Positions 1 to 64,000 are shown, counted from the first letter of the stretch. The stretch is DNA of 64,000 bases from Candidatus Caldarchaeales archaeon (GCA_039630055.1 JBCNVN010000002.1:32001-96000); one strand, 5' to 3'. Translations and numbers: made by a program. Notes: generated by a model not told the origin, from the letters alone.

Positions 1-1382
1 GTTTGGTTAATCCAACTATAGGCGAGCGTCCCCGCTTTTGGATCTGGTGCCCCTTCCCATCCTTCTGGAACAGTAATCTTTGATATGGGTATTGTTATCG
101 GGTTTGCTAATATGCTAAATCCATATCGTGGATCGTATTTAGAGATCCCTACTATCCCGTCTTTATAGCATTGATGTTTATTCGGTTTCCTAGCTCTTAC
201 ATGTATAGGACCAGCTGGACCATAGATAGTCATACCTTCTAATGCCTTTATTATATCGTCTACTTCAGGCCATTTTCCAAGCATTGCATATGCTTTCTCA
301 ACAGCATTCTTATACATGTACACAGCAACGTAAGCGCCTTCTGAAGGACTATCTGGATATGTTCCCCATCTACGATAATAATTTTCTACGAATGCTTTGT
401 TTATGGGATACTTATCCCATTCAGGATACAAGAAGAAGTAATTAGAATGTACTCCTGCAATATGTCCATCTGGAAAGTCTTTAACAGCTTCAGCTGGACT
501 TGCTGCATGCGCTATACATGATACGTATTTTGTCTTTTCGAATAGTCCATAACCCATAGCTTGTTTATAGAAGTTTATAAGGTCAGCTCCCCATAATGAT
601 GAAGCCACGATATCTGGTCTGCTAGCAATGATTTCAGTAATGTAAGGTGAGAAATCAGTAACTTTAAAGAGACCTGGAAAAGCTTCATAAACGACTTCAA
701 CCCTATCTTTACCTAATACTTTTTCAAGTGTTATCTGTATATGAGCATGGGCGTTCCTTCCATAGGCGTAGTCTGGATGTATATGGGCTACCCTTACTCT
801 ATCTTTCTCCATTAAATCGAGCAGCTTGATTGCTCCGATTGCAGCTGCAATACCATCTGCCGATTGAATATTCGTAATCCTAAAACAGAATCTCGGATCT
901 GGAATAACTGATTCAAATAAAAAGTCTGTGCAACCATCTACAAAGAATGTTAAGGTTTGAAGTTCTTCAGCTACTGGACCTACTGCTGGAGTATTTGAAG
1001 AAGATATACATCCCACGTAAAAATCTATTTTTTCATCAAGTACAAGAGTTCTATACTCTCTAACAGTCTCTTCAGGCGCTGTCTCTGATTTTACAACATA
1101 ATTTATCTTTCTTCCTAAGATCCCTCCACGCTCATTTATTTCTTCAATAGCTAATACAGCTCCTTGCATCATCGGCTTACCCCATATTGCTCCTCCTCCA
1201 GTAAGATATGCTTGGATGCCTGCTTTTAGTGGTGTTGTAGGTATTTCTTCTTTAACGGGTGGTGGAGGAGGAGCAATTACACCTCTATACAATTCTGTTC
1301 CAGCTACTCCAGCAACTCCTCCTACAACAAGTCCACTTATCAATCCTTTAAGAAAATCTCTTCTACCAGTTTTTCCGCTCAT
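1..1382 (-). CDS. Branched-chain amino acid/amide-type ABC transporter substrate-binding protein with twin-arginine signal (runs off window start)
   Basis: Not in the ORF track. Manual translation from ATG at 1382 gives MSGKTGRRDFLKGLISGLVVGGVAG (Tat motif) then GKPMMQGAVLAIEEINERGGILGRKI, typical of LivJ-like periplasmic binding proteins. Confidence 0.85.
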   Translation of the reverse strand, partial: MSGKTGRRDFLKGLISGLVVGGVAGVAGTELYRGVIAPPPPPVKEEIPTTPLKAGIQAYLTGGGAIWGKPMMQGAVLAIEEINERGGILGRKINYVVKSETAPEETVREYRTLVLDEKIDFYVGCISSSNTPAVGPVAEELQTLTFFVDGCTDFLFESVIPDPRFCFRITNIQSADGIAAAIGAIKLLDLMEKDRVRVAHIHPDYAYGRNAHAHIQITLEKVLGKDRVEVVYEAFPGLFKVTDFSPYITEIIASRPDIVASSLWGADLINFYKQAMGYGLFEKTKYVSCIAHAASPAEAVKDFPDGHIAGVHSNYFFLYPEWDKYPINKAFVENYYRRWGTYPDSPSEGAYVAVYMYKNAVEKAYAMLGKWPEVDDIIKALEGMTIYGPAGPIHVRARKPNKHQCYKDGIVGISKYDPRYGFSILANPITIPISKITVPEGWEGAPDPKAGTLAYSWINQ

Positions 1383-1611
1383 AAATGAAATATAATCCTT
1401 GACCTATATAAAAGTTTAGCAGTAAATTATTATATTTAAGAAGATTTAGATAAAAGATTATTGAGGAGCGAACTTTATCCAAATCCTTCCAGAGGTTTCT
1501 ACTTAAAGATAGAGTATGTAAAATCTTCCATAGACTTTCTTCTAGTATTGTGATAAACTTCTTTATGCTTAAAAGATTAAAAGCATAAATCAATGTTAAC
1601 AGATTATTTAT

Positions 1612-2846
1612 TTGATGTTTAAGCTTAGAAGAGAGTGGTGTATACTAGTTACTACATTCCTAGTTGTTAGTATACTTCTCCCTCAAGCCTCTGCACTTAA
1701 TACTTCAGCTCTATGTCTAGATTATGGAAAACCGCTTAGAGAATTTTCAAGATTTCTTGAAGTTGAATTCATTGGAGATAGTCTTAAAAAACGATTCAGT
1801 GGATTAGATACAATATACTTAGCTCAGCTTCCAAGTGGTACTTACGAGGTTACTGCTAGATGGATGAGCGTAGAAGTCGGTAGATGGGTTGTAGAGCTTA
1901 GTGAAAAGAATATTGCATTAAATCTTGAACTAGCTTTAACAGATGTTAGCTTCGAGGTTAGAGATCTTGAAGATAAACCCTTAAGAGATATAGTAGTTGA
2001 GATATCACCTGCGATCTTCGGTAGATTAAATATTACTGAGAACATAATCTCGATAAGAGTTATTCCAACAACTTTAAATTATCTCTTAAAGATCTACTGG
2101 AAGTCGCCAATCTATAAACAATCTATAAATCATATTCTTCAACAACTATAACATTTACTCCATCTAAATTAGAAGCATCTAGAACTCTTAGGCTCTCCGT
2201 CAGTAGTGTTGAGTTGAAGATAATCAATAATCTTGGTAGACCATTACCAGCTGCTACTATCTTATTCGCTGGAGTAGAGGTTAAGACGGATGATTTAGGT
2301 AGAGCTGTTTTTGAGCAAGTTCCATTAGAAGTTAATGGTATGCCAATAGAATATGAAGTTAAAGTTCTCAAAGATTCAGAGGCTCTATATTCTGGAGTGA
2401 TCAAGTTCTCAAGAGCTAAGACTACGGAGACTATTGTAGCCGAGTTATATGATTTGAAGATCAAGGTTTAAGGCTCTGCTAACCAGCCTCTCCCATACTC
2501 TGAGGTTACTATTAAGAAGGGGGAAACTGTAATCGGTAATTACTTAACAGATGAAAGTGGAAGCTTAATTATTGAGAGGGTTCTATTAAACTACTATACA
2601 GTTGAAGTTGATTGGAAGGGGTTTAAAGGCTCAGCCATCGTCACGAAAGAAGACTTAAAGATGAATAGGATAATAGTTATCGAGCTTCCGCCCTACACAG
2701 AGATTTTAGGAATACCATTAACATTCTATATGTTCATAGGATTAGTAGTTGGAGCAGTATTTCTAGCATTAGCTATAACTATACTCTTAATTGAGTATAT
2801 TCTCTGGAGGGGTAAGAAGCTTGGAATATATCCTCCGAAAAAGTAG
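1612..2846 (+). pseudogene. Disrupted secreted/surface protein with carboxypeptidase-regulatory-like beta-sandwich repeats and C-terminal membrane anchor
   Basis: ORFs 1612-2151, 2214-2471 and 2661-2846 join into one frame if the 11-bp duplication at 2108-2129 is removed and the in-frame TAA at 2469-2471 is read through (then GSANQPLPYSEVTIKKG...). Signal peptide, repeated 'D..G.PL....V' units, C-terminal TM helix. Confidence 0.8.
2108..2129 (+). repeat. Perfect 11-bp tandem duplication CAATCTATAAA x2 causing a frameshift
   Basis: Read directly from the sequence; removing one copy gives ...WKSPIYKSYSSTTITF...VELKIINNLGRP in frame with the 2214 ORF. Confidence 0.9.
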
Positions 2847-2981
2847 GCTGGTAAAAGACTATAGATCGTAAAGATTGGATACTTGAACACAAATCTTTAC
2901 TTTAGCGAGATTGAGAGACCTTAATTTAAGAGAGCATGCTGTTAAGCTTCTTGCTAGGATCTCTTGAAAATATTTACCTAT

Positions 2982-4307
2982 TCATGTTGAGGGTCGATCT
3001 TCTACTTCTTCTCCAACTGGTTCAACTATTAATATATCACCAGACCTTCCAACTACTTTTATCCTCTCTCCAGCTCTTACTTCTACTCTAGATGTAGCTT
3101 TCCAAAGTTCTCCAGAGAGTCTAACATATCCTTCTCTTCCAGATGCTAGATAATCTACTGCTCTACCATACTCGCTAGGTATATCTCCTAGATAGGGCTT
3201 ACTTCTAACTGCTCGTATAGCTTTGTAGATCAAGAAGCTGAAGAAGATGGCTATTACTAGCATAGCTAATGAGATACTCCAGATCATCTCGTTGAACCAT
3301 ATTTGAGAAACGTATTGAGGTCTTGGAGGTGATCCTGCCATTAATATTATCCCCAAGCTTAAAGATAGAATACCTCCTATAGCTACGGCTCCAAAAGTAT
3401 GTGTAAATACTTCATAGATTAGTAGTGCAGCACCGATACCTACGAGGAGAAGTCCTACTAGATTTACATTGAATCCTTGACCCAGTAAACCTATTAAGAT
3501 GAGAATACCTCCAGCTACTTCTGCACCCCATCCAGGTGAGGCGAAACCAAGTATAAGGGTCATGACCCCGACTGCTAATAAGATAGATGATATTAAAGGG
3601 TCTGTCAAGAACTCCATAAAGAATATCTTTAAAGGTTTATCTACCTCCACTAACAAGCTCTTCTTAGTATTTAGTATTATCGATCTACCACTGACTATAA
3701 CTTCTCTTCCATCCACCTTATCTAAAAACTCTTTAGGGTCTCTAGCTATAACTTCTATCACACCTTTATTGAGTGCTTCTTCAGAGCTTAAGACTAAGTT
3801 TTTAGTTACAAAGTATCTTGCAATAGTATCATTTCTATTATTCATCCTTGCTAATGAAGCGATCTCTTCAGAGAGGAAATTGATGAGTTTAGTATCATTA
3901 CTCGGTATACCTCCTACTACAGGTTGACCTGCTCCTATCAATGTGTAAGGTGCCATCCCAGAGATCTTACATGCCATTAAGATATATGTTCCCGCAGACA
4001 TAGCGTTTGCTCCTTCAGGATAGACTAAGCATAAGACTGGCTTACTAGACCTCTGTATCAACTTAATTATCTCTAGAGTAGAACTTGCATCTCCACCTAA
4101 AGTATCTAGAGTTATCAAGACTGCTTCATACTCTCTTGAATTATCTGAGAGAACTATCTTAACATACTCAGTAGTAGAAGGAGAGATGTATCCAGTAATC
4201 TTTAACCAAGCTATCCTACTCTGTTCCTGGTTCTCAACTGTAGATAACTGTACAATAGTTATCAGTAGGAATGATATGAGGAAGACCATTACATAAGTTT
4301 TCCTCAT
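2982..4307 (-). CDS. nfeD: NfeD family membrane-bound ClpP-class serine protease (stomatin operon partner)
   Basis: LDTLGG and AMSAGTYI motifs, TM region, C-terminal OB-fold (GYVRLSGELWKA); overlaps the stomatin gene by ATGA. Confidence 0.9.
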   Translation of the reverse strand: MRKTYVMVFLISFLLITIVQLSTVENQEQSRIAWLKITGYISPSTTEYVKIVLSDNSREYEAVLITLDTLGGDASSTLEIIKLIQRSSKPVLCLVYPEGANAMSAGTYILMACKISGMAPYTLIGAGQPVVGGIPSNDTKLINFLSEEIASLARMNNRNDTIARYFVTKNLVLSSEEALNKGVIEVIARDPKEFLDKVDGREVIVSGRSIILNTKKSLLVEVDKPLKIFFMEFLTDPLISSILLAVGVMTLILGFASPGWGAEVAGGILILIGLLGQGFNVNLVGLLLVGIGAALLIYEVFTHTFGAVAIGGILSLSLGIILMAGSPPRPQYVSQIWFNEMIWSISLAMLVIAIFFSFLIYKAIRAVRSKPYLGDIPSEYGRAVDYLASGREGYVRLSGELWKATSRVEVRAGERIKVVGRSGDILIVEPVGEEVEDRPST

Positions 4308-5089
4308 TCTTTCTTCTCACTCTTGATCAATCCGAGTAATGTTCCAAGTTGAGATGAAGTACTCTCAGTTACAACGATCATATTCTTCTCTCTCGCTATC
4401 TCACTCCAAGTTTGGAGCTCTCTTAATCTTAATGCTATAGGGCTTTTAGCGTAATGCTCTGCCGCCTCAGACATCTTCTTTGCAGCTTCCAGCTCTCCTT
4501 CAGCCATGATAACTCTACTCCTCCTCTCTCTTTCAGCTTCTGCTTGCTTGGCCATAGCTCTCTGCATAGCTTCAGGTATCACGACATCTCTAATTGCTAC
4601 AGCAGTAACTTTAACACCCCAAGCCTCAGTAGCTTCATCGAGCATCCCCTGAATCCTCTTACTTAATTCTTCTCTCTTACTAAGTAGCTCATCTAGTTCT
4701 ACTTGACCTATAACATCTCTAAGAGTTGTCTGTGCAAGTAGGTTTGAAGCCATTATATAGTCTTTTACTTTTACAGCAGCAGCGATAGGGTCGCTTACTC
4801 TAAAGTATACTACTGCATCAACATCTACTGTAACATTATCTTTCGTTATTATCCTCTGTTTTGGGACGTCGAATGTAAGCAATCTTAGATCAATTATCCT
4901 TCTTTTATCTATTATTGGGAGTATAACTACTAGTCCAGGACCTTTAGCACCTTTCAATCTACCAACTCTGAATATTACTACTCTTTCATATTCTGTAACT
5001 ATTTTTAAGGATGATGCAATAACTATAATTATGAAGATCAGTATAAAGAATCCGAGGAATAGTGTTGTTGGTTGGATCTGACCAATCAT
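4304..5089 (-). CDS. Stomatin/SPFH (band 7) family protein
   Basis: EYERVVIFRVGR, ITKDNVTVDVDAVVYF, AMAKQAEAERERR, ALRLRELQT. Confidence 0.95.
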   Translation of the reverse strand: MIGQIQPTTLFLGFFILIFIIIVIASSLKIVTEYERVVIFRVGRLKGAKGPGLVVILPIIDKRRIIDLRLLTFDVPKQRIITKDNVTVDVDAVVYFRVSDPIAAAVKVKDYIMASNLLAQTTLRDVIGQVELDELLSKREELSKRIQGMLDEATEAWGVKVTAVAIRDVVIPEAMQRAMAKQAEAERERRSRVIMAEGELEAAKKMSEAAEHYAKSPIALRLRELQTWSEIAREKNMIVVTESTSSQLGTLLGLIKSEKKE

Positions 5090-5597
5090 AACTATACACT
5101 ATTGCGATCATACAATAACAACAATAAATATTTTACATATAGACACTCTCAGATATTTTACAGACCTCAACGAAATCAAAAGGTTGAAAATTTTTGTAAA
5201 ATCTAGTTAAATTATCTGTATAGACTGGATGCTTGGCTCCTATCCACTGGGCCACATTCAAGAGTTCTATCTTTTAACTTAATACTTTGCTAGCAGTATT
5301 TAAGTTCTACCCAAAATGTTGGATGGAGAGAACAACCAATTTATAGTTAAGATTTTCATGTATGTGAACCTCGCGACTATTGATTAAGATTTGGGCTTAC
5401 TTGATGATGTGATGAGAATTGATGTAAGAGCGTTGATGCCTACTCTATAAAAAGTGGCTGAGGGCAGATGGATTGACAATATCATAACAGGTATAGGTTC
5501 TACTGGATATAGTATGAGATAGTAAATGAATAATTATATAGATTGTGATAATGATGGCCTCTTCTTCTAAATAAGATATAATTATCCGAGAATACTC

Positions 5598-6317
5598 TTG
5601 AGACATGGAAGCATGGGTATATTTCGTGTAGGTACTTCTGGATATAGTTACTTCTGGAATCCGGATAGACGGAACCCATTTAAATGGTATGTTATGCAAG
5701 GTTTTAAGACTGTTGAGATAAATGCTTCATTCTATTCTTTTCCTAGAGAAACCTGGGTGGAGACCTGGTCTAGAAACTCTCCCGAAGGATTCGATTTCAG
5801 TATTAAAGTTCATAGAAGTATTACCCATCTATCTAGAATGGGTCCGAAGTCTATCGATATTTGGGAGAAGTTTTATCAAGTTTTAAAGCCTATAGAAGGA
5901 AAAATATCTTTCTGGCTTTTCCAGTTCCCAGAGTATTTTAAACCAATCCATGAAAATCTTTTGAGAATTAAAGTATTCTTGAATGAGACAGGTCTTGGAG
6001 ATATGGCTGTATTCGAGTTCCGCGATCCTAGATGGTGGGAGATGACTGATTATATAGAAAGATTGGGTGCAGTCTTCTGTTCAGTAGATGCACCGGGACT
6101 TCCAAGAAAGATCTCTTCTTCAAATAACTATGTATATCTCAGATTACATGGAAGAACAGACTGGTATGCATATAATTACAGTGATAAGGAACTTGAAGAG
6201 ATAGTCAGAGAACTTTTAAAATTAGATCCAGGAAAGAGCTATGTGTATTTTAATAATGATCATGGGATGCTTGAGAATGCTTTAAAGATGAGGAAGATGC
6301 TGGAGGAGAAGATTTGA
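5598..6317 (+). CDS. DUF72 (YecE-like) family protein; start probably ATG 5613
   Basis: VGTSGYSY, TVEINASFY, FSIKVHRSITH, LFQFP, EFRDPRW, YLRLHGR, YFNND. Confidence 0.9.
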   Translation: MRHGSMGIFRVGTSGYSYFWNPDRRNPFKWYVMQGFKTVEINASFYSFPRETWVETWSRNSPEGFDFSIKVHRSITHLSRMGPKSIDIWEKFYQVLKPIEGKISFWLFQFPEYFKPIHENLLRIKVFLNETGLGDMAVFEFRDPRWWEMTDYIERLGAVFCSVDAPGLPRKISSSNNYVYLRLHGRTDWYAYNYSDKELEEIVRELLKLDPGKSYVYFNNDHGMLENALKMRKMLEEKI

Positions 6318-7132
6318 AGATAGCTATAGACCCATACATCCCTGAACAGATACTAGATTACTTCGAACCTATATCGGGACTAAAAGCAGCTGTCCACGAG
6401 AAATATCTAATATACTTTAACTCAGAGACGATGGTTATAGTAGGATACCCAATAAAAGGAGAGTATAGAGAAGAAGACCTAATAAAAATCATCAATGAAT
6501 ATCGAGAGAAATATGTACTGGGACGGATTGTAGTCATAGCTCCTAGTCTGCCTTCAAGTTTGAGATTTGAAGATGTCAAGGTTGATGAATACTATAGATT
6601 GAGTTTGCCTATAAAGCCTCTAAGCAAGAGGTTAAGATACATGGTCTCGAGAGCTGAAAGAGATGTTACGGTAGATGTTAGCGGAGACCTTAAAAGAGAT
6701 CATATCGATCTGATTAGAGATTTCTTAAAGAGAGAAAATGTTGAAGAGTATATGAGATATATCTGCAACCGTTTAGATAGATATATTTCAAGATCTAAAA
6801 ATGTTAGAATAATTGATGCATATGATAGGAACGGGAGGCTGGTGGGCTTTGACATACTAGATCTCTCATCAACCAAGTATTCATTTTACATGTTTAATTT
6901 TATCAGTAGAGAGAGTAGATATATTCCAGGAGTCTCAGACTTGCTTCTATACAATCTCTTAAAGATATCACAAGAATATGGTAAAGTATATGTGAATATG
7001 GGTCTTGGAATAGATGAGGGTGTTAGGCGGTTCAAGTTGAAGTGGGGTGCAGAATCATTCTTACCATATAATTATGCTGTATTAAAGTCTGAGACCTTTT
7101 CAGAGTTATCAGGACTCTTCTCTAAGCTATAG
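6314..7132 (+). CDS. GNAT-fold (FemAB/aminoacyltransferase-like) hypothetical protein
   Basis: C-terminal SDLLLYNLL...YVNMGLG...GVRRFKLKWG resembles GNAT/Fem-type C-terminal motifs; 4-bp overlap with DUF72. Confidence 0.6.
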   Translation: MKIAIDPYIPEQILDYFEPISGLKAAVHEKYLIYFNSETMVIVGYPIKGEYREEDLIKIINEYREKYVLGRIVVIAPSLPSSLRFEDVKVDEYYRLSLPIKPLSKRLRYMVSRAERDVTVDVSGDLKRDHIDLIRDFLKRENVEEYMRYICNRLDRYISRSKNVRIIDAYDRNGRLVGFDILDLSSTKYSFYMFNFISRESRYIPGVSDLLLYNLLKISQEYGKVYVNMGLGIDEGVRRFKLKWGAESFLPYNYAVLKSETFSELSGLFSKL

Positions 7133-7171
7133 GCGGTCACAGTGCTTATAATAGAGGTCTAGGTAAGGTTG

Positions 7172-7357
7172 CTAACCTTTCCTCTCAAAAGTCTTGAACT
7201 GTGTAAAATGACAGTTTCCACAGTAGAATCTATCTTCATGCTCCGCCATTATGTATCCATTTCCACATCTTGGACAGAAGACCGAGTTCTTTACGAGTAC
7301 TCCATCTTTTAAAGAGTATTTTCTCCAAAGATTAACTTTCTTTCCCACCTTTCCCAC
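7172..7357 (-). CDS. rps27ae: 30S ribosomal protein S27ae (eS31)
   Basis: CPRCGNGYIMAEHEDRFYCGNC zinc ribbon; follows rps24e. Confidence 0.95.
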   Translation of the reverse strand: MGKVGKKVNLWRKYSLKDGVLVKNSVFCPRCGNGYIMAEHEDRFYCGNCHFTQFKTFERKG

Positions 7358-7646
7358 CCTCAGTCTGGATTAGAGGATGTTTCTTCAGTATATGTTTTCT
7401 CTCGAATCTCTTTGCATACTCTACATCATCATAGAGATGTATATGAACTCTTGCTTTCAAAGAACCGTAGAAGCTCTCCATCTTCTTTAGTATTACCCTC
7501 TCAGGAGATATATCAAAATATTCTGAGATGAATTTTACAACTTCTTCTCGTTTGGGTAAAGATGATTCATAAGATATGATCAGCTCGAGTTCTCTTCTAT
7601 TTAGAAGCTTATTATACCAATCTCTTGAGAACTTCTCTATCTGCAT
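7332..7646 (-). CDS. rps24e: 30S ribosomal protein S24e
   Basis: NKLLNRRE...PKREEV...FYG; conserved rps24e-rps27ae order. Confidence 0.9.
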   Translation of the reverse strand: MQIEKFSRDWYNKLLNRRELELIISYESSLPKREEVVKFISEYFDISPERVILKKMESFYGSLKARVHIHLYDDVEYAKRFERKHILKKHPLIQTEGGKGGKES

Positions 7647-7651
7647 TTAGT

Positions 7652-8095
7652 CTAACCCTCCTTTACTTCTTCTTTCGTAGAGGTCTTATAGGGTATGAGG
7701 ATAGCGTTTATCTGGGCTATTTCATCGCTTATCACATTTCCTCTAATCATCTTCCTTCTCCTAAGACCTTCTTTCCTTCTCCTTAATCTTCTCTTCTTTC
7801 TCTTCGATGCAGGCTTCTCTTTAGACTTAAAACCAACTCCACCAGACAATAATATTCTTACTTTTCTTGGTCCGCTGACATCTGGACGCATCGGGAAGCC
7901 ATCTCTATCTGTACCACCAGTAATTTTTATCTTATGTCCCTTGAGCCCGATTATCGATCCATCTAGTTCATCTCCAATCTTCTTTCCCCAGAATAGTTGG
8001 AATATTCTAGAGTCAAGTTGTATCGTCTTCGCTGTACCATCTGATGGATTTGATAGTACTAGCTTTGGAGTTGCACCCTTTGCCGACATCTTCAA
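7652..8095 (-). CDS. rps6e: 30S ribosomal protein S6e
   Basis: GKKIGDELDG, KITGGTDRDGFPMRPDV, RGNVIS..IAQIN. Confidence 0.95.
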   Translation of the reverse strand: MKMSAKGATPKLVLSNPSDGTAKTIQLDSRIFQLFWGKKIGDELDGSIIGLKGHKIKITGGTDRDGFPMRPDVSGPRKVRILLSGGVGFKSKEKPASKRKKRRLRRRKEGLRRRKMIRGNVISDEIAQINAILIPYKTSTKEEVKEG

Positions 8096-8163
8096 GATTC
8101 TTTGAGATTAATCTAATATATAAATTAGAGAGGTCTTGGTTGATATCTATTGGTAAATTTTTT

Positions 8164-9951
8164 CTATCGAGCCCATAGAGGATCCGAGATACGTTTTATC
8201 TCTACTATCTCGTGGAGAACCTTTTTAGAATCCTCGTCTAGCATATCATAGTATTCTTTTAAGAGCATCCTTGCATCTTGTTCTGGAATAGAGATGTAAA
8301 GTACCTCTCCCTCTCTTATATGTCTACCAACCACTGGTTCTTTCATAGAGATGGCTACTTTAGATCCAGCTCCAGCTTCATGTATACTCTGACCTCTATC
8401 TTGTATCTGGGATATTGCTCCAACGATCTTGCCTCTAGAATTCATCAACGGATGCTTGGGTTTGATTACTCCAGCCAGTACCTCAACTCCCACGATAGCC
8501 GGCTCGCTTCTTCTAAAGACATATCCCTCCATTATCTTTATCTTGGCAGGTTTTATGAGGGATTCGAATGCTTTTAGCTTCCGGTTAGAGGTTTCTTTCT
8601 CAACCCACTCAATGTAGGAGTTAACCAATCTGAATAAGATCGAGTCTTTAAATATCCTTATCCCTTTATTATTTGCTTCAATCTCCAAGTCTGAATCCAC
8701 TTTTACATTGAAAGCTAGTATCACCCCCATCAGTTCATCTTTTAGCCTAACTACCTCTGCCTCGACTACATCCCTCTTACTAACTTCTCCTATATCTGCT
8801 CTTCTAACAGATATGCCTTTCTCATGAAGATATAGTGTGGCGGCTTCCAGAGAGCCTAAGGTATCTGCCTTCAAAACTACGCCGATCTTATCGGTGGTTA
8901 TCCTGAATTCTCCAATCTCATTCTTTATCCTCTGAAGAATATCTTTCTCAACTTCTGGAACTGGAATCACGTAAAGAGGTGAACCCGCTAAGCATTTTTC
9001 AAGGTCTTCTGCAACTATCTTTACTCCTACCGCTGACTCAACCTCATCGACCCTCCTAAACCTATCTCTAGGATCCCTCATCTCATCGAGAGGTTTAGGC
9101 ATCAGCAGAGCTTTCACACGTGTAGAAAAAGGTTCATTTATCCCCATCAACCCTATTCTATCTCCAACCCTCAATACTCCATCGCTTAAGATCACGTTTA
9201 TAGTATGCCCTATCCCAACTTCCTCCATAACTTCTAATACCACGCCCTCCGCTGGACCTGTAGATGTAAGTAGTTTGTCTTGCAGAAAAGATTGAGCCAA
9301 GCCTAATAGGACGAGGAGGAGGTCTGGGATGCCTTCACCAGTCTTCGCGCTAACAGGGATTATTGAAAGAGTCTTGGTGAAGTCTCTTATCCTCGTGTAT
9401 AGATCTGCTTTAAAACCAAAGAATGATAGATCTCCTATCAGCTCATATATTCTCCTATCTAATTCTTCTTGGACATGTCTACTCTGAGATTCAAATGCTT
9501 TTTTGAAGGGTGTTTCTCCACTCGGTTTCCATCCCGGTATGAGATCTATCTTATTTGCTGCAACTACGAATGGCGTCTTTCTCGATCTCAATAGTTGGAT
9601 AGATTCTCTTGTCTGTTCTTGAACTCCGTTTATTATATCTATGACTAGAATTGCTAGATCCGCTACAGATCCACCCCTCTTCCTCAAGTTTGCAAAGGCT
9701 GCATGTCCAGGGGTATCGATGAATAGTAATCCAGGAACCTTGAGTTTCTCGACCTTAACCTCTCCTAAGAGGGCTCTACATGTCTCTATCACGGCTTCTA
9801 GGGGGAAGAGGCTTGCACCTATATGTTGAGTTATCCCTCCAGCTTCTCTAACCGCTACGATCGTCCCTCTCATTTTATCGAGTAATGATGTCTTACCATG
9901 GTCTACATGGCCCAAGACTGCTACGATCGGCTGTCGGAGTCTAACGCTCAA
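8164..9951 (-). CDS. infB: Translation initiation factor aIF5B (IF-2)
   Basis: LRQPIVAVLGHVDHGKT, EAGGITQHIGA, DTPGH, NKID. Confidence 0.97.
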   Translation of the reverse strand: MSVRLRQPIVAVLGHVDHGKTSLLDKMRGTIVAVREAGGITQHIGASLFPLEAVIETCRALLGEVKVEKLKVPGLLFIDTPGHAAFANLRKRGGSVADLAILVIDIINGVQEQTRESIQLLRSRKTPFVVAANKIDLIPGWKPSGETPFKKAFESQSRHVQEELDRRIYELIGDLSFFGFKADLYTRIRDFTKTLSIIPVSAKTGEGIPDLLLVLLGLAQSFLQDKLLTSTGPAEGVVLEVMEEVGIGHTINVILSDGVLRVGDRIGLMGINEPFSTRVKALLMPKPLDEMRDPRDRFRRVDEVESAVGVKIVAEDLEKCLAGSPLYVIPVPEVEKDILQRIKNEIGEFRITTDKIGVVLKADTLGSLEAATLYLHEKGISVRRADIGEVSKRDVVEAEVVRLKDELMGVILAFNVKVDSDLEIEANNKGIRIFKDSILFRLVNSYIEWVEKETSNRKLKAFESLIKPAKIKIMEGYVFRRSEPAIVGVEVLAGVIKPKHPLMNSRGKIVGAISQIQDRGQSIHEAGAGSKVAISMKEPVVGRHIREGEVLYISIPEQDARMLLKEYYDMLDEDSKKVLHEIVEIKRISDPLWAR

Positions 9952-10046
9952 CTGTCAACCTCCTAGATAACATGTCTAAAACTATGTTAAAACCGTTATT
10001 CTGATATCTATAAAAATATCGATGGATCTAGGTTCTATGGTATTAT

Positions 10047-11078
10047 CTACTGAATCTTTAAGATATCCTTATACGTTTTCTCATCATATACGATAGATAT
10101 ATCATTCGATGGCTTCAGGTTTGGAGGTTTGAAGAATGGTTCTCTAAGTCTAACTGCCTGGATGAATATTCTTTCAAGCTCTTCATCTGATGCACCATTC
10201 CTCATAGGCGTTATAAAGTCTACGAGGTTATCATCTCTCAATAAGCATGGCTTAAATTTTCCGTCATGGGTTATCCTAATCCTATCGTTATTCATGCAGA
10301 AATCATAATTATTGTTTGGTCTAACCAACTCTACCCAAACACCATTAGGTAGTAGATACTGCTTTCTCATCTGGAAGCTTCTAGTAACGATCTTTACAGC
10401 CTCTTTCTCAAATCTCTCTTCAACCTCTTTTAAACTATAGTAATACTTTTCATAGAATTCTCTGTTTGCAGATCCTTCTTCTATAAGTTCTATTAATTGT
10501 AGGATGACATGGTCTCCGAACTCTGATGCAAAATCTATGAGTTCCTCTATCTCATCATCATTCACATTTTTCATAACTACAACGTTAAGTTTTACAGGTT
10601 TCAATCCAGCTTCTATAGCTGATTTAATAGCATCTATAACATATTCATGTCTAGTTCTCCCATCCCCTCTATCTTTCGTCCCAGTGATCAAGCAGTACTT
10701 ATCTCTGTTAACGGTATGTAGGCTGATGTTTACTCTCATCAATCCTGCATCCTTCAACTTCTTGGCCATAGAGATCAACCTCGTCCCATTGGTGGTCATA
10801 CTAAGATCCCTCAAACCCAGTTTACCTAGACGATGCACTATATCTAGGATATCTCTACGGAGCATCGGCTCTCCACCAGTCAATTTAACCTTATCAACAC
10901 CATACTTCATCATTATTTTTACGATCCTCTCGATCTCCATGGGTGAGATGAGGTTGTCTGAACCCTTGACAACCCCCTCCATATGGCAGAAGATACATCT
11001 GAAATTACAGGTATAGCTAGGGTTTATAGATATTCTAACACCTTTAAGAGGTCTTCCAAAGCAGTCGACTAGATGCAA
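10047..11078 (-). CDS. moaA: GTP 3',8-cyclase (molybdopterin/tungstopterin biosynthesis radical SAM enzyme)
   Basis: CNFRCIFCH, LTGGEP, MTTNG, FC..NDRIRITHDGKFKPCL. Confidence 0.93.
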   Translation of the reverse strand: MHLVDCFGRPLKGVRISINPSYTCNFRCIFCHMEGVVKGSDNLISPMEIERIVKIMMKYGVDKVKLTGGEPMLRRDILDIVHRLGKLGLRDLSMTTNGTRLISMAKKLKDAGLMRVNISLHTVNRDKYCLITGTKDRGDGRTRHEYVIDAIKSAIEAGLKPVKLNVVVMKNVNDDEIEELIDFASEFGDHVILQLIELIEEGSANREFYEKYYYSLKEVEERFEKEAVKIVTRSFQMRKQYLLPNGVWVELVRPNNNYDFCMNNDRIRITHDGKFKPCLLRDDNLVDFITPMRNGASDEELERIFIQAVRLREPFFKPPNLKPSNDISIVYDEKTYKDILKIQ

Positions 11079-11173
11079 TTTTAAGTATCCTCCACGACTG
11101 ATCTATAATGCTATTCTAGAGAATATAAACTATTTTAATATTAACGAATTGGGGTTAATGGGTAGGGTCTAGG

Positions 11174-12169
11174 TTGAGTAGAGGAGATATCATCGTTCTT
11201 GGAATAGAGTCTACAGCCCATACATTCGGCGTAGGCGTAGCCACCGCTTCAGGCAGAATATTAGCCAATATCTATGAGGTTTACAGTCCTAGGTCTGGAG
11301 GTATTCATCCTAGAGAAGCCGCTCAACATCATACTCTAGTAGCCCCTGATACGATCAGAAGGGCAATAGAATACTCTAACATATCTCCTTCACAGATAAG
11401 TGGGGTTGCTTTCTCATCTGGACCTGGAATGGGGCCATGTCTTAGAGTTGGTGCAACAGTTGCTAGAACACTATCATTAAAACTCAAAGTTCCACTAATA
11501 GCCGTCAACCATGGAGTAGCCCATATAGAGATAGGAAGGCTGACTACTGGATGTAGAGACCCGGTTGTCTTATATGTTGCTGGTGGGAACACACTAATCA
11601 CAGCATATCGAGATGGGAAATACCGGATCTTCGGAGAGACGCTTGATATCGCTGCTGGAAACTGTCTAGATGTATTTGGATTAAAGACTGGCATCGGCCC
11701 TATGCCAAACCCTGAGATAAGAGCAAGAGATGGAGAAAAACTCTATCCTCTACCATATAGAGTTAAAGGCATGGATGTTTCTTTTTCAGGAATATTGACA
11801 GCTGCATTAAGGCTTGTTAAAGATGGTGTTAGGTTAGAGGATGTCTGCTACAGCCTTATAGAAACAGTTTATAGTATGTTGACAGAGGTAACTGAGAGAG
11901 CACTAGCATTTACAGAGAAGAGAGAAGTATTGATAGTTGGAGGGTTATCGAGAAGTGTAAGATTAAAAGAGATGATGAATGAGATGGTTAAAATACATGA
12001 TGCAAAAAGTTTCCATGTTCCAGAAGAATATGCAGGGGATAATGGTGCAATGATAGCGTGGACTGGAGCATTACAGCTCTTGACAGGACAAGTAGTCTCT
12101 ATAGAAGAAAGCAAAGTTAGACCTAGATATCGGATAGATGAAGTAGATATAAAATGGTTTCACTATTGA
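11174..12169 (+). CDS. kae1: tRNA N6-threonylcarbamoyladenosine synthesis protein Kae1 (KEOPS)
   Basis: LGIESTAHT, GIHPREAAQHH, GPGMGPCL, VNHGVAHIE, DNGAMIA. Confidence 0.96.
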   Translation: MSRGDIIVLGIESTAHTFGVGVATASGRILANIYEVYSPRSGGIHPREAAQHHTLVAPDTIRRAIEYSNISPSQISGVAFSSGPGMGPCLRVGATVARTLSLKLKVPLIAVNHGVAHIEIGRLTTGCRDPVVLYVAGGNTLITAYRDGKYRIFGETLDIAAGNCLDVFGLKTGIGPMPNPEIRARDGEKLYPLPYRVKGMDVSFSGILTAALRLVKDGVRLEDVCYSLIETVYSMLTEVTERALAFTEKREVLIVGGLSRSVRLKEMMNEMVKIHDAKSFHVPEEYAGDNGAMIAWTGALQLLTGQVVSIEESKVRPRYRIDEVDIKWFHY

Positions 12170-12248
12170 TGTGGAGTCCAAGTTGGATGATATTAGGAAA
12201 AAATTTTAATTCATATTCTTCTAATTTAGGGATCTATGATAGAGGCTG

Positions 12249-13478
12249 TTAAGCCATTCTTATTATATCTTCTAGAGCAGAGGTCAAAAGATCTATATCT
12301 TCAATGGTGTTGTATATGTAGTAGCTTGCTCTAACCGCTCCATCTATCTTTAATCTTTCATATAGTAAGTGAGCACAATGCTTGCCGGTTCTTACAGCAA
12401 CACCATATCCATCAAGTAGTGTACCCACTATATTTGGGTCCATACCTCTGATGTTAAAAGGTATTATCCCGCATCTTTCAGAAACATTTCTAGGACCGTA
12501 GACTACTACAGAGTCACCCAATTCTTTAAATCTCTTCAATGTATACTCTGTCAATTCTTCTTCATGTCTCTTCACATTCATCATACCGATCTTCATCAAG
12601 TATTCAGCTGCTACACCGAGACCTATCGCTCCTGATATATTTGGAGTCCCCGCCTCATATCTATGTGGAGAACCAAGTAAACTATGACTCTCGATACCGA
12701 CTTCTCTTACAGCTCCACCTCCGAGACGTAGAGGTGGAAGATCATCAAGTAGTTCACTCCTAACCCATAATACACCTATACCTGTCGGTCCCAGCATCTT
12801 GTGGCCACTAAATGCTAGAAAATCTATTCCAAGGTCTTTCACGTCTATCATTATGTGGGGTACAGATTGGGCGCCGTCAACTACAAGTACTCCTCCAACC
12901 TCGTGAACCCTCTTCGCAACCTCTTTTATATCTATAATCGTTCCAACCACGTTTGATACATGAGTAAATGAGGCTATCTTCGTTCTTTTACTTAAATTTT
13001 CATCAAGATCAGAATAATCCAATCTTCCATCATCCATTATGTTGACATATTTTATCTTCGCTCCTTTGAGAGATGCAACCGCCCGCCATGGAAGTATGTT
13101 GCTATGATGTTCTAAGACTGTTAAAAGTATTTCATCATCTCTATGTAAATGTTTTAGTCCATAAGCATACGCAACCATGTTTAGTGAGTCTGTTGTACCA
13201 TAAGTAAAGATTACCTCATCTGTACTATTAGCATTTATCAGCTTACCTATTTTTTCTCTTGCTTCTTCATATCTTTGTGTTGCCTGCAGACTTAGAGTAT
13301 GAACCCCTCTATGAATATTACTATACTCATATAGTTCAAATTGTTTAACAGCTTCGACGACTGGGACAGGTTTAAGTGAGGATGCAGCGCTATCCAGATA
13401 AACGAGTCTTCTACCTCTTATCTTCTTTTCTAGAATTGGGAAATCTTTTAAGATCTCATCAACTTTGAGACAGGACAT
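12249..13478 (-). CDS. sufS: Cysteine desulfurase, SufS (group II) type
   Basis: YLDSAAS, NIHRGVH, DGAQS, FSGHKM, RTGKHCA (group II RxGxHCA). Confidence 0.93.
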   Translation of the reverse strand: MSCLKVDEILKDFPILEKKIRGRRLVYLDSAASSLKPVPVVEAVKQFELYEYSNIHRGVHTLSLQATQRYEEAREKIGKLINANSTDEVIFTYGTTDSLNMVAYAYGLKHLHRDDEILLTVLEHHSNILPWRAVASLKGAKIKYVNIMDDGRLDYSDLDENLSKRTKIASFTHVSNVVGTIIDIKEVAKRVHEVGGVLVVDGAQSVPHIMIDVKDLGIDFLAFSGHKMLGPTGIGVLWVRSELLDDLPPLRLGGGAVREVGIESHSLLGSPHRYEAGTPNISGAIGLGVAAEYLMKIGMMNVKRHEEELTEYTLKRFKELGDSVVVYGPRNVSERCGIIPFNIRGMDPNIVGTLLDGYGVAVRTGKHCAHLLYERLKIDGAVRASYYIYNTIEDIDLLTSALEDIIRMA

Positions 13479-13531
13479 TTCTAAAAAATATATAGAAATT
13501 TCTAATATATAATTAATGATATTTCTATTGA

Positions 13532-13771
13532 TTACCTTGTGTAGACTACCGTTATCTTCGTTCCATCTCTTTCAACTAACTCGATTTTCAGACTCCGCTT
13601 CCTCGCAAGCATCTCTAATACTTTGAATGGTATCTCTCTCTCATCTGAAACAACTTTTAATGATCCTCTACCTTCCTCTACTCTTGACAATAGCTGGGTT
13701 AATCTTATCACTGGGTTCTCGGTGCATCCAGGCTTCTTCTCTGTAAGATCTATAAGGTATACCTCGCTCAA
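13532..13771 (-). CDS. Small TusA/SirA-like protein with atypical motif (CTENP)
   Basis: 79 aa; IDLT...GC..NP followed by helix and LKVVSD, matching the TusA layout; coupled to iscU. Confidence 0.55.
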   Translation of the reverse strand: MSEVYLIDLTEKKPGCTENPVIRLTQLLSRVEEGRGSLKVVSDEREIPFKVLEMLARKRSLKIELVERDGTKITVVYTR

Positions 13772-14265
13772 GGAACTCTACCAAACTTCTTATACATTCT
13801 CTCTATTAATTCTTCTTCCTCCAGGGCTTGCCTCTCTTCTTTACTCAAGTCTGCTGGTAACCAGTCTGGATGCTCTCTACCGGTTTCTTCAAAATATTTT
13901 CTGATAGCCCTCTTCAATCCTCCAACCGCCAGTACACTACAATGGTATTTTATCGTTGGAAGACCTCCAAGCTCTTCAGCCACCTTTTCCCAAGATATCT
14001 CCCATGCTTCCTTCAAGGTCTTCCCCTTAACCATCTCGGTCAATATGCTTGCAGCCGCAATGTTTGCCGCACATCCATAGCTCTCAAAAGATGCATTCAA
14101 TATCCTTCCCTCATCTATCTTTAAGTAGATCCTGATAACATCTCCACATGCTGGGCTTCCAGCTTGAGATACTACATCTGCATCGTGCATCACTCCTAAA
14201 TTTTTAGGATTCTTAAATAGTTCTAGAATCTTTGGAGAGTATATTAGTGGTGTTCTCGTACTCAT
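13768..14265 (-). CDS. iscU: Fe-S scaffold IscU/NifU-N with C-terminal extension
   Basis: YS.KILELFKNPKNLG, GSPACGD, GCAANIA, KYHCSVLA. Confidence 0.92.
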   Translation of the reverse strand: MSTRTPLIYSPKILELFKNPKNLGVMHDADVVSQAGSPACGDVIRIYLKIDEGRILNASFESYGCAANIAAASILTEMVKGKTLKEAWEISWEKVAEELGGLPTIKYHCSVLAVGGLKRAIRKYFEETGREHPDWLPADLSKEERQALEEEELIERMYKKFGRVP

Positions 14266-15512
14266 CAGTCAACCGCCTCCTCTAGAACTTCTTTATACTC
14301 TTTACCTAATGGACTGATAGTTCTAAGCCTCTGGATTGCTGGAGGTATCTGGCTTAGAGCATACTCTACATCTTCTCTAGTATTATAGCGTGACAATTTG
14401 AAGAGGATGCTCCCATGAGCTTCTACATGCCTTCTACCTATAGCTAAGATGACGTGGCTCGGCTCGAGAACTCTACTGGTGCATGCGCTACCACTAGAAA
14501 CATAGACCCCCCTAGTGCTTAGTTCAATCGTTATCGATTCTCCCTCTACATGGAGAAAGCTTACGTTAACATTGTCTGGAGCTCTCCTCTCTCCTCTAGG
14601 ACCATTCAAGAGTACATCTGGAACATTCTCTATTATCCCATCCAATAATTTATCTCTTAAGATCTTCATCTTCTCCACGTTCTTGTCGAAGTCTGTGAAT
14701 GCAAGTTCTACAGCCTTCCTAAATCCAGCTATAGATGGAACGTTCTCAACCCCTGGCCACAATCTTTGAGTACTCAAAGCTCCATCTAGCACAGATTTTA
14801 TCTTAACCCCTGGACCGACATATAATATGCCTACACCCTTAGGTCCATGTATCTTGTGGCTACTTAACGTTAACATATCGAGACCAAGCTTCTTCACATC
14901 CATCCTAATCCTACCATAAGCATCTGAAGCATCTGTATGGAATATTATTTTTTCATCTACATCTTTAACTATTTTAACCAACTTCTCCAATTCTTGCACG
15001 GTTCCAATCTCATGATTAACTGCTTGAATGCTAACCATGAATGTCTTATCATCTAGTACTGCTTCAAGCATATCCGGGTCTACGAATCCTTCTTCATCTA
15101 CCGGTAGAGTAACAAGCTTGAAGCCACGTTCCTCTAATGTTCTAGCAGGAAAGAGTACACTTGGATGTTCTATAGCGGATGTTATTATCTTCTTTCTCTC
15201 ACTATCCATATTTGCTAGAGCAGTTCCTTTAATAGCTAGGTTGTTAGACTCTGTACCGCTATGGGTTATTACAAGCTCACCATCTCCAATATTCAATGTT
15301 TTGCCTACGAGATCGAGGGTTGACTCTAATACTTCGTAAGCTTCCCATCCAGGACGATTCGTTATGGATGGGTGACCATAACCTCTCTGATTAAAATATG
15401 GAAGCATTTCTTCAACTACTTCTGGTGGCACCCATCCTGAATTCTCATGGTCGAAATATGCTTCTCTAGGTGGCTTACCATGTTCTTGCAAAAACTCATA
15501 TACCTTCCTCAT
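14265..15512 (-). CDS. iscS: Cysteine desulfurase, IscS/NifS (group I) type
   Basis: SGTESNNLA, SAIEHPSV, SSHKIHGPKG, SSGSACTS. Confidence 0.92.
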   Translation of the reverse strand: MRKVYEFLQEHGKPPREAYFDHENSGWVPPEVVEEMLPYFNQRGYGHPSITNRPGWEAYEVLESTLDLVGKTLNIGDGELVITHSGTESNNLAIKGTALANMDSERKKIITSAIEHPSVLFPARTLEERGFKLVTLPVDEEGFVDPDMLEAVLDDKTFMVSIQAVNHEIGTVQELEKLVKIVKDVDEKIIFHTDASDAYGRIRMDVKKLGLDMLTLSSHKIHGPKGVGILYVGPGVKIKSVLDGALSTQRLWPGVENVPSIAGFRKAVELAFTDFDKNVEKMKILRDKLLDGIIENVPDVLLNGPRGERRAPDNVNVSFLHVEGESITIELSTRGVYVSSGSACTSRVLEPSHVILAIGRRHVEAHGSILFKLSRYNTREDVEYALSQIPPAIQRLRTISPLGKEYKEVLEEAVD

Positions 15513-15624
15513 ATCACTATAACTACGTTATAAAACGTTGAATATAAATTATTCCATTTGCTTGAGAAGACTTATATAAGTGAAGAGGTAACGATGTTTT
15601 TACACAATTTGAGAGGATTGAATC

Positions 15625-16314
15625 TTACTTAAGGTGCACCTGGAATGTAAGCAGTAAAAACAATAGCCCCAGAGAGACCATTACTATTCCCAATGATAGT
15701 TTAAACTTATCCTTATTCATCTGATGCCATCGTCGGATACTTATCATAATCTTCTTAGTAGAGGTTATGTAGAGTATGAAAGCTAGAGGTGCTATGAACA
15801 GGATGTTATATGTGGACAAGAGTAGTGTAGGGTAGGGAGCATCTGTTATCATCGAGATAAATGTTGGGTAGACTCCTCCAGTACACACATATGGAAAATT
15901 GTGTAATCCAAAGAGAATACCTGCTGTTAGGGAAGACCCGTAACCAATCCTCTTCATTTGCATTATCGCTCTCTCCCTACGTATTGAAGACCTGTTAAGC
16001 GGCAAGACTTCTAAACCGAGATATGATAGTATATTAGCTATTCCAACAAACATCATGATCGAAATGCTTACCCATTTAGAGAGATGTGGAAAGGTTGAAA
16101 TGCTTAGCGAAATAGTTAACAACCCTAATCCTACCAACATATACGATGAGAACACTCCTATGATATATGATATTCCTAAGATTAAGACGGTCAACCTGTT
16201 AGCGCCTGCAGAATATGTAGGTGATATGAAGAGAGCTAGGAGGCTTAAGTTACATATATTTAAACCATCTAAGATCCCTAAGAACAAAATGTATGGATTA
16301 TCCATGTCTCCCAC
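15625..16314 (-). CDS. CcdA/DsbD-like transmembrane redox protein
   Basis: Multi-TM; DGLNIC (cf. D..NPC) and VCTGGVY cysteine motifs, YNILFIAPL. Confidence 0.7.
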   Translation of the reverse strand: MGDMDNPYILFLGILDGLNICNLSLLALFISPTYSAGANRLTVLILGISYIIGVFSSYMLVGLGLLTISLSISTFPHLSKWVSISIMMFVGIANILSYLGLEVLPLNRSSIRRERAIMQMKRIGYGSSLTAGILFGLHNFPYVCTGGVYPTFISMITDAPYPTLLLSTYNILFIAPLAFILYITSTKKIMISIRRWHQMNKDKFKLSLGIVMVSLGLLFLLLTFQVHLK

Positions 16315-16487
16315 CTAGAATCTGTAGACGACCGCTTTTGTATTATTAAGTAGCTCGATTTCCACTTTATCACCTGGAGATAGTCATGGCTCTTTAACCA
16401 TGTTATGAGTATATCTAAAATGAACTATTTCTCCAGACTCCATTATAATTACTACTCTACATGTAAACTCAACTATCTCGGTTTAGC

Positions 16488-17219
16488 CTACTCTTCTAAT
16501 TCTAGTTCTTGGATAAAGTCACCGTGCCAAGAATGGTACCAGACCGCTCCTGTAAACTCGTTAACGCTTAGCATACTATGTATCTGTCCATTAAGCTTAT
16601 AATCCATAGTATAATAGCCGTAGAATTTTGTTGGCTCTTCTACTTCTATTCTTCCAGGATAAATACGTGAAAGATAATCATATGCTATCTGCTTAGCTTC
16701 ATCCTCTGTTATTATAGTGCTGAAAGGCGCTGGGGTTCGAGGGCCTATCACAGGCCCCATTCTATAATGCATTCCATACTTTATATTCCACATCATGTTA
16801 GGCCCAGGCTCAGGCGTTATCTGTCCAGTATAGGGGTTTACAAGAACCTCGAAAGCTCCCATACCTGTATCTTTTTCCATTATTATAGCGTAGAAATTGT
16901 TCGTAAACTCCATGATCTCTTTAATAGAGAAGCCTCGACCCAGGGTGTAGACATACGATTCTAAAATAGATTTAACAGAGTTTATGTCAAGTCTTTGATT
17001 GGGAATTGTTGGATACCACCATCCATACATTGGACACATTGGAGACCCTCTTACATACCACCACCCCCAATTACCTGGAGCCGTGGGTGCATTGCTTGAT
17101 GTAGTGTTCGCAGAAACTACTAAGAAGCCTGCTACAGTGGCGGCTATTGCCAAGAGGATTAATCCAATTATCAAGATGGGAGAATTTTTCAATCGGCTCA
17201 TATTATCACCTAGCAGCAA
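16488..17219 (-). CDS. Membrane-anchored conserved hypothetical protein with PepSY-like repeats
   Basis: N-terminal TM; [13 protein letters not shown]; two 'IT.DEAKQIA...VN..TG.' PepSY-like units. Confidence 0.6.
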
Positions 17220-17422
17220 CGTGTGTCATGAGAATGCGATGTAATTCTAGAAGGATGAGCAGCGTATCCTTCAGGATTCTTCTCGAACTCTGTTTTACAG
17301 TATTCTGAACAGAAGTAGTAGGTTTCTCCAAGATATGTACTTTTGAAACTATTTTCCATCTTCACCATCATACCACATACAGGATCTACTAATTCTTTTC
17401 TCTTAAACATCGGATCACTCAA
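17210..17422 (-). CDS. YHS/TRASH domain metal-binding protein with His/Cys tail
   Basis: DPVCGM...[14 protein letters not shown]; C-terminus HSHDTRCC. Confidence 0.85.
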
Positions 17423-17578
17423 ATCTTATATATGCCTAGAGAATATAAGCAGTGCGTATCTTTTATAACTTTTTGTAATATTCTGTAGTTATTAAGTGGA
17501 AAGATTTAGTCTATAGGATATAGGTGAAGTTCAAGTGAAATCCCGGTTAATCACTTCGTATTATTTTTCCGGTTATAT

Positions 17579-18124
17579 CTAGAGGTCTATATTCTTTAGT
17601 TCAATGGTTACAGCGTGATCACTTAGAGAGAAATAGGCATCTACTCCTATCCTTTCAAATATCGGCTGGATGTAGTGGGCTATGAAGAGAGAGCCTTTTG
17701 AGCCTAGAGAATGTGTAAGCGTGATAATGATCTTGTCCTCTTTTATAACTTCATTATAACTGAAGAAGTTTGCATATTTTGAAAGAGTTTTGAGATAACT
17801 GAACACAGCTTCAATTGATAGTGATCCTTCTTTTGCAATTATGAATGTTTCCGAAATATCTTTACCTGCAGTATAACTTGCTTTTATCAATAGCTCTTCT
17901 GGAAAAGCTTCTAGCAGATTCTTAAAAGCTAGTGTCATCAATTTAATTACACCAAGCTTTTCTGCATATCTATCGAAGTTTACGTATGAGAGGAAGATCT
18001 GATTTACAAGCGTATTCACGCTGACATTATGTCTTTGAGCATCTTCTTGAAGTATCTTTAAAACTACCTCGCTTATCCTAAACGATCTAGTTACAGTCTT
18101 TTCAAACTCCATCAATACTACCAA
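17579..18124 (-). CDS. Ribbon-helix-helix-like putative transcriptional regulator with C-terminal sensor-like domain
   Basis: TRSFRISEVVLKILQEDAQRHNVSVNTLVNQI fits the RHH pattern. Confidence 0.6.
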   Translation of the reverse strand: MVVLMEFEKTVTRSFRISEVVLKILQEDAQRHNVSVNTLVNQIFLSYVNFDRYAEKLGVIKLMTLAFKNLLEAFPEELLIKASYTAGKDISETFIIAKEGSLSIEAVFSYLKTLSKYANFFSYNEVIKEDKIIITLTHSLGSKGSLFIAHYIQPIFERIGVDAYFSLSDHAVTIELKNIDL

Positions 18125-18130
18125 ACCTAA

Positions 18131-18146
18131 TATTATCCGGATAATA
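18131..18146. promoter_or_regulatory. Perfect 16-bp palindrome TATTATCCGGATAATA, candidate operator
   Basis: Exact inverted repeat between the divergent RHH regulator and YHS gene. Confidence 0.55.
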
Positions 18147-18210
18147 AATTTGTCTTCTCAAATCTTAGAAAACTTTAAGAACCCAGAGTATAAGCTAATC
18201 TTGAAGCTGT

Positions 18211-18354
18211 ATGGCTAAGGATCCGGTTTGCGGAATGATGGTAGATGAGAAGAAGGCGAAGTATATTTTCGAATACAAATCTAGAAGATACTACTTCTGT
18301 TCTGAAGCTTGTAGAAACATATTTAAGAATAATCCAGAGAAATACATAAAATAG
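18211..18354 (+). CDS. Small YHS domain protein (47 aa, below the ORF-track cutoff)
   Basis: Manual translation [47 protein letters not shown]. Confidence 0.88.
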   Translation: MAKDPVCGMMVDEKKAKYIFEYKSRRYYFCSEACRNIFKNNPEKYIK

Positions 18355-18387
18355 TCATCTTTCGTAATCTAATAATATGCTGATAAT

Positions 18388-18681
18388 TTAATGTTGATCA
18401 TCTTTTTGTACGGTCTTCTTTATAACTATCTTCCATAATGCTTCTTCTAGGCGTTCTACGCTCAAAACCTTGTGACCTCTCTCGACAGCTACGTCTTGAA
18501 TAGTTTTAGTAGATGGCTGGTTATCGAATATTATCTCCAGTATCTCATCTTCTTTGATCTTCTCCAATGTTTTAATAGTGTATAAGGTGGGATATGGACA
18601 TGGTAGCCCTAAAACCTTTAATACATATCTGCCAGGTTCAACCTCGCTTACCTCTATATTCATGACTGAGGTCACCTCCAT
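18388..18681 (-). CDS. tusA: Sulfurtransferase TusA family protein (likely start ATG 18663)
   Basis: LKVLGLPCPYP (CPxP motif); GGAGGTGA ribosome-binding site before 18663; overlaps the reductase 3' end. Confidence 0.88.
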   Translation of the reverse strand: MEVTSVMNIEVSEVEPGRYVLKVLGLPCPYPTLYTIKTLEKIKEDEILEIIFDNQPSTKTIQDVAVERGHKVLSVERLEEALWKIVIKKTVQKDDQH

Positions 18682-20153
18682 TCTCGATTGTCTCCTCTAA
18701 AAGCTTATCCGCAAATTGATGAAAATCTCTTAAACCACTATTAATAAACTTCTTTAAAATATCTTCAATTACTTGATTTACATGATCTTCAGGAATATTT
18801 TTGATAAATAATTTGGAGAGCTTCGAGCCGGTGCCCATTATGTAGAGGTTGAAACACGGTATCGAGATTCCATCTTTTTTGATTGTTGTTGATTGTAAAC
18901 CTATGTCTGAGACTAGATGATGTGCGCAAGAATTTGGGCATCCACTAATAGAGATGCTTATATCAAGCTTTTCAAGATCTCTACCAAGTTTATCAACTAG
19001 ATAGTCTAATAGTATGCCTGCTCTCCTCTTACTGCTTTCAAGACTCTTACCGCAGAAATTACTTGGACAAGCTCTTGTCCTAATTTTTATTAATGGTTGT
19101 CTTGGATCCAGTCCAATCATCTTCAGTTCCTCTACAACTCTTGTCAATTCCTTCTCAGGAATGTGTATTAATACTAGCTTCTGAGCTGGAGAAACCCTAA
19201 TCTCATCACTATATCTTTCAGCTATCTCAATTATCTTCTTGAATTGATGAACGTTTAAGAGACCTGTGAAAATTGGCACAATCAGAGAGTATAATCCATT
19301 CTCCTTCTCATGCGATACAACATCATGGTCTCCCCATTCTAAATTTAGCTTACTGCAATCTAGATACTGAAAGTTTTTACCCATGTTTTCTTCAATTAAC
19401 TCTCTCAATCTACTCAACCCCTTCTCCTTAATTAACCATTTAAACCTCGCAGTGCTCTTCCTATCCCTAAGCCCATGATCTCTATAGATCTCGACCACCG
19501 TTCTTATGAATTCTAATGATTCAGATACTGGTACAAAGATGTTTAATGGTTGAGCAAGAAATGGTGGAAAGCCTAAGCTTCCTCCAACCAGAGGTGTAAA
19601 ACCTATTCCATACTCCGATTTTACAGCTACTAATGCTAAATCGTTTATCTCAGGTTTTATACAGTTTATCTTACATGAAGATATTCCTATCTTAAATTTT
19701 CTAGGCAGGTCTAAAAACTCCTTATTTCCTGTAAACATCTCTACGGCTCTCTTAACTATTGAGCTAGTTTCAATTATCTCATCGGTTTGAATTCCTGTCA
19801 AGGGGCATGTAACAATATTTCTTATTTCTAACATCTCCATATCCAGCTTTTGGATAATGCTGCCCACACATATCTGTGAATAGCTCAGCCTCTTCAAGCT
19901 TAGAAAAGATGTCTAGTGAGTCTACATCTCTAATCCAATGTAGTTGTATATCTTGCCTAGTTGTTACCTCAAGATATCCTCTTCCATATCTTTCTGATAG
20001 TTCGGCAATAGTCCTAGCTTGATCTATTCTTAGAATTCCCGCAACTATTTTTATCCTTAGAAAGTGTATTGACCCTTCTCCTTGTTCTGAGCCTAGAGCA
20101 TATCTTCCAACGTACTTATTGAGAACTTCTACTTCTTCTAGTTCTAGTCTATT
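18638..20153 (-). pseudogene. Frameshifted ferredoxin sulfite/nitrite reductase (siroheme-[4Fe-4S])
   Basis: C-terminal part: LPRKFKIGISSC, RACPSNFCG, SGCPNSC. N-terminal part in another frame: FLRIKIVAG, YGRGYLEVTTRQDIQLHW, GYGDVRN. Joined by removing a 7-bp duplication at 19816-19829; no canonical start codon. Confidence 0.85.
19816..19829 (+). repeat. Perfect 7-bp tandem duplication TATTTCT x2 (AGAAATA x2 on the coding strand) causing a frameshift
   Basis: Removing one copy restores GDVRNIVTCPLTG. Confidence 0.9.
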
Positions 20154-20271
20154 TTCACCTTCAGTTCAATTTATAACGCCGTCATATAAATATTTCAAAT
20201 CTACCCGACCATCAAGAAAAATCTAACATTAATAAGGGGTAAAAAATAATTATCATTATAAGAGTAGGATT

Positions 20272-21417
20272 ATGTCTACTGGCCTTCCCGTCGAAAAGTT
20301 GTTAGAAGAGGTTAATGGGTATTGGTTGAGGCCTGTTAAAAGCAAGACGATCGAATTGGATAACGGAAGCTCTATCATCGTAAAGTTGGAGTATCCTGAA
20401 GATTTCTTGAAGGACCCTTTAAGAACCATCAAGAGAAAACCTGCAACGATGCTTTTTGAAGACCTATTCTTTAAAGGCTTCATAAAGCAGGGTAAGATAA
20501 TTATTACCGCCTCCTCTGGAAACTTCTTGAGAGAGTTAGCATTAATTGCATTAAGACGTGGATTCAAGATCATTGGAGTAACCCCTCCAAGAATCCCATA
20601 TGAAAATCTAAGGATACTGAAAACTCTAGGAGTAAACATAATCCACATAACAGAAGAGTATGATCTATGTCCTAGAGAGACAACCGTATTCTATACAAGG
20701 TCTCTAGCTGAGAACAATAGATACATGCTTGTAAACGTTGACCAGTACATTAGCTGGCAGAATGTCATGTCTCATGTTTATACGACTTGGAGGGAGATAA
20801 AAGAGATCGGAGAGATAGATTATGCATGCATACCGCTTGGAAGCACCGGTACATTCATGGGGATATCACTTGCCTCAAGTCTAGAGAAGGAGAAGATCAA
20901 TCTTATCGGAGTCCAGCCTACAAGATACCATAATATTCCCGGTGTCCACTATATCGTTGGAGGATGTGAGTGGAGTCCAGAGATATTCTCACCTCTAATA
21001 AGCAATAGGATTGTTACAGTGGATGATGTAGATGCTTACGCTGGTTTAATAATGCTTTGGGAGAAGGGAATATACGCTGGACCATCGACCGGCATGGTGT
21101 TTATCCAAGCATTGAAATTAGCAGGAGAAATTAAGGATGGCCGAATCCTAATAATCTCACCGGACAGCATCTTCTCTTACAGAGATTATGTATTGAACAT
21201 CTTGAAAGAGATACAAGCTCAGATCTTCTCAAGGTATCCACATCTAAGAGAACCCTATCTGAGATATGTTGAGTGGCTTAGGAGACTTCCAGAGATAGAG
21301 GAGAGAGTCGAACATATAAGGAAGGTATATGGAACAGGTGAAGAGGGCAGGTTATATAGATTCGATGATGTTGGAGATTTGTTAGAGAATATTAAGACGC
21401 TGTATACTATTACATGA
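20272..21417 (+). CDS. Divergent PLP-dependent cysteine synthase family (fold type II) enzyme
   Basis: IVKLE...RTIKRK (PLP Lys), ASSGNF, LGSTGT, HNIPGV, GIYAGPSTG, ISPDS. Confidence 0.8.
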   Translation: MSTGLPVEKLLEEVNGYWLRPVKSKTIELDNGSSIIVKLEYPEDFLKDPLRTIKRKPATMLFEDLFFKGFIKQGKIIITASSGNFLRELALIALRRGFKIIGVTPPRIPYENLRILKTLGVNIIHITEEYDLCPRETTVFYTRSLAENNRYMLVNVDQYISWQNVMSHVYTTWREIKEIGEIDYACIPLGSTGTFMGISLASSLEKEKINLIGVQPTRYHNIPGVHYIVGGCEWSPEIFSPLISNRIVTVDDVDAYAGLIMLWEKGIYAGPSTGMVFIQALKLAGEIKDGRILIISPDSIFSYRDYVLNILKEIQAQIFSRYPHLREPYLRYVEWLRRLPEIEERVEHIRKVYGTGEEGRLYRFDDVGDLLENIKTLYTIT

Positions 21418-21508
21418 TATTTAAAAATATTGTTGGTATGGTTGAAATGGTTAAGCGGAAAGCTTATTAGAGAGAACATTCCATGAAAATTCAAGTAAGG
21501 GGGGTAAA

Positions 21509-22750
21509 TCGGAACTCAGCAAAGAGATATGTTTAAAATGTAGAGATTGTGGTGTTGAGTATCCTCCTACAATTCAGTACGTCTGTCCAAGATGTTTCGG
21601 TGCATTAGATGTAGTCTATAAAGACTTGGATAAAATAGATCTTAATCCTGAAAAGATCTCTAAGAGAGGAAGAGATCTCTGGAGATATATTGAACTATTA
21701 CCAATTAAGGATCCTTTAAACATAGTATCACTTGGCGCTGGATTCACATCTCTAATCAAGTCAAGTAAACTCTCCAAGTCGATAAACTTGAAAAAACTAT
21801 ACTTGAAAGAAGATATTACAAATCCAACCCATTCTTTCAAAGATAGAGCTGCGAGCGTTGCAGTATCGAAAGCCTTAGAGTTTAAGCTAAATGCAGTAGG
21901 ATGCGCATCTACGGGAAATCTAGCAGCAGCTACAGCTGCTCATGCTGCAAGAGCTGGACTACCATGCTATATCTTTGCTCCAGTAGGAGTTGAGAGGGAG
22001 AAGCTATCCCATGCATCATCTTATGGAGCGAGAATAGTATTGGTGGAGGGAACCTATGATGAGGCCAACTGGATTGCTTCTAGATTTGCCGAAGAAGGAA
22101 ATGTAGGTATAGTAAATGTTAACATTAGACCATACTATGTTGAGGGATCTAAAACTTTAGCATTCGAGATATGTGAACAGCTTGGATGGAGAGCTCCAGA
22201 ACATATAATAATTCCTATGGCAAGTGGTGCTCTCCTGAACGCTGTATACAAAGGTATAAGTGAGCTGAAGAACATAGGATTGATAGATGGAGATGTAAAG
22301 ATTTCTGGTGTCCAGCCTGAAGGCTGCTCTCCAATAATTACAGCATACAAAGAGAATAGAGACTACATTAAACCGGTACGAGATATAAATACTATAGCGG
22401 TTAGTTTAGCTATTGGAAACCCTGGAGATGGGGTATATGCTTTAAGGACTATACGTAGAACTGGAGGTACAGCGGTTTCAGTTACCGACCGAGAGATACT
22501 TGAGGCGATTAGAGACCTTGCTCGGCTGGAGGGATTGTTCATCGAGCCTGGTGGAGCTGTAACGATAGCAGGACTTAAAAAGATGGTGGATGAAGGTATC
22601 GTAGATAGGGATGAAGAGGTGGTCTGTCTACTGACTGGTAGCGGTCTAAAGACTCCTCACATAATTCAGGAACAAGTTCTCCAGCCTATAGTTATAAAAC
22701 CATCTCATACCGAGCTTGTAAAGATTCTAGAGGTTGAGAAGGTTGCCTAG
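21509..22750 (+). CDS. Threonine synthase-like PLP enzyme with N-terminal zinc ribbon (start uncertain; first canonical start TTG 21626)
   Basis: NPTHSFKDR, CASTGNLA, RPYYVEGSKT, PMASG, LLTGSGLK; the upstream frame is open and encodes LKCRDCG...CPRCFGALDV. Confidence 0.85.
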   Translation, partial: SELSKEICLKCRDCGVEYPPTIQYVCPRCFGALDVVYKDLDKIDLNPEKISKRGRDLWRYIELLPIKDPLNIVSLGAGFTSLIKSSKLSKSINLKKLYLKEDITNPTHSFKDRAASVAVSKALEFKLNAVGCASTGNLAAATAAHAARAGLPCYIFAPVGVEREKLSHASSYGARIVLVEGTYDEANWIASRFAEEGNVGIVNVNIRPYYVEGSKTLAFEICEQLGWRAPEHIIIPMASGALLNAVYKGISELKNIGLIDGDVKISGVQPEGCSPIITAYKENRDYIKPVRDINTIAVSLAIGNPGDGVYALRTIRRTGGTAVSVTDREILEAIRDLARLEGLFIEPGGAVTIAGLKKMVDEGIVDRDEEVVCLLTGSGLKTPHIIQEQVLQPIVIKPSHTELVKILEVEKVA

Positions 22751-23015
22751 AGTGAGATTGGTTCTTCCATCGATAATAGCTGGTGGAGGAGATAAAGTTC
22801 GCGAGATTGAAGCATCAACATTAAAAGATATAGTAGAATATCTCTGCAATCTGAAACCTGAAGTAAGAGATAGAATAATCTCACCTGATGGAGAACTCAA
22901 TAGATCTTTCAACTTCTATGTAAATGGTGTAAATGCATACTTTATTAAAGGGGTAGATACTGAACTTAAGGATGGTGATGAGGTCTCAGTTATACCTGCT
23001 CTAGGAGGTGGATAG
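22734..23015 (+). CDS. MoaD/ThiS/SAMP ubiquitin-like sulfur carrier
   Basis: YVNG...ELKDGDEVSVIPALGGG with C-terminal Gly-Gly. Confidence 0.93.
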   Translation: MRRLPRVRLVLPSIIAGGGDKVREIEASTLKDIVEYLCNLKPEVRDRIISPDGELNRSFNFYVNGVNAYFIKGVDTELKDGDEVSVIPALGGG

Positions 23016-24096
23016 AGGAATGGTTGAAGAATTTACAGATGAAGAGTTCGAGATGTACTCTAGACAGATCGTCTTGAACGATATCGGATATAAAGGTCAG
23101 GAGAGGTTGAAGAAAGGTAAAGTAGCAGTGGTAGGGGTGGGCGGGCTCGGATGTCCAGCCGCAACACTCTTAGCCGCCATGGGAGTAGGATACATAAGAT
23201 TGATAGATAGAGATATTGTAGAGAGATCGAATCTCCACAGACAACATCTGTATACATATAAAGACATTGGATACCCAAAAGTCGAGATAGCTGCTAAGAG
23301 ACTTAAAGAACTAAATCCATATATTGAGATCGATCCACTACCTGTATCGATAGATGAATCTACCGCAATAGATGTATTAAGAGATGTGGATGTAGTGGTG
23401 GATGGGTTGGATAGTTTTAAAGCTAGGAGAGCAGTCAATAATGCTTGTTATAAGTTATCGATACCATATGTTTATGCGTCAGCTATAGAGACCTATGGAG
23501 CTATTATGACCATAGTCCCTGAGAAAGGACCTTGTCTAGAATGTTTGTTCCCAAATGTATCTGATTCAGAGCTGCCCACGTGTGCTATAGTAGGAGTCCA
23601 TCCTTCAGTGCTCCAGATACTATCTGGGATAGAAGTATACGAGGCGGTCAACATCTTAACCGGTAAGACTCCACATCTACTTGGAAAGCTACTCCTATAC
23701 GATCTAGTCGATCTATCTTCAAGCCTTATAGATGTAGCCAAGTCGAGACATTGTCCAGTATGTGGAGGGTTAGGATTAGAGAAAGAAGAAGTAGAGTATC
23801 CTGTTGTTGAAGAAGTCTGTGCGAGAGAAGGATTACCAACATATATCATCAATCCTGGAGGGATTAAATCATTAGATCTAGAAGATGTAGTTAATAGATT
23901 GAATGATCCAAGCTATAAGTTGGTTACAAGCAGTAGACTTGGGATCACTTTACAGATAGATCGTAAGGTTAAGCTTAGTCTTCTAAAAACAGGTATAGCA
24001 GTGATAGAAGGGGTGAGATCTAGAGAGGAGGCTCTCAAGATATATAAGAGTATAATGGAAAGAATTATAAATAAAGAAGCCCTGCCTATTCTATGA
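23008..24096 (+). CDS. moeB: ThiF/MoeB (E1-like) adenylyltransferase with C-terminal extension
   Basis: YSRQI, GVGGLG, DRDIVERSNLHRQ, PCLECLF, PTCAIVG, CPVCG. Confidence 0.9.
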   Translation: MDRGMVEEFTDEEFEMYSRQIVLNDIGYKGQERLKKGKVAVVGVGGLGCPAATLLAAMGVGYIRLIDRDIVERSNLHRQHLYTYKDIGYPKVEIAAKRLKELNPYIEIDPLPVSIDESTAIDVLRDVDVVVDGLDSFKARRAVNNACYKLSIPYVYASAIETYGAIMTIVPEKGPCLECLFPNVSDSELPTCAIVGVHPSVLQILSGIEVYEAVNILTGKTPHLLGKLLLYDLVDLSSSLIDVAKSRHCPVCGGLGLEKEEVEYPVVEEVCAREGLPTYIINPGGIKSLDLEDVVNRLNDPSYKLVTSSRLGITLQIDRKVKLSLLKTGIAVIEGVRSREEALKIYKSIMERIINKEALPIL

Positions 24097-25904
24097 CGGT
24101 TATGTACTGTTATACGGGTAGAGCCTTAAGAATAAATCTAACCACTAACAGTTACAGGATTGAAGAAGCTAGAAAAGACTTTATCGATAGATATATAGGT
24201 GGTAAAGGGCTAGGAATTAGATACCTGTTAGAAGAAGTCCCGCCAAGGATAGATCCCCTATCACCTGAAAACAAGATAATAATCGCTACGGGTCCTCTTA
24301 CCGGTACCATCGCACCTCTCTCTGGAAGATTTCCTATAGTAACCAAGTCTCCCTTGAGTAACACGGTATGCGATAGTTATAGTGGGTCATTTTTCGCTGT
24401 AAGAATGAAGTATGCTGGATACGATCTACTCATCGTTGAGGGTAGAGCGAATAATCCTGTATACGTTGAGGTTACAGAGAATGGGGCAGAGATAAGAGAT
24501 GCATCCCATCTATGGGGTCTCGGAACTCTAGAGACATCTAAAACTCTTAAAGAAGAGTTGAGAGATGAACATGCAAGTGTCTTGACTATCGGTCCTGCTG
24601 GAGAGAATCTTGTAAGATTTGCATGTGTTGTTGATAGTGGGTTATGGGTTCATGGTAGAGGTGGGGTTGGAGCAGTATTCGGCTCAAAGAAATTGAAAGC
24701 TTTAGCTATCAAGAACTATAAGGGAGAGGTTAAACTATATGACCCCGATAGTTTTAAGAATACTGTAGTCGAATTAACTAGGAGTAGGGTCAAGACAGCT
24801 GAGAATCTATGGGCTCAGACAGACGGTACACCTATAATAATCGACCTATCACATAATGCAGGCGTCCTACCATCATACGGTTTTAGATCAGGTTCATTCG
24901 AATACCATGACAAGATCAATACTGAGAGAGTAAAAGAGGCCACAGCTAAGAAGTATGCTTGCCCATACTGTCCACTAGCATGTAAGAGAATACTCAAATT
25001 CGATAATAGATTGGTAAAATCTCCTGAGTATGAGACTCTTAGCATGATGGGGTCAAATCTAGGAATAAGAAATCTTAAAGATATCTCTGATGCTGCTGAG
25101 GTTGCAACAGATTTAGGAATGGATACGATATCTCTAGGAAGCGTCCTCGGATTTATAGTAACAATCTATGAGAAGAAACTGTTATCTGAAAAAGATCTGA
25201 ATGGCCTGAAGCCTTCATGGGACAATCTAGACTATATTATTGGGATGAGCAAGATGATAGCATATAGAAAAGCTATCGGTGACATAATGGCTGAAGGATT
25301 AAAGAGGGCTGTTCAAAAGATTGGGGGAGAAGCTGAGAAGGAGAGGCTAGATGTAAAAGGACTAGAGCTTCCAGCATATGATCCTAGAGGAACCTATGGA
25401 ATGGCCCTCGCTTACGCAACCGCAGATAGGGGTGGATGCCATCTAAGAGCATGGGCGGTTGCAAACGATGCATTCGGAGAGATGGATCCATACAGCTTCA
25501 CTGGGAAAGCGAAGCTCGTTAAAGATCTTCAAGACTTGAATAGTATAAAGTGGTCTCTAATAATATGTGATTTCTGGTTATCTAGTTATGAGGATATGAG
25601 TAGACTTTTGAAGCCTGCTCTCGGCAGAGATTATAGCATTGAAGAGCTCAGGCTTATTGGTGAGAGAATCTGGAATCTTACTAGATTATTCAATCAGAGA
25701 GAAGGTTTTAGGAGGGTAGACGATAATCTACCTTCTAAGATGTTTGATCAACCTCTAAAAGGTGGGAAGACAGATGGAAGAGTAGTTTTGAAGAATGAGT
25801 TTGAAGATTCTCTTACCGAGTATTATAGACTACGAGGATGGGATGAAGAGACTGGCACCGTCAAAGAAGAAACATTGAAGAGAGTAGGTTTAGATGTATC
25901 TTAG
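24093..25904 (+). CDS. aor: Aldehyde:ferredoxin oxidoreductase family (W/Mo-pterin)
   Basis: YIGGKGLG, GRGGVGAVFGSKKLKA, CPYCPLAC, PEYETL, DLGMDTIS, RGGCHL, YYRLRGWD. Confidence 0.93.
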   Translation: MTVMYCYTGRALRINLTTNSYRIEEARKDFIDRYIGGKGLGIRYLLEEVPPRIDPLSPENKIIIATGPLTGTIAPLSGRFPIVTKSPLSNTVCDSYSGSFFAVRMKYAGYDLLIVEGRANNPVYVEVTENGAEIRDASHLWGLGTLETSKTLKEELRDEHASVLTIGPAGENLVRFACVVDSGLWVHGRGGVGAVFGSKKLKALAIKNYKGEVKLYDPDSFKNTVVELTRSRVKTAENLWAQTDGTPIIIDLSHNAGVLPSYGFRSGSFEYHDKINTERVKEATAKKYACPYCPLACKRILKFDNRLVKSPEYETLSMMGSNLGIRNLKDISDAAEVATDLGMDTISLGSVLGFIVTIYEKKLLSEKDLNGLKPSWDNLDYIIGMSKMIAYRKAIGDIMAEGLKRAVQKIGGEAEKERLDVKGLELPAYDPRGTYGMALAYATADRGGCHLRAWAVANDAFGEMDPYSFTGKAKLVKDLQDLNSIKWSLIICDFWLSSYEDMSRLLKPALGRDYSIEELRLIGERIWNLTRLFNQREGFRRVDDNLPSKMFDQPLKGGKTDGRVVLKNEFEDSLTEYYRLRGWDEETGTVKEETLKRVGLDVS

Positions 25905-27013
25905 ATTTCTGACTCTGAAATATTCATCCTCGCAACATTGAGGCTTCCACCTACGCTTGGAGATACATATATTTTATCTGGAAATCTTATAGCCAGGCTA
26001 TTGAATACATCATGAATCATAGATAAGTTTGCATATTGTCTCTTCTCAACGAGCAGTAGTGATGTAATCTTCTCCAAGTAATCTAATCTTATCTGGCTAA
26101 GCCCACATCTCTCAAGTCTTGAATAAGCCTCGATCAAAGTCTTCGAGATCTCATATCTTCCAGCATTCTTCAGATAGCCAAACATTATCTTCGATATCTC
26201 TTCAAAGAGATATTCCTCAAATTTATGTTGACTAATCTTAGAGATCTTCATGATCTTATCTACATATCGTAGTATTTGTTCATGTATAGAATATTTTCCT
26301 CTACCATCTCTTCTTAGTAGCCCTATATCGACAAGCCATTCAAGTCTAGGGGGTGCGATATGCCTATACTTTGAATACAAGCTAGTTCTTATCCACTCGG
26401 TCTTGTCAACTATTGACGTTCTCTTCTCTCTAAACTTCTCAGCCTCAACTATCTCTGACTCTATATTCTTTCTCCTAGATTCTGGAAGAGTATTAAGGAT
26501 CTTCTTAAGAGAGGCGGGATATATCTCTTCCATTATATAGTTCATAGCTTCTTGCCTTGTAAATCTCTCTTTCTCCACTGCCCAGGCTATTATCAACTGT
26601 ATAAATGGATAATCTGATGTTGAGATGATCCAGAGAAAGTATAGCTTTTCAGCATCTGATAGGTTTATCAAATCTCTTAAAGAGGGTGGAGTTCTACCTT
26701 CAACAAATTCTCTGATATTCTCACTAGAATTGAGAACTAGATAGATCTTTCCAAACAATCCTAGTTTCTGTATCTTCCGATCAATAATACCCATCTCACC
26801 GGCGAGTGTTACATAGTTCCTAGCATTCACCGGCCGTGTGATTAACCCTATCATACTCTGTGTGGAAGATCTCAGATCTCCGACATCCCTAACTACTTCA
26901 TAAAGTATGCTGGAGATGAAGTCGAGGCTTCTAGGTTCTTCATCCTCCATTATACATGGTATTATTCTAAGGTAGCCAAGTCTACACGTATCACCATGAG
27001 TTTCAAGTATCAT
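25901..27013 (-). CDS. Hypothetical protein with probable winged-helix elements, coupled to the methyltransferase
   Basis: 370-aa ORF; ATGA overlap with the MTase; PRLEWLVDIGLLRRDGRGKYSI resembles a wHTH recognition helix and wing. Confidence 0.6.
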   Translation of the reverse strand: MILETHGDTCRLGYLRIIPCIMEDEEPRSLDFISSILYEVVRDVGDLRSSTQSMIGLITRPVNARNYVTLAGEMGIIDRKIQKLGLFGKIYLVLNSSENIREFVEGRTPPSLRDLINLSDAEKLYFLWIISTSDYPFIQLIIAWAVEKERFTRQEAMNYIMEEIYPASLKKILNTLPESRRKNIESEIVEAEKFREKRTSIVDKTEWIRTSLYSKYRHIAPPRLEWLVDIGLLRRDGRGKYSIHEQILRYVDKIMKISKISQHKFEEYLFEEISKIMFGYLKNAGRYEISKTLIEAYSRLERCGLSQIRLDYLEKITSLLLVEKRQYANLSMIHDVFNSLAIRFPDKIYVSPSVGGSLNVARMNISESEI

Positions 27014-28233
27014 GAGGCTATCACTTCTTCAATATCTCTTATCAGCGATGTTGGTTTTGCGATACTCCAATCAATCCGAACATTATAAGGGGTGAAGTCA
27101 CCCTTGCTGAGAACTAGTATTACCTCTCTGCTTACACCTTGCTCCTCATCCAAATACCAGAGATATTTATTGGATTTGGGAACACCATCAGAGATCACGA
27201 ACTTGATATCGAAACCTATCTCCTCTGCTATAGGACCTACCTCCTCAGCCATGTTCACGATTCTTTCTCCTAGCTTGACTGTGCCTAGAACTATTATCGC
27301 AGCTTTATCCCATCTTAATACTCTAAATATCTCTCGTAAACACTCTCTAATGAAGATCTTGAACTTTTTTAGAGAGTTGGTTTGGAAGAGCTTCTCTCTT
27401 ACTTCTTCATACCTATACCCTAGAAACCATAATCTTAACCAGTTATCCCAAGCATATGTCTGCATATTGAAGTATGGTGGAGAGGTAATAACTAGGTCTA
27501 CACTCTCATCATCAATCGGTATATTTCTAGCATCAACCATGAATGCTTTTCCATTAACTGCTGGTATACCATCTCTGAGAACTCTCTCAGCCTTTATTTT
27601 CAAACATTTCAATACATCTCTATTTGGTTTCCTTATACCATTCTTCTTTATGTATTGTTTAACATAGTTTGGAGACATGGAGAATGAGTGTGAACTCTTT
27701 ATGCTTAGATGGATCTTGGAGGGGCCATGTAGTATGCCGAGTGTCAATGCCTTCAAGAAATAGGATAGATCTTTATCTTCCTCTTCTAGTCTATCTAATA
27801 GGTCTCTAACCGCCAGTATCTGCCTCAATGTATAGTCGCTATAGAATACTCTTACATTCTCGTCTACTTTATCTACATCATATTCTATGGGATTTATTCT
27901 AGACTTAGCCCATTCAATCCACTCTAATACTCTGCGAATTCTAACTGGTCTAACTTTAGCTCTCGTCAAAACATGTGCTTCAGGTGCTAAATCATTTCCC
28001 AATCCCACTCTATCGTTTAGACATGCTTCTAATGGGGCCGTACCTTTACCACTGAAAGGATCTAGAACTATGTCTCCAGGTCTAGAATACTTGATTATAA
28101 AGTAGTAGGCGAGTGCAGGGGGGAATGAACCTGTTCTAGAGCAGATTCTATGCAGGCTAATTCCCCATCCATTCTCTGCATACTTCCAGGAATCACATAT
28201 TCTGTAGCTTTGAATATATCTGATCCGCTTCAA
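27010..28233 (-). CDS. Amino (N4-C/N6-A) DNA methyltransferase, motif I before motif IV
   Basis: VLDPFSGKGT (SAM binding) and VITSPPY (catalytic; SPPY is typical of m4C enzymes). Confidence 0.85.
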   Translation of the reverse strand: MKRIRYIQSYRICDSWKYAENGWGISLHRICSRTGSFPPALAYYFIIKYSRPGDIVLDPFSGKGTAPLEACLNDRVGLGNDLAPEAHVLTRAKVRPVRIRRVLEWIEWAKSRINPIEYDVDKVDENVRVFYSDYTLRQILAVRDLLDRLEEEDKDLSYFLKALTLGILHGPSKIHLSIKSSHSFSMSPNYVKQYIKKNGIRKPNRDVLKCLKIKAERVLRDGIPAVNGKAFMVDARNIPIDDESVDLVITSPPYFNMQTYAWDNWLRLWFLGYRYEEVREKLFQTNSLKKFKIFIRECLREIFRVLRWDKAAIIVLGTVKLGERIVNMAEEVGPIAEEIGFDIKFVISDGVPKSNKYLWYLDEEQGVSREVILVLSKGDFTPYNVRIDWSIAKPTSLIRDIEEVIAS

Positions 28234-28670
28234 TGCGAATTGGGTTCTAACAACAATAGTTTTAATCGTTAGTTTTTCTAAGAGTTAAAATAATTTGTCT
28301 AATAAGTTTCTAGTATAAACATGAGAGTATGGAAAACTCAGATTGGAAATTCTCGAGGATTAGATGTGGTGCAACATACATCTGTTAAATCAACTTTATA
28401 GATGTTCAAGTCTTCACAGATTAGATTATTATCGATGGTTTTAATCGAGATACTAGCATCTGCTCAGGTTATGTATCCACAGAATACATTCACCCCTATG
28501 TAACTATTCTCGATTATTATCCTACCAAAACATGAAATTTCTCGAGAGATAGAATAGAATTCTTCAAGAAAAAAATTCTGTAACCACCTATATCATGTTA
28601 GGATAAGAGATATAATGATGACTATTGATATAATCCTGAGTATTACTGGGAATGTTTAATTACTACTTAT

Positions 28671-29276
28671 ATGAATCTTCATATTGTTCAATGGGTGTTC
28701 GGCTTGGGAGAGATAGTATTCGAACAATATACTGGTCAAGAGTATTATGAGTTGAATATTCAAGGGTTTAAGAGAAGATTGCCCATGGTTCAAGTTGATG
28801 AAGATCTATGGATCGCATACTTTGATAGTCTTGGCGATAGAGAGTTTATAAGCCATTGCGCCAACATACTCATAAACTATCTCAAAGATGTAGATGTCTT
28901 GATGACTGCTGAGAGTAAAGGCATAGCGTTGGTTCATGAAATCTCTCAGAGACTGGGACATCCATATTATATAGTATGTAGGAAAGAGGTGAAGCCTTTC
29001 ATGAAGGATCCCATTGTGGTAAAGTATAAGCCTATAACCAGCAAGCAAGAGCTGGTCCTCTGTATAGATGGAAGATATAGAGATAGGATAAGAGGGAAAA
29101 AGGTTGGGATAGTTGATGATATAGTAAGTACTGGTGAAACCATAAAGGGTATGAAGACTATAGTTGAAAAAGCTGGGGGCATAGTTGTGAAGACTGTCGC
29201 TATTCTCGTAGAAGGAGAGTATAGAAGAGATGTACAACATCTGGGGATACTACCGCTATTTAAAAAGGGAAAATAA
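28671..29276 (+). CDS. Type I purine phosphoribosyltransferase (APRT-like); start may be downstream
   Basis: AESKGI, VCRK, VGIVDDIVSTGET PRPP-binding motif. Confidence 0.85.
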   Translation: MNLHIVQWVFGLGEIVFEQYTGQEYYELNIQGFKRRLPMVQVDEDLWIAYFDSLGDREFISHCANILINYLKDVDVLMTAESKGIALVHEISQRLGHPYYIVCRKEVKPFMKDPIVVKYKPITSKQELVLCIDGRYRDRIRGKKVGIVDDIVSTGETIKGMKTIVEKAGGIVVKTVAILVEGEYRRDVQHLGILPLFKKGK

Positions 29277-29384
29277 TGTTTAGACCATGATATAAAAAAC
29301 AGCAATGTCAGACAAGCATTACACTCGTACAGGATAAGGCTTAGAGGGAAACCATACCTTAGAGATTAAGCCTTAAAGTAAATC

Positions 29385-30125
29385 ATGAATATATCACCAA
29401 GAAGTTTAGAGCTAGATCATTTTAAATACTTCTTAGACCTAAAAAAGGACATGGGAAGGGGTTATAGGTGGTTAGGCGGAATCGGCTACATACTCTCATT
29501 GATACCATTCGTAAATATTGTTGGGTCGATCCTGGTTGGGATAGGTTGGATAATGGCTGGGAACGATACGAGAAACGGGATCTTTAAAGCTACTGGAATA
29601 GTATTATTAGTAACCTTAATCTTGGGGATAGGTCTAATAGGGATCTTATTCCCATTTATAGGAGGAGTTCTAATGAGTGGTTTCATGGGTTTAGAACCAG
29701 AATTCTCACCCAGATTATTCTCCAACCTCCTGCAATCTCTAGGTCTCTTCATCACACTTATCTCAGGTATTGCAGTATTAGCGATAGTTGGATGGGTGCT
29801 TGAACTTATATCCCACTTTAGAGCATCTAAAGTGTATAATGTTAAATGGTTTGGAAGAGCAGGATGGATGAGGATAATCTCATTAATAGTAGCGATAATA
29901 ATTGTTGTGTTTCTTGTAACTCAGATATCCGGCTTGTTGGGGACACTATCCTTCACGGATCCTAGAACGATACTCAACACAGTCTTCACATCCCTATCCA
30001 TCCTAATCATCCCAGTTATACTAAACTTGATAGCGATAATCTTCTCAGCCATATCATTCTTCACTATTCCGGAAACACCTGTAGAAGAATCTAGAAAGCC
30101 TCCGGAGCTCCCTCCACCACCTTGA
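29385..30125 (+). CDS. Membrane protein, DUF973/DUF996-like (likely start ATG 29451)
   Basis: Multiple TM helices with internal repeat, Pro-rich C-terminus. Confidence 0.55.
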   Translation: MNISPRSLELDHFKYFLDLKKDMGRGYRWLGGIGYILSLIPFVNIVGSILVGIGWIMAGNDTRNGIFKATGIVLLVTLILGIGLIGILFPFIGGVLMSGFMGLEPEFSPRLFSNLLQSLGLFITLISGIAVLAIVGWVLELISHFRASKVYNVKWFGRAGWMRIISLIVAIIIVVFLVTQISGLLGTLSFTDPRTILNTVFTSLSILIIPVILNLIAIIFSAISFFTIPETPVEESRKPPELPPPP

Positions 30126-30170
30126 TAATCCTCTAATAATTCTTTCAAAATCGATGACTGTGAGAGACCT

Positions 30171-30800
30171 ATGGTAGATGTTGAGATAGATAAAGACCTA
30201 GTGGAGGTCTTCCCCGAGATCTATCTCTCTACTAGGGAGGTTGAGACCGTCGTCAGACCGTCGATAGGGCTTGAAGATCAAGTCTCAAAAATAAGAGCAG
30301 GTATCCATTATAGTTTGGAGAGCTTAAAGGATAACCCTATCATCAGGGCTTTCAGAGATTTCTATTGGAGGATAGGGATAGATCCGACGAAGATTAGACC
30401 TGCAAGCGAGGCATTGGTTAGGAGGATCTTATCCGGCTCATCTTTACCGGCGATAAATAATGTTGTAGATGCTGGAAACCTAGCATCTGCTGAGACACTG
30501 ATACCTATAGGATTATATGATCTAGATAAGATAGTTGGGAGACTAGTTCTTAGATTCGCTAGAATTGGAGAAGAATTTACCGATATAACTGGAAAGGTGA
30601 AGAAGCTTGAAGGAAATACGATAGTTTTATCAGATGATCTGGGAATAGTCCATATATTTCCACATAGAGATAGTCTTAGAACGATGATAGGATGGGATAC
30701 GAGAAGAGTCTTGATAATAGGGTGTGGAGTGAAAAATATTCCGAGAGAATTGGTAGACAAGGCAGTCGATAGAGTCATAGACTATTTGAAGATCTTGTAA
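30171..30800 (+). CDS. Stand-alone B3/4 domain protein (PheRS beta editing-like)
   Basis: RAFRDFYWRIGIDPTKIRPASEALVRR, INNVVDAGNLAS, IGLYDLD. Confidence 0.88.
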   Translation: MVDVEIDKDLVEVFPEIYLSTREVETVVRPSIGLEDQVSKIRAGIHYSLESLKDNPIIRAFRDFYWRIGIDPTKIRPASEALVRRILSGSSLPAINNVVDAGNLASAETLIPIGLYDLDKIVGRLVLRFARIGEEFTDITGKVKKLEGNTIVLSDDLGIVHIFPHRDSLRTMIGWDTRRVLIIGCGVKNIPRELVDKAVDRVIDYLKIL

Positions 30801-30884
30801 TGTCAGCAAGAAGATAAACCTTAATATCTATTTATGAGATGAAATAACTTATTTTACTTCGTTTATTGATTATTATCAGGAAGG

Positions 30885-32150
30885 ATGATGGTCTTCAACC
30901 TGGAGGAGCACACTATATCAAGTAGAGAGATGATGATTGTCGATGAGAATTCTGAGTGGCTTGGCGTCCCTAGGATCCTTCTCATGGAGAATGCTGGCGC
31001 AGCTGTTGCTAGAGCGGCTCACTTCTGGATTGGAACATTGAGAGGAGTAGACGTAGTCGTATTCTGCGGTGTGGGGAATAATGGTGGAGATGGGATGGTT
31101 GCAGCTAGACACCTGGTCTCTATGGGTGCAAATGTAACCGTCATACTATTGGGTTCTATAGAGAAGGTTAGAACGTATGAGGCGAGATTAAACATGGATG
31201 CATTGAGATCTATGAAGGAGAGCATATCATTTATCGTTGTAGAGAATGTTGACGATCTATTGAGATTAAAACGATCCGTTGAGAAAGCTGAGGTCGTGGT
31301 GGATGCTATATTCGGGACAGGCATAAGAGGTAAGATAAAAGACCCTTGGAGGACTGCTATAGAGATGATAAATTCAACTAAAGCCTTCAAGCTCTCAGTC
31401 GATATTCCTTCTGGAATCAATCCAGACACGGGAGAAATAGAAGATATAGCCGTCAACGCGGACATGACTGTAACATTTCATAAAGTTAAGAGAGGAATCC
31501 CGGCCGCAGCAGAATACTGTGGAGAAGTTGTCGTCGAATCCATAGGTATACCACCTGAGGCTGAGATCGTGATGGGACCTGGAGACTTAAAAGATGTCTT
31601 GATGGATATTTCTCTGGAAACGAGAAAAGTTGCTTTAATAAATCCGAGAAGAGAGATTGTAGATATTCTAAGAAGGGTAAAGGTTGATTTTAAGATTGAT
31701 GATTACTCTGACTGTCCAATCGTATATATTGGTGAAGACGTCAAGGAATCGTATACACCTCCATCTAGAACTCTTATTGTTTCCGAAGGGTTAAGAAAGG
31801 GGTCTGATATCTCTCTAGTCAGGGATAGTAAACCTTCTAATAGAAAGGTCTTAGATCTATGCAAGGATGCTAGAGATCTTGTAGTAGAATCTGGTAAGAT
31901 CGTCTACATGGAATCAGATGTTGATATTGTCACTGATGGATCTAGATGTAAAGCTTCGTGGCGTTCTAGACCTTTGAAAGAGATTGGTTCAGCTACATTG
32001 AGGGCCATGATACTCTTCTTTACAGCTAGTGGAATAGATCCTTTTAGATCTTGTTGTGCAGCAGGATATCTAGCAGGATTTGTTGAAGAAAATGGATTGG
32101 AAAGATTAGAAGAAGAGATAGATTCTAGAAAGACTAGACTACGTCTTTGA
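30885..32150 (+). CDS. nnrE: NAD(P)H-hydrate epimerase with degenerate C-terminal dehydratase-like domain
   Basis: LMENAG, GVGNNGGDG, DAIFGTG, VDIPSG; the C-terminus resembles NnrD but lacks GTGD. Confidence 0.85.
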   Translation: MMVFNLEEHTISSREMMIVDENSEWLGVPRILLMENAGAAVARAAHFWIGTLRGVDVVVFCGVGNNGGDGMVAARHLVSMGANVTVILLGSIEKVRTYEARLNMDALRSMKESISFIVVENVDDLLRLKRSVEKAEVVVDAIFGTGIRGKIKDPWRTAIEMINSTKAFKLSVDIPSGINPDTGEIEDIAVNADMTVTFHKVKRGIPAAAEYCGEVVVESIGIPPEAEIVMGPGDLKDVLMDISLETRKVALINPRREIVDILRRVKVDFKIDDYSDCPIVYIGEDVKESYTPPSRTLIVSEGLRKGSDISLVRDSKPSNRKVLDLCKDARDLVVESGKIVYMESDVDIVTDGSRCKASWRSRPLKEIGSATLRAMILFFTASGIDPFRSCCAAGYLAGFVEENGLERLEEEIDSRKTRLRL

Positions 32151-33006
32151 ATCGATCAAATGTTTCAAGAATCTGTCTGTCTAATGGTTTATGGATTCTC
32201 TTCTTTCTTCCTACATACGTGTAAGGTCCGACTTCCTTGAATGCTCTCTCACCCAATTCATCTCCCTCACCGACAGAATACTCTCCCCAAGAACTATAAT
32301 GTCTAAACTTATCTATCTCTGTCCAGCTTAGATCGAATTCTCTTATCTCATCTGGATTGATGCAAACCACAACTCTATCCAATCTTCTATGAATAGATAA
32401 TGGAGCGGTGAAAACCCTACCTAGATCTATCCTATTCTCTATCTTTACATAACTATAACCTGACATCATATTTAAAATGTATTCTGTCGTAGAGTATGCG
32501 ATATCGAGTGGATGAATCTTTCGGTATAGTTCAGGGCTGAAAGCATTAGGATGTATATGTAGATGGGCTCCTCTTCCACTCCACTTAACTATTAAAGATT
32601 TAGAAATCCCAAACCTGTCAAGAATACTAATCAATTCTTCTACGGCCTTAACGACCTGTCTATAATCATTTTTTAATGGATCTATATCCCATGTAGGGGT
32701 GGAAGCAACAATATTTTCTCTATCATGAACATCTTCTTCAGATTCTAGATTTTCATAGATGTTTATTGAGGCATAGAATGTTCTGGGAGAGAATCTTTCA
32801 AGAATCTTAAGTAGCTTCCGTAAATCTTCCTTTGAGACGATTTTAAGAGGCTTACCAGTTCCTGGAAAATATCTGAACATTAGCTGGACTCCATTTTTAT
32901 CAAACTTGGAGCAGTGTACTCCTATCCATCTACCACTTGAGAAGCTCGAGATTTCACTTAAAACTTCTTCTTTCATATAATGTTTAAAGATTAGATCTTC
33001 GCTCAA
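32134..33006 (-). CDS. Archaeo-eukaryotic primase (AEP) superfamily primase-polymerase-like protein
   Basis: WDIDP (DxD), KWSGRGAHLH (SxxGxH), ENRID...FTAPLSIH. Confidence 0.7.
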   Translation of the reverse strand: MSEDLIFKHYMKEEVLSEISSFSSGRWIGVHCSKFDKNGVQLMFRYFPGTGKPLKIVSKEDLRKLLKILERFSPRTFYASINIYENLESEEDVHDRENIVASTPTWDIDPLKNDYRQVVKAVEELISILDRFGISKSLIVKWSGRGAHLHIHPNAFSPELYRKIHPLDIAYSTTEYILNMMSGYSYVKIENRIDLGRVFTAPLSIHRRLDRVVVCINPDEIREFDLSWTEIDKFRHYSSWGEYSVGEGDELGERAFKEVGPYTYVGRKKRIHKPLDRQILETFDRFKDVV

Positions 33007-33794
33007 GGGATCTCTCCTACACTCTTCTTCTTTGAATTAACGATCTTCCTGAATACATCTTTTGGAAGACTGAGATCTTCTCTCCTCATCTCAACAGGTC
33101 CCAAGATTACCAATCCTTTTCCTTGAATTATATCTATCTCATGGAGATATCTACTATGATTCGTCTGCCTCATCTTCTCTATCAAAACATACCTCTTCAA
33201 TTCTCCAGACCTGATACTTCTTCTAAATCTAATTATACCATCGGCTATATGCTCTATCCCCCACCCGAAAGCTTCCGCAGTAGTTATTGCATATTGACTA
33301 ACCGCGATAGTTGTAAAATTCCATTTCGATAATACTTTTTTTACATAGTATGAGTATCTTCTCGCCATTGCAGGTCTATCTAACCAGAAGGCACTTATCG
33401 AGTCTATCGCAACTCTAGCCCTACCATACCCTAATTCTTTCTTCGCTTCTATTATCTTACCTACGAGTGCTTCTACCTCCAAGCTCTGTAGACTCCATCT
33501 ATCCTCTCTACCCATTAAAGCATCGATTATGATAAGCTTCCCCTCTTCAACAGCTTTTTCAAAATCCATATTGAATTGGGAGGCTTGATTCATTACAGAT
33601 TCTCTACTCTCTTCTGTTGTTACGTATATAGACTTCTCACCATCGATCACTCCTTGATAGATAAAATGGATAGAAAATATCGTTTTACCGCATCCGGGCT
33701 CTCCGGCGACAGCCACGAAGAAGCCTTCAGGTATACCTCCCTCCATCAAATTATCTAAACCTTCAATTCCCGTCCCAAGCCTTTTGATCTCCAT
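33003..33794 (-). CDS. Single-domain KaiC/RecA-superfamily ATPase (archaeal PAE1156-like family)
   Basis: TGIEGLD, GEPGCGKT, VTTEES, AIDSISAFWLDRPAMAR, EHIADGII, EKMRQTNH. Confidence 0.9.
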   Translation of the reverse strand: MEIKRLGTGIEGLDNLMEGGIPEGFFVAVAGEPGCGKTIFSIHFIYQGVIDGEKSIYVTTEESRESVMNQASQFNMDFEKAVEEGKLIIIDALMGREDRWSLQSLEVEALVGKIIEAKKELGYGRARVAIDSISAFWLDRPAMARRYSYYVKKVLSKWNFTTIAVSQYAITTAEAFGWGIEHIADGIIRFRRSIRSGELKRYVLIEKMRQTNHSRYLHEIDIIQGKGLVILGPVEMRREDLSLPKDVFRKIVNSKKKSVGEIP

Positions 33795-33886
33795 TCCCTT
33801 CAGAAATTATAGATAATAATTAGACATAAATTTTCTGTACACGTTATGTTTACGTATTAATTCCTGAAAATTTTTTAAAACAGTAA

Positions 33887-34639
33887 TCATATTACCCCGA
33901 GACCTAGAAAGCTTAGTATACCTCTAATTACATGGTAGGATAAGTCTCCTAAGAAGAGGTAGTAGAGGAATCCTGACGTAATGAATATTAGGAGGGGTAT
34001 TCCAGGAGTAACCCATACATCATCTCTCTCGATATCTGCAAGTTCAAGAGAGAATAGATTGAACCTAAATCTTCTAATACCTTCAACTTCCTCCTCCATC
34101 ATAAACCAGAATTTTCTATTCTTAGCATTCTTCAACCTCACTCCTAAGACCACTGCAGCGAGCCTCCTCATCATAGATTCATGTTCAAATCCTTCAAAGA
34201 CCTTTCTTCCCCCAATTATCTGGATGATATTGTAGGCGAGCATCACGATTGGTATTATAAGTGAGAGAATTAATCCATTTGTTAGAGAGGCTAAGCCTGT
34301 AAATGGATGCAATCCTCTAGAAGACCAGTATAGAGGTATTCCAAGTGATATGATGAAGATTGCTTTTGCATCGGCTCCACCGTAAAGACCGAAGAAGTAA
34401 AATCCGAATGCTAATCCAGTAGACAATCCGATAGATAATAACGATAGTAGAAGCTTAGTCATACTCCAGTCTAATGCCAAGTCAACAATAGTTAGAGCCG
34501 TGACCAGCGATCCTGAAATTATCCATACACTATCACTTACTTCACGGTATCTCCAATCTAAGTAAGATGTATAGAATAGGGTGGCGGAGAGAATGGATAT
34601 TCTCGTTAGTAAGAGAATTTCTTGAATCAATCTAGTCAA
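33887..34639 (-). CDS. A24 family prepilin/preflagellin peptidase (FlaK/PibD-like)
   Basis: SYLDWRYREV, GLYGGADAKA, VWVTPGIP. Confidence 0.9.
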   Translation of the reverse strand: MTRLIQEILLLTRISILSATLFYTSYLDWRYREVSDSVWIISGSLVTALTIVDLALDWSMTKLLLSLLSIGLSTGLAFGFYFFGLYGGADAKAIFIISLGIPLYWSSRGLHPFTGLASLTNGLILSLIIPIVMLAYNIIQIIGGRKVFEGFEHESMMRRLAAVVLGVRLKNAKNRKFWFMMEEEVEGIRRFRFNLFSLELADIERDDVWVTPGIPLLIFITSGFLYYLFLGDLSYHVIRGILSFLGLGVI

Positions 34640-35513
34640 CCACTATATCGAAGTTTTTCATAATCTTTGGAATCTGATCTAATAGGTCCGAGGCTAATAT
34701 ATGTAGTCCATAAATGGTTGATGCCTCTTCACCTGCTCTTCCATTAAACCATGCACCTGCAGCAGCAGCTTCAAAAGGTTCAATCCCTTTAGCAAGTAGG
34801 CCGGCTACTATTCCAGCTAGTACATCACCTGTTCCTCCAACCGTCATAGCAGGTGAACCTGTCTTATTGATCGCCGTCCTCTCACCATTCGAGATCACGT
34901 CTATCTTCCCCTTGAGTAAGACTGTGACCTTATACTCCTGAGCTTTCTCTTTCACTTTAGCTATCCTCTCAGATAGTTCTCCAGCTAACTCTACCCCGAA
35001 CATTCTCTTGAATTCTCCTGCATGAGGTGTTACGACTATCTTTCTATTGATGATTTTTGGAAGTATATCTGGGTAGAGTGCTGTCGCATCTAAGACAATT
35101 TTCTTGTCTAGTGCTAGTGCTTCTTGAATAATATATTCTATACCTTTGCTGCTTCCTTCAGCTAATCCAGGTCCGATTACTATAGAATCTACTGTTGACA
35201 AGATCTTCATAATCCTTCTCGAGGCCCCCCTAGTTAACTTTACGTCAGTTAATGGTATAACTATGATGTTTGGTGAGAGCGCTCTGATAGATATAGCAGT
35301 CTTTTCAGGTGTTGCTATGTATGCTAAGTCTACTCCAGACCTGAGAGCGGCCATAGCGGAGAGGAATGGTGCACCATGATATAGCCAGCTACCTCCAACT
35401 ACCAGTACTACACCATTCTGACCTTTATGTGATGAAGATCTCCTAGGCTTAATAACCTTCCTAACAAATTCTTCATCAACTTCGATAACGTCCATTAATA
35501 CATCATAGATCAT
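34632..35513 (-). CDS. nnrD: ADP/ATP-dependent NAD(P)H-hydrate dehydratase
   Basis: HKGQNG, GGS..YHGAP, IGPGL, TPHAGEF, LKG, GGTGDVLAG. Confidence 0.93.
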   Translation of the reverse strand: MIYDVLMDVIEVDEEFVRKVIKPRRSSSHKGQNGVVLVVGGSWLYHGAPFLSAMAALRSGVDLAYIATPEKTAISIRALSPNIIVIPLTDVKLTRGASRRIMKILSTVDSIVIGPGLAEGSSKGIEYIIQEALALDKKIVLDATALYPDILPKIINRKIVVTPHAGEFKRMFGVELAGELSERIAKVKEKAQEYKVTVLLKGKIDVISNGERTAINKTGSPAMTVGGTGDVLAGIVAGLLAKGIEPFEAAAAGAWFNGRAGEEASTIYGLHILASDLLDQIPKIMKNFDIVVD

Positions 35514-35563
35514 GTATTGTCTCGAATATATAAACTGACGATATTATTCATAAAAAGTATCGT

Positions 35564-35977
35564 CTAAGTCTTCTCTAAAGTTAATGCGATTATTCCTGAA
35601 GCTAGCCCGATGGCTGATGCTATTATGAGAATACCGCCACCTAGAAGGCTCAGTGCAGAGAATACAAGGATTATAGTTCCCCATAACTGTATATTAGTAG
35701 GGTTTCTGTAAGCCATATATCCAGCTACAAGAATAATTACTCCAGAAACGAGAGTAAATGTTATGAAGGGTATAGAGAGGCTCCAGTTAAACCAGTCCAT
35801 CATCCATGCACACATAGGACATATTCTTGGTCTAAACATCGGCTGACGCCAGCCTATAAACGGTATGAAAGACCACATAAGCAAGATATAGGTACTTATA
35901 ACAATCATCAATAACCCAGATACTAGTGCTAGGATAAAAACTGCTGAAGGCTTTCCAGAAGAATCCAACTTACTCAT
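35564..35977 (-). CDS. Small hypothetical membrane protein with CPMC motif
   Basis: About 4 TM helices; loop RPRICPMCAWMM. Confidence 0.6.
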   Translation of the reverse strand: MSKLDSSGKPSAVFILALVSGLLMIVISTYILLMWSFIPFIGWRQPMFRPRICPMCAWMMDWFNWSLSIPFITFTLVSGVIILVAGYMAYRNPTNIQLWGTIILVFSALSLLGGGILIIASAIGLASGIIALTLEKT

Positions 35978-36092
35978 ATCCTCTAAAGGACTGTATATTT
36001 AATTCTTAATAAATAAATCTTTATTACTATTACAATGATCTTAAACTATTGTAAGAAGATGTTTAAAAATAAATAGGTGTAGAGGTAGTTAT

Positions 36093-36416
36093 CTACTTTT
36101 TCTTGCTGGGTGCTGATGATGTTGTAGGAGTTGGCGGCGTTAAGACGATCTCGATAGTGCTGACGTTCCTAGGTCTTCCATCGTTTCCAACTCTTCCTTC
36201 TTCAGTCCCTATCTTAACATTCTCGACCTTTGCTTCTTGGATAAACCTTCTCCTCACAACCTCGACGACATCTACTGCTTTACTTATTGCTCTCCCTCGT
36301 GCCTTCAATACTACTTTTCTTCCCTCAGTTAATGGTAGAGTCGTTGCCAAGACATAGTTCATCGTCGGCTTCTTTCCCACCAAGATTATAGCTTCACCTG
36401 ATGCACCTATACTCAT
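36093..36416 (-). CDS. albA: DNA/RNA-binding chromatin protein Alba
   Basis: VGKKPTMNYV, KARGRAISKAVDV, VSTIEIVL. Confidence 0.95.
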   Translation of the reverse strand: MSIGASGEAIILVGKKPTMNYVLATTLPLTEGRKVVLKARGRAISKAVDVVEVVRRRFIQEAKVENVKIGTEEGRVGNDGRPRNVSTIEIVLTPPTPTTSSAPSKKK

Positions 36417-36561
36417 CTATGTCCACCTCTAATATACATGATTTAAAGGGATCAAGTTCTTTAAAGACTTTTATCTCCACAAATAGAGTCCATGAGTTAG
36501 AGTAAAATTGTTTGGCTGGTTTTCACGTATTTAACTTTTCCTCAAATCCTAAACCAGAAAA

Positions 36562-36951
36562 CTAGACTTCCCTGTTCTCATCTAGCGAGAAGGGTCTTCC
36601 CTCGTATAATATCTTACTCGGTATGTTTTTCCTCCATCTATCTAGGAAAGATATATCTTCTTTTTTATTCCTTAGTTCATCTGGAAGCATTCTAGGTATC
36701 TCCTCATCTATCGGATACCATCTCCCACAATTACTGCAGAAGATTACTCCTTCTCGAATCTCCCGACTATAGCATTTTGAACACTCTGTTCTTACATCGT
36801 CAGATATTGTAAGGTTATGATAGGCACAGTATAGCTCACATCTTATTATTCTCTGGGGAGGAGTTATCTCATATTCTGTAAATACGATCAGTCTTAGTGG
36901 GAATGTTTTACAGATTGGGCAAGCGAGAAGATCCATCAATCTATACTTCAT
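36562..36951 (-). CDS. trm112: Trm112 family methyltransferase activator
   Basis: LMDLLACPICK...CSNCGRWYPI.EEIPRML. Confidence 0.9.
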   Translation of the reverse strand: MKYRLMDLLACPICKTFPLRLIVFTEYEITPPQRIIRCELYCAYHNLTISDDVRTECSKCYSREIREGVIFCSNCGRWYPIDEEIPRMLPDELRNKKEDISFLDRWRKNIPSKILYEGRPFSLDENREV

Positions 36952-37042
36952 TCCTTCTATCTAGATATTATGAATAAGCCTAATAATATAGGCTTTTCTT
37001 CAAGATAATTTTTATCCTGGTTTATTCTCTAGATACAAGGAC

Positions 37043-37906
37043 TTGGAAACTCCTAGAATCTTAAACTTGATCAACTATTTACCAGTCTTTCTAACCATTT
37101 CTATGACATGGTTTTTCTCGAGCATATTGATATCCACAGATATTAGACCTGAGAGACCTATAGTTACCCCGCTGGAAGAGCCTGAGCCAACGGCTCCACC
37201 AGCTGAAGCATTATCAAGCCCAGCCCCATACCTAAATACTCTAATATTCATAATGGTCTTAACGGTTTCTGGAATCGTTCTACTTTATTTTGCAAGAAAG
37301 AAACCTAAATTTTTCAAGATCTTGGTAACCTTCTTCATATGGATAATATCTTTTGGTGTGACAGCTCTATATACACTAATCGCTACACTATTCTTACAGT
37401 TATATTCATCCTATCTACTGTTAGCTTCTTCTCTAGCTGTAGCTACTTTGGTAACATATTCAATAGTTAGGGGTGGCGAATTGAAGGCCTCTACTGCTTC
37501 AGCATATATTGCTTCTGGAGCTGGAGCCGTGATAGGTATAAGTATACCATACTGGACATTTCTAATACTAATTATAGGGATCTCGATATATGATATAATC
37601 GCAGTCTTTAAAGGACATCTATCATCTATAACTAAGATGGATGCACCAGCTCTAAAAGGACTCGTAGTTGAGATTGGAGATATAGCATTAGGTTTAGGAG
37701 ACCTTTTCTTCTACTCATTGACAATCTCAGCAATATACTTAAACCATGGAATAATCTCAGCGATAGCATCAACGATAAGCATAATCGTTGGATATATGAT
37801 AGTATTGTATGCACTGAGTAAGAGAAGACAGCTACCAGGATTACCAATCCCACTTCTGCTAACGCTAACATCAACATTTATTTTATCAATCTTATCGAGA
37901 CAATAA
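37043..37906 (+). CDS. Presenilin/SPP-type GxGD intramembrane aspartyl protease
   Basis: Multi-TM; IYDIIAVF, LGLGDL, LPGLP (PAL-like). Confidence 0.88.
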   Translation: METPRILNLINYLPVFLTISMTWFFSSILISTDIRPERPIVTPLEEPEPTAPPAEALSSPAPYLNTLIFIMVLTVSGIVLLYFARKKPKFFKILVTFFIWIISFGVTALYTLIATLFLQLYSSYLLLASSLAVATLVTYSIVRGGELKASTASAYIASGAGAVIGISIPYWTFLILIIGISIYDIIAVFKGHLSSITKMDAPALKGLVVEIGDIALGLGDLFFYSLTISAIYLNHGIISAIASTISIIVGYMIVLYALSKRRQLPGLPIPLLLTLTSTFILSILSRQ

Positions 37907-37997
37907 GCTAACTCAAAATCTATAAATCTAATGATTATCAGCTAGATTACTAGAAAAACAAATATACTTGAATTTGTAAGAATATTCTGATAAGAAA

Positions 37998-40595
37998 ATG
38001 ATTAGATGGTCTATTTTAATAGGAATGTGCCTTACATTGATGCTTCTACTAATACCGATAGTTACAGCGATAACAGATCAAGGTGCAATAAGTGAGTATA
38101 CTCCACCCCATACAAGACCTGGGCCTGCCTCCGAAACAATAATATTCAGATCCGTCAGCTTAGATCTTGCACCAGCTGCATTAGAAGCAGGAGAAATAGA
38201 TGCATATCTTTTTGGTTTAAGATCAACTGTTGCCGCTGAGCTTGTAGGAAAACCTACGATTACATTAATTAATGCACCATCAGGTTTATATAGCGTTGTT
38301 TTAAACCCTGCACCCGCTCCAGAAGGACGGCTGAACCCTCTATCAATACCCGAAGTGAGAATTGCATTACAGTATATAGTTAATCGAGATTATATCAGCA
38401 AAGAGATTTTCAGAGGATTTGCATCACCTATGGTAACATTTCTAAGCGCATACGATCCAGACTATATAACTATATTCGATATTATTAAGAAGTATGAATT
38501 CAGATATGATCCAGAATATGCGAAAAAGCTAGTTACAGATGCTATGACTAAGGCTGGAGCCGTTCTGAAAGAAGGCAAATGGCATTATAAAGATGAGCCT
38601 ATAACATTAAAATTCATAATAAGAATTGAAGATGAGAGGAGACAGATTGGTGACTCGATAGCTACAGACCTTGAGAGACTAGGATTCCAAGTAGAGAGAC
38701 TATATCATCCATTTGGAGTAGCAATAGAAAAAGTATATCTTACTGATCCGAGAAATTTTGAATGGCATCTCTACACTGAGGGATGGGGTAAAGGTGCACC
38801 TGAAAAATACGATTCTTCAACTATAAACCAGATGTGTGCTCCATGGTTTGGATATATGCCTGGATGGCAAGACCCAGCTTACTGGAATTACGTAAACGAT
38901 GAACTTGATGAACTTGGTAAGAAGATATCTCTTGCAGAATTCCAAGATCTGGAAACAAGAAATAAACTATATAGAGAAGCGACTGAGATTTGTATTAAAG
39001 AATCTATCAGATTATGGGTTGCAACTAGATTAGATGCCTATGGTCTTAACCCAAACATGAAAGGTATTACAAATGATGTTGGAACAGGTCTAAGAGGTAC
39101 TTGGAATCCGAGAGAGGTTTGGATGCCTGGGAAAGATACTTTGGTGTTTGGTCATCTATGGGTTTGGACTGAGACTACGACTTGGAACTGGGTTGGAGGC
39201 TTCCAAGATGTTTACAGCGTCGATATTAGGAAAGCTATACATGATTCACCTGTATATAGACATCCATTCATGGGGCCACCGATACCATTTAGAGCGAGCT
39301 ATAAAGTTGAGACAGCTGGACCTTTCGGAAAATTAACTGTACCAGAGGGAACATATATATGGGATGCTAAAGAAGATAAGTGGGTTTCGGTAGCAGGCAG
39401 GGAGGCAACGAGCAAGGTAACATGGGATCTAAGCAAATACTTAAAGTCTAAGTGGCATCATGGTCAACCAATAAGAATGAGCGACATATTGTACTTCATA
39501 GCATCTATGATTGAGAACACTTATGATGAAGAGAAATCCGCTATCGAGAGCGCTATCGCTGAGACCGTTAAGGTAACTCTAGATAAATTCGTTGGATTAA
39601 GGATAGTTGATGAAAACACTGTAGAAACTTATGTTAACTATTGGCACTTCGATTCAAACTACATAGCAGAGTTCGCATCGCCCTTAGCAATCGATTACGC
39701 CATGTTTTACAGTGAGACACCTCCATGGGAGCTTATGGCCGCTATGAATGAGCTCGTATTCGTTAAGAAGCAGGCTGCCTATGGTCAGACAACTGCTGAG
39801 AAACTTGGAATACCATGGCTCTCAGTAGTCCTAGAAGATCATGCAGAGATGGTAAAGAATGTGTTGGAAGAGTTTACTGCAAAAGGATTCTTCCCAGAGA
39901 ACTACTTCAAGCTCGATGATAAAGTATACTCATCTAGAGATGAGGCATTAGCCAGATACCGTGCAGCGATCTCATGGTTTAATGAACATAGGCATATGCA
40001 GATAAGTAATGGCCCATTCTATCTAAATAAGTTCGATTCTGCTGCACAGTATGCTGAGCTAAAAGCCTTTAGAGATCCAACTTATCCATTCAAGCCTGGA
40101 GATTGGTACTTTGGAATACCTGAAATAGTAGAGATAATGGATATCAAAGTAAGAGATGTAATTGCAGGTGATGAAGTAGTATTCACAGTAGACATATCGG
40201 GACCTGGAACACTTGGTGTCAAGTATCTCATAGTTAATCCAGCTACAGGTGAGATACTGGCCACAGGTGAAGCTAGGAAAGTTACCCCTACAAGATTTGA
40301 GATAGAGCTGTCTAAAGGATTTACATGGGAGGCTGGTGATGGAACATATAACTTAGTAATAGGTGGATATAGTGATCAGGTAGCATTTGTAGGAGAAGGT
40401 GTTGAGAGCTTTAAGATCTTAGAACGTAAAGTGGAGGTAGAGAGAACTGTATACTTGACGCAGACAGTAACTACCACAGTAACTACTACAGTAACGACGA
40501 TCTCTGTAGAGGCCGTAGGAATATTCGCCATCATATTAATAATAGCAGTAGCTTTAACATTTATTATCTCAACAAGGTTGAAGAAGATAAAATAG
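37998..40595 (+). CDS. Peptide/oligopeptide ABC transporter substrate-binding protein (family 5) with Thr-rich linker and C-terminal anchor
   Basis: NPLSIPEVRIALQYIVNR, WHHGQPI..SD, SNGPFYL, TVTTTVTTT plus TM. Confidence 0.88.
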   Translation: MIRWSILIGMCLTLMLLLIPIVTAITDQGAISEYTPPHTRPGPASETIIFRSVSLDLAPAALEAGEIDAYLFGLRSTVAAELVGKPTITLINAPSGLYSVVLNPAPAPEGRLNPLSIPEVRIALQYIVNRDYISKEIFRGFASPMVTFLSAYDPDYITIFDIIKKYEFRYDPEYAKKLVTDAMTKAGAVLKEGKWHYKDEPITLKFIIRIEDERRQIGDSIATDLERLGFQVERLYHPFGVAIEKVYLTDPRNFEWHLYTEGWGKGAPEKYDSSTINQMCAPWFGYMPGWQDPAYWNYVNDELDELGKKISLAEFQDLETRNKLYREATEICIKESIRLWVATRLDAYGLNPNMKGITNDVGTGLRGTWNPREVWMPGKDTLVFGHLWVWTETTTWNWVGGFQDVYSVDIRKAIHDSPVYRHPFMGPPIPFRASYKVETAGPFGKLTVPEGTYIWDAKEDKWVSVAGREATSKVTWDLSKYLKSKWHHGQPIRMSDILYFIASMIENTYDEEKSAIESAIAETVKVTLDKFVGLRIVDENTVETYVNYWHFDSNYIAEFASPLAIDYAMFYSETPPWELMAAMNELVFVKKQAAYGQTTAEKLGIPWLSVVLEDHAEMVKNVLEEFTAKGFFPENYFKLDDKVYSSRDEALARYRAAISWFNEHRHMQISNGPFYLNKFDSAAQYAELKAFRDPTYPFKPGDWYFGIPEIVEIMDIKVRDVIAGDEVVFTVDISGPGTLGVKYLIVNPATGEILATGEARKVTPTRFEIELSKGFTWEAGDGTYNLVIGGYSDQVAFVGEGVESFKILERKVEVERTVYLTQTVTTTVTTTVTTISVEAVGIFAIILIIAVALTFIISTRLKKIK

Positions 40596-40663
40596 AACAT
40601 TCTCTTAATTTTTTAATTTTTGAATGCTTATAAGATGGTGTCTAAAAAACTCGATAGGTTAAG

Positions 40664-41710
40664 ATGGGTCTAGCTAGAACGCTCTTATTTAGAGCTTTTA
40701 CCTTAACTTTAGTCTTAGTACTCGTCGTATTTTTTATGGTTATAATTTTAGGAGCTACGGGTACATCTGATAAGATTCTACAAGCTATGGTAAATGAAGA
40801 AGTCATGATGTTGAGGCAAACTCTCTCTAAAACTATTAAAGACCCTGAAGAACTTGATCGAGTACTGGCTATAAGAAAACAAGAATTCATGGAGTTTTAT
40901 GGTTTAACTAAGCCTTGGTATGTCCGCTTACCAGATATGGCCTCGAGAATTATATTTTTAGATCTTGGTAAAGCGAGGACTTTAAAGACTTTCACAGGAG
41001 GAAATAAAGTTTCAGACATAATCATGGAAAGATTACCAAATACTATTATACTAGTAACCTCGGCTACAGTTATCAGTGCGTTAATAGGATTAGTTCTAGG
41101 CGTAAAGATAGCGACGAGGGTTGGCGGAATACTAGATAGAGTCTCGTCATATTTCTCTGCAATCTCCTATGCTATTCCAACATGGTGGATAGGGATAATA
41201 CTCATACTATTATTCTCGTTCCTACTTCGATTATTCCCATTTGGTGGACTCTACAGTATTCCACCACCAACAGATCCTCTCCTAAGATCTTTAGACATGT
41301 TATGGCACGCGGTTCTACCAGTAACTACCTTAGTGATAGTTCTTGTAGGAGTATGGATATACACTACTAGGACAATCGTACTCAATACAGCTCAAGAAGA
41401 TTTTGTTAATGCGGCTAGAGCTAGAGGAATTCCTGAAGAACTAGTTAGGAGGAGATATATTATCAGAGTTGCAGCTCCACCCATCTTAACAAATGTTATC
41501 TTGGGTTTAGCTACTTCTATATCTGGAGCGATCTTAACCGAGACCGTCTTTAGCTGGCCTGGAATTGGAAGACTTTTTTATGATGCCGTACTAGTGATGG
41601 ATGAAGTAGTTATAATAGCATTAACATATATTTTTACCCTAGTCTACGTTATTGCAAGATTCATTTTAGAAGTCTTATATGTCATACTAGACCCGAGGGT
41701 GAGATATTAA
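40664..41710 (+). CDS. Peptide ABC transporter permease (DppB/OppB-like)
   Basis: RLPNT, EDFVNAARARG (EAA loop), ETVFSWPGIG, LDPRVR. Confidence 0.93.
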   Translation: MGLARTLLFRAFTLTLVLVLVVFFMVIILGATGTSDKILQAMVNEEVMMLRQTLSKTIKDPEELDRVLAIRKQEFMEFYGLTKPWYVRLPDMASRIIFLDLGKARTLKTFTGGNKVSDIIMERLPNTIILVTSATVISALIGLVLGVKIATRVGGILDRVSSYFSAISYAIPTWWIGIILILLFSFLLRLFPFGGLYSIPPPTDPLLRSLDMLWHAVLPVTTLVIVLVGVWIYTTRTIVLNTAQEDFVNAARARGIPEELVRRRYIIRVAAPPILTNVILGLATSISGAILTETVFSWPGIGRLFYDAVLVMDEVVIIALTYIFTLVYVIARFILEVLYVILDPRVRY

Positions 41711-43146
41711 TGTCGATGAAGTTTAGAAGAGGCTTCGAAGAATTTTGGAGGCTTAATGTATCTAAAGTGGGATTAGTATTCCTATCAATTCTCATAATAG
41801 TTGGCATCTATGTTACTGTCTCATTTCCCTTAGATTTTGGGGTAAGATACTGGAACAATCCTTCTTTCTGGGCTGACTATCCTAAATCTGCTCCACCAGC
41901 TTGGACGAACTATCTATCCAGCGAGAAATCCCCTGAACACTATGTCCAAGTATATAGCAAGCCATCCAATATCACTTTAACCAGTACTGGTAGAAAATTA
42001 TCGTATATCTTTAAAGTAAATTTTATGGCAGATAAAACTCCAACATTCATATCGTTCACCATAATGAATATAACCTATTATGATAAACCTCCAATTATAA
42101 GATTGAGCGTCCATAGACCAGACGAGAAGAAGATAGAATTATACTCATTTATTGTGACTGCTCCATATCTAGGAGAAGAACCACCTTACAATAGATATTA
42201 CGATCAGCCTAAGAGAATCTCGATAACAGGGGATATGTCGGTTGCAACCACTCTTTCACGATTCTTATACAGAGAATATAATGTAACATTAAAACCTAGT
42301 GAGGTAAACTCTATCGGTCAGCATAAAATAGTATTCAGTATACCTACGGGAGATGGCGGATTCAAGACATTGAAAGGAGAATATATCTTCACGATAGATG
42401 CCGAGACATTTAACCCGAATGATAAGGTTGGTGGAGTAATGCTAGTTTTGGGAGGAGAAGTCTATGGAATAATGGGCACGGATTCTCTTGGAAGAGATCT
42501 ATCCATCGGTCTTCTATTCGGGTTCCCAATAGCACTATTCATAGGTATAGTTACTTCAACCATAACTACATTATTAGGTGCAGGTCTCGGAATACTGGGG
42601 GGATACATAGGTGGAAAGATAGATGAAGCTATTCAAAGGATAGCAGACTTCATTAATAATATTCCTCTACTACCACTCTTGATATTTCTAGCATTTATAC
42701 TTGGACAGAATATATGGATACTAGTCTTCCTACTCGTAATCTTCGGATGGCCTACCCTAACCATAGTTGTAAGATCTATGGTTTTACAGATCAAAACAGG
42801 ACAATTTATAGAGGCAGCTATTTCTATAGGTGCACCAAGATGGTGGATAATGTTCAAGCACATCTTTCCACAAGTTGCACCATTCATCTTTGCTCAATTA
42901 ATCTTCTTCACACCTACATTCATACTTCTTGAGGCGGCTCTAAGCTTTCTGGGATTAGGAGACCCGACACTGCCTACATGGGGTCAGATCTTAGAATATG
43001 GTTTTAGAAGTGGTGGAATATATGTTGGATTATGGTGGTGGATAATACCTCCAGGCCTCTTGATAATATGGACTGCTGTAACTTTTGTCTTGATAGCATT
43101 AGGCATGGAGCCTGTGGTTAATCCTAGATTAAGGAGAATGAGATAA
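41710..43146 (+). CDS. Peptide ABC transporter permease (DppC/OppC-like) with large extracellular insert
   Basis: MGTDSLGRD, FIEAAISIG, EAALSFLGLG, PTWGQIL, NPRLR. Confidence 0.93.
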   Translation: MSMKFRRGFEEFWRLNVSKVGLVFLSILIIVGIYVTVSFPLDFGVRYWNNPSFWADYPKSAPPAWTNYLSSEKSPEHYVQVYSKPSNITLTSTGRKLSYIFKVNFMADKTPTFISFTIMNITYYDKPPIIRLSVHRPDEKKIELYSFIVTAPYLGEEPPYNRYYDQPKRISITGDMSVATTLSRFLYREYNVTLKPSEVNSIGQHKIVFSIPTGDGGFKTLKGEYIFTIDAETFNPNDKVGGVMLVLGGEVYGIMGTDSLGRDLSIGLLFGFPIALFIGIVTSTITTLLGAGLGILGGYIGGKIDEAIQRIADFINNIPLLPLLIFLAFILGQNIWILVFLLVIFGWPTLTIVVRSMVLQIKTGQFIEAAISIGAPRWWIMFKHIFPQVAPFIFAQLIFFTPTFILLEAALSFLGLGDPTLPTWGQILEYGFRSGGIYVGLWWWIIPPGLLIIWTAVTFVLIALGMEPVVNPRLRRMR

Positions 43147-43163
43147 TATGCAGGTGAAGATGC

Positions 43164-44129
43164 ATGTCTATATTAAAAATAGAGAATTTAAAGCTTTTCT
43201 ATCAGACTCTAAGAGGCATCGTTAGAGCTGTTGATAATGTTTCTCTTCAATTAGAACATGGTGAGGCTCTAGGTGTTGTCGGCGAGTCTGGATGCGGTAA
43301 GACTAGTCTGGCTAATGCTATAATGAAGACTCTTCCAAACAATGTGGCCACATATGAAGGAAAGATCCTGTTAGATGGAGTGAATATCGTTGAACTATCT
43401 GAAGAAGAAGTTAGGAGAAATATTAGGTGGAAAAAGATCTCGATAGTCTTTCAAGGGGCTATGAATGTATTGAATCCAGTAATTAGAGTGGGGTCACAGA
43501 TAGCTGAGCCTTTAATAGTCCATTTAGAGATGAAGAAGGATGAAGCATACAATATAGCTAGAGAGAAGATGAAGCTTGTCGGATTACATGAAGAATTGTT
43601 TGATCGATATCCTCATGAACTGAGTGGAGGAATGAAGCAAAGAGTAGTAATAGCTATGGCACTGGTTATGAACCCTAAGATCATCATACTCGATGAGCCC
43701 ACTTCAGCGTTAGATGTAAGTATTCAAGCCCAGATAATGAATCTACTGAAGAGATTGAAGAGGGAGCTCAACCTCTCAATGATCTTCATTACACATGATA
43801 TAGCTTTAGCAAGCGATATAAGCGATAGGATCGCTGTAATGTATGCTGGACAGATCGTAGAGATGGGTTCAGCAGAACAAGTATTATTATCGTCTAAACA
43901 TCCCTATAGTCAGAAGTTATTAAAAGCTACACCAAGATTAAAAGGAGAAGAAAAACCAGAATTCATCCCCGGCACTCCTCCAGACTTAGTTAATCCTCCC
44001 AGTGGATGCAGGTTTCATCCAAGATGCCCATATGTTATGGAGATATGTAGAATACGTGAACCATTGAATTTTGAGTTAGAGAGTGGTTGGAGAACGATGT
44101 GCTGGCTATATGGTGAAGAAGATGGATGA
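43164..44129 (+). CDS. Peptide ABC transporter ATP-binding protein (DppD/OppD)
   Basis: GESGCGKT, YPHELSGGMKQR, DEPTSALD, GCRFHPRCP. Confidence 0.95.
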   Translation: MSILKIENLKLFYQTLRGIVRAVDNVSLQLEHGEALGVVGESGCGKTSLANAIMKTLPNNVATYEGKILLDGVNIVELSEEEVRRNIRWKKISIVFQGAMNVLNPVIRVGSQIAEPLIVHLEMKKDEAYNIAREKMKLVGLHEELFDRYPHELSGGMKQRVVIAMALVMNPKIIILDEPTSALDVSIQAQIMNLLKRLKRELNLSMIFITHDIALASDISDRIAVMYAGQIVEMGSAEQVLLSSKHPYSQKLLKATPRLKGEEKPEFIPGTPPDLVNPPSGCRFHPRCPYVMEICRIREPLNFELESGWRTMCWLYGEEDG

Positions 44130-45090
44130 AGAGTTAGTAAGGCTTGAAAACATTAAGATGTATTTCCAATCTAGAGTAGGTTTATTCAAGACAATACCCA
44201 TAAAAGCGGTAGATGGTGTAAGCATAGGGATAGCTAGAGGGGAGGCTCTTGCACTGGTTGGAGAGTCTGGATGCGGTAAAACCACTATTGCCAGAGTCTC
44301 TCTAAGACTACTCAAACCAACTGTTGGAAGAGTATTCTTTAACAATAGAGATATCACCGACTCGGCCGAGAAAGATCTAAAATGGTTTAGAAAAAGAGCT
44401 CAAGCAATCTTCCAAGATCCATATTCAAGCATAAATCCATTCATGACGATTAGAGAGATACTTGAGGAGCCGCTCATACTACATAATATAGGAGATAAAG
44501 ATGAGCGGCTTGAGCTTATTGCTAAAGTCTTAACCGATGTAAAGCTTACACCCATAGAAGAATTCATGGATAAGTATCCTCATATTTTAAGTGGTGGACA
44601 AAGACAGAGGGTTGGAATAGCCCGTGCACTTATCTTAAAACCAGACTATATAGCTGCAGATGAGCCTGTCTCAATGATAGATGCATCTAGTAGAGCAGAG
44701 ATACTCTATCTCTTAGGAGAGCTTCAAGAGAGATACGGTATTACCTTCCTCTACATAACACATGACATAGCTACAGCTAAATATTTTAGCGATAGGATAG
44801 CTGTAATGTATCTTGGCGAGATAATAGAGCTTGCAGAATCACGTGAAATAGTTAGAAACCCTCTACACCCCTACACGCAAGCATTGATAGAATCGGTTCC
44901 CGAACCTGATCCATTAAATAGATTTAGAGAGAGGAGAGTTATAGTAGGTGAACCTCCAAGCCCCGTTAATCCACCTAGTGGATGTAGATTTCATCCAAGA
45001 TGTCAATACAGATTTGAACCATGTGATAAGAAAAGGCCAGAACTGAAGGAAGTTAAAAAAGGTCATTTCGTAGCTTGCTTCCTATATTAG
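44083..45090 (+). CDS. Peptide ABC transporter ATP-binding protein (DppF/OppF)
   Basis: GESGCGKT, LSGGQRQR, ADEPVSMID, GCRFHPRC. Confidence 0.95.
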   Translation: MVGERCAGYMVKKMDEELVRLENIKMYFQSRVGLFKTIPIKAVDGVSIGIARGEALALVGESGCGKTTIARVSLRLLKPTVGRVFFNNRDITDSAEKDLKWFRKRAQAIFQDPYSSINPFMTIREILEEPLILHNIGDKDERLELIAKVLTDVKLTPIEEFMDKYPHILSGGQRQRVGIARALILKPDYIAADEPVSMIDASSRAEILYLLGELQERYGITFLYITHDIATAKYFSDRIAVMYLGEIIELAESREIVRNPLHPYTQALIESVPEPDPLNRFRERRVIVGEPPSPVNPPSGCRFHPRCQYRFEPCDKKRPELKEVKKGHFVACFLY

Positions 45091-45186
45091 CTAACTACAC
45101 TGATAGTTAAGGGAGAGCATGTTGAATTAGAGTATTGGAGGGTTTTTGTGGGAAGGTTTTAATAATCTTGAATCTAACCATTATAC

Positions 45187-45477
45187 ATGGAAGATTATTT
45201 TCTTCTATTACTCATCATACCTATAATAGTGTTTTCGACAACTACATTACTATACATATTTCTCTTTGTAAAGACTTGGAAGACATTTGGAGAGGATAGT
45301 AACGGGAGATGGCTTAGCCAGCCGATATTAGACCAGAAAGGATTGGAAAGATTGAGAGAGAATCTTAGAAGTAGAAAAGATATAGAGAATGTACAGAGTT
45401 TGATAGAGAAGTTGAGAACTTTGAGAAAAGAAGTGGAGGAGATTTTAGATGATCTCCGAAGAAGTAAGGAGAGCTAG
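45187..45477 (+). CDS. Hypothetical single-TM coiled-coil protein
   Basis: N-terminal hydrophobic helix, charged helical C-terminus; overlaps rpiA. Confidence 0.6.
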   Translation: MEDYFLLLLIIPIIVFSTTTLLYIFLFVKTWKTFGEDSNGRWLSQPILDQKGLERLRENLRSRKDIENVQSLIEKLRTLRKEVEEILDDLRRSKES

Positions 45478-46168
45478 AGAAGCCGCCATCTCAAGAGCTT
45501 TAAGATATATTGAGGACGGCATGGTAATAGGATTTGGAACAGGGTCAACGATGGCACAAGCGATCGGTTATATAAGAAAGAAGGTTCAAGAAGAGGAGAT
45601 GAAACTCTTCTTCATCCCAACATCTCTCCAGTCTAGACAGCTGATATTAGAGAATCATCTAAAGATCGTTAGCCTCTATGAGTATCCTGAACCAGATTTA
45701 ATGATAGATAGTTTTGACCAATCCGATAGAGAGGGGAATGTTATAAAGGGTGGCGGTGGCGCAATGTTAATGGAGAAGATTATTGCACAAACATCTAGAA
45801 GAGTAGTCTTTATCGGAGATTACCTAAAACTAACAGATAAGTTGAAGATGCCGGTACCCGTAGAGATATTGGAAGATGCTTACCCTCATGTTAAAAGAGT
45901 TTTGGAGAAGGCGGATCTTAAGCTTAAGCTGAGAGAATCGACTGGCAAGATGGGGCCTGTGATAAGTGATAAAGGAAATATTTTAGGAGATGTTGATGCA
46001 GGAGTAATTGAAGATCCAGATAGATTAGATAGATTTTTAAGATCTATAGCTGGACTGATTGAGACAGGCTTGTTCCCGAAACTATCCGACAAGATCATAA
46101 TTGGAAGAATGGATGGAGAAGTGGATGAGATAGATGTCCAGAAGAGAAGGCTAATATACGATTCTTAA
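45449..46168 (+). CDS. rpiA: Ribose-5-phosphate isomerase A
   Basis: GFGTGST, IDSFDQ (DGAD-like), IKGGGGAM..EK, GPVISDKGN. Confidence 0.92.
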   Translation: MISEEVRRAREAAISRALRYIEDGMVIGFGTGSTMAQAIGYIRKKVQEEEMKLFFIPTSLQSRQLILENHLKIVSLYEYPEPDLMIDSFDQSDREGNVIKGGGGAMLMEKIIAQTSRRVVFIGDYLKLTDKLKMPVPVEILEDAYPHVKRVLEKADLKLKLRESTGKMGPVISDKGNILGDVDAGVIEDPDRLDRFLRSIAGLIETGLFPKLSDKIIIGRMDGEVDEIDVQKRRLIYDS

Positions 46169-46326
46169 ATTTAGATTCAAAAATTTGAACATTTTAATCT
46201 ATATGAATTCGGTAGATTAACATGAACCTTTATCATGAAAAGCTATATACTGCTTGACCAATTTATCAGCAGAGAACACAATACCATGAAGGGTTAAAAA
46301 TTAAGGTGTACGCTAGAGTTACGTGT

Positions 46327-46420
46327 GCCGGGGTAACTTAGCCTGGTTAGAGTGCGAGGCTCATAATCCATAGGTTTGGATGCAACCTCGAAGTCGAGGG
46401 TTCAAATCCCTCCCCCGGCA
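46327..46420 (+). tRNA. tRNA-Met(CAT), elongator type, with 19-nt intron in the anticodon loop (about 46366-46384)
   Basis: Acceptor stem GCCGGGG/CCCCGGC, anticodon stem CGAGG/CCTCG with CAT at 46362-46364, T-arm GAGGG-TTCAAAT-CCCTC, discriminator A, no encoded CCA. Confidence 0.93.
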
Positions 46421-46878
46421 TATTAAATAGTTGTTAGAGACCTCATAATTTTACATCTGCCATCAGAATCATCCAATATTTCTCATCGAGTATATCTAAA
46501 ATATCTACGAGATCTTTCGTGAGTTTTAGATTTTACGAGGTCGAGGCGATTGAGAATGTTAAGGATCGTTCTCATATGATCTCAAGAGAAATAAACATGA
46601 CTATCTTCTTTATTGTTTTAAAGAAGTTATTGGAAGATGTGATAAAGTGGTATACGGTCTACAATCTTCTCTAAGATCCGGCTACATTATGGAAGTTTTT
46701 ACCTAAAATCGAAAGGCATAGGATCTATTAAAATAGAGATTCAGAGATTCCTCATCATATTACTACCTCAACATTATATAATAGCAAGAGGATTTGCTGT
46801 TAACTGACTAGACTCTTTTATCTTTATGTCAGTTTAATACTTAAATCTGTCATCAAAAATATCTATTCAGAGAAATTT

Positions 46879-48657
46879 ATGGAGAAAGTTTATAATCCAT
46901 CATATAAGAGGAAAGGTAATAAGATCAATATCGTGTTTTGTGGTTCAAATTTTGTAGGATATACTGGAGAACCACTCTCCATATCACTTTACTCACAAGG
47001 GGTTAAAGCTTTAGGTAAAAGTAAGAGGCTCTATAGATGGAGAGGTTTCTATAGTTTAAGCCCTCAAGATAGGATTATCTTGGTAAACTTTGGGGGAGAG
47101 TATGTAGATCCATCAGTGGTTCTCTGCAGAGAGGGACAACATGTATACTCAAATCTGAAAACACCCTTACTCGTAAAGATAACTTCCCACTTTCTAGATG
47201 GATTCTTACAGCATAGAAAGCTTATAAAGAATAAGTTCGTATGGAAGCAAGCTATCCAAATGATAAAAAAATTTTCAAACGATCCTGATGTTAAAGATTT
47301 TACAGCTGTTAAAAGAGGGAAGATCATAAATGTTGAGTCTGATGTCGTGGTTGTTGGTGGAGGTTTGGCAGGATTAACTGCAGCTGACACTACGAGTAAG
47401 TTTGGTTTAAGAGTGGTATTGGTGGATGATTCTAGAGAGTTGGGAGGTAGAATGAGGTACGACTTTACCGATCCTCCAGGGGTAGACTTATCTAGAGGGT
47501 CTCTACTGGAGAGGCTCTTGAATAATATCGGTATTAGGGGTGTAAGGATATTAACAAAAACGATCTTTGCAGGTTTCTTCGAAGACCATGCTATAGCCTA
47601 TTCCGAGGAAGAGAATATTCTCTACATACTTAAAGCGAAAGCATACATTCTAGCAACTGGAAAAGTAGATCTCCCATGTATTTTTAGAGGCAATGATCTT
47701 CCAGGAGTCATATCAGGTTCCACGGCACTAGAGATGATGAATTGGTATGGTGTTAAACCTGGAAGGAGTGGAGTTATCTTAGGCGCATCTGATTATAGTT
47801 TAAGAATAGCTCAACAATTGAAGCGTTTAGATATAGACTTGACGATATTAGACTCTTCAAAGACTTCTAATATCCTTTCCGGTCTAGAGAAGATTGGAGG
47901 ATATATTCATAATGTCAGAGAGATTAAAGCTTTAGGTGACAGATCTGTAAAGAAAGTCAAGGTATTTCATGATGGTGGAGTCGATACCATAGACGTAGAT
48001 TTCATCGTTTGCTCCGCTATCTCAAATCCAGACCTAAAGATCACAGGTCAACTATATCCCAAGACGATATTCATAGATGGGGTAGGTTTCGTTCCAGTTC
48101 ACAGTAAACACATGGAAGTAAAGGATGGAGTATTCATAGCAGGGGGGTCAACAGGATCACCTTATGGTATTCTACATATTATGGAGGGGGAGATTGCTGG
48201 ATTGGCTGCAGCTTCTAGGTCTGGTGTAAAAGGATTAGAAGAAGAATTATTCCAAAAGGTTGAGGGATATGATAAGAAGCTGTACGAGATGGGAGTTACA
48301 TGGAAAGAAAAAATCTTCAAGACATTCTATGGGATGCCTTTAGAAGATTTTTCTGCAAATCATCTATCTCACATCTTTATAGAGAAGCCTAGTAGAGATG
48401 CATTCATATGCTTCTGCGAAGATATAACTACTAAAGACATAGCAAGGACCGTCTTCGAGAAAGGATATAGAATCTTAGAGCTGGTGAAGAGAAGTTTAGG
48501 AATCTGTACAGGTAGGTGTCAAGGAAGATTATGTATGGTGAATGCATCTCTCTATATATCCTATTTGACAGATTCAAAGCCGGACGATATCGGTTTAACT
48601 AGGATTAGAGCACCAGCCATCTCTATACCTTTATACATGCTGGGAGGCGAGGTGTAG
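46879..48657 (+). CDS. Sarcosine oxidase alpha / dye-linked proline dehydrogenase alpha-like subunit
   Basis: VVGGGLAG, LATG..D.P..F.GNDLPGV, C-terminal CFCED...CTGRCQGRLC. Confidence 0.85.
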   Translation: MEKVYNPSYKRKGNKINIVFCGSNFVGYTGEPLSISLYSQGVKALGKSKRLYRWRGFYSLSPQDRIILVNFGGEYVDPSVVLCREGQHVYSNLKTPLLVKITSHFLDGFLQHRKLIKNKFVWKQAIQMIKKFSNDPDVKDFTAVKRGKIINVESDVVVVGGGLAGLTAADTTSKFGLRVVLVDDSRELGGRMRYDFTDPPGVDLSRGSLLERLLNNIGIRGVRILTKTIFAGFFEDHAIAYSEEENILYILKAKAYILATGKVDLPCIFRGNDLPGVISGSTALEMMNWYGVKPGRSGVILGASDYSLRIAQQLKRLDIDLTILDSSKTSNILSGLEKIGGYIHNVREIKALGDRSVKKVKVFHDGGVDTIDVDFIVCSAISNPDLKITGQLYPKTIFIDGVGFVPVHSKHMEVKDGVFIAGGSTGSPYGILHIMEGEIAGLAAASRSGVKGLEEELFQKVEGYDKKLYEMGVTWKEKIFKTFYGMPLEDFSANHLSHIFIEKPSRDAFICFCEDITTKDIARTVFEKGYRILELVKRSLGICTGRCQGRLCMVNASLYISYLTDSKPDDIGLTRIRAPAISIPLYMLGGEV

Positions 48658-48659
48658 AG

Positions 48660-49796
48660 ATGAAGATCGCTGTAGTAGGTGGAGGAATAAGCGGGCTCTC
48701 CATAGCCTACAATCTAGCTTTGAGAAATGCTGGAGAGATACATGTATATGAAAAGAAGTGGATTACTTATGGATCGAGTACTAGGTCTGGAGCTAGATTC
48801 AGAGTACATTTCTGGAGAGAAGAAAATACAAAGTTTGCGATAGAATCGATTAAAAGGCTTGAGAAACTTGCGTCTAAGATGGCGTGGAATCCCATAATAC
48901 ATAGGGGAGGATATCTATGGTTACTCTCTAATGAATCCATGATTGATCAGTTTAAGAACGCCAATAATATGTGGGGTAGAATGGGTGTTCCAGGAATATT
49001 CCTAGATCCTGGAGAGCTTAGAGAAAGGTATCCCTATATCATGGTCGACGATATACTGTCTGCATTCTACGGTCCTCAGAATGGAAGCTATCATCACGAT
49101 TACGTCTGCTTTGGATATCATTCTCTCGCTAAGTCTCTGGGAGTACAATTTCATGAGATGACATCTGTAGATGAAGTATTAGTTGTAGGAAATAGAGTAA
49201 GTCAGATAAAGACTGATAAAGGATTAACAAACATAGATGTAGTGGTACTAGCTACAGAGGCTTGGACGAATATTCTACTCGATAAACTTGGAATATCACT
49301 ACCTACCGAGCCTTTGAGAAAAGAGGTCTGCCTCACCGAGCCATACCGTCATTTTATAGATCCCCTAATCATAGATACGGAATCCTCTGCATATGTTGGA
49401 CAGACTCTTAAGGGAGAGATCCTGGGATCTATAGATTACCCTACTCAGAGAGGTTTACTAGATATTAATGTGAGGTTTGAGCTGATGTCTGCATGGGCTA
49501 GAGCGATATCGAAGAGGATACCTATTCTAAGAAATTGTAGGATTATGAGGACTTGGGCAGGATACTATATGATGTCACTTGATGAGAGCCACATTATGGG
49601 TAGAGACCCTGAATGGCCTGAGGGACTATTCGTAGCATATGGATACAGTGGACATGGATTTATGATGGCTCCACTTGTCGGAGAACTGTTAGCAGAAAAC
49701 ATACTGACTGGGAGAATAGATGATCTTATGAGACCCTTTCTACCGACAAGATTCAAAGAGAACAAGCTAATAAAAGAGAGAATGGTAATAGGATAA
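48660..49796 (+). CDS. FAD-dependent oxidoreductase, sarcosine oxidase / proline dehydrogenase beta-like subunit
   Basis: VVGGGISG, GSSTRSG, RTWAGYY, GYSGHGFMMAP. Confidence 0.88.
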   Translation: MKIAVVGGGISGLSIAYNLALRNAGEIHVYEKKWITYGSSTRSGARFRVHFWREENTKFAIESIKRLEKLASKMAWNPIIHRGGYLWLLSNESMIDQFKNANNMWGRMGVPGIFLDPGELRERYPYIMVDDILSAFYGPQNGSYHHDYVCFGYHSLAKSLGVQFHEMTSVDEVLVVGNRVSQIKTDKGLTNIDVVVLATEAWTNILLDKLGISLPTEPLRKEVCLTEPYRHFIDPLIIDTESSAYVGQTLKGEILGSIDYPTQRGLLDINVRFELMSAWARAISKRIPILRNCRIMRTWAGYYMMSLDESHIMGRDPEWPEGLFVAYGYSGHGFMMAPLVGELLAENILTGRIDDLMRPFLPTRFKENKLIKERMVIG

Positions 49797-49844
49797 GAGT
49801 ATTAGGTTTTCATCATTACCTTCTTAAAACATTGAGCCAACGTA

Positions 49845-50903
49845 TCACAGTTTTGTCAATCCCAGCCTCTGCATTATATCCATAAGTTTCTCAATAAGCT
49901 CATTTACTCTTAAAACCTCTCTTATATTCCAGTAGACAAGTTTATCGGAGAGCATCTTCAAGGTTGATACTTCTCTCTTAATCTTTTCTAACTCTTCTTC
50001 ACTTGCAACGGCTACAACTTTCTGGACGGTGGGATCTTGAGAGGCCCTAACTAGATTTAGTATCATCCCATCTATGCTACCCTTAATCTGAACCTCGAAT
50101 ACATACCTTAGCTCTCCTAGATTGCCTATCTTCGCCGACCATACCAAGTCTACTTTTGCACCGTACGTCAACGGAACCTCCTTAAATGCATCAAAACCTA
50201 ATCCTCTTCCAATCCTCAGAAGCATATCAACAACTTCATCATGATCGAATACTTCTTCACCAGCATACTTTTCATCTTCCTCAACAAGCTCTAGAACATA
50301 GTATAAGAAGTAGTCTACATCCAGTAGGTCTGGATCTGTTAATCGTTCAGGATCTTTTAGGAGCATTACCAGTTCCTTTAAAATATCGATTATCGATACA
50401 TATTCTTCTCCAGTCAATTTATTCACTCTAAATTTATCGATCTGTGTTAATCCAAGTTTCACCAATGCTTCTTTAACTCTCCTATTCCATATACAGTATT
50501 CTCTTGGGTTGAAGTAAGAGAGCATCTCCGTCATCATAGCTATGCCGATACCTTTAATATTCTTACGGAATTCATCAAACCTCGCAGCTAGATCTCTATC
50601 AGAATATAACAGTTCACCCAGATAATGTTTCAATCGTCCTATTCCTCCAGCACCCTCTATCCAATAATCTACTAAGTATTCTTTTTTAGTCCACCGTGTA
50701 AAAGCGTAGAGATTGTTGGCTAGTATAAGAAGACTGCTTTTATCGAATTTTTCTAAGCCCTCCCTGGAGAGTATCTTCTTAACTTCAGCTTCATGTCTTC
50801 TCCTCTCTTCTTCGAATCTTAGACCTTCATCCTTATTTCTAAAATCGAGGTAAGCTTTCTTATACCTTAATACATTCTCAACAAAATTTTGAGGTAGGCT
50901 CAA
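49845..50903 (-). CDS. Hypothetical protein: HhH-like N-terminal region plus PD-(D/E)XK-like C-terminal nuclease domain
   Basis: IKGIGIAMMTEML (HhH-like); HDEV..ML..IG..LGFD..KE...KVDLVW...VFEVQ. Confidence 0.55.
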   Translation of the reverse strand: MSLPQNFVENVLRYKKAYLDFRNKDEGLRFEEERRRHEAEVKKILSREGLEKFDKSSLLILANNLYAFTRWTKKEYLVDYWIEGAGGIGRLKHYLGELLYSDRDLAARFDEFRKNIKGIGIAMMTEMLSYFNPREYCIWNRRVKEALVKLGLTQIDKFRVNKLTGEEYVSIIDILKELVMLLKDPERLTDPDLLDVDYFLYYVLELVEEDEKYAGEEVFDHDEVVDMLLRIGRGLGFDAFKEVPLTYGAKVDLVWSAKIGNLGELRYVFEVQIKGSIDGMILNLVRASQDPTVQKVVAVASEEELEKIKREVSTLKMLSDKLVYWNIREVLRVNELIEKLMDIMQRLGLTKL

Positions 50904-50953
50904 ACAAACACCAAAAGAATAAACTTTGCTATTTTATAAAAATATTTGCTTCT

Positions 50954-52351
50954 TTAAGTTATCAGTGGTGCCTGTATTGCGAGAAGTATAAGTGCTAGTG
51001 TCAGAGGTGGAAATGAGGCTAATGCTCCTGCTTTTATCCATTCTCTCAAGGTTATATGTGCGAGCCTCTGTTTCTCAACTATCCCTATAGCAACTATGTT
51101 AGCTGTACTCCCTATTACGGTCAAGTTTCCAAGATAGGTTGAGCCGAAGAGAGCCGCCCACCAGATTGGAGCGATGTTGATTCCCAGAGTCGCCATCTCC
51201 TGTAGAACTGCTATCCAAAAAGCAACAGCTAGAATATTGTCCATGATCGCCGACATAAATCCGATGATATATCCAACTATAAAGAGAAATATTGTTGGAT
51301 CCATCTCTGCTAGCAAGGCGATGTCTTTAGCTAATGAAGATGTTACACCTGTTAATTTTAGCGTTCCAACAGATGTGAAGAAGAGTAGGAAGAAGAGTAT
51401 CGTCCACCAGTCAACCCTTCTCTCTACAAGTTCTCTCGCTTTAACATTCTCGATCAAGATCGTTACTGCTGCACCAACCATAGGCACTCCTAGGAGCATC
51501 GTATTTTTCGGAAGATTTAAAACCATTTCAATCTGAGTATGGAGGACCAGCCCACCTATAACTCCTAAGAATAGGGCCGCCGCCACAGGATCTATCTTCT
51601 TCTGTGAATCTATCTCTAGACCGTTCACAGTCGTTTTTACAATCATCTGAGTCTTCATCTTCTCTTCAACCTCCTTCAAATACGGCTTAAAGTAAATCAT
51701 CATCAATCCCACTATCATCATTAATGCACAGATAGCTATCGGTGTAGACCATCTAAGAAAGTCTGAAAAACCGTATCCTGACTCGAACGCTATCATTACA
51801 CCTACTGGGTTACCGATTACTGTAGCACTACTACCTATATTTGTTGCAAAGACCGTCATTAACATGAGTGGAACAAGTGAGACTTCAAGTCTATATGCAA
51901 GGTTCACCACTATACCCATCATGAATAATATCGATGTAACTTCATCAACCATGGCGGCGAAGACCGCGGAGAGAATCATTAAGAGAATGATCGTCCTATA
52001 AGGCTTATCTCCTGAATACTGCATAAGTTTATCGACAAGTATCTCGAAGAACCTTCTCTCCTCTAAGAAACCTATAACTATCATCATACAGATGAGGAAA
52101 ACTACAACGTCTAAGTTAGCGTACTCTACGAAATATTTTAAATCTAATAAACCTGCTGCAAATAGTATGGATACACCGCCCAAGGCGAAGGCAAGTCTAA
52201 ATCTCCAAAACATTATGGCCCCGGCAATTATTGATGAGAAAGCGGTTAAAGATAAAGACTGGTTTAGAGTGAACCCTACCATCTGCGAAGAAAAAAGGAT
52301 GATTACTGGTATCGCTATGTAAGCTATAGTCTTCTTCATAAGTTCAAACAT
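50954..52351 (-). CDS. SLC13/ArsB/NhaD (ion transporter superfamily) permease
   Basis: SAVFAAMVDEVTS, TNIGSSATVIGNP, VDWWTILFF, GNLTVIGSTANI. Confidence 0.9.
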   Translation of the reverse strand: MFELMKKTIAYIAIPVIILFSSQMVGFTLNQSLSLTAFSSIIAGAIMFWRFRLAFALGGVSILFAAGLLDLKYFVEYANLDVVVFLICMMIVIGFLEERRFFEILVDKLMQYSGDKPYRTIILLMILSAVFAAMVDEVTSILFMMGIVVNLAYRLEVSLVPLMLMTVFATNIGSSATVIGNPVGVMIAFESGYGFSDFLRWSTPIAICALMMIVGLMMIYFKPYLKEVEEKMKTQMIVKTTVNGLEIDSQKKIDPVAAALFLGVIGGLVLHTQIEMVLNLPKNTMLLGVPMVGAAVTILIENVKARELVERRVDWWTILFFLLFFTSVGTLKLTGVTSSLAKDIALLAEMDPTIFLFIVGYIIGFMSAIMDNILAVAFWIAVLQEMATLGINIAPIWWAALFGSTYLGNLTVIGSTANIVAIGIVEKQRLAHITLREWIKAGALASFPPLTLALILLAIQAPLIT

Positions 52352-52372
52352 TATCGTCTCTCTATTAAATGT

Positions 52373-52618
52373 TTAATCTATCTTCGGCTTTGAGATTATC
52401 GTTAACAATCCATCCCTCTCATCAACGTATATCTCGTGATTAAGTTTTAGGAGTGTTCTGAAGACATTCTCCCATGGAAATTTATCTGGTTTAAGAACTC
52501 TTATAATCATGCCACCATACTCTGGTGCACATTCTCCCGAATCATCTATCAAAAGATCTATCACAATCTCAGGACAACAGATCGTATATTCCTTCCCACT
52601 TTTACTCTTAGTCTCCAT
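52373..52618 (-). CDS. Small hypothetical protein upstream of the permease
   Basis: 81-aa ORF with GTGG-type RBS, 21 bp before the permease start. Confidence 0.6.
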   Translation of the reverse strand: METKSKSGKEYTICCPEIVIDLLIDDSGECAPEYGGMIIRVLKPDKFPWENVFRTLLKLNHEIYVDERDGLLTIISKPKID

Positions 52619-52948
52619 CCCACCACTATCTCACACTATGATGATCTTAAAAGGATTTTCCTGTAAAAAATAAAGAGAATAATTATTATGTTTAAGGTAG
52701 AATTCGTGAAACTTACTATAACTTGCCCCGTTTAATTAGAAATAACATTGATGGAATGAATAAAAATATGAGATCTTCAAATCTGAACCGTTATACTATA
52801 TAATAGGTTAGGATGATTCAATACCTCAAGATACCTCATTCTTCATGTACAGTATTCATCTCTAAATTTTATAAGATGAAAATCATTATAAGTATATTAT
52901 AATCTGCTTTCTCTTAAGTATGAGAACTTGAAATTCACCTAGTCTATC

Positions 52949-53686
52949 CTAGCTCTTCTTTTCTCTTATCAAAGGCTCAAGCATCTTATGAAGCTCTTCA
53001 CTAGAGACTACAGTGTATTTTCTAGTTTTCACCGGTATAGTTACTAAACGTGCAGTCCATCCTTCTTCCAGTTTGTCTACAGAGTTTACCAAAGCTTTCA
53101 AAGCCAATTGCACCGCATCATCTAAACTGATATTCGAATGATAATTACTTTCTAAATATTCTTTAACTCTATCTGCACCTCTACCGATCGCCCAGGCAGC
53201 ATACTCTAGAACAAGTCCACTTGGTTCTGTGTAAAATACCCTTGGACCAGTCTTATCTACTCCACCGAAGAGTAGAGCTGCCCCGAAGGGTCTAACCCCA
53301 GCATGCTGAGTATATAGTTGCATAATATCTCCTATACGTTTGGCCACCGCTTCTACTGTCGGCTCCTCATCATATGAGAGTCTTAGGATTTGAGCATAGA
53401 CTCTGGCGTTGTCTACGAGGACACGGGCATCTGAATTCAGGCCTGCTGATACTGTTCCAATATGCTCGTCTATCTGGAAGAGCTTCCAGGAGAAGTTGGG
53501 GTTCTGTAACCTTGTATGCATTCTTTCTTCAACTGTTAATACTACACCCTCAGAGCATAGAAGTGCTATAGCTGTTGATCCAGATCTGACAGTCTCTAAA
53601 GCATATTCGACTTGGTATAGCCTACCCTGAGGAGAAAAGACCGTTATCGCTCTATCATATGCGCCGGCAATCCCTAACGCAGCCAA
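52949..53686 (-). CDS. psmA: Proteasome alpha subunit
   Basis: YDRAITVFSPQGRLYQVEYA, GVRPFG. Confidence 0.97.
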   Translation of the reverse strand: MAALGIAGAYDRAITVFSPQGRLYQVEYALETVRSGSTAIALLCSEGVVLTVEERMHTRLQNPNFSWKLFQIDEHIGTVSAGLNSDARVLVDNARVYAQILRLSYDEEPTVEAVAKRIGDIMQLYTQHAGVRPFGAALLFGGVDKTGPRVFYTEPSGLVLEYAAWAIGRGADRVKEYLESNYHSNISLDDAVQLALKALVNSVDKLEEGWTARLVTIPVKTRKYTVVSSEELHKMLEPLIREKKS

Positions 53687-53949
53687 TCCTCTAATCCACC
53701 CACTTATACCATTAATCTTTACTTAATAAAATTTACTAATTTCTATACGATATGGTCATCATCTAATGTTAATTAGAACCTACTCTAAACACCATCCACA
53801 AAGCCCATAAATAATTGGATAATTGAGACATCTATCGATAATCTTCTAGAGAGTTATGGTATAGATATAAGTTTGAACATTAGATAATGTGTATGTCTCT
53901 TCTGTTAGAAAACAAAATCTAAATATTGGGGTGGAGACCATATCTTTAG

Positions 53950-54186
53950 ATGGTCTCATGGTTTCTAATAATTGGTCTGCTGATGATATTGTTAGGATTT
54001 ATAATGGTCCTCTTCTCTAGAATCTTGAAAGATTCAGATACTAGAAGTGGAGGGATAGTTATAGTAGGACCTTTCCCTATAGTATTTGGAGGGAGAGGAT
54101 TAAAACCGATACTCATCTTCATGGTTATAACATTATTCTTACTAGTTCTAACATTAACACTTGCAGGAGTTTTAGGATATGTATGA
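53950..54186 (+). CDS. DUF131 family small membrane protein
   Basis: SGGIVIVGPFPIVFG. Confidence 0.8.
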   Translation: MVSWFLIIGLLMILLGFIMVLFSRILKDSDTRSGGIVIVGPFPIVFGGRGLKPILIFMVITLFLLVLTLTLAGVLGYV

Positions 54187-54436
54187 AGGGGGTTTACCAG
54201 AGACTTATAGAAGCATGCTGTTTTTCACAGGGATATTTTTAATATTCTTAGGATTGATTATAGCTCTCCTAGGACTGATCACATCAACAGATATAAGGTC
54301 GGGTGGTTTAATCTTAATCGGGCCAATACCTTTCTTCTTCTACTTAGAAGATCCATCTATAGCTATCTTAATAATCCTAATCTCATTTTTACTTATCTTC
54401 ACTTTCATCACCTACATGGTCTTTAGAAAGAGATAA
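54179..54436 (+). CDS. DUF131 family small membrane protein (second copy)
   Basis: SGGLILIGPIPF. Confidence 0.75.
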   Translation: MYEGGLPETYRSMLFFTGIFLIFLGLIIALLGLITSTDIRSGGLILIGPIPFFFYLEDPSIAILIILISFLLIFTFITYMVFRKR

Positions 54437-54487
54437 TAATGAAATGAAAAATCATTATATAGTGAGCTATAAGAGTCTATATGAAAG

Positions 54488-54697
54488 GTGGAGGGTTTGC
54501 GATTCTGCAGAGAATGTGGGTCGAAACTATTCTATGACAGAAACCTAAAAGAGTATGTATGCAGAAGCTGTGGCCTAACATATAGTTTTCAGGACCTAAT
54601 AGTTGAGGCCGAGAAGAACACTGTAGAAAATAGATCCAAGAGAGATGAGAAGAAGATTAGAAAAGAGTATCTAGAGTGGTGGTTATCAAAAAAGTAA
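54488..54697 (+). CDS. Small zinc-ribbon protein
   Basis: CRECG...CRSCG; C-terminal EYLEWWLSKK. Confidence 0.75.
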   Translation: MEGLRFCRECGSKLFYDRNLKEYVCRSCGLTYSFQDLIVEAEKNTVENRSKRDEKKIRKEYLEWWLSKK

Positions 54698-54707
54698 GTG
54701 GTGGTTT

Positions 54708-54998
54708 ATGGAGATAGTATTATTCGTGGAAGGAGGTAAGCTGAGAGAATTAGAGGAGAGATTGTTTAGGGATGAAGTCGTCTCTAGAGCCAATATAATC
54801 CTTAGAGATTCTCGTCCATTTAGAGAAGGTGGATTCTATGTTAGAGTTCTAGGATCGGAAGAGCAATGCAATAGAGCAAGAAACTTGACCCAAGAAATAG
54901 CGGAAGAAGTATTGGATAAGGAGAGAGAAGAAGTCTTAAAAGTTATAAAGGAAGAAGATGAAAGAATGTTATCAGGCTTTTCAAGTATATTCAGGTAA
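54708..54998 (+). CDS. Hypothetical protein
   Basis: 96-aa ORF with GTGGTGG RBS, in operon with the zinc-ribbon gene. Confidence 0.65.
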   Translation: MEIVLFVEGGKLRELEERLFRDEVVSRANIILRDSRPFREGGFYVRVLGSEEQCNRARNLTQEIAEEVLDKEREEVLKVIKEEDERMLSGFSSIFR

Positions 54999-55212
54999 TC
55001 TACAGAAGATTTAAGCCTTAAATCAATATATGAGCTAAAGATATCTCATTAGATCTTCCATATCTAGCATAAGCCTAGACTAGAATAGGGGATTGATAGA
55101 TGATATTGAAAACTTTAGACAGTTATGGAGAGAGAAAAATTCAAAATAAATCTTAAATAGAGTTCATTATGCATATCCAGTGAAGATTGAGTAGAAAGGT
55201 GGCTTCTCGAGG

Positions 55213-55974
55213 ATGTACACCATCTTTATAGTAGGCACAGCGGGTTCAGGAAAATCAACTCTTGCAGGTGCCTTCAGCGATTGGTTGAGGAGCCAAGAGC
55301 AATCAACACTCCTAGTAAACCTAGATCCTGCAGCATTAACTACTCCTTACGAGGCTGATATTGATGTTAGAGAGATGGTAGATTACGAGAGGATCATGAC
55401 AACTAAGAAGCTTGGGCCTAATGCTGCTCTAATAGCAACAGTTAGAGAGATAGTTAGACATATAGAAGAGCTGGCAGAAGAGGTAAACTCGCAGAGAGCC
55501 GACTTCATCTTGGTTGATACACCAGGTCAGCTTGAACTTTTTGCATATAGGAAAGAAGGTAGAATATTGACGAAATACATTGGTGGAGATAGGAAGATGA
55601 TGTTCTTTCTCCTCGACCCTATGTTCTGTGCAGTTACTAGAAATTTCGTAGCCAGCATGTTCCTAGCCTCATCGGTATACTTGACATTTCAGCTCCCGAT
55701 GATACAAGTCCTCAACAAGATCGATGCTGTCCCCAGAAAATTCATCGATAGGATCGATAGATGGAGCGATTCCCTAGAATCTCTAATAGTGGATATAGAG
55801 AATAGATCAAAAAAAGGCTTGATGTATCTCTCGAGAGATATAGCACAAGCAGTTCACTCTATCGCTTCCTGCATCCCCATAGTCCCAGTATCTTCTGTAA
55901 CCATGGAGGGTTTCCCAGAGCTACACGCTATGGTTACGAATATTGTAAGTGAGGGAGAGATGGAGTTGAGGTGA
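55213..55974 (+). CDS. GPN-loop GTPase
   Basis: GTAGSGKST, NLDPA, LGPNAA, DTPGQLE, NKID. Confidence 0.93.
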   Translation: MYTIFIVGTAGSGKSTLAGAFSDWLRSQEQSTLLVNLDPAALTTPYEADIDVREMVDYERIMTTKKLGPNAALIATVREIVRHIEELAEEVNSQRADFILVDTPGQLELFAYRKEGRILTKYIGGDRKMMFFLLDPMFCAVTRNFVASMFLASSVYLTFQLPMIQVLNKIDAVPRKFIDRIDRWSDSLESLIVDIENRSKKGLMYLSRDIAQAVHSIASCIPIVPVSSVTMEGFPELHAMVTNIVSEGEMELR

Positions 55975-55978
55975 TATA

Positions 55979-56857
55979 ATGAGCTTTGAAGAATTAGAGA
56001 ATAGGCTTTATGAATTACGTGAGAGACTTAAGAAGTTAAATTTAGAGATAAGCAATAAGCAATCTGAGATAAATGACTATGAATTAAAGAGAGATAATAT
56101 TCATGTTGAGATGAAGAAGTTTTCCGAGGAATTAAAAAAGCTTAAAGAAGAGCGGAAAGAATATTTCTCAAAGCTAGAAGAGATTAGAGAAGAACTAGAA
56201 AAGAAGAAGAATGAGCTTGAAGAGAAGAGGATAGAGTTTCTTAAGATAAGAGAAGAATTGAAGTCTCTAAGAAATGTTAGAGATGATGTCAAGGAGATTG
56301 AGAAGAAGCTTGAACAGCTGGATTGGATACTTCAGACGAAGCCACTTCCAAGAGATGATGAGAGGAGAATAAGTAGTGAAGTTGAAAAGATCCGTACAAC
56401 CCTATCGCTCGCAAGGAAAAAACAAGAATATACATTAAAGATGGATGAGTTAAGTTTAGAGATCAAAAATATAAAAGAGGAGATTAAGAAACTTAGGGAA
56501 GAGATTGGGAAGACTAAGGAGGAGGCTTCTGCCAAGATATTAGAGCCAACTAATTTACTAAGAGGGAAGCTTAAAGAATTGAAGGATAAAGCTGACCAGT
56601 GGCATAATAAGTACATAGAAGCAAAGAAGAGACTTCAGATGCTTGAGGCAGAGAAGATCCTCTTAACCTCACAGATAATTGAACTCCAGAATACTATTAA
56701 AAAAATTAGGGAAGAAGAAGACCTTAAAAAGATTATGATAATTAAAGAAAGGCTCAAGAATGAGGCGAGAGCTAAGCTTAGTTCCAAGAAGAAGATATCT
56801 TTCGAAGAATTGAAGATTCTCATCGAGGATGATGAATGGGGTATCTCGTCATTCTAG
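55979..56857 (+). CDS. Archaeal coiled-coil protein (COG1340-like)
   Basis: Heptad-rich E/K/L; LDWILQTKPL..DDERRI; C-terminal KKISFEELK. Confidence 0.75.
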   Translation: MSFEELENRLYELRERLKKLNLEISNKQSEINDYELKRDNIHVEMKKFSEELKKLKEERKEYFSKLEEIREELEKKKNELEEKRIEFLKIREELKSLRNVRDDVKEIEKKLEQLDWILQTKPLPRDDERRISSEVEKIRTTLSLARKKQEYTLKMDELSLEIKNIKEEIKKLREEIGKTKEEASAKILEPTNLLRGKLKELKDKADQWHNKYIEAKKRLQMLEAEKILLTSQIIELQNTIKKIREEEDLKKIMIIKERLKNEARAKLSSKKKISFEELKILIEDDEWGISSF

Positions 56858-57213
56858 ATGTAAATCTCAAATTTAAAAACATAATATCAATACTGATCTA
56901 ATTCTGGATATGAAAACTATCCAAAACATTATGAATAAGCTTACAAATATAGAAAACCTGTATGTTTCCATGTTAATGGCCAATAAACAGGTATTTTTAA
57001 AGATGAAAGGGGAATTTAAGAACATGTTTAGAATTTACCAGCTATCCATAGATATACTTAGGGTATTATATGTACCACGAATCTTCACACCGCTAGAACA
57101 CTATTGTTCTATCTTGTCTGTGGACAGGCTGACATATTAAGAAATAGTTAAAATAAGGTTAACCATTACAAAGTTTATCTTAAACCAAGTCTAACTATAA
57201 TTGGATAAGATAG

Positions 57214-58407
57214 ATGTCTTTACCGCATAGAAGATTGCTGATACTCGTCGTAGATAGGGATAACGATATCAAGAGAAAGACAGGCATCTCTACACCGCTA
57301 ATAGGTTTTGAAGAGAATCTTAAAGCAGCACAGTCGTTAGCATTACGCGATCCAGAAGATGCAGATGTAAATGCTATGTTTGGAGCGCTCAGAGTCTATA
57401 ATGAGCTTGTTGAGAAGCTCGGTAAGGAGAACATTGAGGTAGCGACATTAGCAGGTGAAGAAAGTGAAGGAATAGAGGCTGATACAAAAATAATGCATGA
57501 ACTAGAAGAAGTATTGAAGATTTTTCATGCTGATGGTGTCATATTTATAAGTGATGGTGTAACAGATGAATTCGTACTGCCAGTAGTATCCTCCCGTATA
57601 CCTGTGATATCTGTTAAGAGACTAGTCGTAAGACAGAGTGAATCAGTAGAAAGAACCTGGCTGATACTAGGAAGATATCTTAGACTAGCATTCTCAGAAC
57701 CCCGATATGCAAGAATTTTTCTCGGGATACCTGGATTAGTCTTTACAATCGTCGGCATACTATATCTATTGAATCTTGTATCCCTACCACTAATATTAAC
57801 AGCTGTAGGCTTAATTCTTATCTTTAGAGGGTTTAACATAGACCAGAAGCTTACAGGTATCTATACTTGGTTCATAAACATATTTAGGATGCCGCCATAC
57901 AAGCAGCTTAGAGCATTTGCAACATTCGTCTCGATAATCCTTATACTTTCAGGACTATACATCGGGTACATCTCAGTAATAAACACCATCACAACAATCT
58001 ATCCTAATCCTCCTGACCCTACTCTTTATACTTGGTGGTGGATCGATAAGGTGCCACTCATATTTGGGGTCTTCTTAACTGGCGGCATAGACATAATCTC
58101 TGCAGCTATACTTATCTCCGTATCTTCAAGTACAGTATACTATGTATTCATTAGGGATCAGAAGTTCTGGAGAACTATAAGGTCCATTATCTTGGCGATA
58201 TGGATGTGGGCGGTCTTTAAGAGGGCCGGTATTCTTATTGTTACAAGCATACTTGGACCTTTCGAAGAAACTCAGGTGATCTTATTGATTATAGTGGCGA
58301 TATTAGGGATTGTAACTATGGCTATAACATTAACAGTAACGAGACATCTCAGTAGAAGATATTCGGAATATTTTAAATTAAGAAAGGATAAAATACCTAT
58401 GGAATAG
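57214..58407 (+). CDS. DUF373 family membrane protein
   Basis: VVDRDNDI, DPEDADVNAMF, SDGVTDE, VVRQSESVE. Confidence 0.88.
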   Translation: MSLPHRRLLILVVDRDNDIKRKTGISTPLIGFEENLKAAQSLALRDPEDADVNAMFGALRVYNELVEKLGKENIEVATLAGEESEGIEADTKIMHELEEVLKIFHADGVIFISDGVTDEFVLPVVSSRIPVISVKRLVVRQSESVERTWLILGRYLRLAFSEPRYARIFLGIPGLVFTIVGILYLLNLVSLPLILTAVGLILIFRGFNIDQKLTGIYTWFINIFRMPPYKQLRAFATFVSIILILSGLYIGYISVINTITTIYPNPPDPTLYTWWWIDKVPLIFGVFLTGGIDIISAAILISVSSSTVYYVFIRDQKFWRTIRSIILAIWMWAVFKRAGILIVTSILGPFEETQVILLIIVAILGIVTMAITLTVTRHLSRRYSEYFKLRKDKIPME

Positions 58408-58486
58408 AATCCTAAGATTTAAAATTCTAAAAGATTAAAATAAGTTATAGATATATTGAGGAATCTTATATCGGAGAATAGAACGT

Positions 58487-59275
58487 ATGAGTTTGCTTAA
58501 GTGGATCCTAAAAATTTTCGGCATATACAAGATTTACGAGAAATGGCTATACGATAATATCAAGAATGGAGAGATACCATCTCATATAGCCTTAATACTT
58601 GACGGAAATAGGAGATGGGCGCTTGGGAGAGGGTTTAATCCCTGGGAAGGTCATAGATTTGGTGCAGAGAAAGTAGATGAACTGCTTAATTGGTGTCTTG
58701 AATTAGGGGTAAAGATAGTAACTCTGTACGTCTTCTCAACAGAGAATTTCAACCGTTCAGAAAAGGAATTAAAAGAATTGTTTGAACTTCTAGATAAGAA
58801 GTCTAAACAATATCTTAAAGATGATAGGATCCATAAGAATAAAGTCAAGATTAAGGTTATTGGGAGGAAGGAGATGCTCCCTGAATCTGTTAGGAATAGC
58901 CTTCGAGAGCTTGAAGAGGCAACAGTAAACTACGATAAATTTTTTGTAAATATAGCTGTAGCGTATGGTGGTAGAGCGGAGATAGTTGATGCAGCACGTA
59001 GTATAGCTCAGAAGGTTTTAGAAGGAGTGCTAAGACCTGAAGATATAGATGAAAAACTGATCGAGAGGCATCTTTACACATCTGATCTTCCAAAGAATGA
59101 TCCAGACCTAATAATTAGAACGTCGGGAGAAGAGAGGATAAGTAACTTCCTACTATGGCAGTGTGCATATAGTGAGTTGGTCTTTCTAGATGTATACTGG
59201 CCTGAATTTAGAAAGATAGACCTTATGCGTGCAATCAGAATATATCAGAAGAGACAGAGAAGGTTCGGAGCCTAG
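58487..59275 (+). CDS. uppS: cis-prenyltransferase (undecaprenyl diphosphate synthase family)
   Basis: HIALILDGNRRWA, FSTENFNRS, IIRTSGEERISNFLLWQ, RRFG. Confidence 0.96.
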   Translation: MSLLKWILKIFGIYKIYEKWLYDNIKNGEIPSHIALILDGNRRWALGRGFNPWEGHRFGAEKVDELLNWCLELGVKIVTLYVFSTENFNRSEKELKELFELLDKKSKQYLKDDRIHKNKVKIKVIGRKEMLPESVRNSLRELEEATVNYDKFFVNIAVAYGGRAEIVDAARSIAQKVLEGVLRPEDIDEKLIERHLYTSDLPKNDPDLIIRTSGEERISNFLLWQCAYSELVFLDVYWPEFRKIDLMRAIRIYQKRQRRFGA

Positions 59276-60333
59276 TATAAAGCAAACTCATATGATGAAG
59301 AAGTTAGCTTTGTTACTCCATCTCTACCTACTACTAGTGTATCCTCTAACCTTATACCGAATTTTTTCGGTAGGTAGACTCCTGGCTCAATAGTGATTAC
59401 ATTATTCTCTTGAAGTATCTCTTGACTTACTTGATTGATCCTAGGAGGCTCATGTACTTCTATCCCTATACCATGTCCAAGCCCATGTATGAAAAACTCA
59501 CCGTAACCTTTAGAACCGATATACGTTCTAGCCGCTTCATCGATCGATGAAGCAAGAATCCATGATTTCGTATTCTCTTCAACCAAGTTCTTAGTCTCTA
59601 AGATGATGTTATATAGATTTAATTTTTCTTCGGGAGGATTCGATCCAATATAGTAGGTTCGGGTCATATCAGCACAGTATCCATTATAAGATGCACCGAG
59701 GTCTACAATTACTACATCTCCCTTCATAAATTGTCTATCACCATGTCCACCGTGAGGGAGGGATGATCTTGAGCTGGATGCGACGATTATGTCGAAGGCT
59801 GGTTTATCAGCTCCACTATTAATCATCTCCTCTAATACTTCAGCCTTAACCTCAGATTCTCTAACTCCTTCATTGATTATCTGTGATGCAAGATCCATGC
59901 AGTTAGAAGATATTTCTGCAGCTTTCTTTATCTTCTCCAACTCATCCATGTCTTTTATTGTTCTAAGTTTCCAAACTAAGTCTGGAGAAGGCTCGACTGC
60001 TTCTACATGTTCCGTAATCTTCAGATACTGTTCTACCTCAATTTTATCGAACCCAACTCTCCTTCTATACTCACTCGGCAACATCATAATAACATCGATG
60101 AGGGTTGATGTTATCTTGAGTCTATTAACTTCTACCTCATTAATACAGTAGGTCTGAGCTGCTTCGTAATCTATTGGATAAACATAGAGCTTAGGGATCC
60201 CACTTAAAGGAATGGTCAAGAAGCCTTGCCCCATAAACTGGGTGAAATAGAATATGTTTGCAGGAGAGGTTAAGATCAATAAAGAAAAGTTTAATTCTTC
60301 CATCAAGTCTTGGAGCCTACTTATTCTATCCAT
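59272..60333 (-). CDS. Xaa-Pro dipeptidase/aminopeptidase P (M24B)
   Basis: LPHG, DLGA..GY.ADMTRT, HGLGHGIGIEVHEPP, TIEPG, GIRLED. Confidence 0.93.
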   Translation of the reverse strand: MDRISRLQDLMEELNFSLLILTSPANIFYFTQFMGQGFLTIPLSGIPKLYVYPIDYEAAQTYCINEVEVNRLKITSTLIDVIMMLPSEYRRRVGFDKIEVEQYLKITEHVEAVEPSPDLVWKLRTIKDMDELEKIKKAAEISSNCMDLASQIINEGVRESEVKAEVLEEMINSGADKPAFDIIVASSSRSSLPHGGHGDRQFMKGDVVIVDLGASYNGYCADMTRTYYIGSNPPEEKLNLYNIILETKNLVEENTKSWILASSIDEAARTYIGSKGYGEFFIHGLGHGIGIEVHEPPRINQVSQEILQENNVITIEPGVYLPKKFGIRLEDTLVVGRDGVTKLTSSSYEFALY

Positions 60334-60515
60334 TTCAACCTTCCTTCTATGAGGAGCTTATTTAAATATTGTCCTAACACTTTCTATACGAAATCAAACT
60401 ATATCCTTGAAATTTAAAAGTAAGACAACATGTTTCTCTTAGTATTAACATATATCCACTAAATTAGGATATATTAATTAATGATTAATAAAATAATCCA
60501 AATTATAGTAAAAGG

Positions 60516-63500
60516 ATGGTTTATATAAAAAGGTTGACTATTCAAGGGTTTAAGTCCTTCAGCTCTAAGAGGACTACTATAGATCTTGAGAAGGGGCTAG
60601 TAGTTATAACAGGGCCAAATGGTGGAGGAAAATCTAACATTCTGGACGCTATAAGATTTGCACTAGGAGAATTAAGCGCACATAATCTCAGAGTGGGTAA
60701 GATGTCTGAGCTGATACATGATAACCAGCAGAATTCTGGAGCTAAAGTAACATTAACACTAGACAATTCGGAAAGGATACTGCCTATAGATTCTTCTGAA
60801 GTAACCATAACTAGAAGACTTGATAAGAGTGGAGAAAGCGAGTATATACTCAATGGTAAACAAGTATCTAGGGTTGAACTCTTGACCATCCTCTCTATGT
60901 CGAATATAAGACCCTCAGGCTTCAATATAGTCTCACAAGGTTCAGTTACATCTATAGCAGAGATGAGCGGTGTAGAGCTTAGGAGAATTTTAGAAGATAT
61001 TTCAGGAATAGGAGAGTATGAGAGAAAGAAACAGGAGGCTGAAGAACAATTAAAGATCGCGGAGAAGAATATAGCTATAGCTAAGGCTGGAACAACAGAG
61101 GTTAAGTTGAGAGTAAACCAGCTTCAGAAAGAGAGAAACGAAGCATATAGAAAAAACCATGTAGAGAATCTTCTATCCATCATAAAATCCATCAAACTAA
61201 AGAATGTTCTAGACAGTTTGGAGTCAGAATTAAAAAGTCTAGACTTTGATTCTACTAGACTAGAAGAAGAGATTACGAATATCCAGAATACTAGAGCAAG
61301 ATACTTAGAAGATCAGACCAGGATAGAGATGGAAAGACTCAATCTTTCCAGAGAGATATCAGAGCTAGATAGAAGATTGAAAGAGTTAGAGAAGATACGG
61401 GAAACAATCAGAGTTAGTGAGATCCATCTAACATCTGAAGAATCTACGATAAAAGAGAGATTAAGGAATATTGATCTCGAGATATCAGATCTAAGAGAAC
61501 GTCTCAGAGAATCAATGGAACTGAAGGATTCATTGTCCCAGAAGATACAGAAAGAAAAGGTTAGATTCCTGACTCTAAAAGAATCCTTAACAAGATTAAC
61601 CGATCAAACTAATGAATGTAAAAATCAACTAGAAAGCTTAAAGGCTAGATTAGATGAATTAGAGAAAGAATTAGACCGAGCAACATCCAAAAGGATGAGG
61701 TTAGAGAAGGAGATAGAGGTCAACAAGATTAAGATGGAGGAGATGAAGAATAAGATCACCAACATTGAAAAAAATTCTAATATAATAGTTATGGATATAA
61801 TTAAAAGAAGTAGGGAGAGATTATTTCTAATAGAAAAGATAAAGAAATATTCTCTCGAACTAGAAAAGCTTCAGAGAGATCTAGAACTTTTAAACATCAA
61901 GCTAGATGAGGTGAATAGTGTTCTATCAAGAGTTATCGAAAACGAGAAGAACATGTCTGACTTATTACGTGAGATCGCTACTACCGGTATAAACCTTGGG
62001 AACGATCTAGATGAGAAAATTAAGAATTCTTTAAAGATGATAAAAGGCGTATATGGTTTCTTGGAGGAATGGATAGATTTCAAAGATGTAGATGCATGGG
62101 TGAGGTTAGAGTTAGGCAGTTCTGGATGGATACGATCTCTAGTCGTAGAAGACTGGAGAATCGGTGTCGAGTTAGCTAAAATCTTCTCTGAAGCTGGTCT
62201 AAGAATAAAGATAATACCTATAGAATCGGTTCCCATGAGAGGACATCTAAAGATTCAAGATGTAAAACCTAAGACAGATTGGGCCAAGAGAGTATTAGCA
62301 CTCCTCCTCGACAACGTAACTTTCTGTAAAGAAGTCAAATCATTTGAAAAACCTAGAAGTAAGATGGTTTATCCAAGAGGGATCATATTATATCCAGATG
62401 GAAGAATAGAGGTTGACAATCTCACCGCTAGAAGAGACTCTAGAATCTTAGCAAATGAATATGAAGAATCTATAAGATCTATAAACCTGTTGAAAGACGT
62501 CATCAAAGAACTCCATGAGAGTATAAACAGAATACGTGAATGGAAGAGTGATTTATCAGAGAGAATAGTCAAAATCGATATGGAGAAGAGGGCTGCCGAA
62601 GAAGATCTAGGAAAAATTGTTAAGCATGTTGCCGAGAATTTCTTAAGATTTACGTTTCTGGATGTTGAGAAGATCCAGATCATAAGAGAATTTTCAAAGA
62701 TAGAACAGAAAACAATCGAGTACATTAGAGAATTAGATGAATTTAAGCCTATAGATAAGATGGAGCATACACATCTAAGAGAAGAAAAAGAAAAATGTGA
62801 GGCAAAATTCTTAAATCTTTCATCTAAACGTAGTGAACTTGAAGTTGAGTTACGTGAATCTTCTAAGCTTTTTGAAGAGTATAATAGAGATTATGAGAGA
62901 CTTATGAGACAGATAGAAAAGATTGAATCTAGGCTGAATGAAAAAATTGGTGAGAAGAGAAGTTTAGAAGAGAGGTTAGCAAAGATCCTAAATGATCATG
63001 AAAAGGTCTTTTCAGATTTAAGAGAATACAACGATGAGATTGAGAAGATCGTTAGCAGATTAGAAGCTGAGAAGACAAGGCTAGAAGAATCTACAATTAA
63101 CATCTCAAAGATAAATGATAATTTAAGAGTTCTAGAAGCTAAGATTCAAGAAACTTCAAGTAGAAGACTGAGTATAGCTATTCGGAGAAGCCAGCTTGAG
63201 TCAGAGATAAGAAAAATAAGAGAAGAGCTTGACACGATTCAAGTATACGATTTTCCAATTATTCCAGTATCGATGATAGAAGAACTGGAGAGATCATTAA
63301 ATGAGGAACTAAAAAGCTTGGAGAAGATCAATCAGCTGGCTCCACAGCAGTATGAAGAGATAATCGAGAACTATAAGTTAAGATCGTCGAGGATAAGAGA
63401 ACTTGAAGAAGAGAGAGCTGAGATATTGAGGTTTATCAACTGGCTTGAAGAAGAGAAGAAAAAAACATTCATGAATACTTTCAATAAAGTTTCAGATAGC

Positions 63501-63923
63501 TTTGAGAGGTTCTTCTCAATACTAACCGGTGGTCAAGCCTGGCTTAAACTCGAAGATTTAGAGAACCCTCTAAATGGTGGGGTTGAGATGATCTTAAGAT
63601 TTCCAGGTAAATCTCCTCGCTCATCCAAGAGTGCTAGCGGAGGAGAGAAGTCGGTAGCTGCAGTATCACTCTTACTAGCACTTCAAGGGTTGACCCCTGC
63701 AGACTTCTACATATTTGATGAGGTTGACGCCCACATGGATATCCAGTACAGCACTAAACTTGCAGAGCTGTTTAGCGAGATGTCTAAGAAGACTCAGATA
63801 ATCGTGATAACTCTAAAAGATGTTATAGCCGAGAAAGCAGACCAATTGATTGGGGTCTACGTCAGAAATGGTGAGTCTAGAATTGTAAAAACAAAGATTG
63901 AGGAGGTTCTAGAAAATGTCTGA
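60516..63923 (+). CDS. smc: SMC chromosome segregation protein
   Basis: GFKSF, GPNGGGKSN, VSQG (Q-loop), long coiled coils around a hinge (GVYG...), SGGEKS, FDEVDAHMD. Confidence 0.93.
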   Translation: MVYIKRLTIQGFKSFSSKRTTIDLEKGLVVITGPNGGGKSNILDAIRFALGELSAHNLRVGKMSELIHDNQQNSGAKVTLTLDNSERILPIDSSEVTITRRLDKSGESEYILNGKQVSRVELLTILSMSNIRPSGFNIVSQGSVTSIAEMSGVELRRILEDISGIGEYERKKQEAEEQLKIAEKNIAIAKAGTTEVKLRVNQLQKERNEAYRKNHVENLLSIIKSIKLKNVLDSLESELKSLDFDSTRLEEEITNIQNTRARYLEDQTRIEMERLNLSREISELDRRLKELEKIRETIRVSEIHLTSEESTIKERLRNIDLEISDLRERLRESMELKDSLSQKIQKEKVRFLTLKESLTRLTDQTNECKNQLESLKARLDELEKELDRATSKRMRLEKEIEVNKIKMEEMKNKITNIEKNSNIIVMDIIKRSRERLFLIEKIKKYSLELEKLQRDLELLNIKLDEVNSVLSRVIENEKNMSDLLREIATTGINLGNDLDEKIKNSLKMIKGVYGFLEEWIDFKDVDAWVRLELGSSGWIRSLVVEDWRIGVELAKIFSEAGLRIKIIPIESVPMRGHLKIQDVKPKTDWAKRVLALLLDNVTFCKEVKSFEKPRSKMVYPRGIILYPDGRIEVDNLTARRDSRILANEYEESIRSINLLKDVIKELHESINRIREWKSDLSERIVKIDMEKRAAEEDLGKIVKHVAENFLRFTFLDVEKIQIIREFSKIEQKTIEYIRELDEFKPIDKMEHTHLREEKEKCEAKFLNLSSKRSELEVELRESSKLFEEYNRDYERLMRQIEKIESRLNEKIGEKRSLEERLAKILNDHEKVFSDLREYNDEIEKIVSRLEAEKTRLEESTINISKINDNLRVLEAKIQETSSRRLSIAIRRSQLESEIRKIREELDTIQVYDFPIIPVSMIEELERSLNEELKSLEKINQLAPQQYEEIIENYKLRSSRIRELEEERAEILRFINWLEEEKKKTFMNTFNKVSDSFERFFSILTGGQAWLKLEDLENPLNGGVEMILRFPGKSPRSSKSASGGEKSVAAVSLLLALQGLTPADFYIFDEVDAHMDIQYSTKLAELFSEMSKKTQIIVITLKDVIAEKADQLIGVYVRNGESRIVKTKIEEVLENV

Positions 63924-64000
63924 AAAATCATTAAATATCTGGAGTGATCCTAGATGGAAAGTATTATTTGATGTAACTAGATTGGGTAAGGTGAGAGCAT
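63916..64000 (+). CDS. Probable ScpA (kleisin) N-terminus, truncated by window end
   Basis: ATG 63916 overlaps the smc end: MSEKSLNIWSDPRWKVLFDVTRLGKVRA; position fits smc-scpA. Confidence 0.5.
   Translation, partial: MSEKSLNIWSDPRWKVLFDVTRLGKVRA

Follow-up and report, generated by a model that had tools for sequence, protein, structure and literature searches.

At positions 18388..25904 of the window, the 64,000-nucleotide stretch of DNA analysed here, a hot-spring archaeon carries a divergent gene set, the rightward operon of which probably encodes an archaeal counterpart of the MetM/MetO pathway, which forms homocysteine by way of a carrier thiocarboxylate. The enzyme annotated there as a threonine synthase is most likely mislabelled and makes homocysteine; judged by its sequence, this MetM-type protein is a candidate for a carrier-thiocarboxylate-dependent homocysteine synthase. 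To our knowledge, the MetM/MetO carrier route has so far been demonstrated only in Streptomyces. The Streptomyces pathway was described for S. albulus (Hasebe et al. 2024 Appl Environ Microbiol 90:e01247-24, as far as PMC13759103 and PMC12172450 describe it).

All seven genes named in the first-pass annotation (TusA, sulfite reductase (Sir), CysM-like, ThrC-like, carrier, E1 and aldehyde:ferredoxin oxidoreductase (AOR)) were found by domain search (Table 1). The last four overlap translationally, as had been claimed: by 17 nt between ThrC-like gene and carrier, by 8 nt between carrier and E1 and by 4 nt between E1 and AOR. Sir and TusA also overlap, by 44 nt, but the reductase is not the single open reading frame it had been taken for: it is split by a 7-nt duplication. 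This split and the earlier start of the ThrC-like gene are the two points that the earlier reading missed. Its MetM/MetO pair and its link to Sir and TusA are supported, its AOR/tungstopterin role is not.

Table 1. Features of the locus and its surroundings (window coordinates)
Feature	Position	Strand	Evidence or remark
NifS/IscS-type cysteine desulfurase	14265..15512	-	TIGR03402 391 bits, below cut-off
Palindrome TATAAC-N3-GTTATA, perfect copy	15518..15532	.	directly upstream of nifS
TusA/SirA-type sulfurtransferase	18388..18681	-	PF01206 66 bits; CPxP cysteine motif
Sulfite/nitrite reductase, C-terminal frame (NIR_SIR, ferredoxin-like half-domain, NIR_SIR)	18638..19912	-	domain matches; NIR_SIR gene at 18638-19897
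Sulfite reductase, N-terminal frame (first ferredoxin-like half-domain)	19779..20165	-	separate reading frame
7-nt tandem duplication (AGAAATA twice), frameshifting the reductase	19816..19829	-	DNA alignment with congeners
Palindrome TATAAC-N3-GTTATA, 1 mismatch	20172..20186	.	divergent sir / cysM-like promoter region
CysM-like PLP enzyme, 381 aa	20272..21417	+	CysK/CysM-like domain
MetM-type (ThrC-like) PLP enzyme, 407 aa	21527..22750	+	PF00291, TIGR00260
ThiS/MoaD-family sulfur carrier (MetO-like), 93 aa, C-terminus ...PALGGG	22734..23015	+	PF02597
ThiF/MoeB-type E1 adenylyltransferase, 362 aa	23008..24096	+	PF00899
Aldehyde:ferredoxin oxidoreductase (AOR)	24093..25904	+	PF01314, PF02730

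The upstream frame and the homologues place the start of the ThrC-like gene at an ATA codon (21527); ATA or ATT is found at this site in all six genomes of the genus. The added N-terminus is a CxxC...CxxC zinc ribbon. With it, the protein is 45-48% identical to Streptomyces MetM over the full length. In a tree of 57 rows, 21 archaeal proteins of the locus type and five MetM proteins of Streptomyces/Kitasatospora form a single clade (SH-aLRT 100), and the archaeal housekeeping type joins Streptomyces ThrC (SH-aLRT 99). A tree of 67 rows, from which four long-branch rows had been removed, has a MetM clade of 35 rows and a ThrC clade of 23 (SH-aLRT 99 each). The reference MetM genes were picked by their MetO neighbour, not by accession, and each of the five has, immediately downstream, a ThiS-like gene whose product of 92 aa ends in AVAGGC. 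At 130 signature positions, fixed in and differing between MetM and ThrC of Streptomyces, the window protein shows the MetM state 47 times and the ThrC state 21 times. MetM states prevail in 21 of 21 locus-type proteins, ThrC states in 13 of 13 housekeeping-type ones. Against the MetM reading count the missing canonical start codon, the score of 298 bits with TIGR00260, which exceeds the cut-off of this NCBIfam thrC equivalog (167), and a cyanobacterial MetM homologue beside a metO-like gene, which, according to PMC12172450, works as a threonine synthase/deaminase, not fully as a MetM. So do the broken Sir, the lack of a JAMM gene and of a SAM riboswitch at the locus, the f4 loci devoid of a carrier and the relatives with both or neither of the MetM-type and PF01053 genes (see below).

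The ThrC-like gene is not the organism's sole candidate for a threonine synthase. A separate canonical ThrC, the object of a search proposed in the earlier note, is encoded at C3:17769-19001 (TIGR00260, 314 bits) and falls into the canonical ThrC clade; Streptomyces likewise has both. The genome searched, which is 92% complete, further contains homoserine kinase (ThrB, broken across two contig ends) and two genes for MetE. Other known homocysteine synthases were not found in it: its best match to PF01053 (the MetY family) reached 32 bits, and PF01837 gave no match. HcyBio was absent from all 41 genomes inspected, G000 included. The presence of ThrB and MetE and the missing PF01053 and PF01837 fit, indirectly, a conversion of O-phosphohomoserine and MetO-COSH to homocysteine.

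The MetM-type route is apparently common in this archaeal phylum, the enzyme being present in 121 of 401 genomes sampled. Among 40 relatives, 18 have only the MetM type, 13 only PF01053, four both and five, which are 78-89% complete, neither. The two are thus largely complementary, with exactly one of them in 31 of 40, counts to which the relatives, being akin to one another, do not contribute as independent samples. Five closed genomes from three other families combine a MetM-type gene and ThiS-ThiF with a second ThrC, which belongs to the canonical clade; in these, neither PF01053 nor PF01837 was found. A carrier lies directly downstream of the MetM-type gene in 29 of 34 readable loci, with at least eight families represented, and also in Streptomyces; the five MetM-type loci of family f4 have none within 20 kb. 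E1 is kept downstream of the carrier in relatives. The comparison of gene neighbourhoods proposed earlier revealed Sir, TusA and E1 beside MetM-type genes in several families, in shuffled order: in family f10, MetM, carrier, E1, Sir and TusA form one co-directional string, and in G106 TusA adjoins MetM-carrier-E1. Phylogeny, signature sites, synteny and complementarity with MetY-family genes support a pair of the MetM/MetO type.

The carrier aligns with those adjoining other MetM-type genes and with Streptomyces MetO, P88, G92 and G93 being invariant. Some archaeal carriers, like MetO, have residues after the GG (GGC in G005). The E1 matches PF00899 as its sole Pfam family, has no rhodanese domain and extends by about 100 aa at its C-terminus.

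The data show the family membership, the placement with Streptomyces MetM, the conserved adjacency of the carrier, E1, Sir and TusA recurring nearby and a genome in which no other known homocysteine synthase was found; all chemical steps, the substrates and the sulfur source of the following route are inferred. E1 would adenylate the C-terminal glycine of the carrier. The acyl-adenylate would then be converted to a thiocarboxylate, for which the adjacent sulfite reductase of the ferredoxin type would supply sulfide, or TusA a persulfide, or both; NifS, encoded nearby, could load TusA. With the carrier thiocarboxylate as nucleophile, the MetM-type enzyme would catalyse a gamma-replacement on O-phosphohomoserine to yield homocysteine, which a JAMM protease from another part of the genome may have to release from the carrier, and MetE would methylate homocysteine to methionine. 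The search for such a protease, also proposed earlier, was negative for the locus and positive for the rest of the genome, where three genes were found.

The proposal that sulfite via Sir feeds the carrier does not hold for this particular genome. The N-terminal half-domain of the reductase lies in a frame different from that of the rest, and this frame has no in-frame ATG, GTG or TTG close to its start. DNA alignment reveals that the duplication is missing in five of five congeners, all of which have an intact Sir in a single frame of 494-501 codons. Logan contigs of three runs (two samples of one study, possibly the window's own source) cover the site without gaps and contain the duplication. 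Sir is inactivated in this genome by the 7-nt duplication; therefore, another sulfur source must serve here. NifS is a possible alternative for both TusA and the carrier; its gene is also close to the locus in G005, G007, G001, G026 and G134. TusA follows Sir in every relative, and does so in distant families too.

The same genes could be read quite differently, with the ThrC-like protein as a second threonine synthase and carrier and E1 as an AOR-linked MoaD-MoeB pair for the dithiolene of the tungsten cofactor. The passed TIGR00260 cut-off and the 4-nt overlap of E1 with AOR fit this idea, and AOR-adjacent MoaD, often with MoeB, is a known sporadic cluster according to the pertinent section of PMC1779556. 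As in such clusters, MoaD-like, MoeB-like and AOR genes stand here in a row on one strand; unlike there, E1 is inserted between carrier and AOR, which accordingly does not adjoin the carrier. AOR follows E1 in three of five readable loci of the genus (window, G005, G001; not G006, G007); beyond the genus, none of the loci has it next to the module. Most relatives keep carrier and E1 with the MetM-type gene but without AOR (G006, G007, G026, family f10, G106, G117 and the five closed genomes). Moreover, a MoaD-like gene adjoins MoaE at C1, so that a tungstopterin role of the locus carrier, as suggested in the first-pass annotation, is not needed; a second E1-MoaD pair lies at C12:118-120 kb. 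Since the ThrC-like protein also belongs to the MetM and not to the ThrC clade, we consider this reading improbable and take AOR for a probable passenger of the operon. Even slightly less credit is due to the idea that carrier and E1 work in SAMP/Urm1-type protein modification or tRNA thiolation and stand beside a ThrC paralogue without biosynthetic meaning. The carrier's best NCBIfam matches are indeed SAMP1 (48 bits) and moaD_arch (45.5 bits), and E1 reaches 204 bits with UbaA, yet all these scores are below the cut-offs, as are those of E1 with MoeB and ThiF. The adjacency of MetM type and carrier across families and in Streptomyces and the complementary distribution with MetY-family genes speak against it, and two further E1s and four further Ubl genes are available in the genome for such tasks.

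More difficult to judge is the CysM-like enzyme. The fold, the PLP lysine K54 and the SSGN loop are conserved, and C133 and C232 are invariant across the family, which is small, archaeal-only and travels with Sir-TusA. With 114.5 bits it remains below the NCBIfam cysKM threshold of 344. Its probable product is cysteine or S-sulfocysteine, drawn from the sulfur supply that it would share with the MetM-type module. The chances are about even, though, that this enzyme does not use the carrier at all and is an O-phosphoserine/O-acetylserine sulfhydrylase working on free sulfide from Sir, or on thiosulfate. E. coli CysM accepts thiosulfate; here this would yield S-sulfocysteine, and Sir would reduce the sulfite arising from it. 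The closest solved relatives of the CysM-like enzyme, CysM, CBS and SbnA, and a weak match of TusA to the thiosulfate-uptake partner TsuB/YeeD are in line with this view, and in G106 and G138 the gene has Sir, TusA, a permease of family PF03601 and a small membrane protein as neighbours, with no carrier, E1 or MetM within about 10 kb. Yet a MetM-type gene occurs in 14 of 14 genomes carrying the CysM-like one, the two are at most 5 kb apart in five genera (g1, g3, g21, g45 and that of G080's contig), and an ordinary CysK is already present at C6. A bolder, rather unlikely proposal is that MetM, carrier and E1 are the main, hitherto unrecognised homocysteine route of Nitrososphaeria-type archaea, carrier-E1 fusions read as MoaD-MoeB included, and that the CysM-like enzyme is a new cysteine synthase using protein-bound sulfur, be it the carrier thiocarboxylate or a TusA persulfide. 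If so, both sulfur amino acids would be made at the locus without free sulfide.

The locus is a variant of known thiocarboxylate pathways. With Streptomyces MetM/MetO it shares the ThrC-homologous PLP enzyme of the same clade, directly followed by a ThiS/MoaD-type carrier. It differs in its archaeal host, the non-canonical start codon and the CysM-like gene alongside. Also, the E1 of Streptomyces, MoeZ, is fused to a rhodanese, whereas the archaeal one is ThiF-only and has TusA and sulfite reductase as neighbours instead. Unlike in Streptomyces, Mec/JAMM is missing from the locus, and within 14000-27000 no Rfam match, to a SAM riboswitch or otherwise, attained the threshold. Mycobacterium tuberculosis CysO/CysM/Mec+ (PDB 3dwg, 3dki) similarly has a CysM-fold PLP enzyme near carrier and E1. 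Foldseek aligns the CysM-like protein with 3dwg chain A at E 1.2e-20, but the identity is only 25-27%; unlike M. tuberculosis CysM, it has an added C-terminal helical domain (residues 300-380) and the two invariant cysteines, and no Mec+ neighbour.

Krishnamoorthy and Begley reportedly characterised the biochemistry of the Wolinella HcyS system in 2011. The 'class 4e' sulfur-assimilation operons in the 2006 catalogue of Iyer, Burroughs and Aravind have as their type the HcyS/HcyF/HcyD/MetY genes of Wolinella succinogenes with a sulfite reductase. They comprise carrier, rhodanese-less E1, SirA/TusA and a sulfite reductase that feeds a homocysteine-forming PLP sulfhydrylase and, in the portion consulted, include one crenarchaeon (PMC1779556). 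The earlier impression that the combination is undescribed in archaea is weakened accordingly. Carrier, rhodanese-less E1, SirA/TusA and sulfite reductase are together here too (the reductase frameshifted in the window, intact in five congeners). The sulfhydrylase, however, has the ThrC fold and presumably acts on O-phosphohomoserine, in contrast to the PF01053 O-acetylhomoserine sulfhydrylase of class 4e, and the archaeal cluster is devoid of JAB peptidase and sulfate-activation genes. Finally, the palindrome shared by the divergent promoter region and the upstream region of nifS (Table 1) is a candidate operator.

The locus is best read, as far as sequence and gene context speak, as an archaeal homocysteine pathway of the MetM/MetO type that is joined to a sulfur supply by a sulfite/nitrite reductase (Sir) and TusA. 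Its gene content was taken from an ORF list and from Pfam and NCBIfam scans. All seven genes of the divergent locus proposed by the first-pass annotation were found (table), and the overlap of the four rightward ones, from the ThrC-like enzyme to the aldehyde:ferredoxin oxidoreductase (AOR), was upheld: 17 nt are shared by ThrC-like gene and carrier, 8 nt by carrier and E1, 4 nt by E1 and AOR. Two gene models had to be corrected: the reductase is not an intact single ORF, and the ThrC-like gene begins further upstream. The whole layout, TusA and Sir diverging from CysM-like gene, MetM-like gene, carrier and E1, is conserved in five genomes of the genus. The source genome, in which the window is G000:C12:32001-96000, comprises 1.54 Mb in 80 contigs and is 92% complete; near-identical proteins bear the source names Nitrososphaeria or Aigarchaeota MAG, and DNA of the window was recovered in hot-spring metagenome runs.

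Genes of the divergent locus and their positions in the window
Gene product	Position	Direction	Remarks
NIR_SIR sulfite/nitrite reductase (longest ORF)	18638-19897	leftward	ORF list, Pfam/NCBIfam
TusA	18388-18681	leftward	overlaps reductase gene
CysK/CysM-like PLP enzyme	20272-21417	rightward	
ThrC-like (MetM-type) PLP enzyme	21527-22750	rightward	407 aa, extended start
ThiS/MoaD carrier, C-terminus GGG	22734-23015	rightward	
ThiF-type E1	23008-24096	rightward	rhodanese domain absent
AOR	24093-25904	rightward	

The competing assignment for the ThrC-like gene is that of a true threonine synthase. The source genome contains three genes of the ThrC family: one of the housekeeping type on contig C3 (TIGR00260, 314 bits), that is, a second, canonical thrC, the locus gene (298 bits) and one on C78 (157 bits). 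In 40 relatives of the same order, proteins that share over 50% identity with the locus gene occur in 22 genomes and are sharply set apart; the housekeeping type, about 40-45% identical to it, is nearly universal there. Reference genomes of Streptomyces and Kitasatospora were reached by a 16S primer scan. In all five, the best match to the locus protein shows 45-48% identity over the full length, zinc ribbon included, and is directly followed by a gene for a 92-aa ThiS-like protein ending in AVAGGC. Their ordinary ThrC is 38% identical and has no zinc ribbon. MetM followed by MetO is the arrangement described for Streptomyces in PMC13759103, the same order of enzyme and ThiS-like carrier as in these five genomes.

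The trees agree with this. In a maximum-likelihood tree of 57 rows (quick search), 21 archaeal proteins of the locus type and five MetM form one clade (SH-aLRT 100), and Streptomyces ThrC joins the archaeal housekeeping type (99). A 67-row tree, which drops four long-branch rows (L182, L184, L198 and L200), yields a MetM clade of 35 rows (99) and a ThrC clade of 23 rows (99). In both, the protein that had been likened to MetM at first pass falls in the MetM clade. Signature sites were defined on Streptomyces alone, as the 130 positions that are fixed yet different between MetM and ThrC. There the window protein has the MetM state 47 times and the ThrC state 21 times; the lean is to MetM in 21/21 locus-type proteins and to ThrC in 13/13 of the housekeeping type. 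Throughout the MetM clade, 25 positions are fixed and unlike ThrC. They include a block, S-x-N-x-x-R-x-x-x-Q in ThrC, where it presumably binds the substrate phosphate, that reads N-x-R-x-x-Y-x-x-x-S in the MetM clade. Function transfer by homology to MetM-type genes needs caution, because a cyanobacterial MetM homologue is reported in PMC12172450 to act as threonine synthase/deaminase.

The third paralogue (G000:C78:31087-32553, minus strand) extends at its C-terminus by about 100 aa, which resemble a winged helix-turn-helix. Relatives also carry this type, with open frames of 475-534 aa.

Homoserine kinase is encoded in the source genome, split across two contig ends, as are two methionine synthases of the MetE type. 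At its 92% completeness, this genome has neither a Cys_Met_Meta_PP (PF01053) enzyme (best match 32 bits) nor a HcyBio protein (PF01837), so that the MetM-type gene is its only recognisable homocysteine route. Among the 40 relatives, which as related genomes are non-independent samples, 18 have the MetM-type gene only, 13 PF01053 only, four both (G001, G003, G006 and G026) and five neither (G011, G013, G015, G019 and G035; 78-89% complete). HcyBio is absent from all 41 genomes, the source genome included. The switch between MetM-type and PF01053 is seen within at least four genera (g1, g3, g4 and g7).

The gene is widespread. At E ≤ 1e-105 it was detected in 121 of 401 genomes and 45 of 161 genera of a phylum sample, in family f5 in 53 of 56 genomes. 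In five closed genomes, three from f5 and one apiece from f56 and f58, the MetM-type gene precedes a ThiS-ThiF fusion (four) or separate ThiS and ThiF (one). Each genome has a second ThrC-family gene of the canonical clade, and PF01053 and PF01837 are absent from all five. Of 98 Thaumarchaeota surveyed in PMC11237513, 61 are credited with a MoaD-MoeB fusion, which is placed there under molybdopterin synthesis; gene context suggests that this fusion belongs to the MetM module. Members of the clade go by the name ‘threonine synthase’, the adjoining carrier and E1 by MoaD/MoeB, and this misnaming creates a false homocysteine gap in genome-based metabolic models of these archaea. If the assignment is true, it accounts for the methionine prototrophy of a large, environmentally important archaeal group, renders the Streptomyces pathway of 2024 ancient and widespread, and links it to the Sir/TusA sulfur supply of Wolinella-type operons. 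No description of an archaeal MetM/MetO was found in the mainly open-access literature searched, and the supplements of PMC13759103 hold no archaeal metM or metO entries.

The start of the MetM-like gene is unusual. The frame upstream of TTG 21626 encodes a CxxC...CxxC zinc ribbon common to all homologues. From the in-frame upstream stop to this ribbon (window 21455-21540), no ATG, GTG or TTG occurs in any of six genus genomes; at the start position of annotated homologues, all six have a conserved ATA or ATT. The gene is taken as 21527-22750. The non-canonical codon may serve to keep initiation weak. A canonical start is likewise missing there in the more distant loci L012, L013, L020 and L215. 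MetM-type copies with in-frame stops were seen at G023:C23:982-1938 (two stops) and at G117:C14:11038-12225 (a second copy, one stop); the gene appears to be decaying in some lineages, like Sir in the window.

A ThiS/MoaD gene lies directly 3' of the MetM-type gene in 29 of 34 loci with a readable downstream side (the window, L005-L019, L208-L210, L212, L213, L215, L216, L218 and L220-L224); the five exceptions, all of family f4, lack a carrier within 20 kb. The carriers can be aligned to Streptomyces MetO, which is 30-33% identical to that of the window, and the PA..GG end is invariant. Several have residues beyond GG (GGGC in G005, two to eleven residues in others), which implies trimming by a protease. 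The conservation of gene order in relatives, on which the first-pass reading depended, thus holds for MetM and carrier, and Sir, TusA and E1 recur in other families: f10 has MetM-carrier-E1-Sir-TusA as one co-directional string, in G106 TusA adjoins MetM-carrier-E1, in G026 MetM-carrier-E1 is followed by NifU and NifS, and in G134 DsrE-TusA-NifS-NifU adjoin MetM-carrier.

In-frame ThiS-ThiF fusions of carrier and E1 stand right after the MetM-type gene in L221-L224 (closed genomes G200, G046, G056 and G390). In L010 (G009) and L213 (G106), the ten codons past GG contain no stop, and the E1 match continues in that frame. To lay GG bare, a fused carrier would have to be cleaved. At G000:C21:3109-5873, the gene of a 398-aa E1, whose C-terminus is extended at length, diverges from a JAMM-domain gene; the two make up a ubiquitin-like system of their own that is not related to the locus.

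The overall design is already known from the class 4e operons of Iyer, Burroughs and Aravind (2006), which, according to PMC1779556, combine carrier and JAB with SirA, a rhodanese-less E1, a sulfite reductase and an O-acetylhomoserine sulfhydrylase and include Wolinella and Pyrobaculum aerophilum. The archaeal locus shares with them the rhodanese-less E1, carrier, SirA/TusA and sulfite reductase, but differs from what is described there in its ThrC-fold sulfhydrylase, the missing JAB and its archaeal breadth.

Sir is broken in the source genome by a 7-nt duplication. Its N-terminal ferredoxin-like half-domain (19779-20165, minus strand) is out of frame with the remainder, and alignment with five congeners reveals a tandem duplication (AGAAATA x2, 19816-19829) in the window only; in each congener, Sir reads through as a single frame of 494-501 codons. 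The site is spanned gap-free by Logan contigs of three runs, which come from two samples of one study and may be the window's own source; one of the contigs has two substitutions close by. This shows the lesion to be genuine in that population rather than the error of a single assembly. Programmed frameshifting as a rescue was rejected: it would need +1 at AAT-A-AGA, where no slippery site is recognisable, and the insertion is missing from the congeners. A second pair of NIR_SIR genes is found on C23 of the source genome. The Sir N-terminus has no in-frame canonical start in the window (20100-20170, minus strand), G005 and G006 (L009). G003 (L006) has its first such codon, a TTG, 15 codons further in, and in G007 and G001 a GTG in frame occupies the expected position.

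The CysM-like protein scores 114 bits against the cysKM model (cut-off 344) and retains the PLP lysine K54, the SSGN loop and the GSTGT loop. Its family (71 proteins at E ≤ 1e-10, 371-393 aa) stems from archaeal MAGs wherever a source is named; C133 and C232 are invariant and a C-terminal helical extension is conserved. With the AlphaFold2 model (pLDDT 90.2, pTM 0.90), Foldseek retrieved CysM, CBS, SbnA and M. tuberculosis CysM over about 300 columns of the catalytic core; the extension had no match. The gene occurs in 14 of 401 phylum genomes, all 14 with the MetM-type gene, and its most constant neighbours are Sir and TusA. G106 and G138 have the order PF03601 permease, Sir, TusA, small membrane protein, CysM-like, and lack a carrier in the vicinity; in G117 the first four are all remote from the CysM-like gene. 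We consider the protein a new CysM-like enzyme whose sulfur donor is uncertain. Since an ordinary CysK is present at C6 of the source genome and some CysM-like loci are free of carrier, four candidate sulfur donors are kept: sulfide, thiosulfate, carrier thiocarboxylate and TusA persulfide. A CBS-like role in reverse transsulfuration is unlikely, as the source genome has no PF01053 lyase. This uncharacterised family is amenable to direct testing.

At L205:5957-10683, L206:28-4825 and L209:4883-8013, in three other families, the CysM-like gene adjoins a permease of the YeiH type (PF03601) and a conserved multi-pass membrane protein about 180 aa long, which suggests uptake of a sulfur compound. 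The three small membrane proteins share 37-47% mutual identity and belong to no Pfam family; p181 of the window (17579-18124), considered as their homologue, is not homologous to them.

E1 has AOR as its direct downstream neighbour in the window, G005 and G001; in G006 and G007 the next conserved gene takes that place, and the G003 contig ends after E1, so that the position is unreadable there. Outside the genus no locus has an adjoining AOR; in G010 one of 38% identity lies 6 kb off. Its proposed place in the module is thus confined to some members of the genus, and AOR is probably a passenger in the operon. A second role of the same carrier in tungstopterin synthesis is possible but dispensable, because MoaE at C1 adjoins another Ubl gene and a further E1-MoaD pair is present at C12:118-120 kb.

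A palindrome, TATAAC-N3-GTTATA, precedes sir in the window (20172-20186, one mismatch) and in 5/5 congeners. A copy also immediately precedes nifS in the window (15518-15532) and in all three loci that include nifS; those 12-20-kb loci contain no further copies. With up to one mismatch, the window has four matches versus 0.37 expected. The shared motif looks like a common operator of a sulfur regulon of nifS and sir. No riboswitch was found at the locus. The conserved neighbour p181 has no family match; its N-terminus looks ribbon-helix-helix-like by eye, which makes it a candidate regulator.

Between nifS and p181 (15625-17422, minus strand) lie genes for a 229-aa membrane protein, a 243-aa protein without family match and a 70-aa YHS-domain protein; the latter two are kept near the locus in congeners. 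On the other side (25901-28233, minus strand), a 370-aa protein without family match overlaps a 407-aa protein, and both are kept downstream in all congeners; the sulfur cluster ends with this pair as its boundary. The 407-aa protein resembles, by eye, a DNA methyltransferase.
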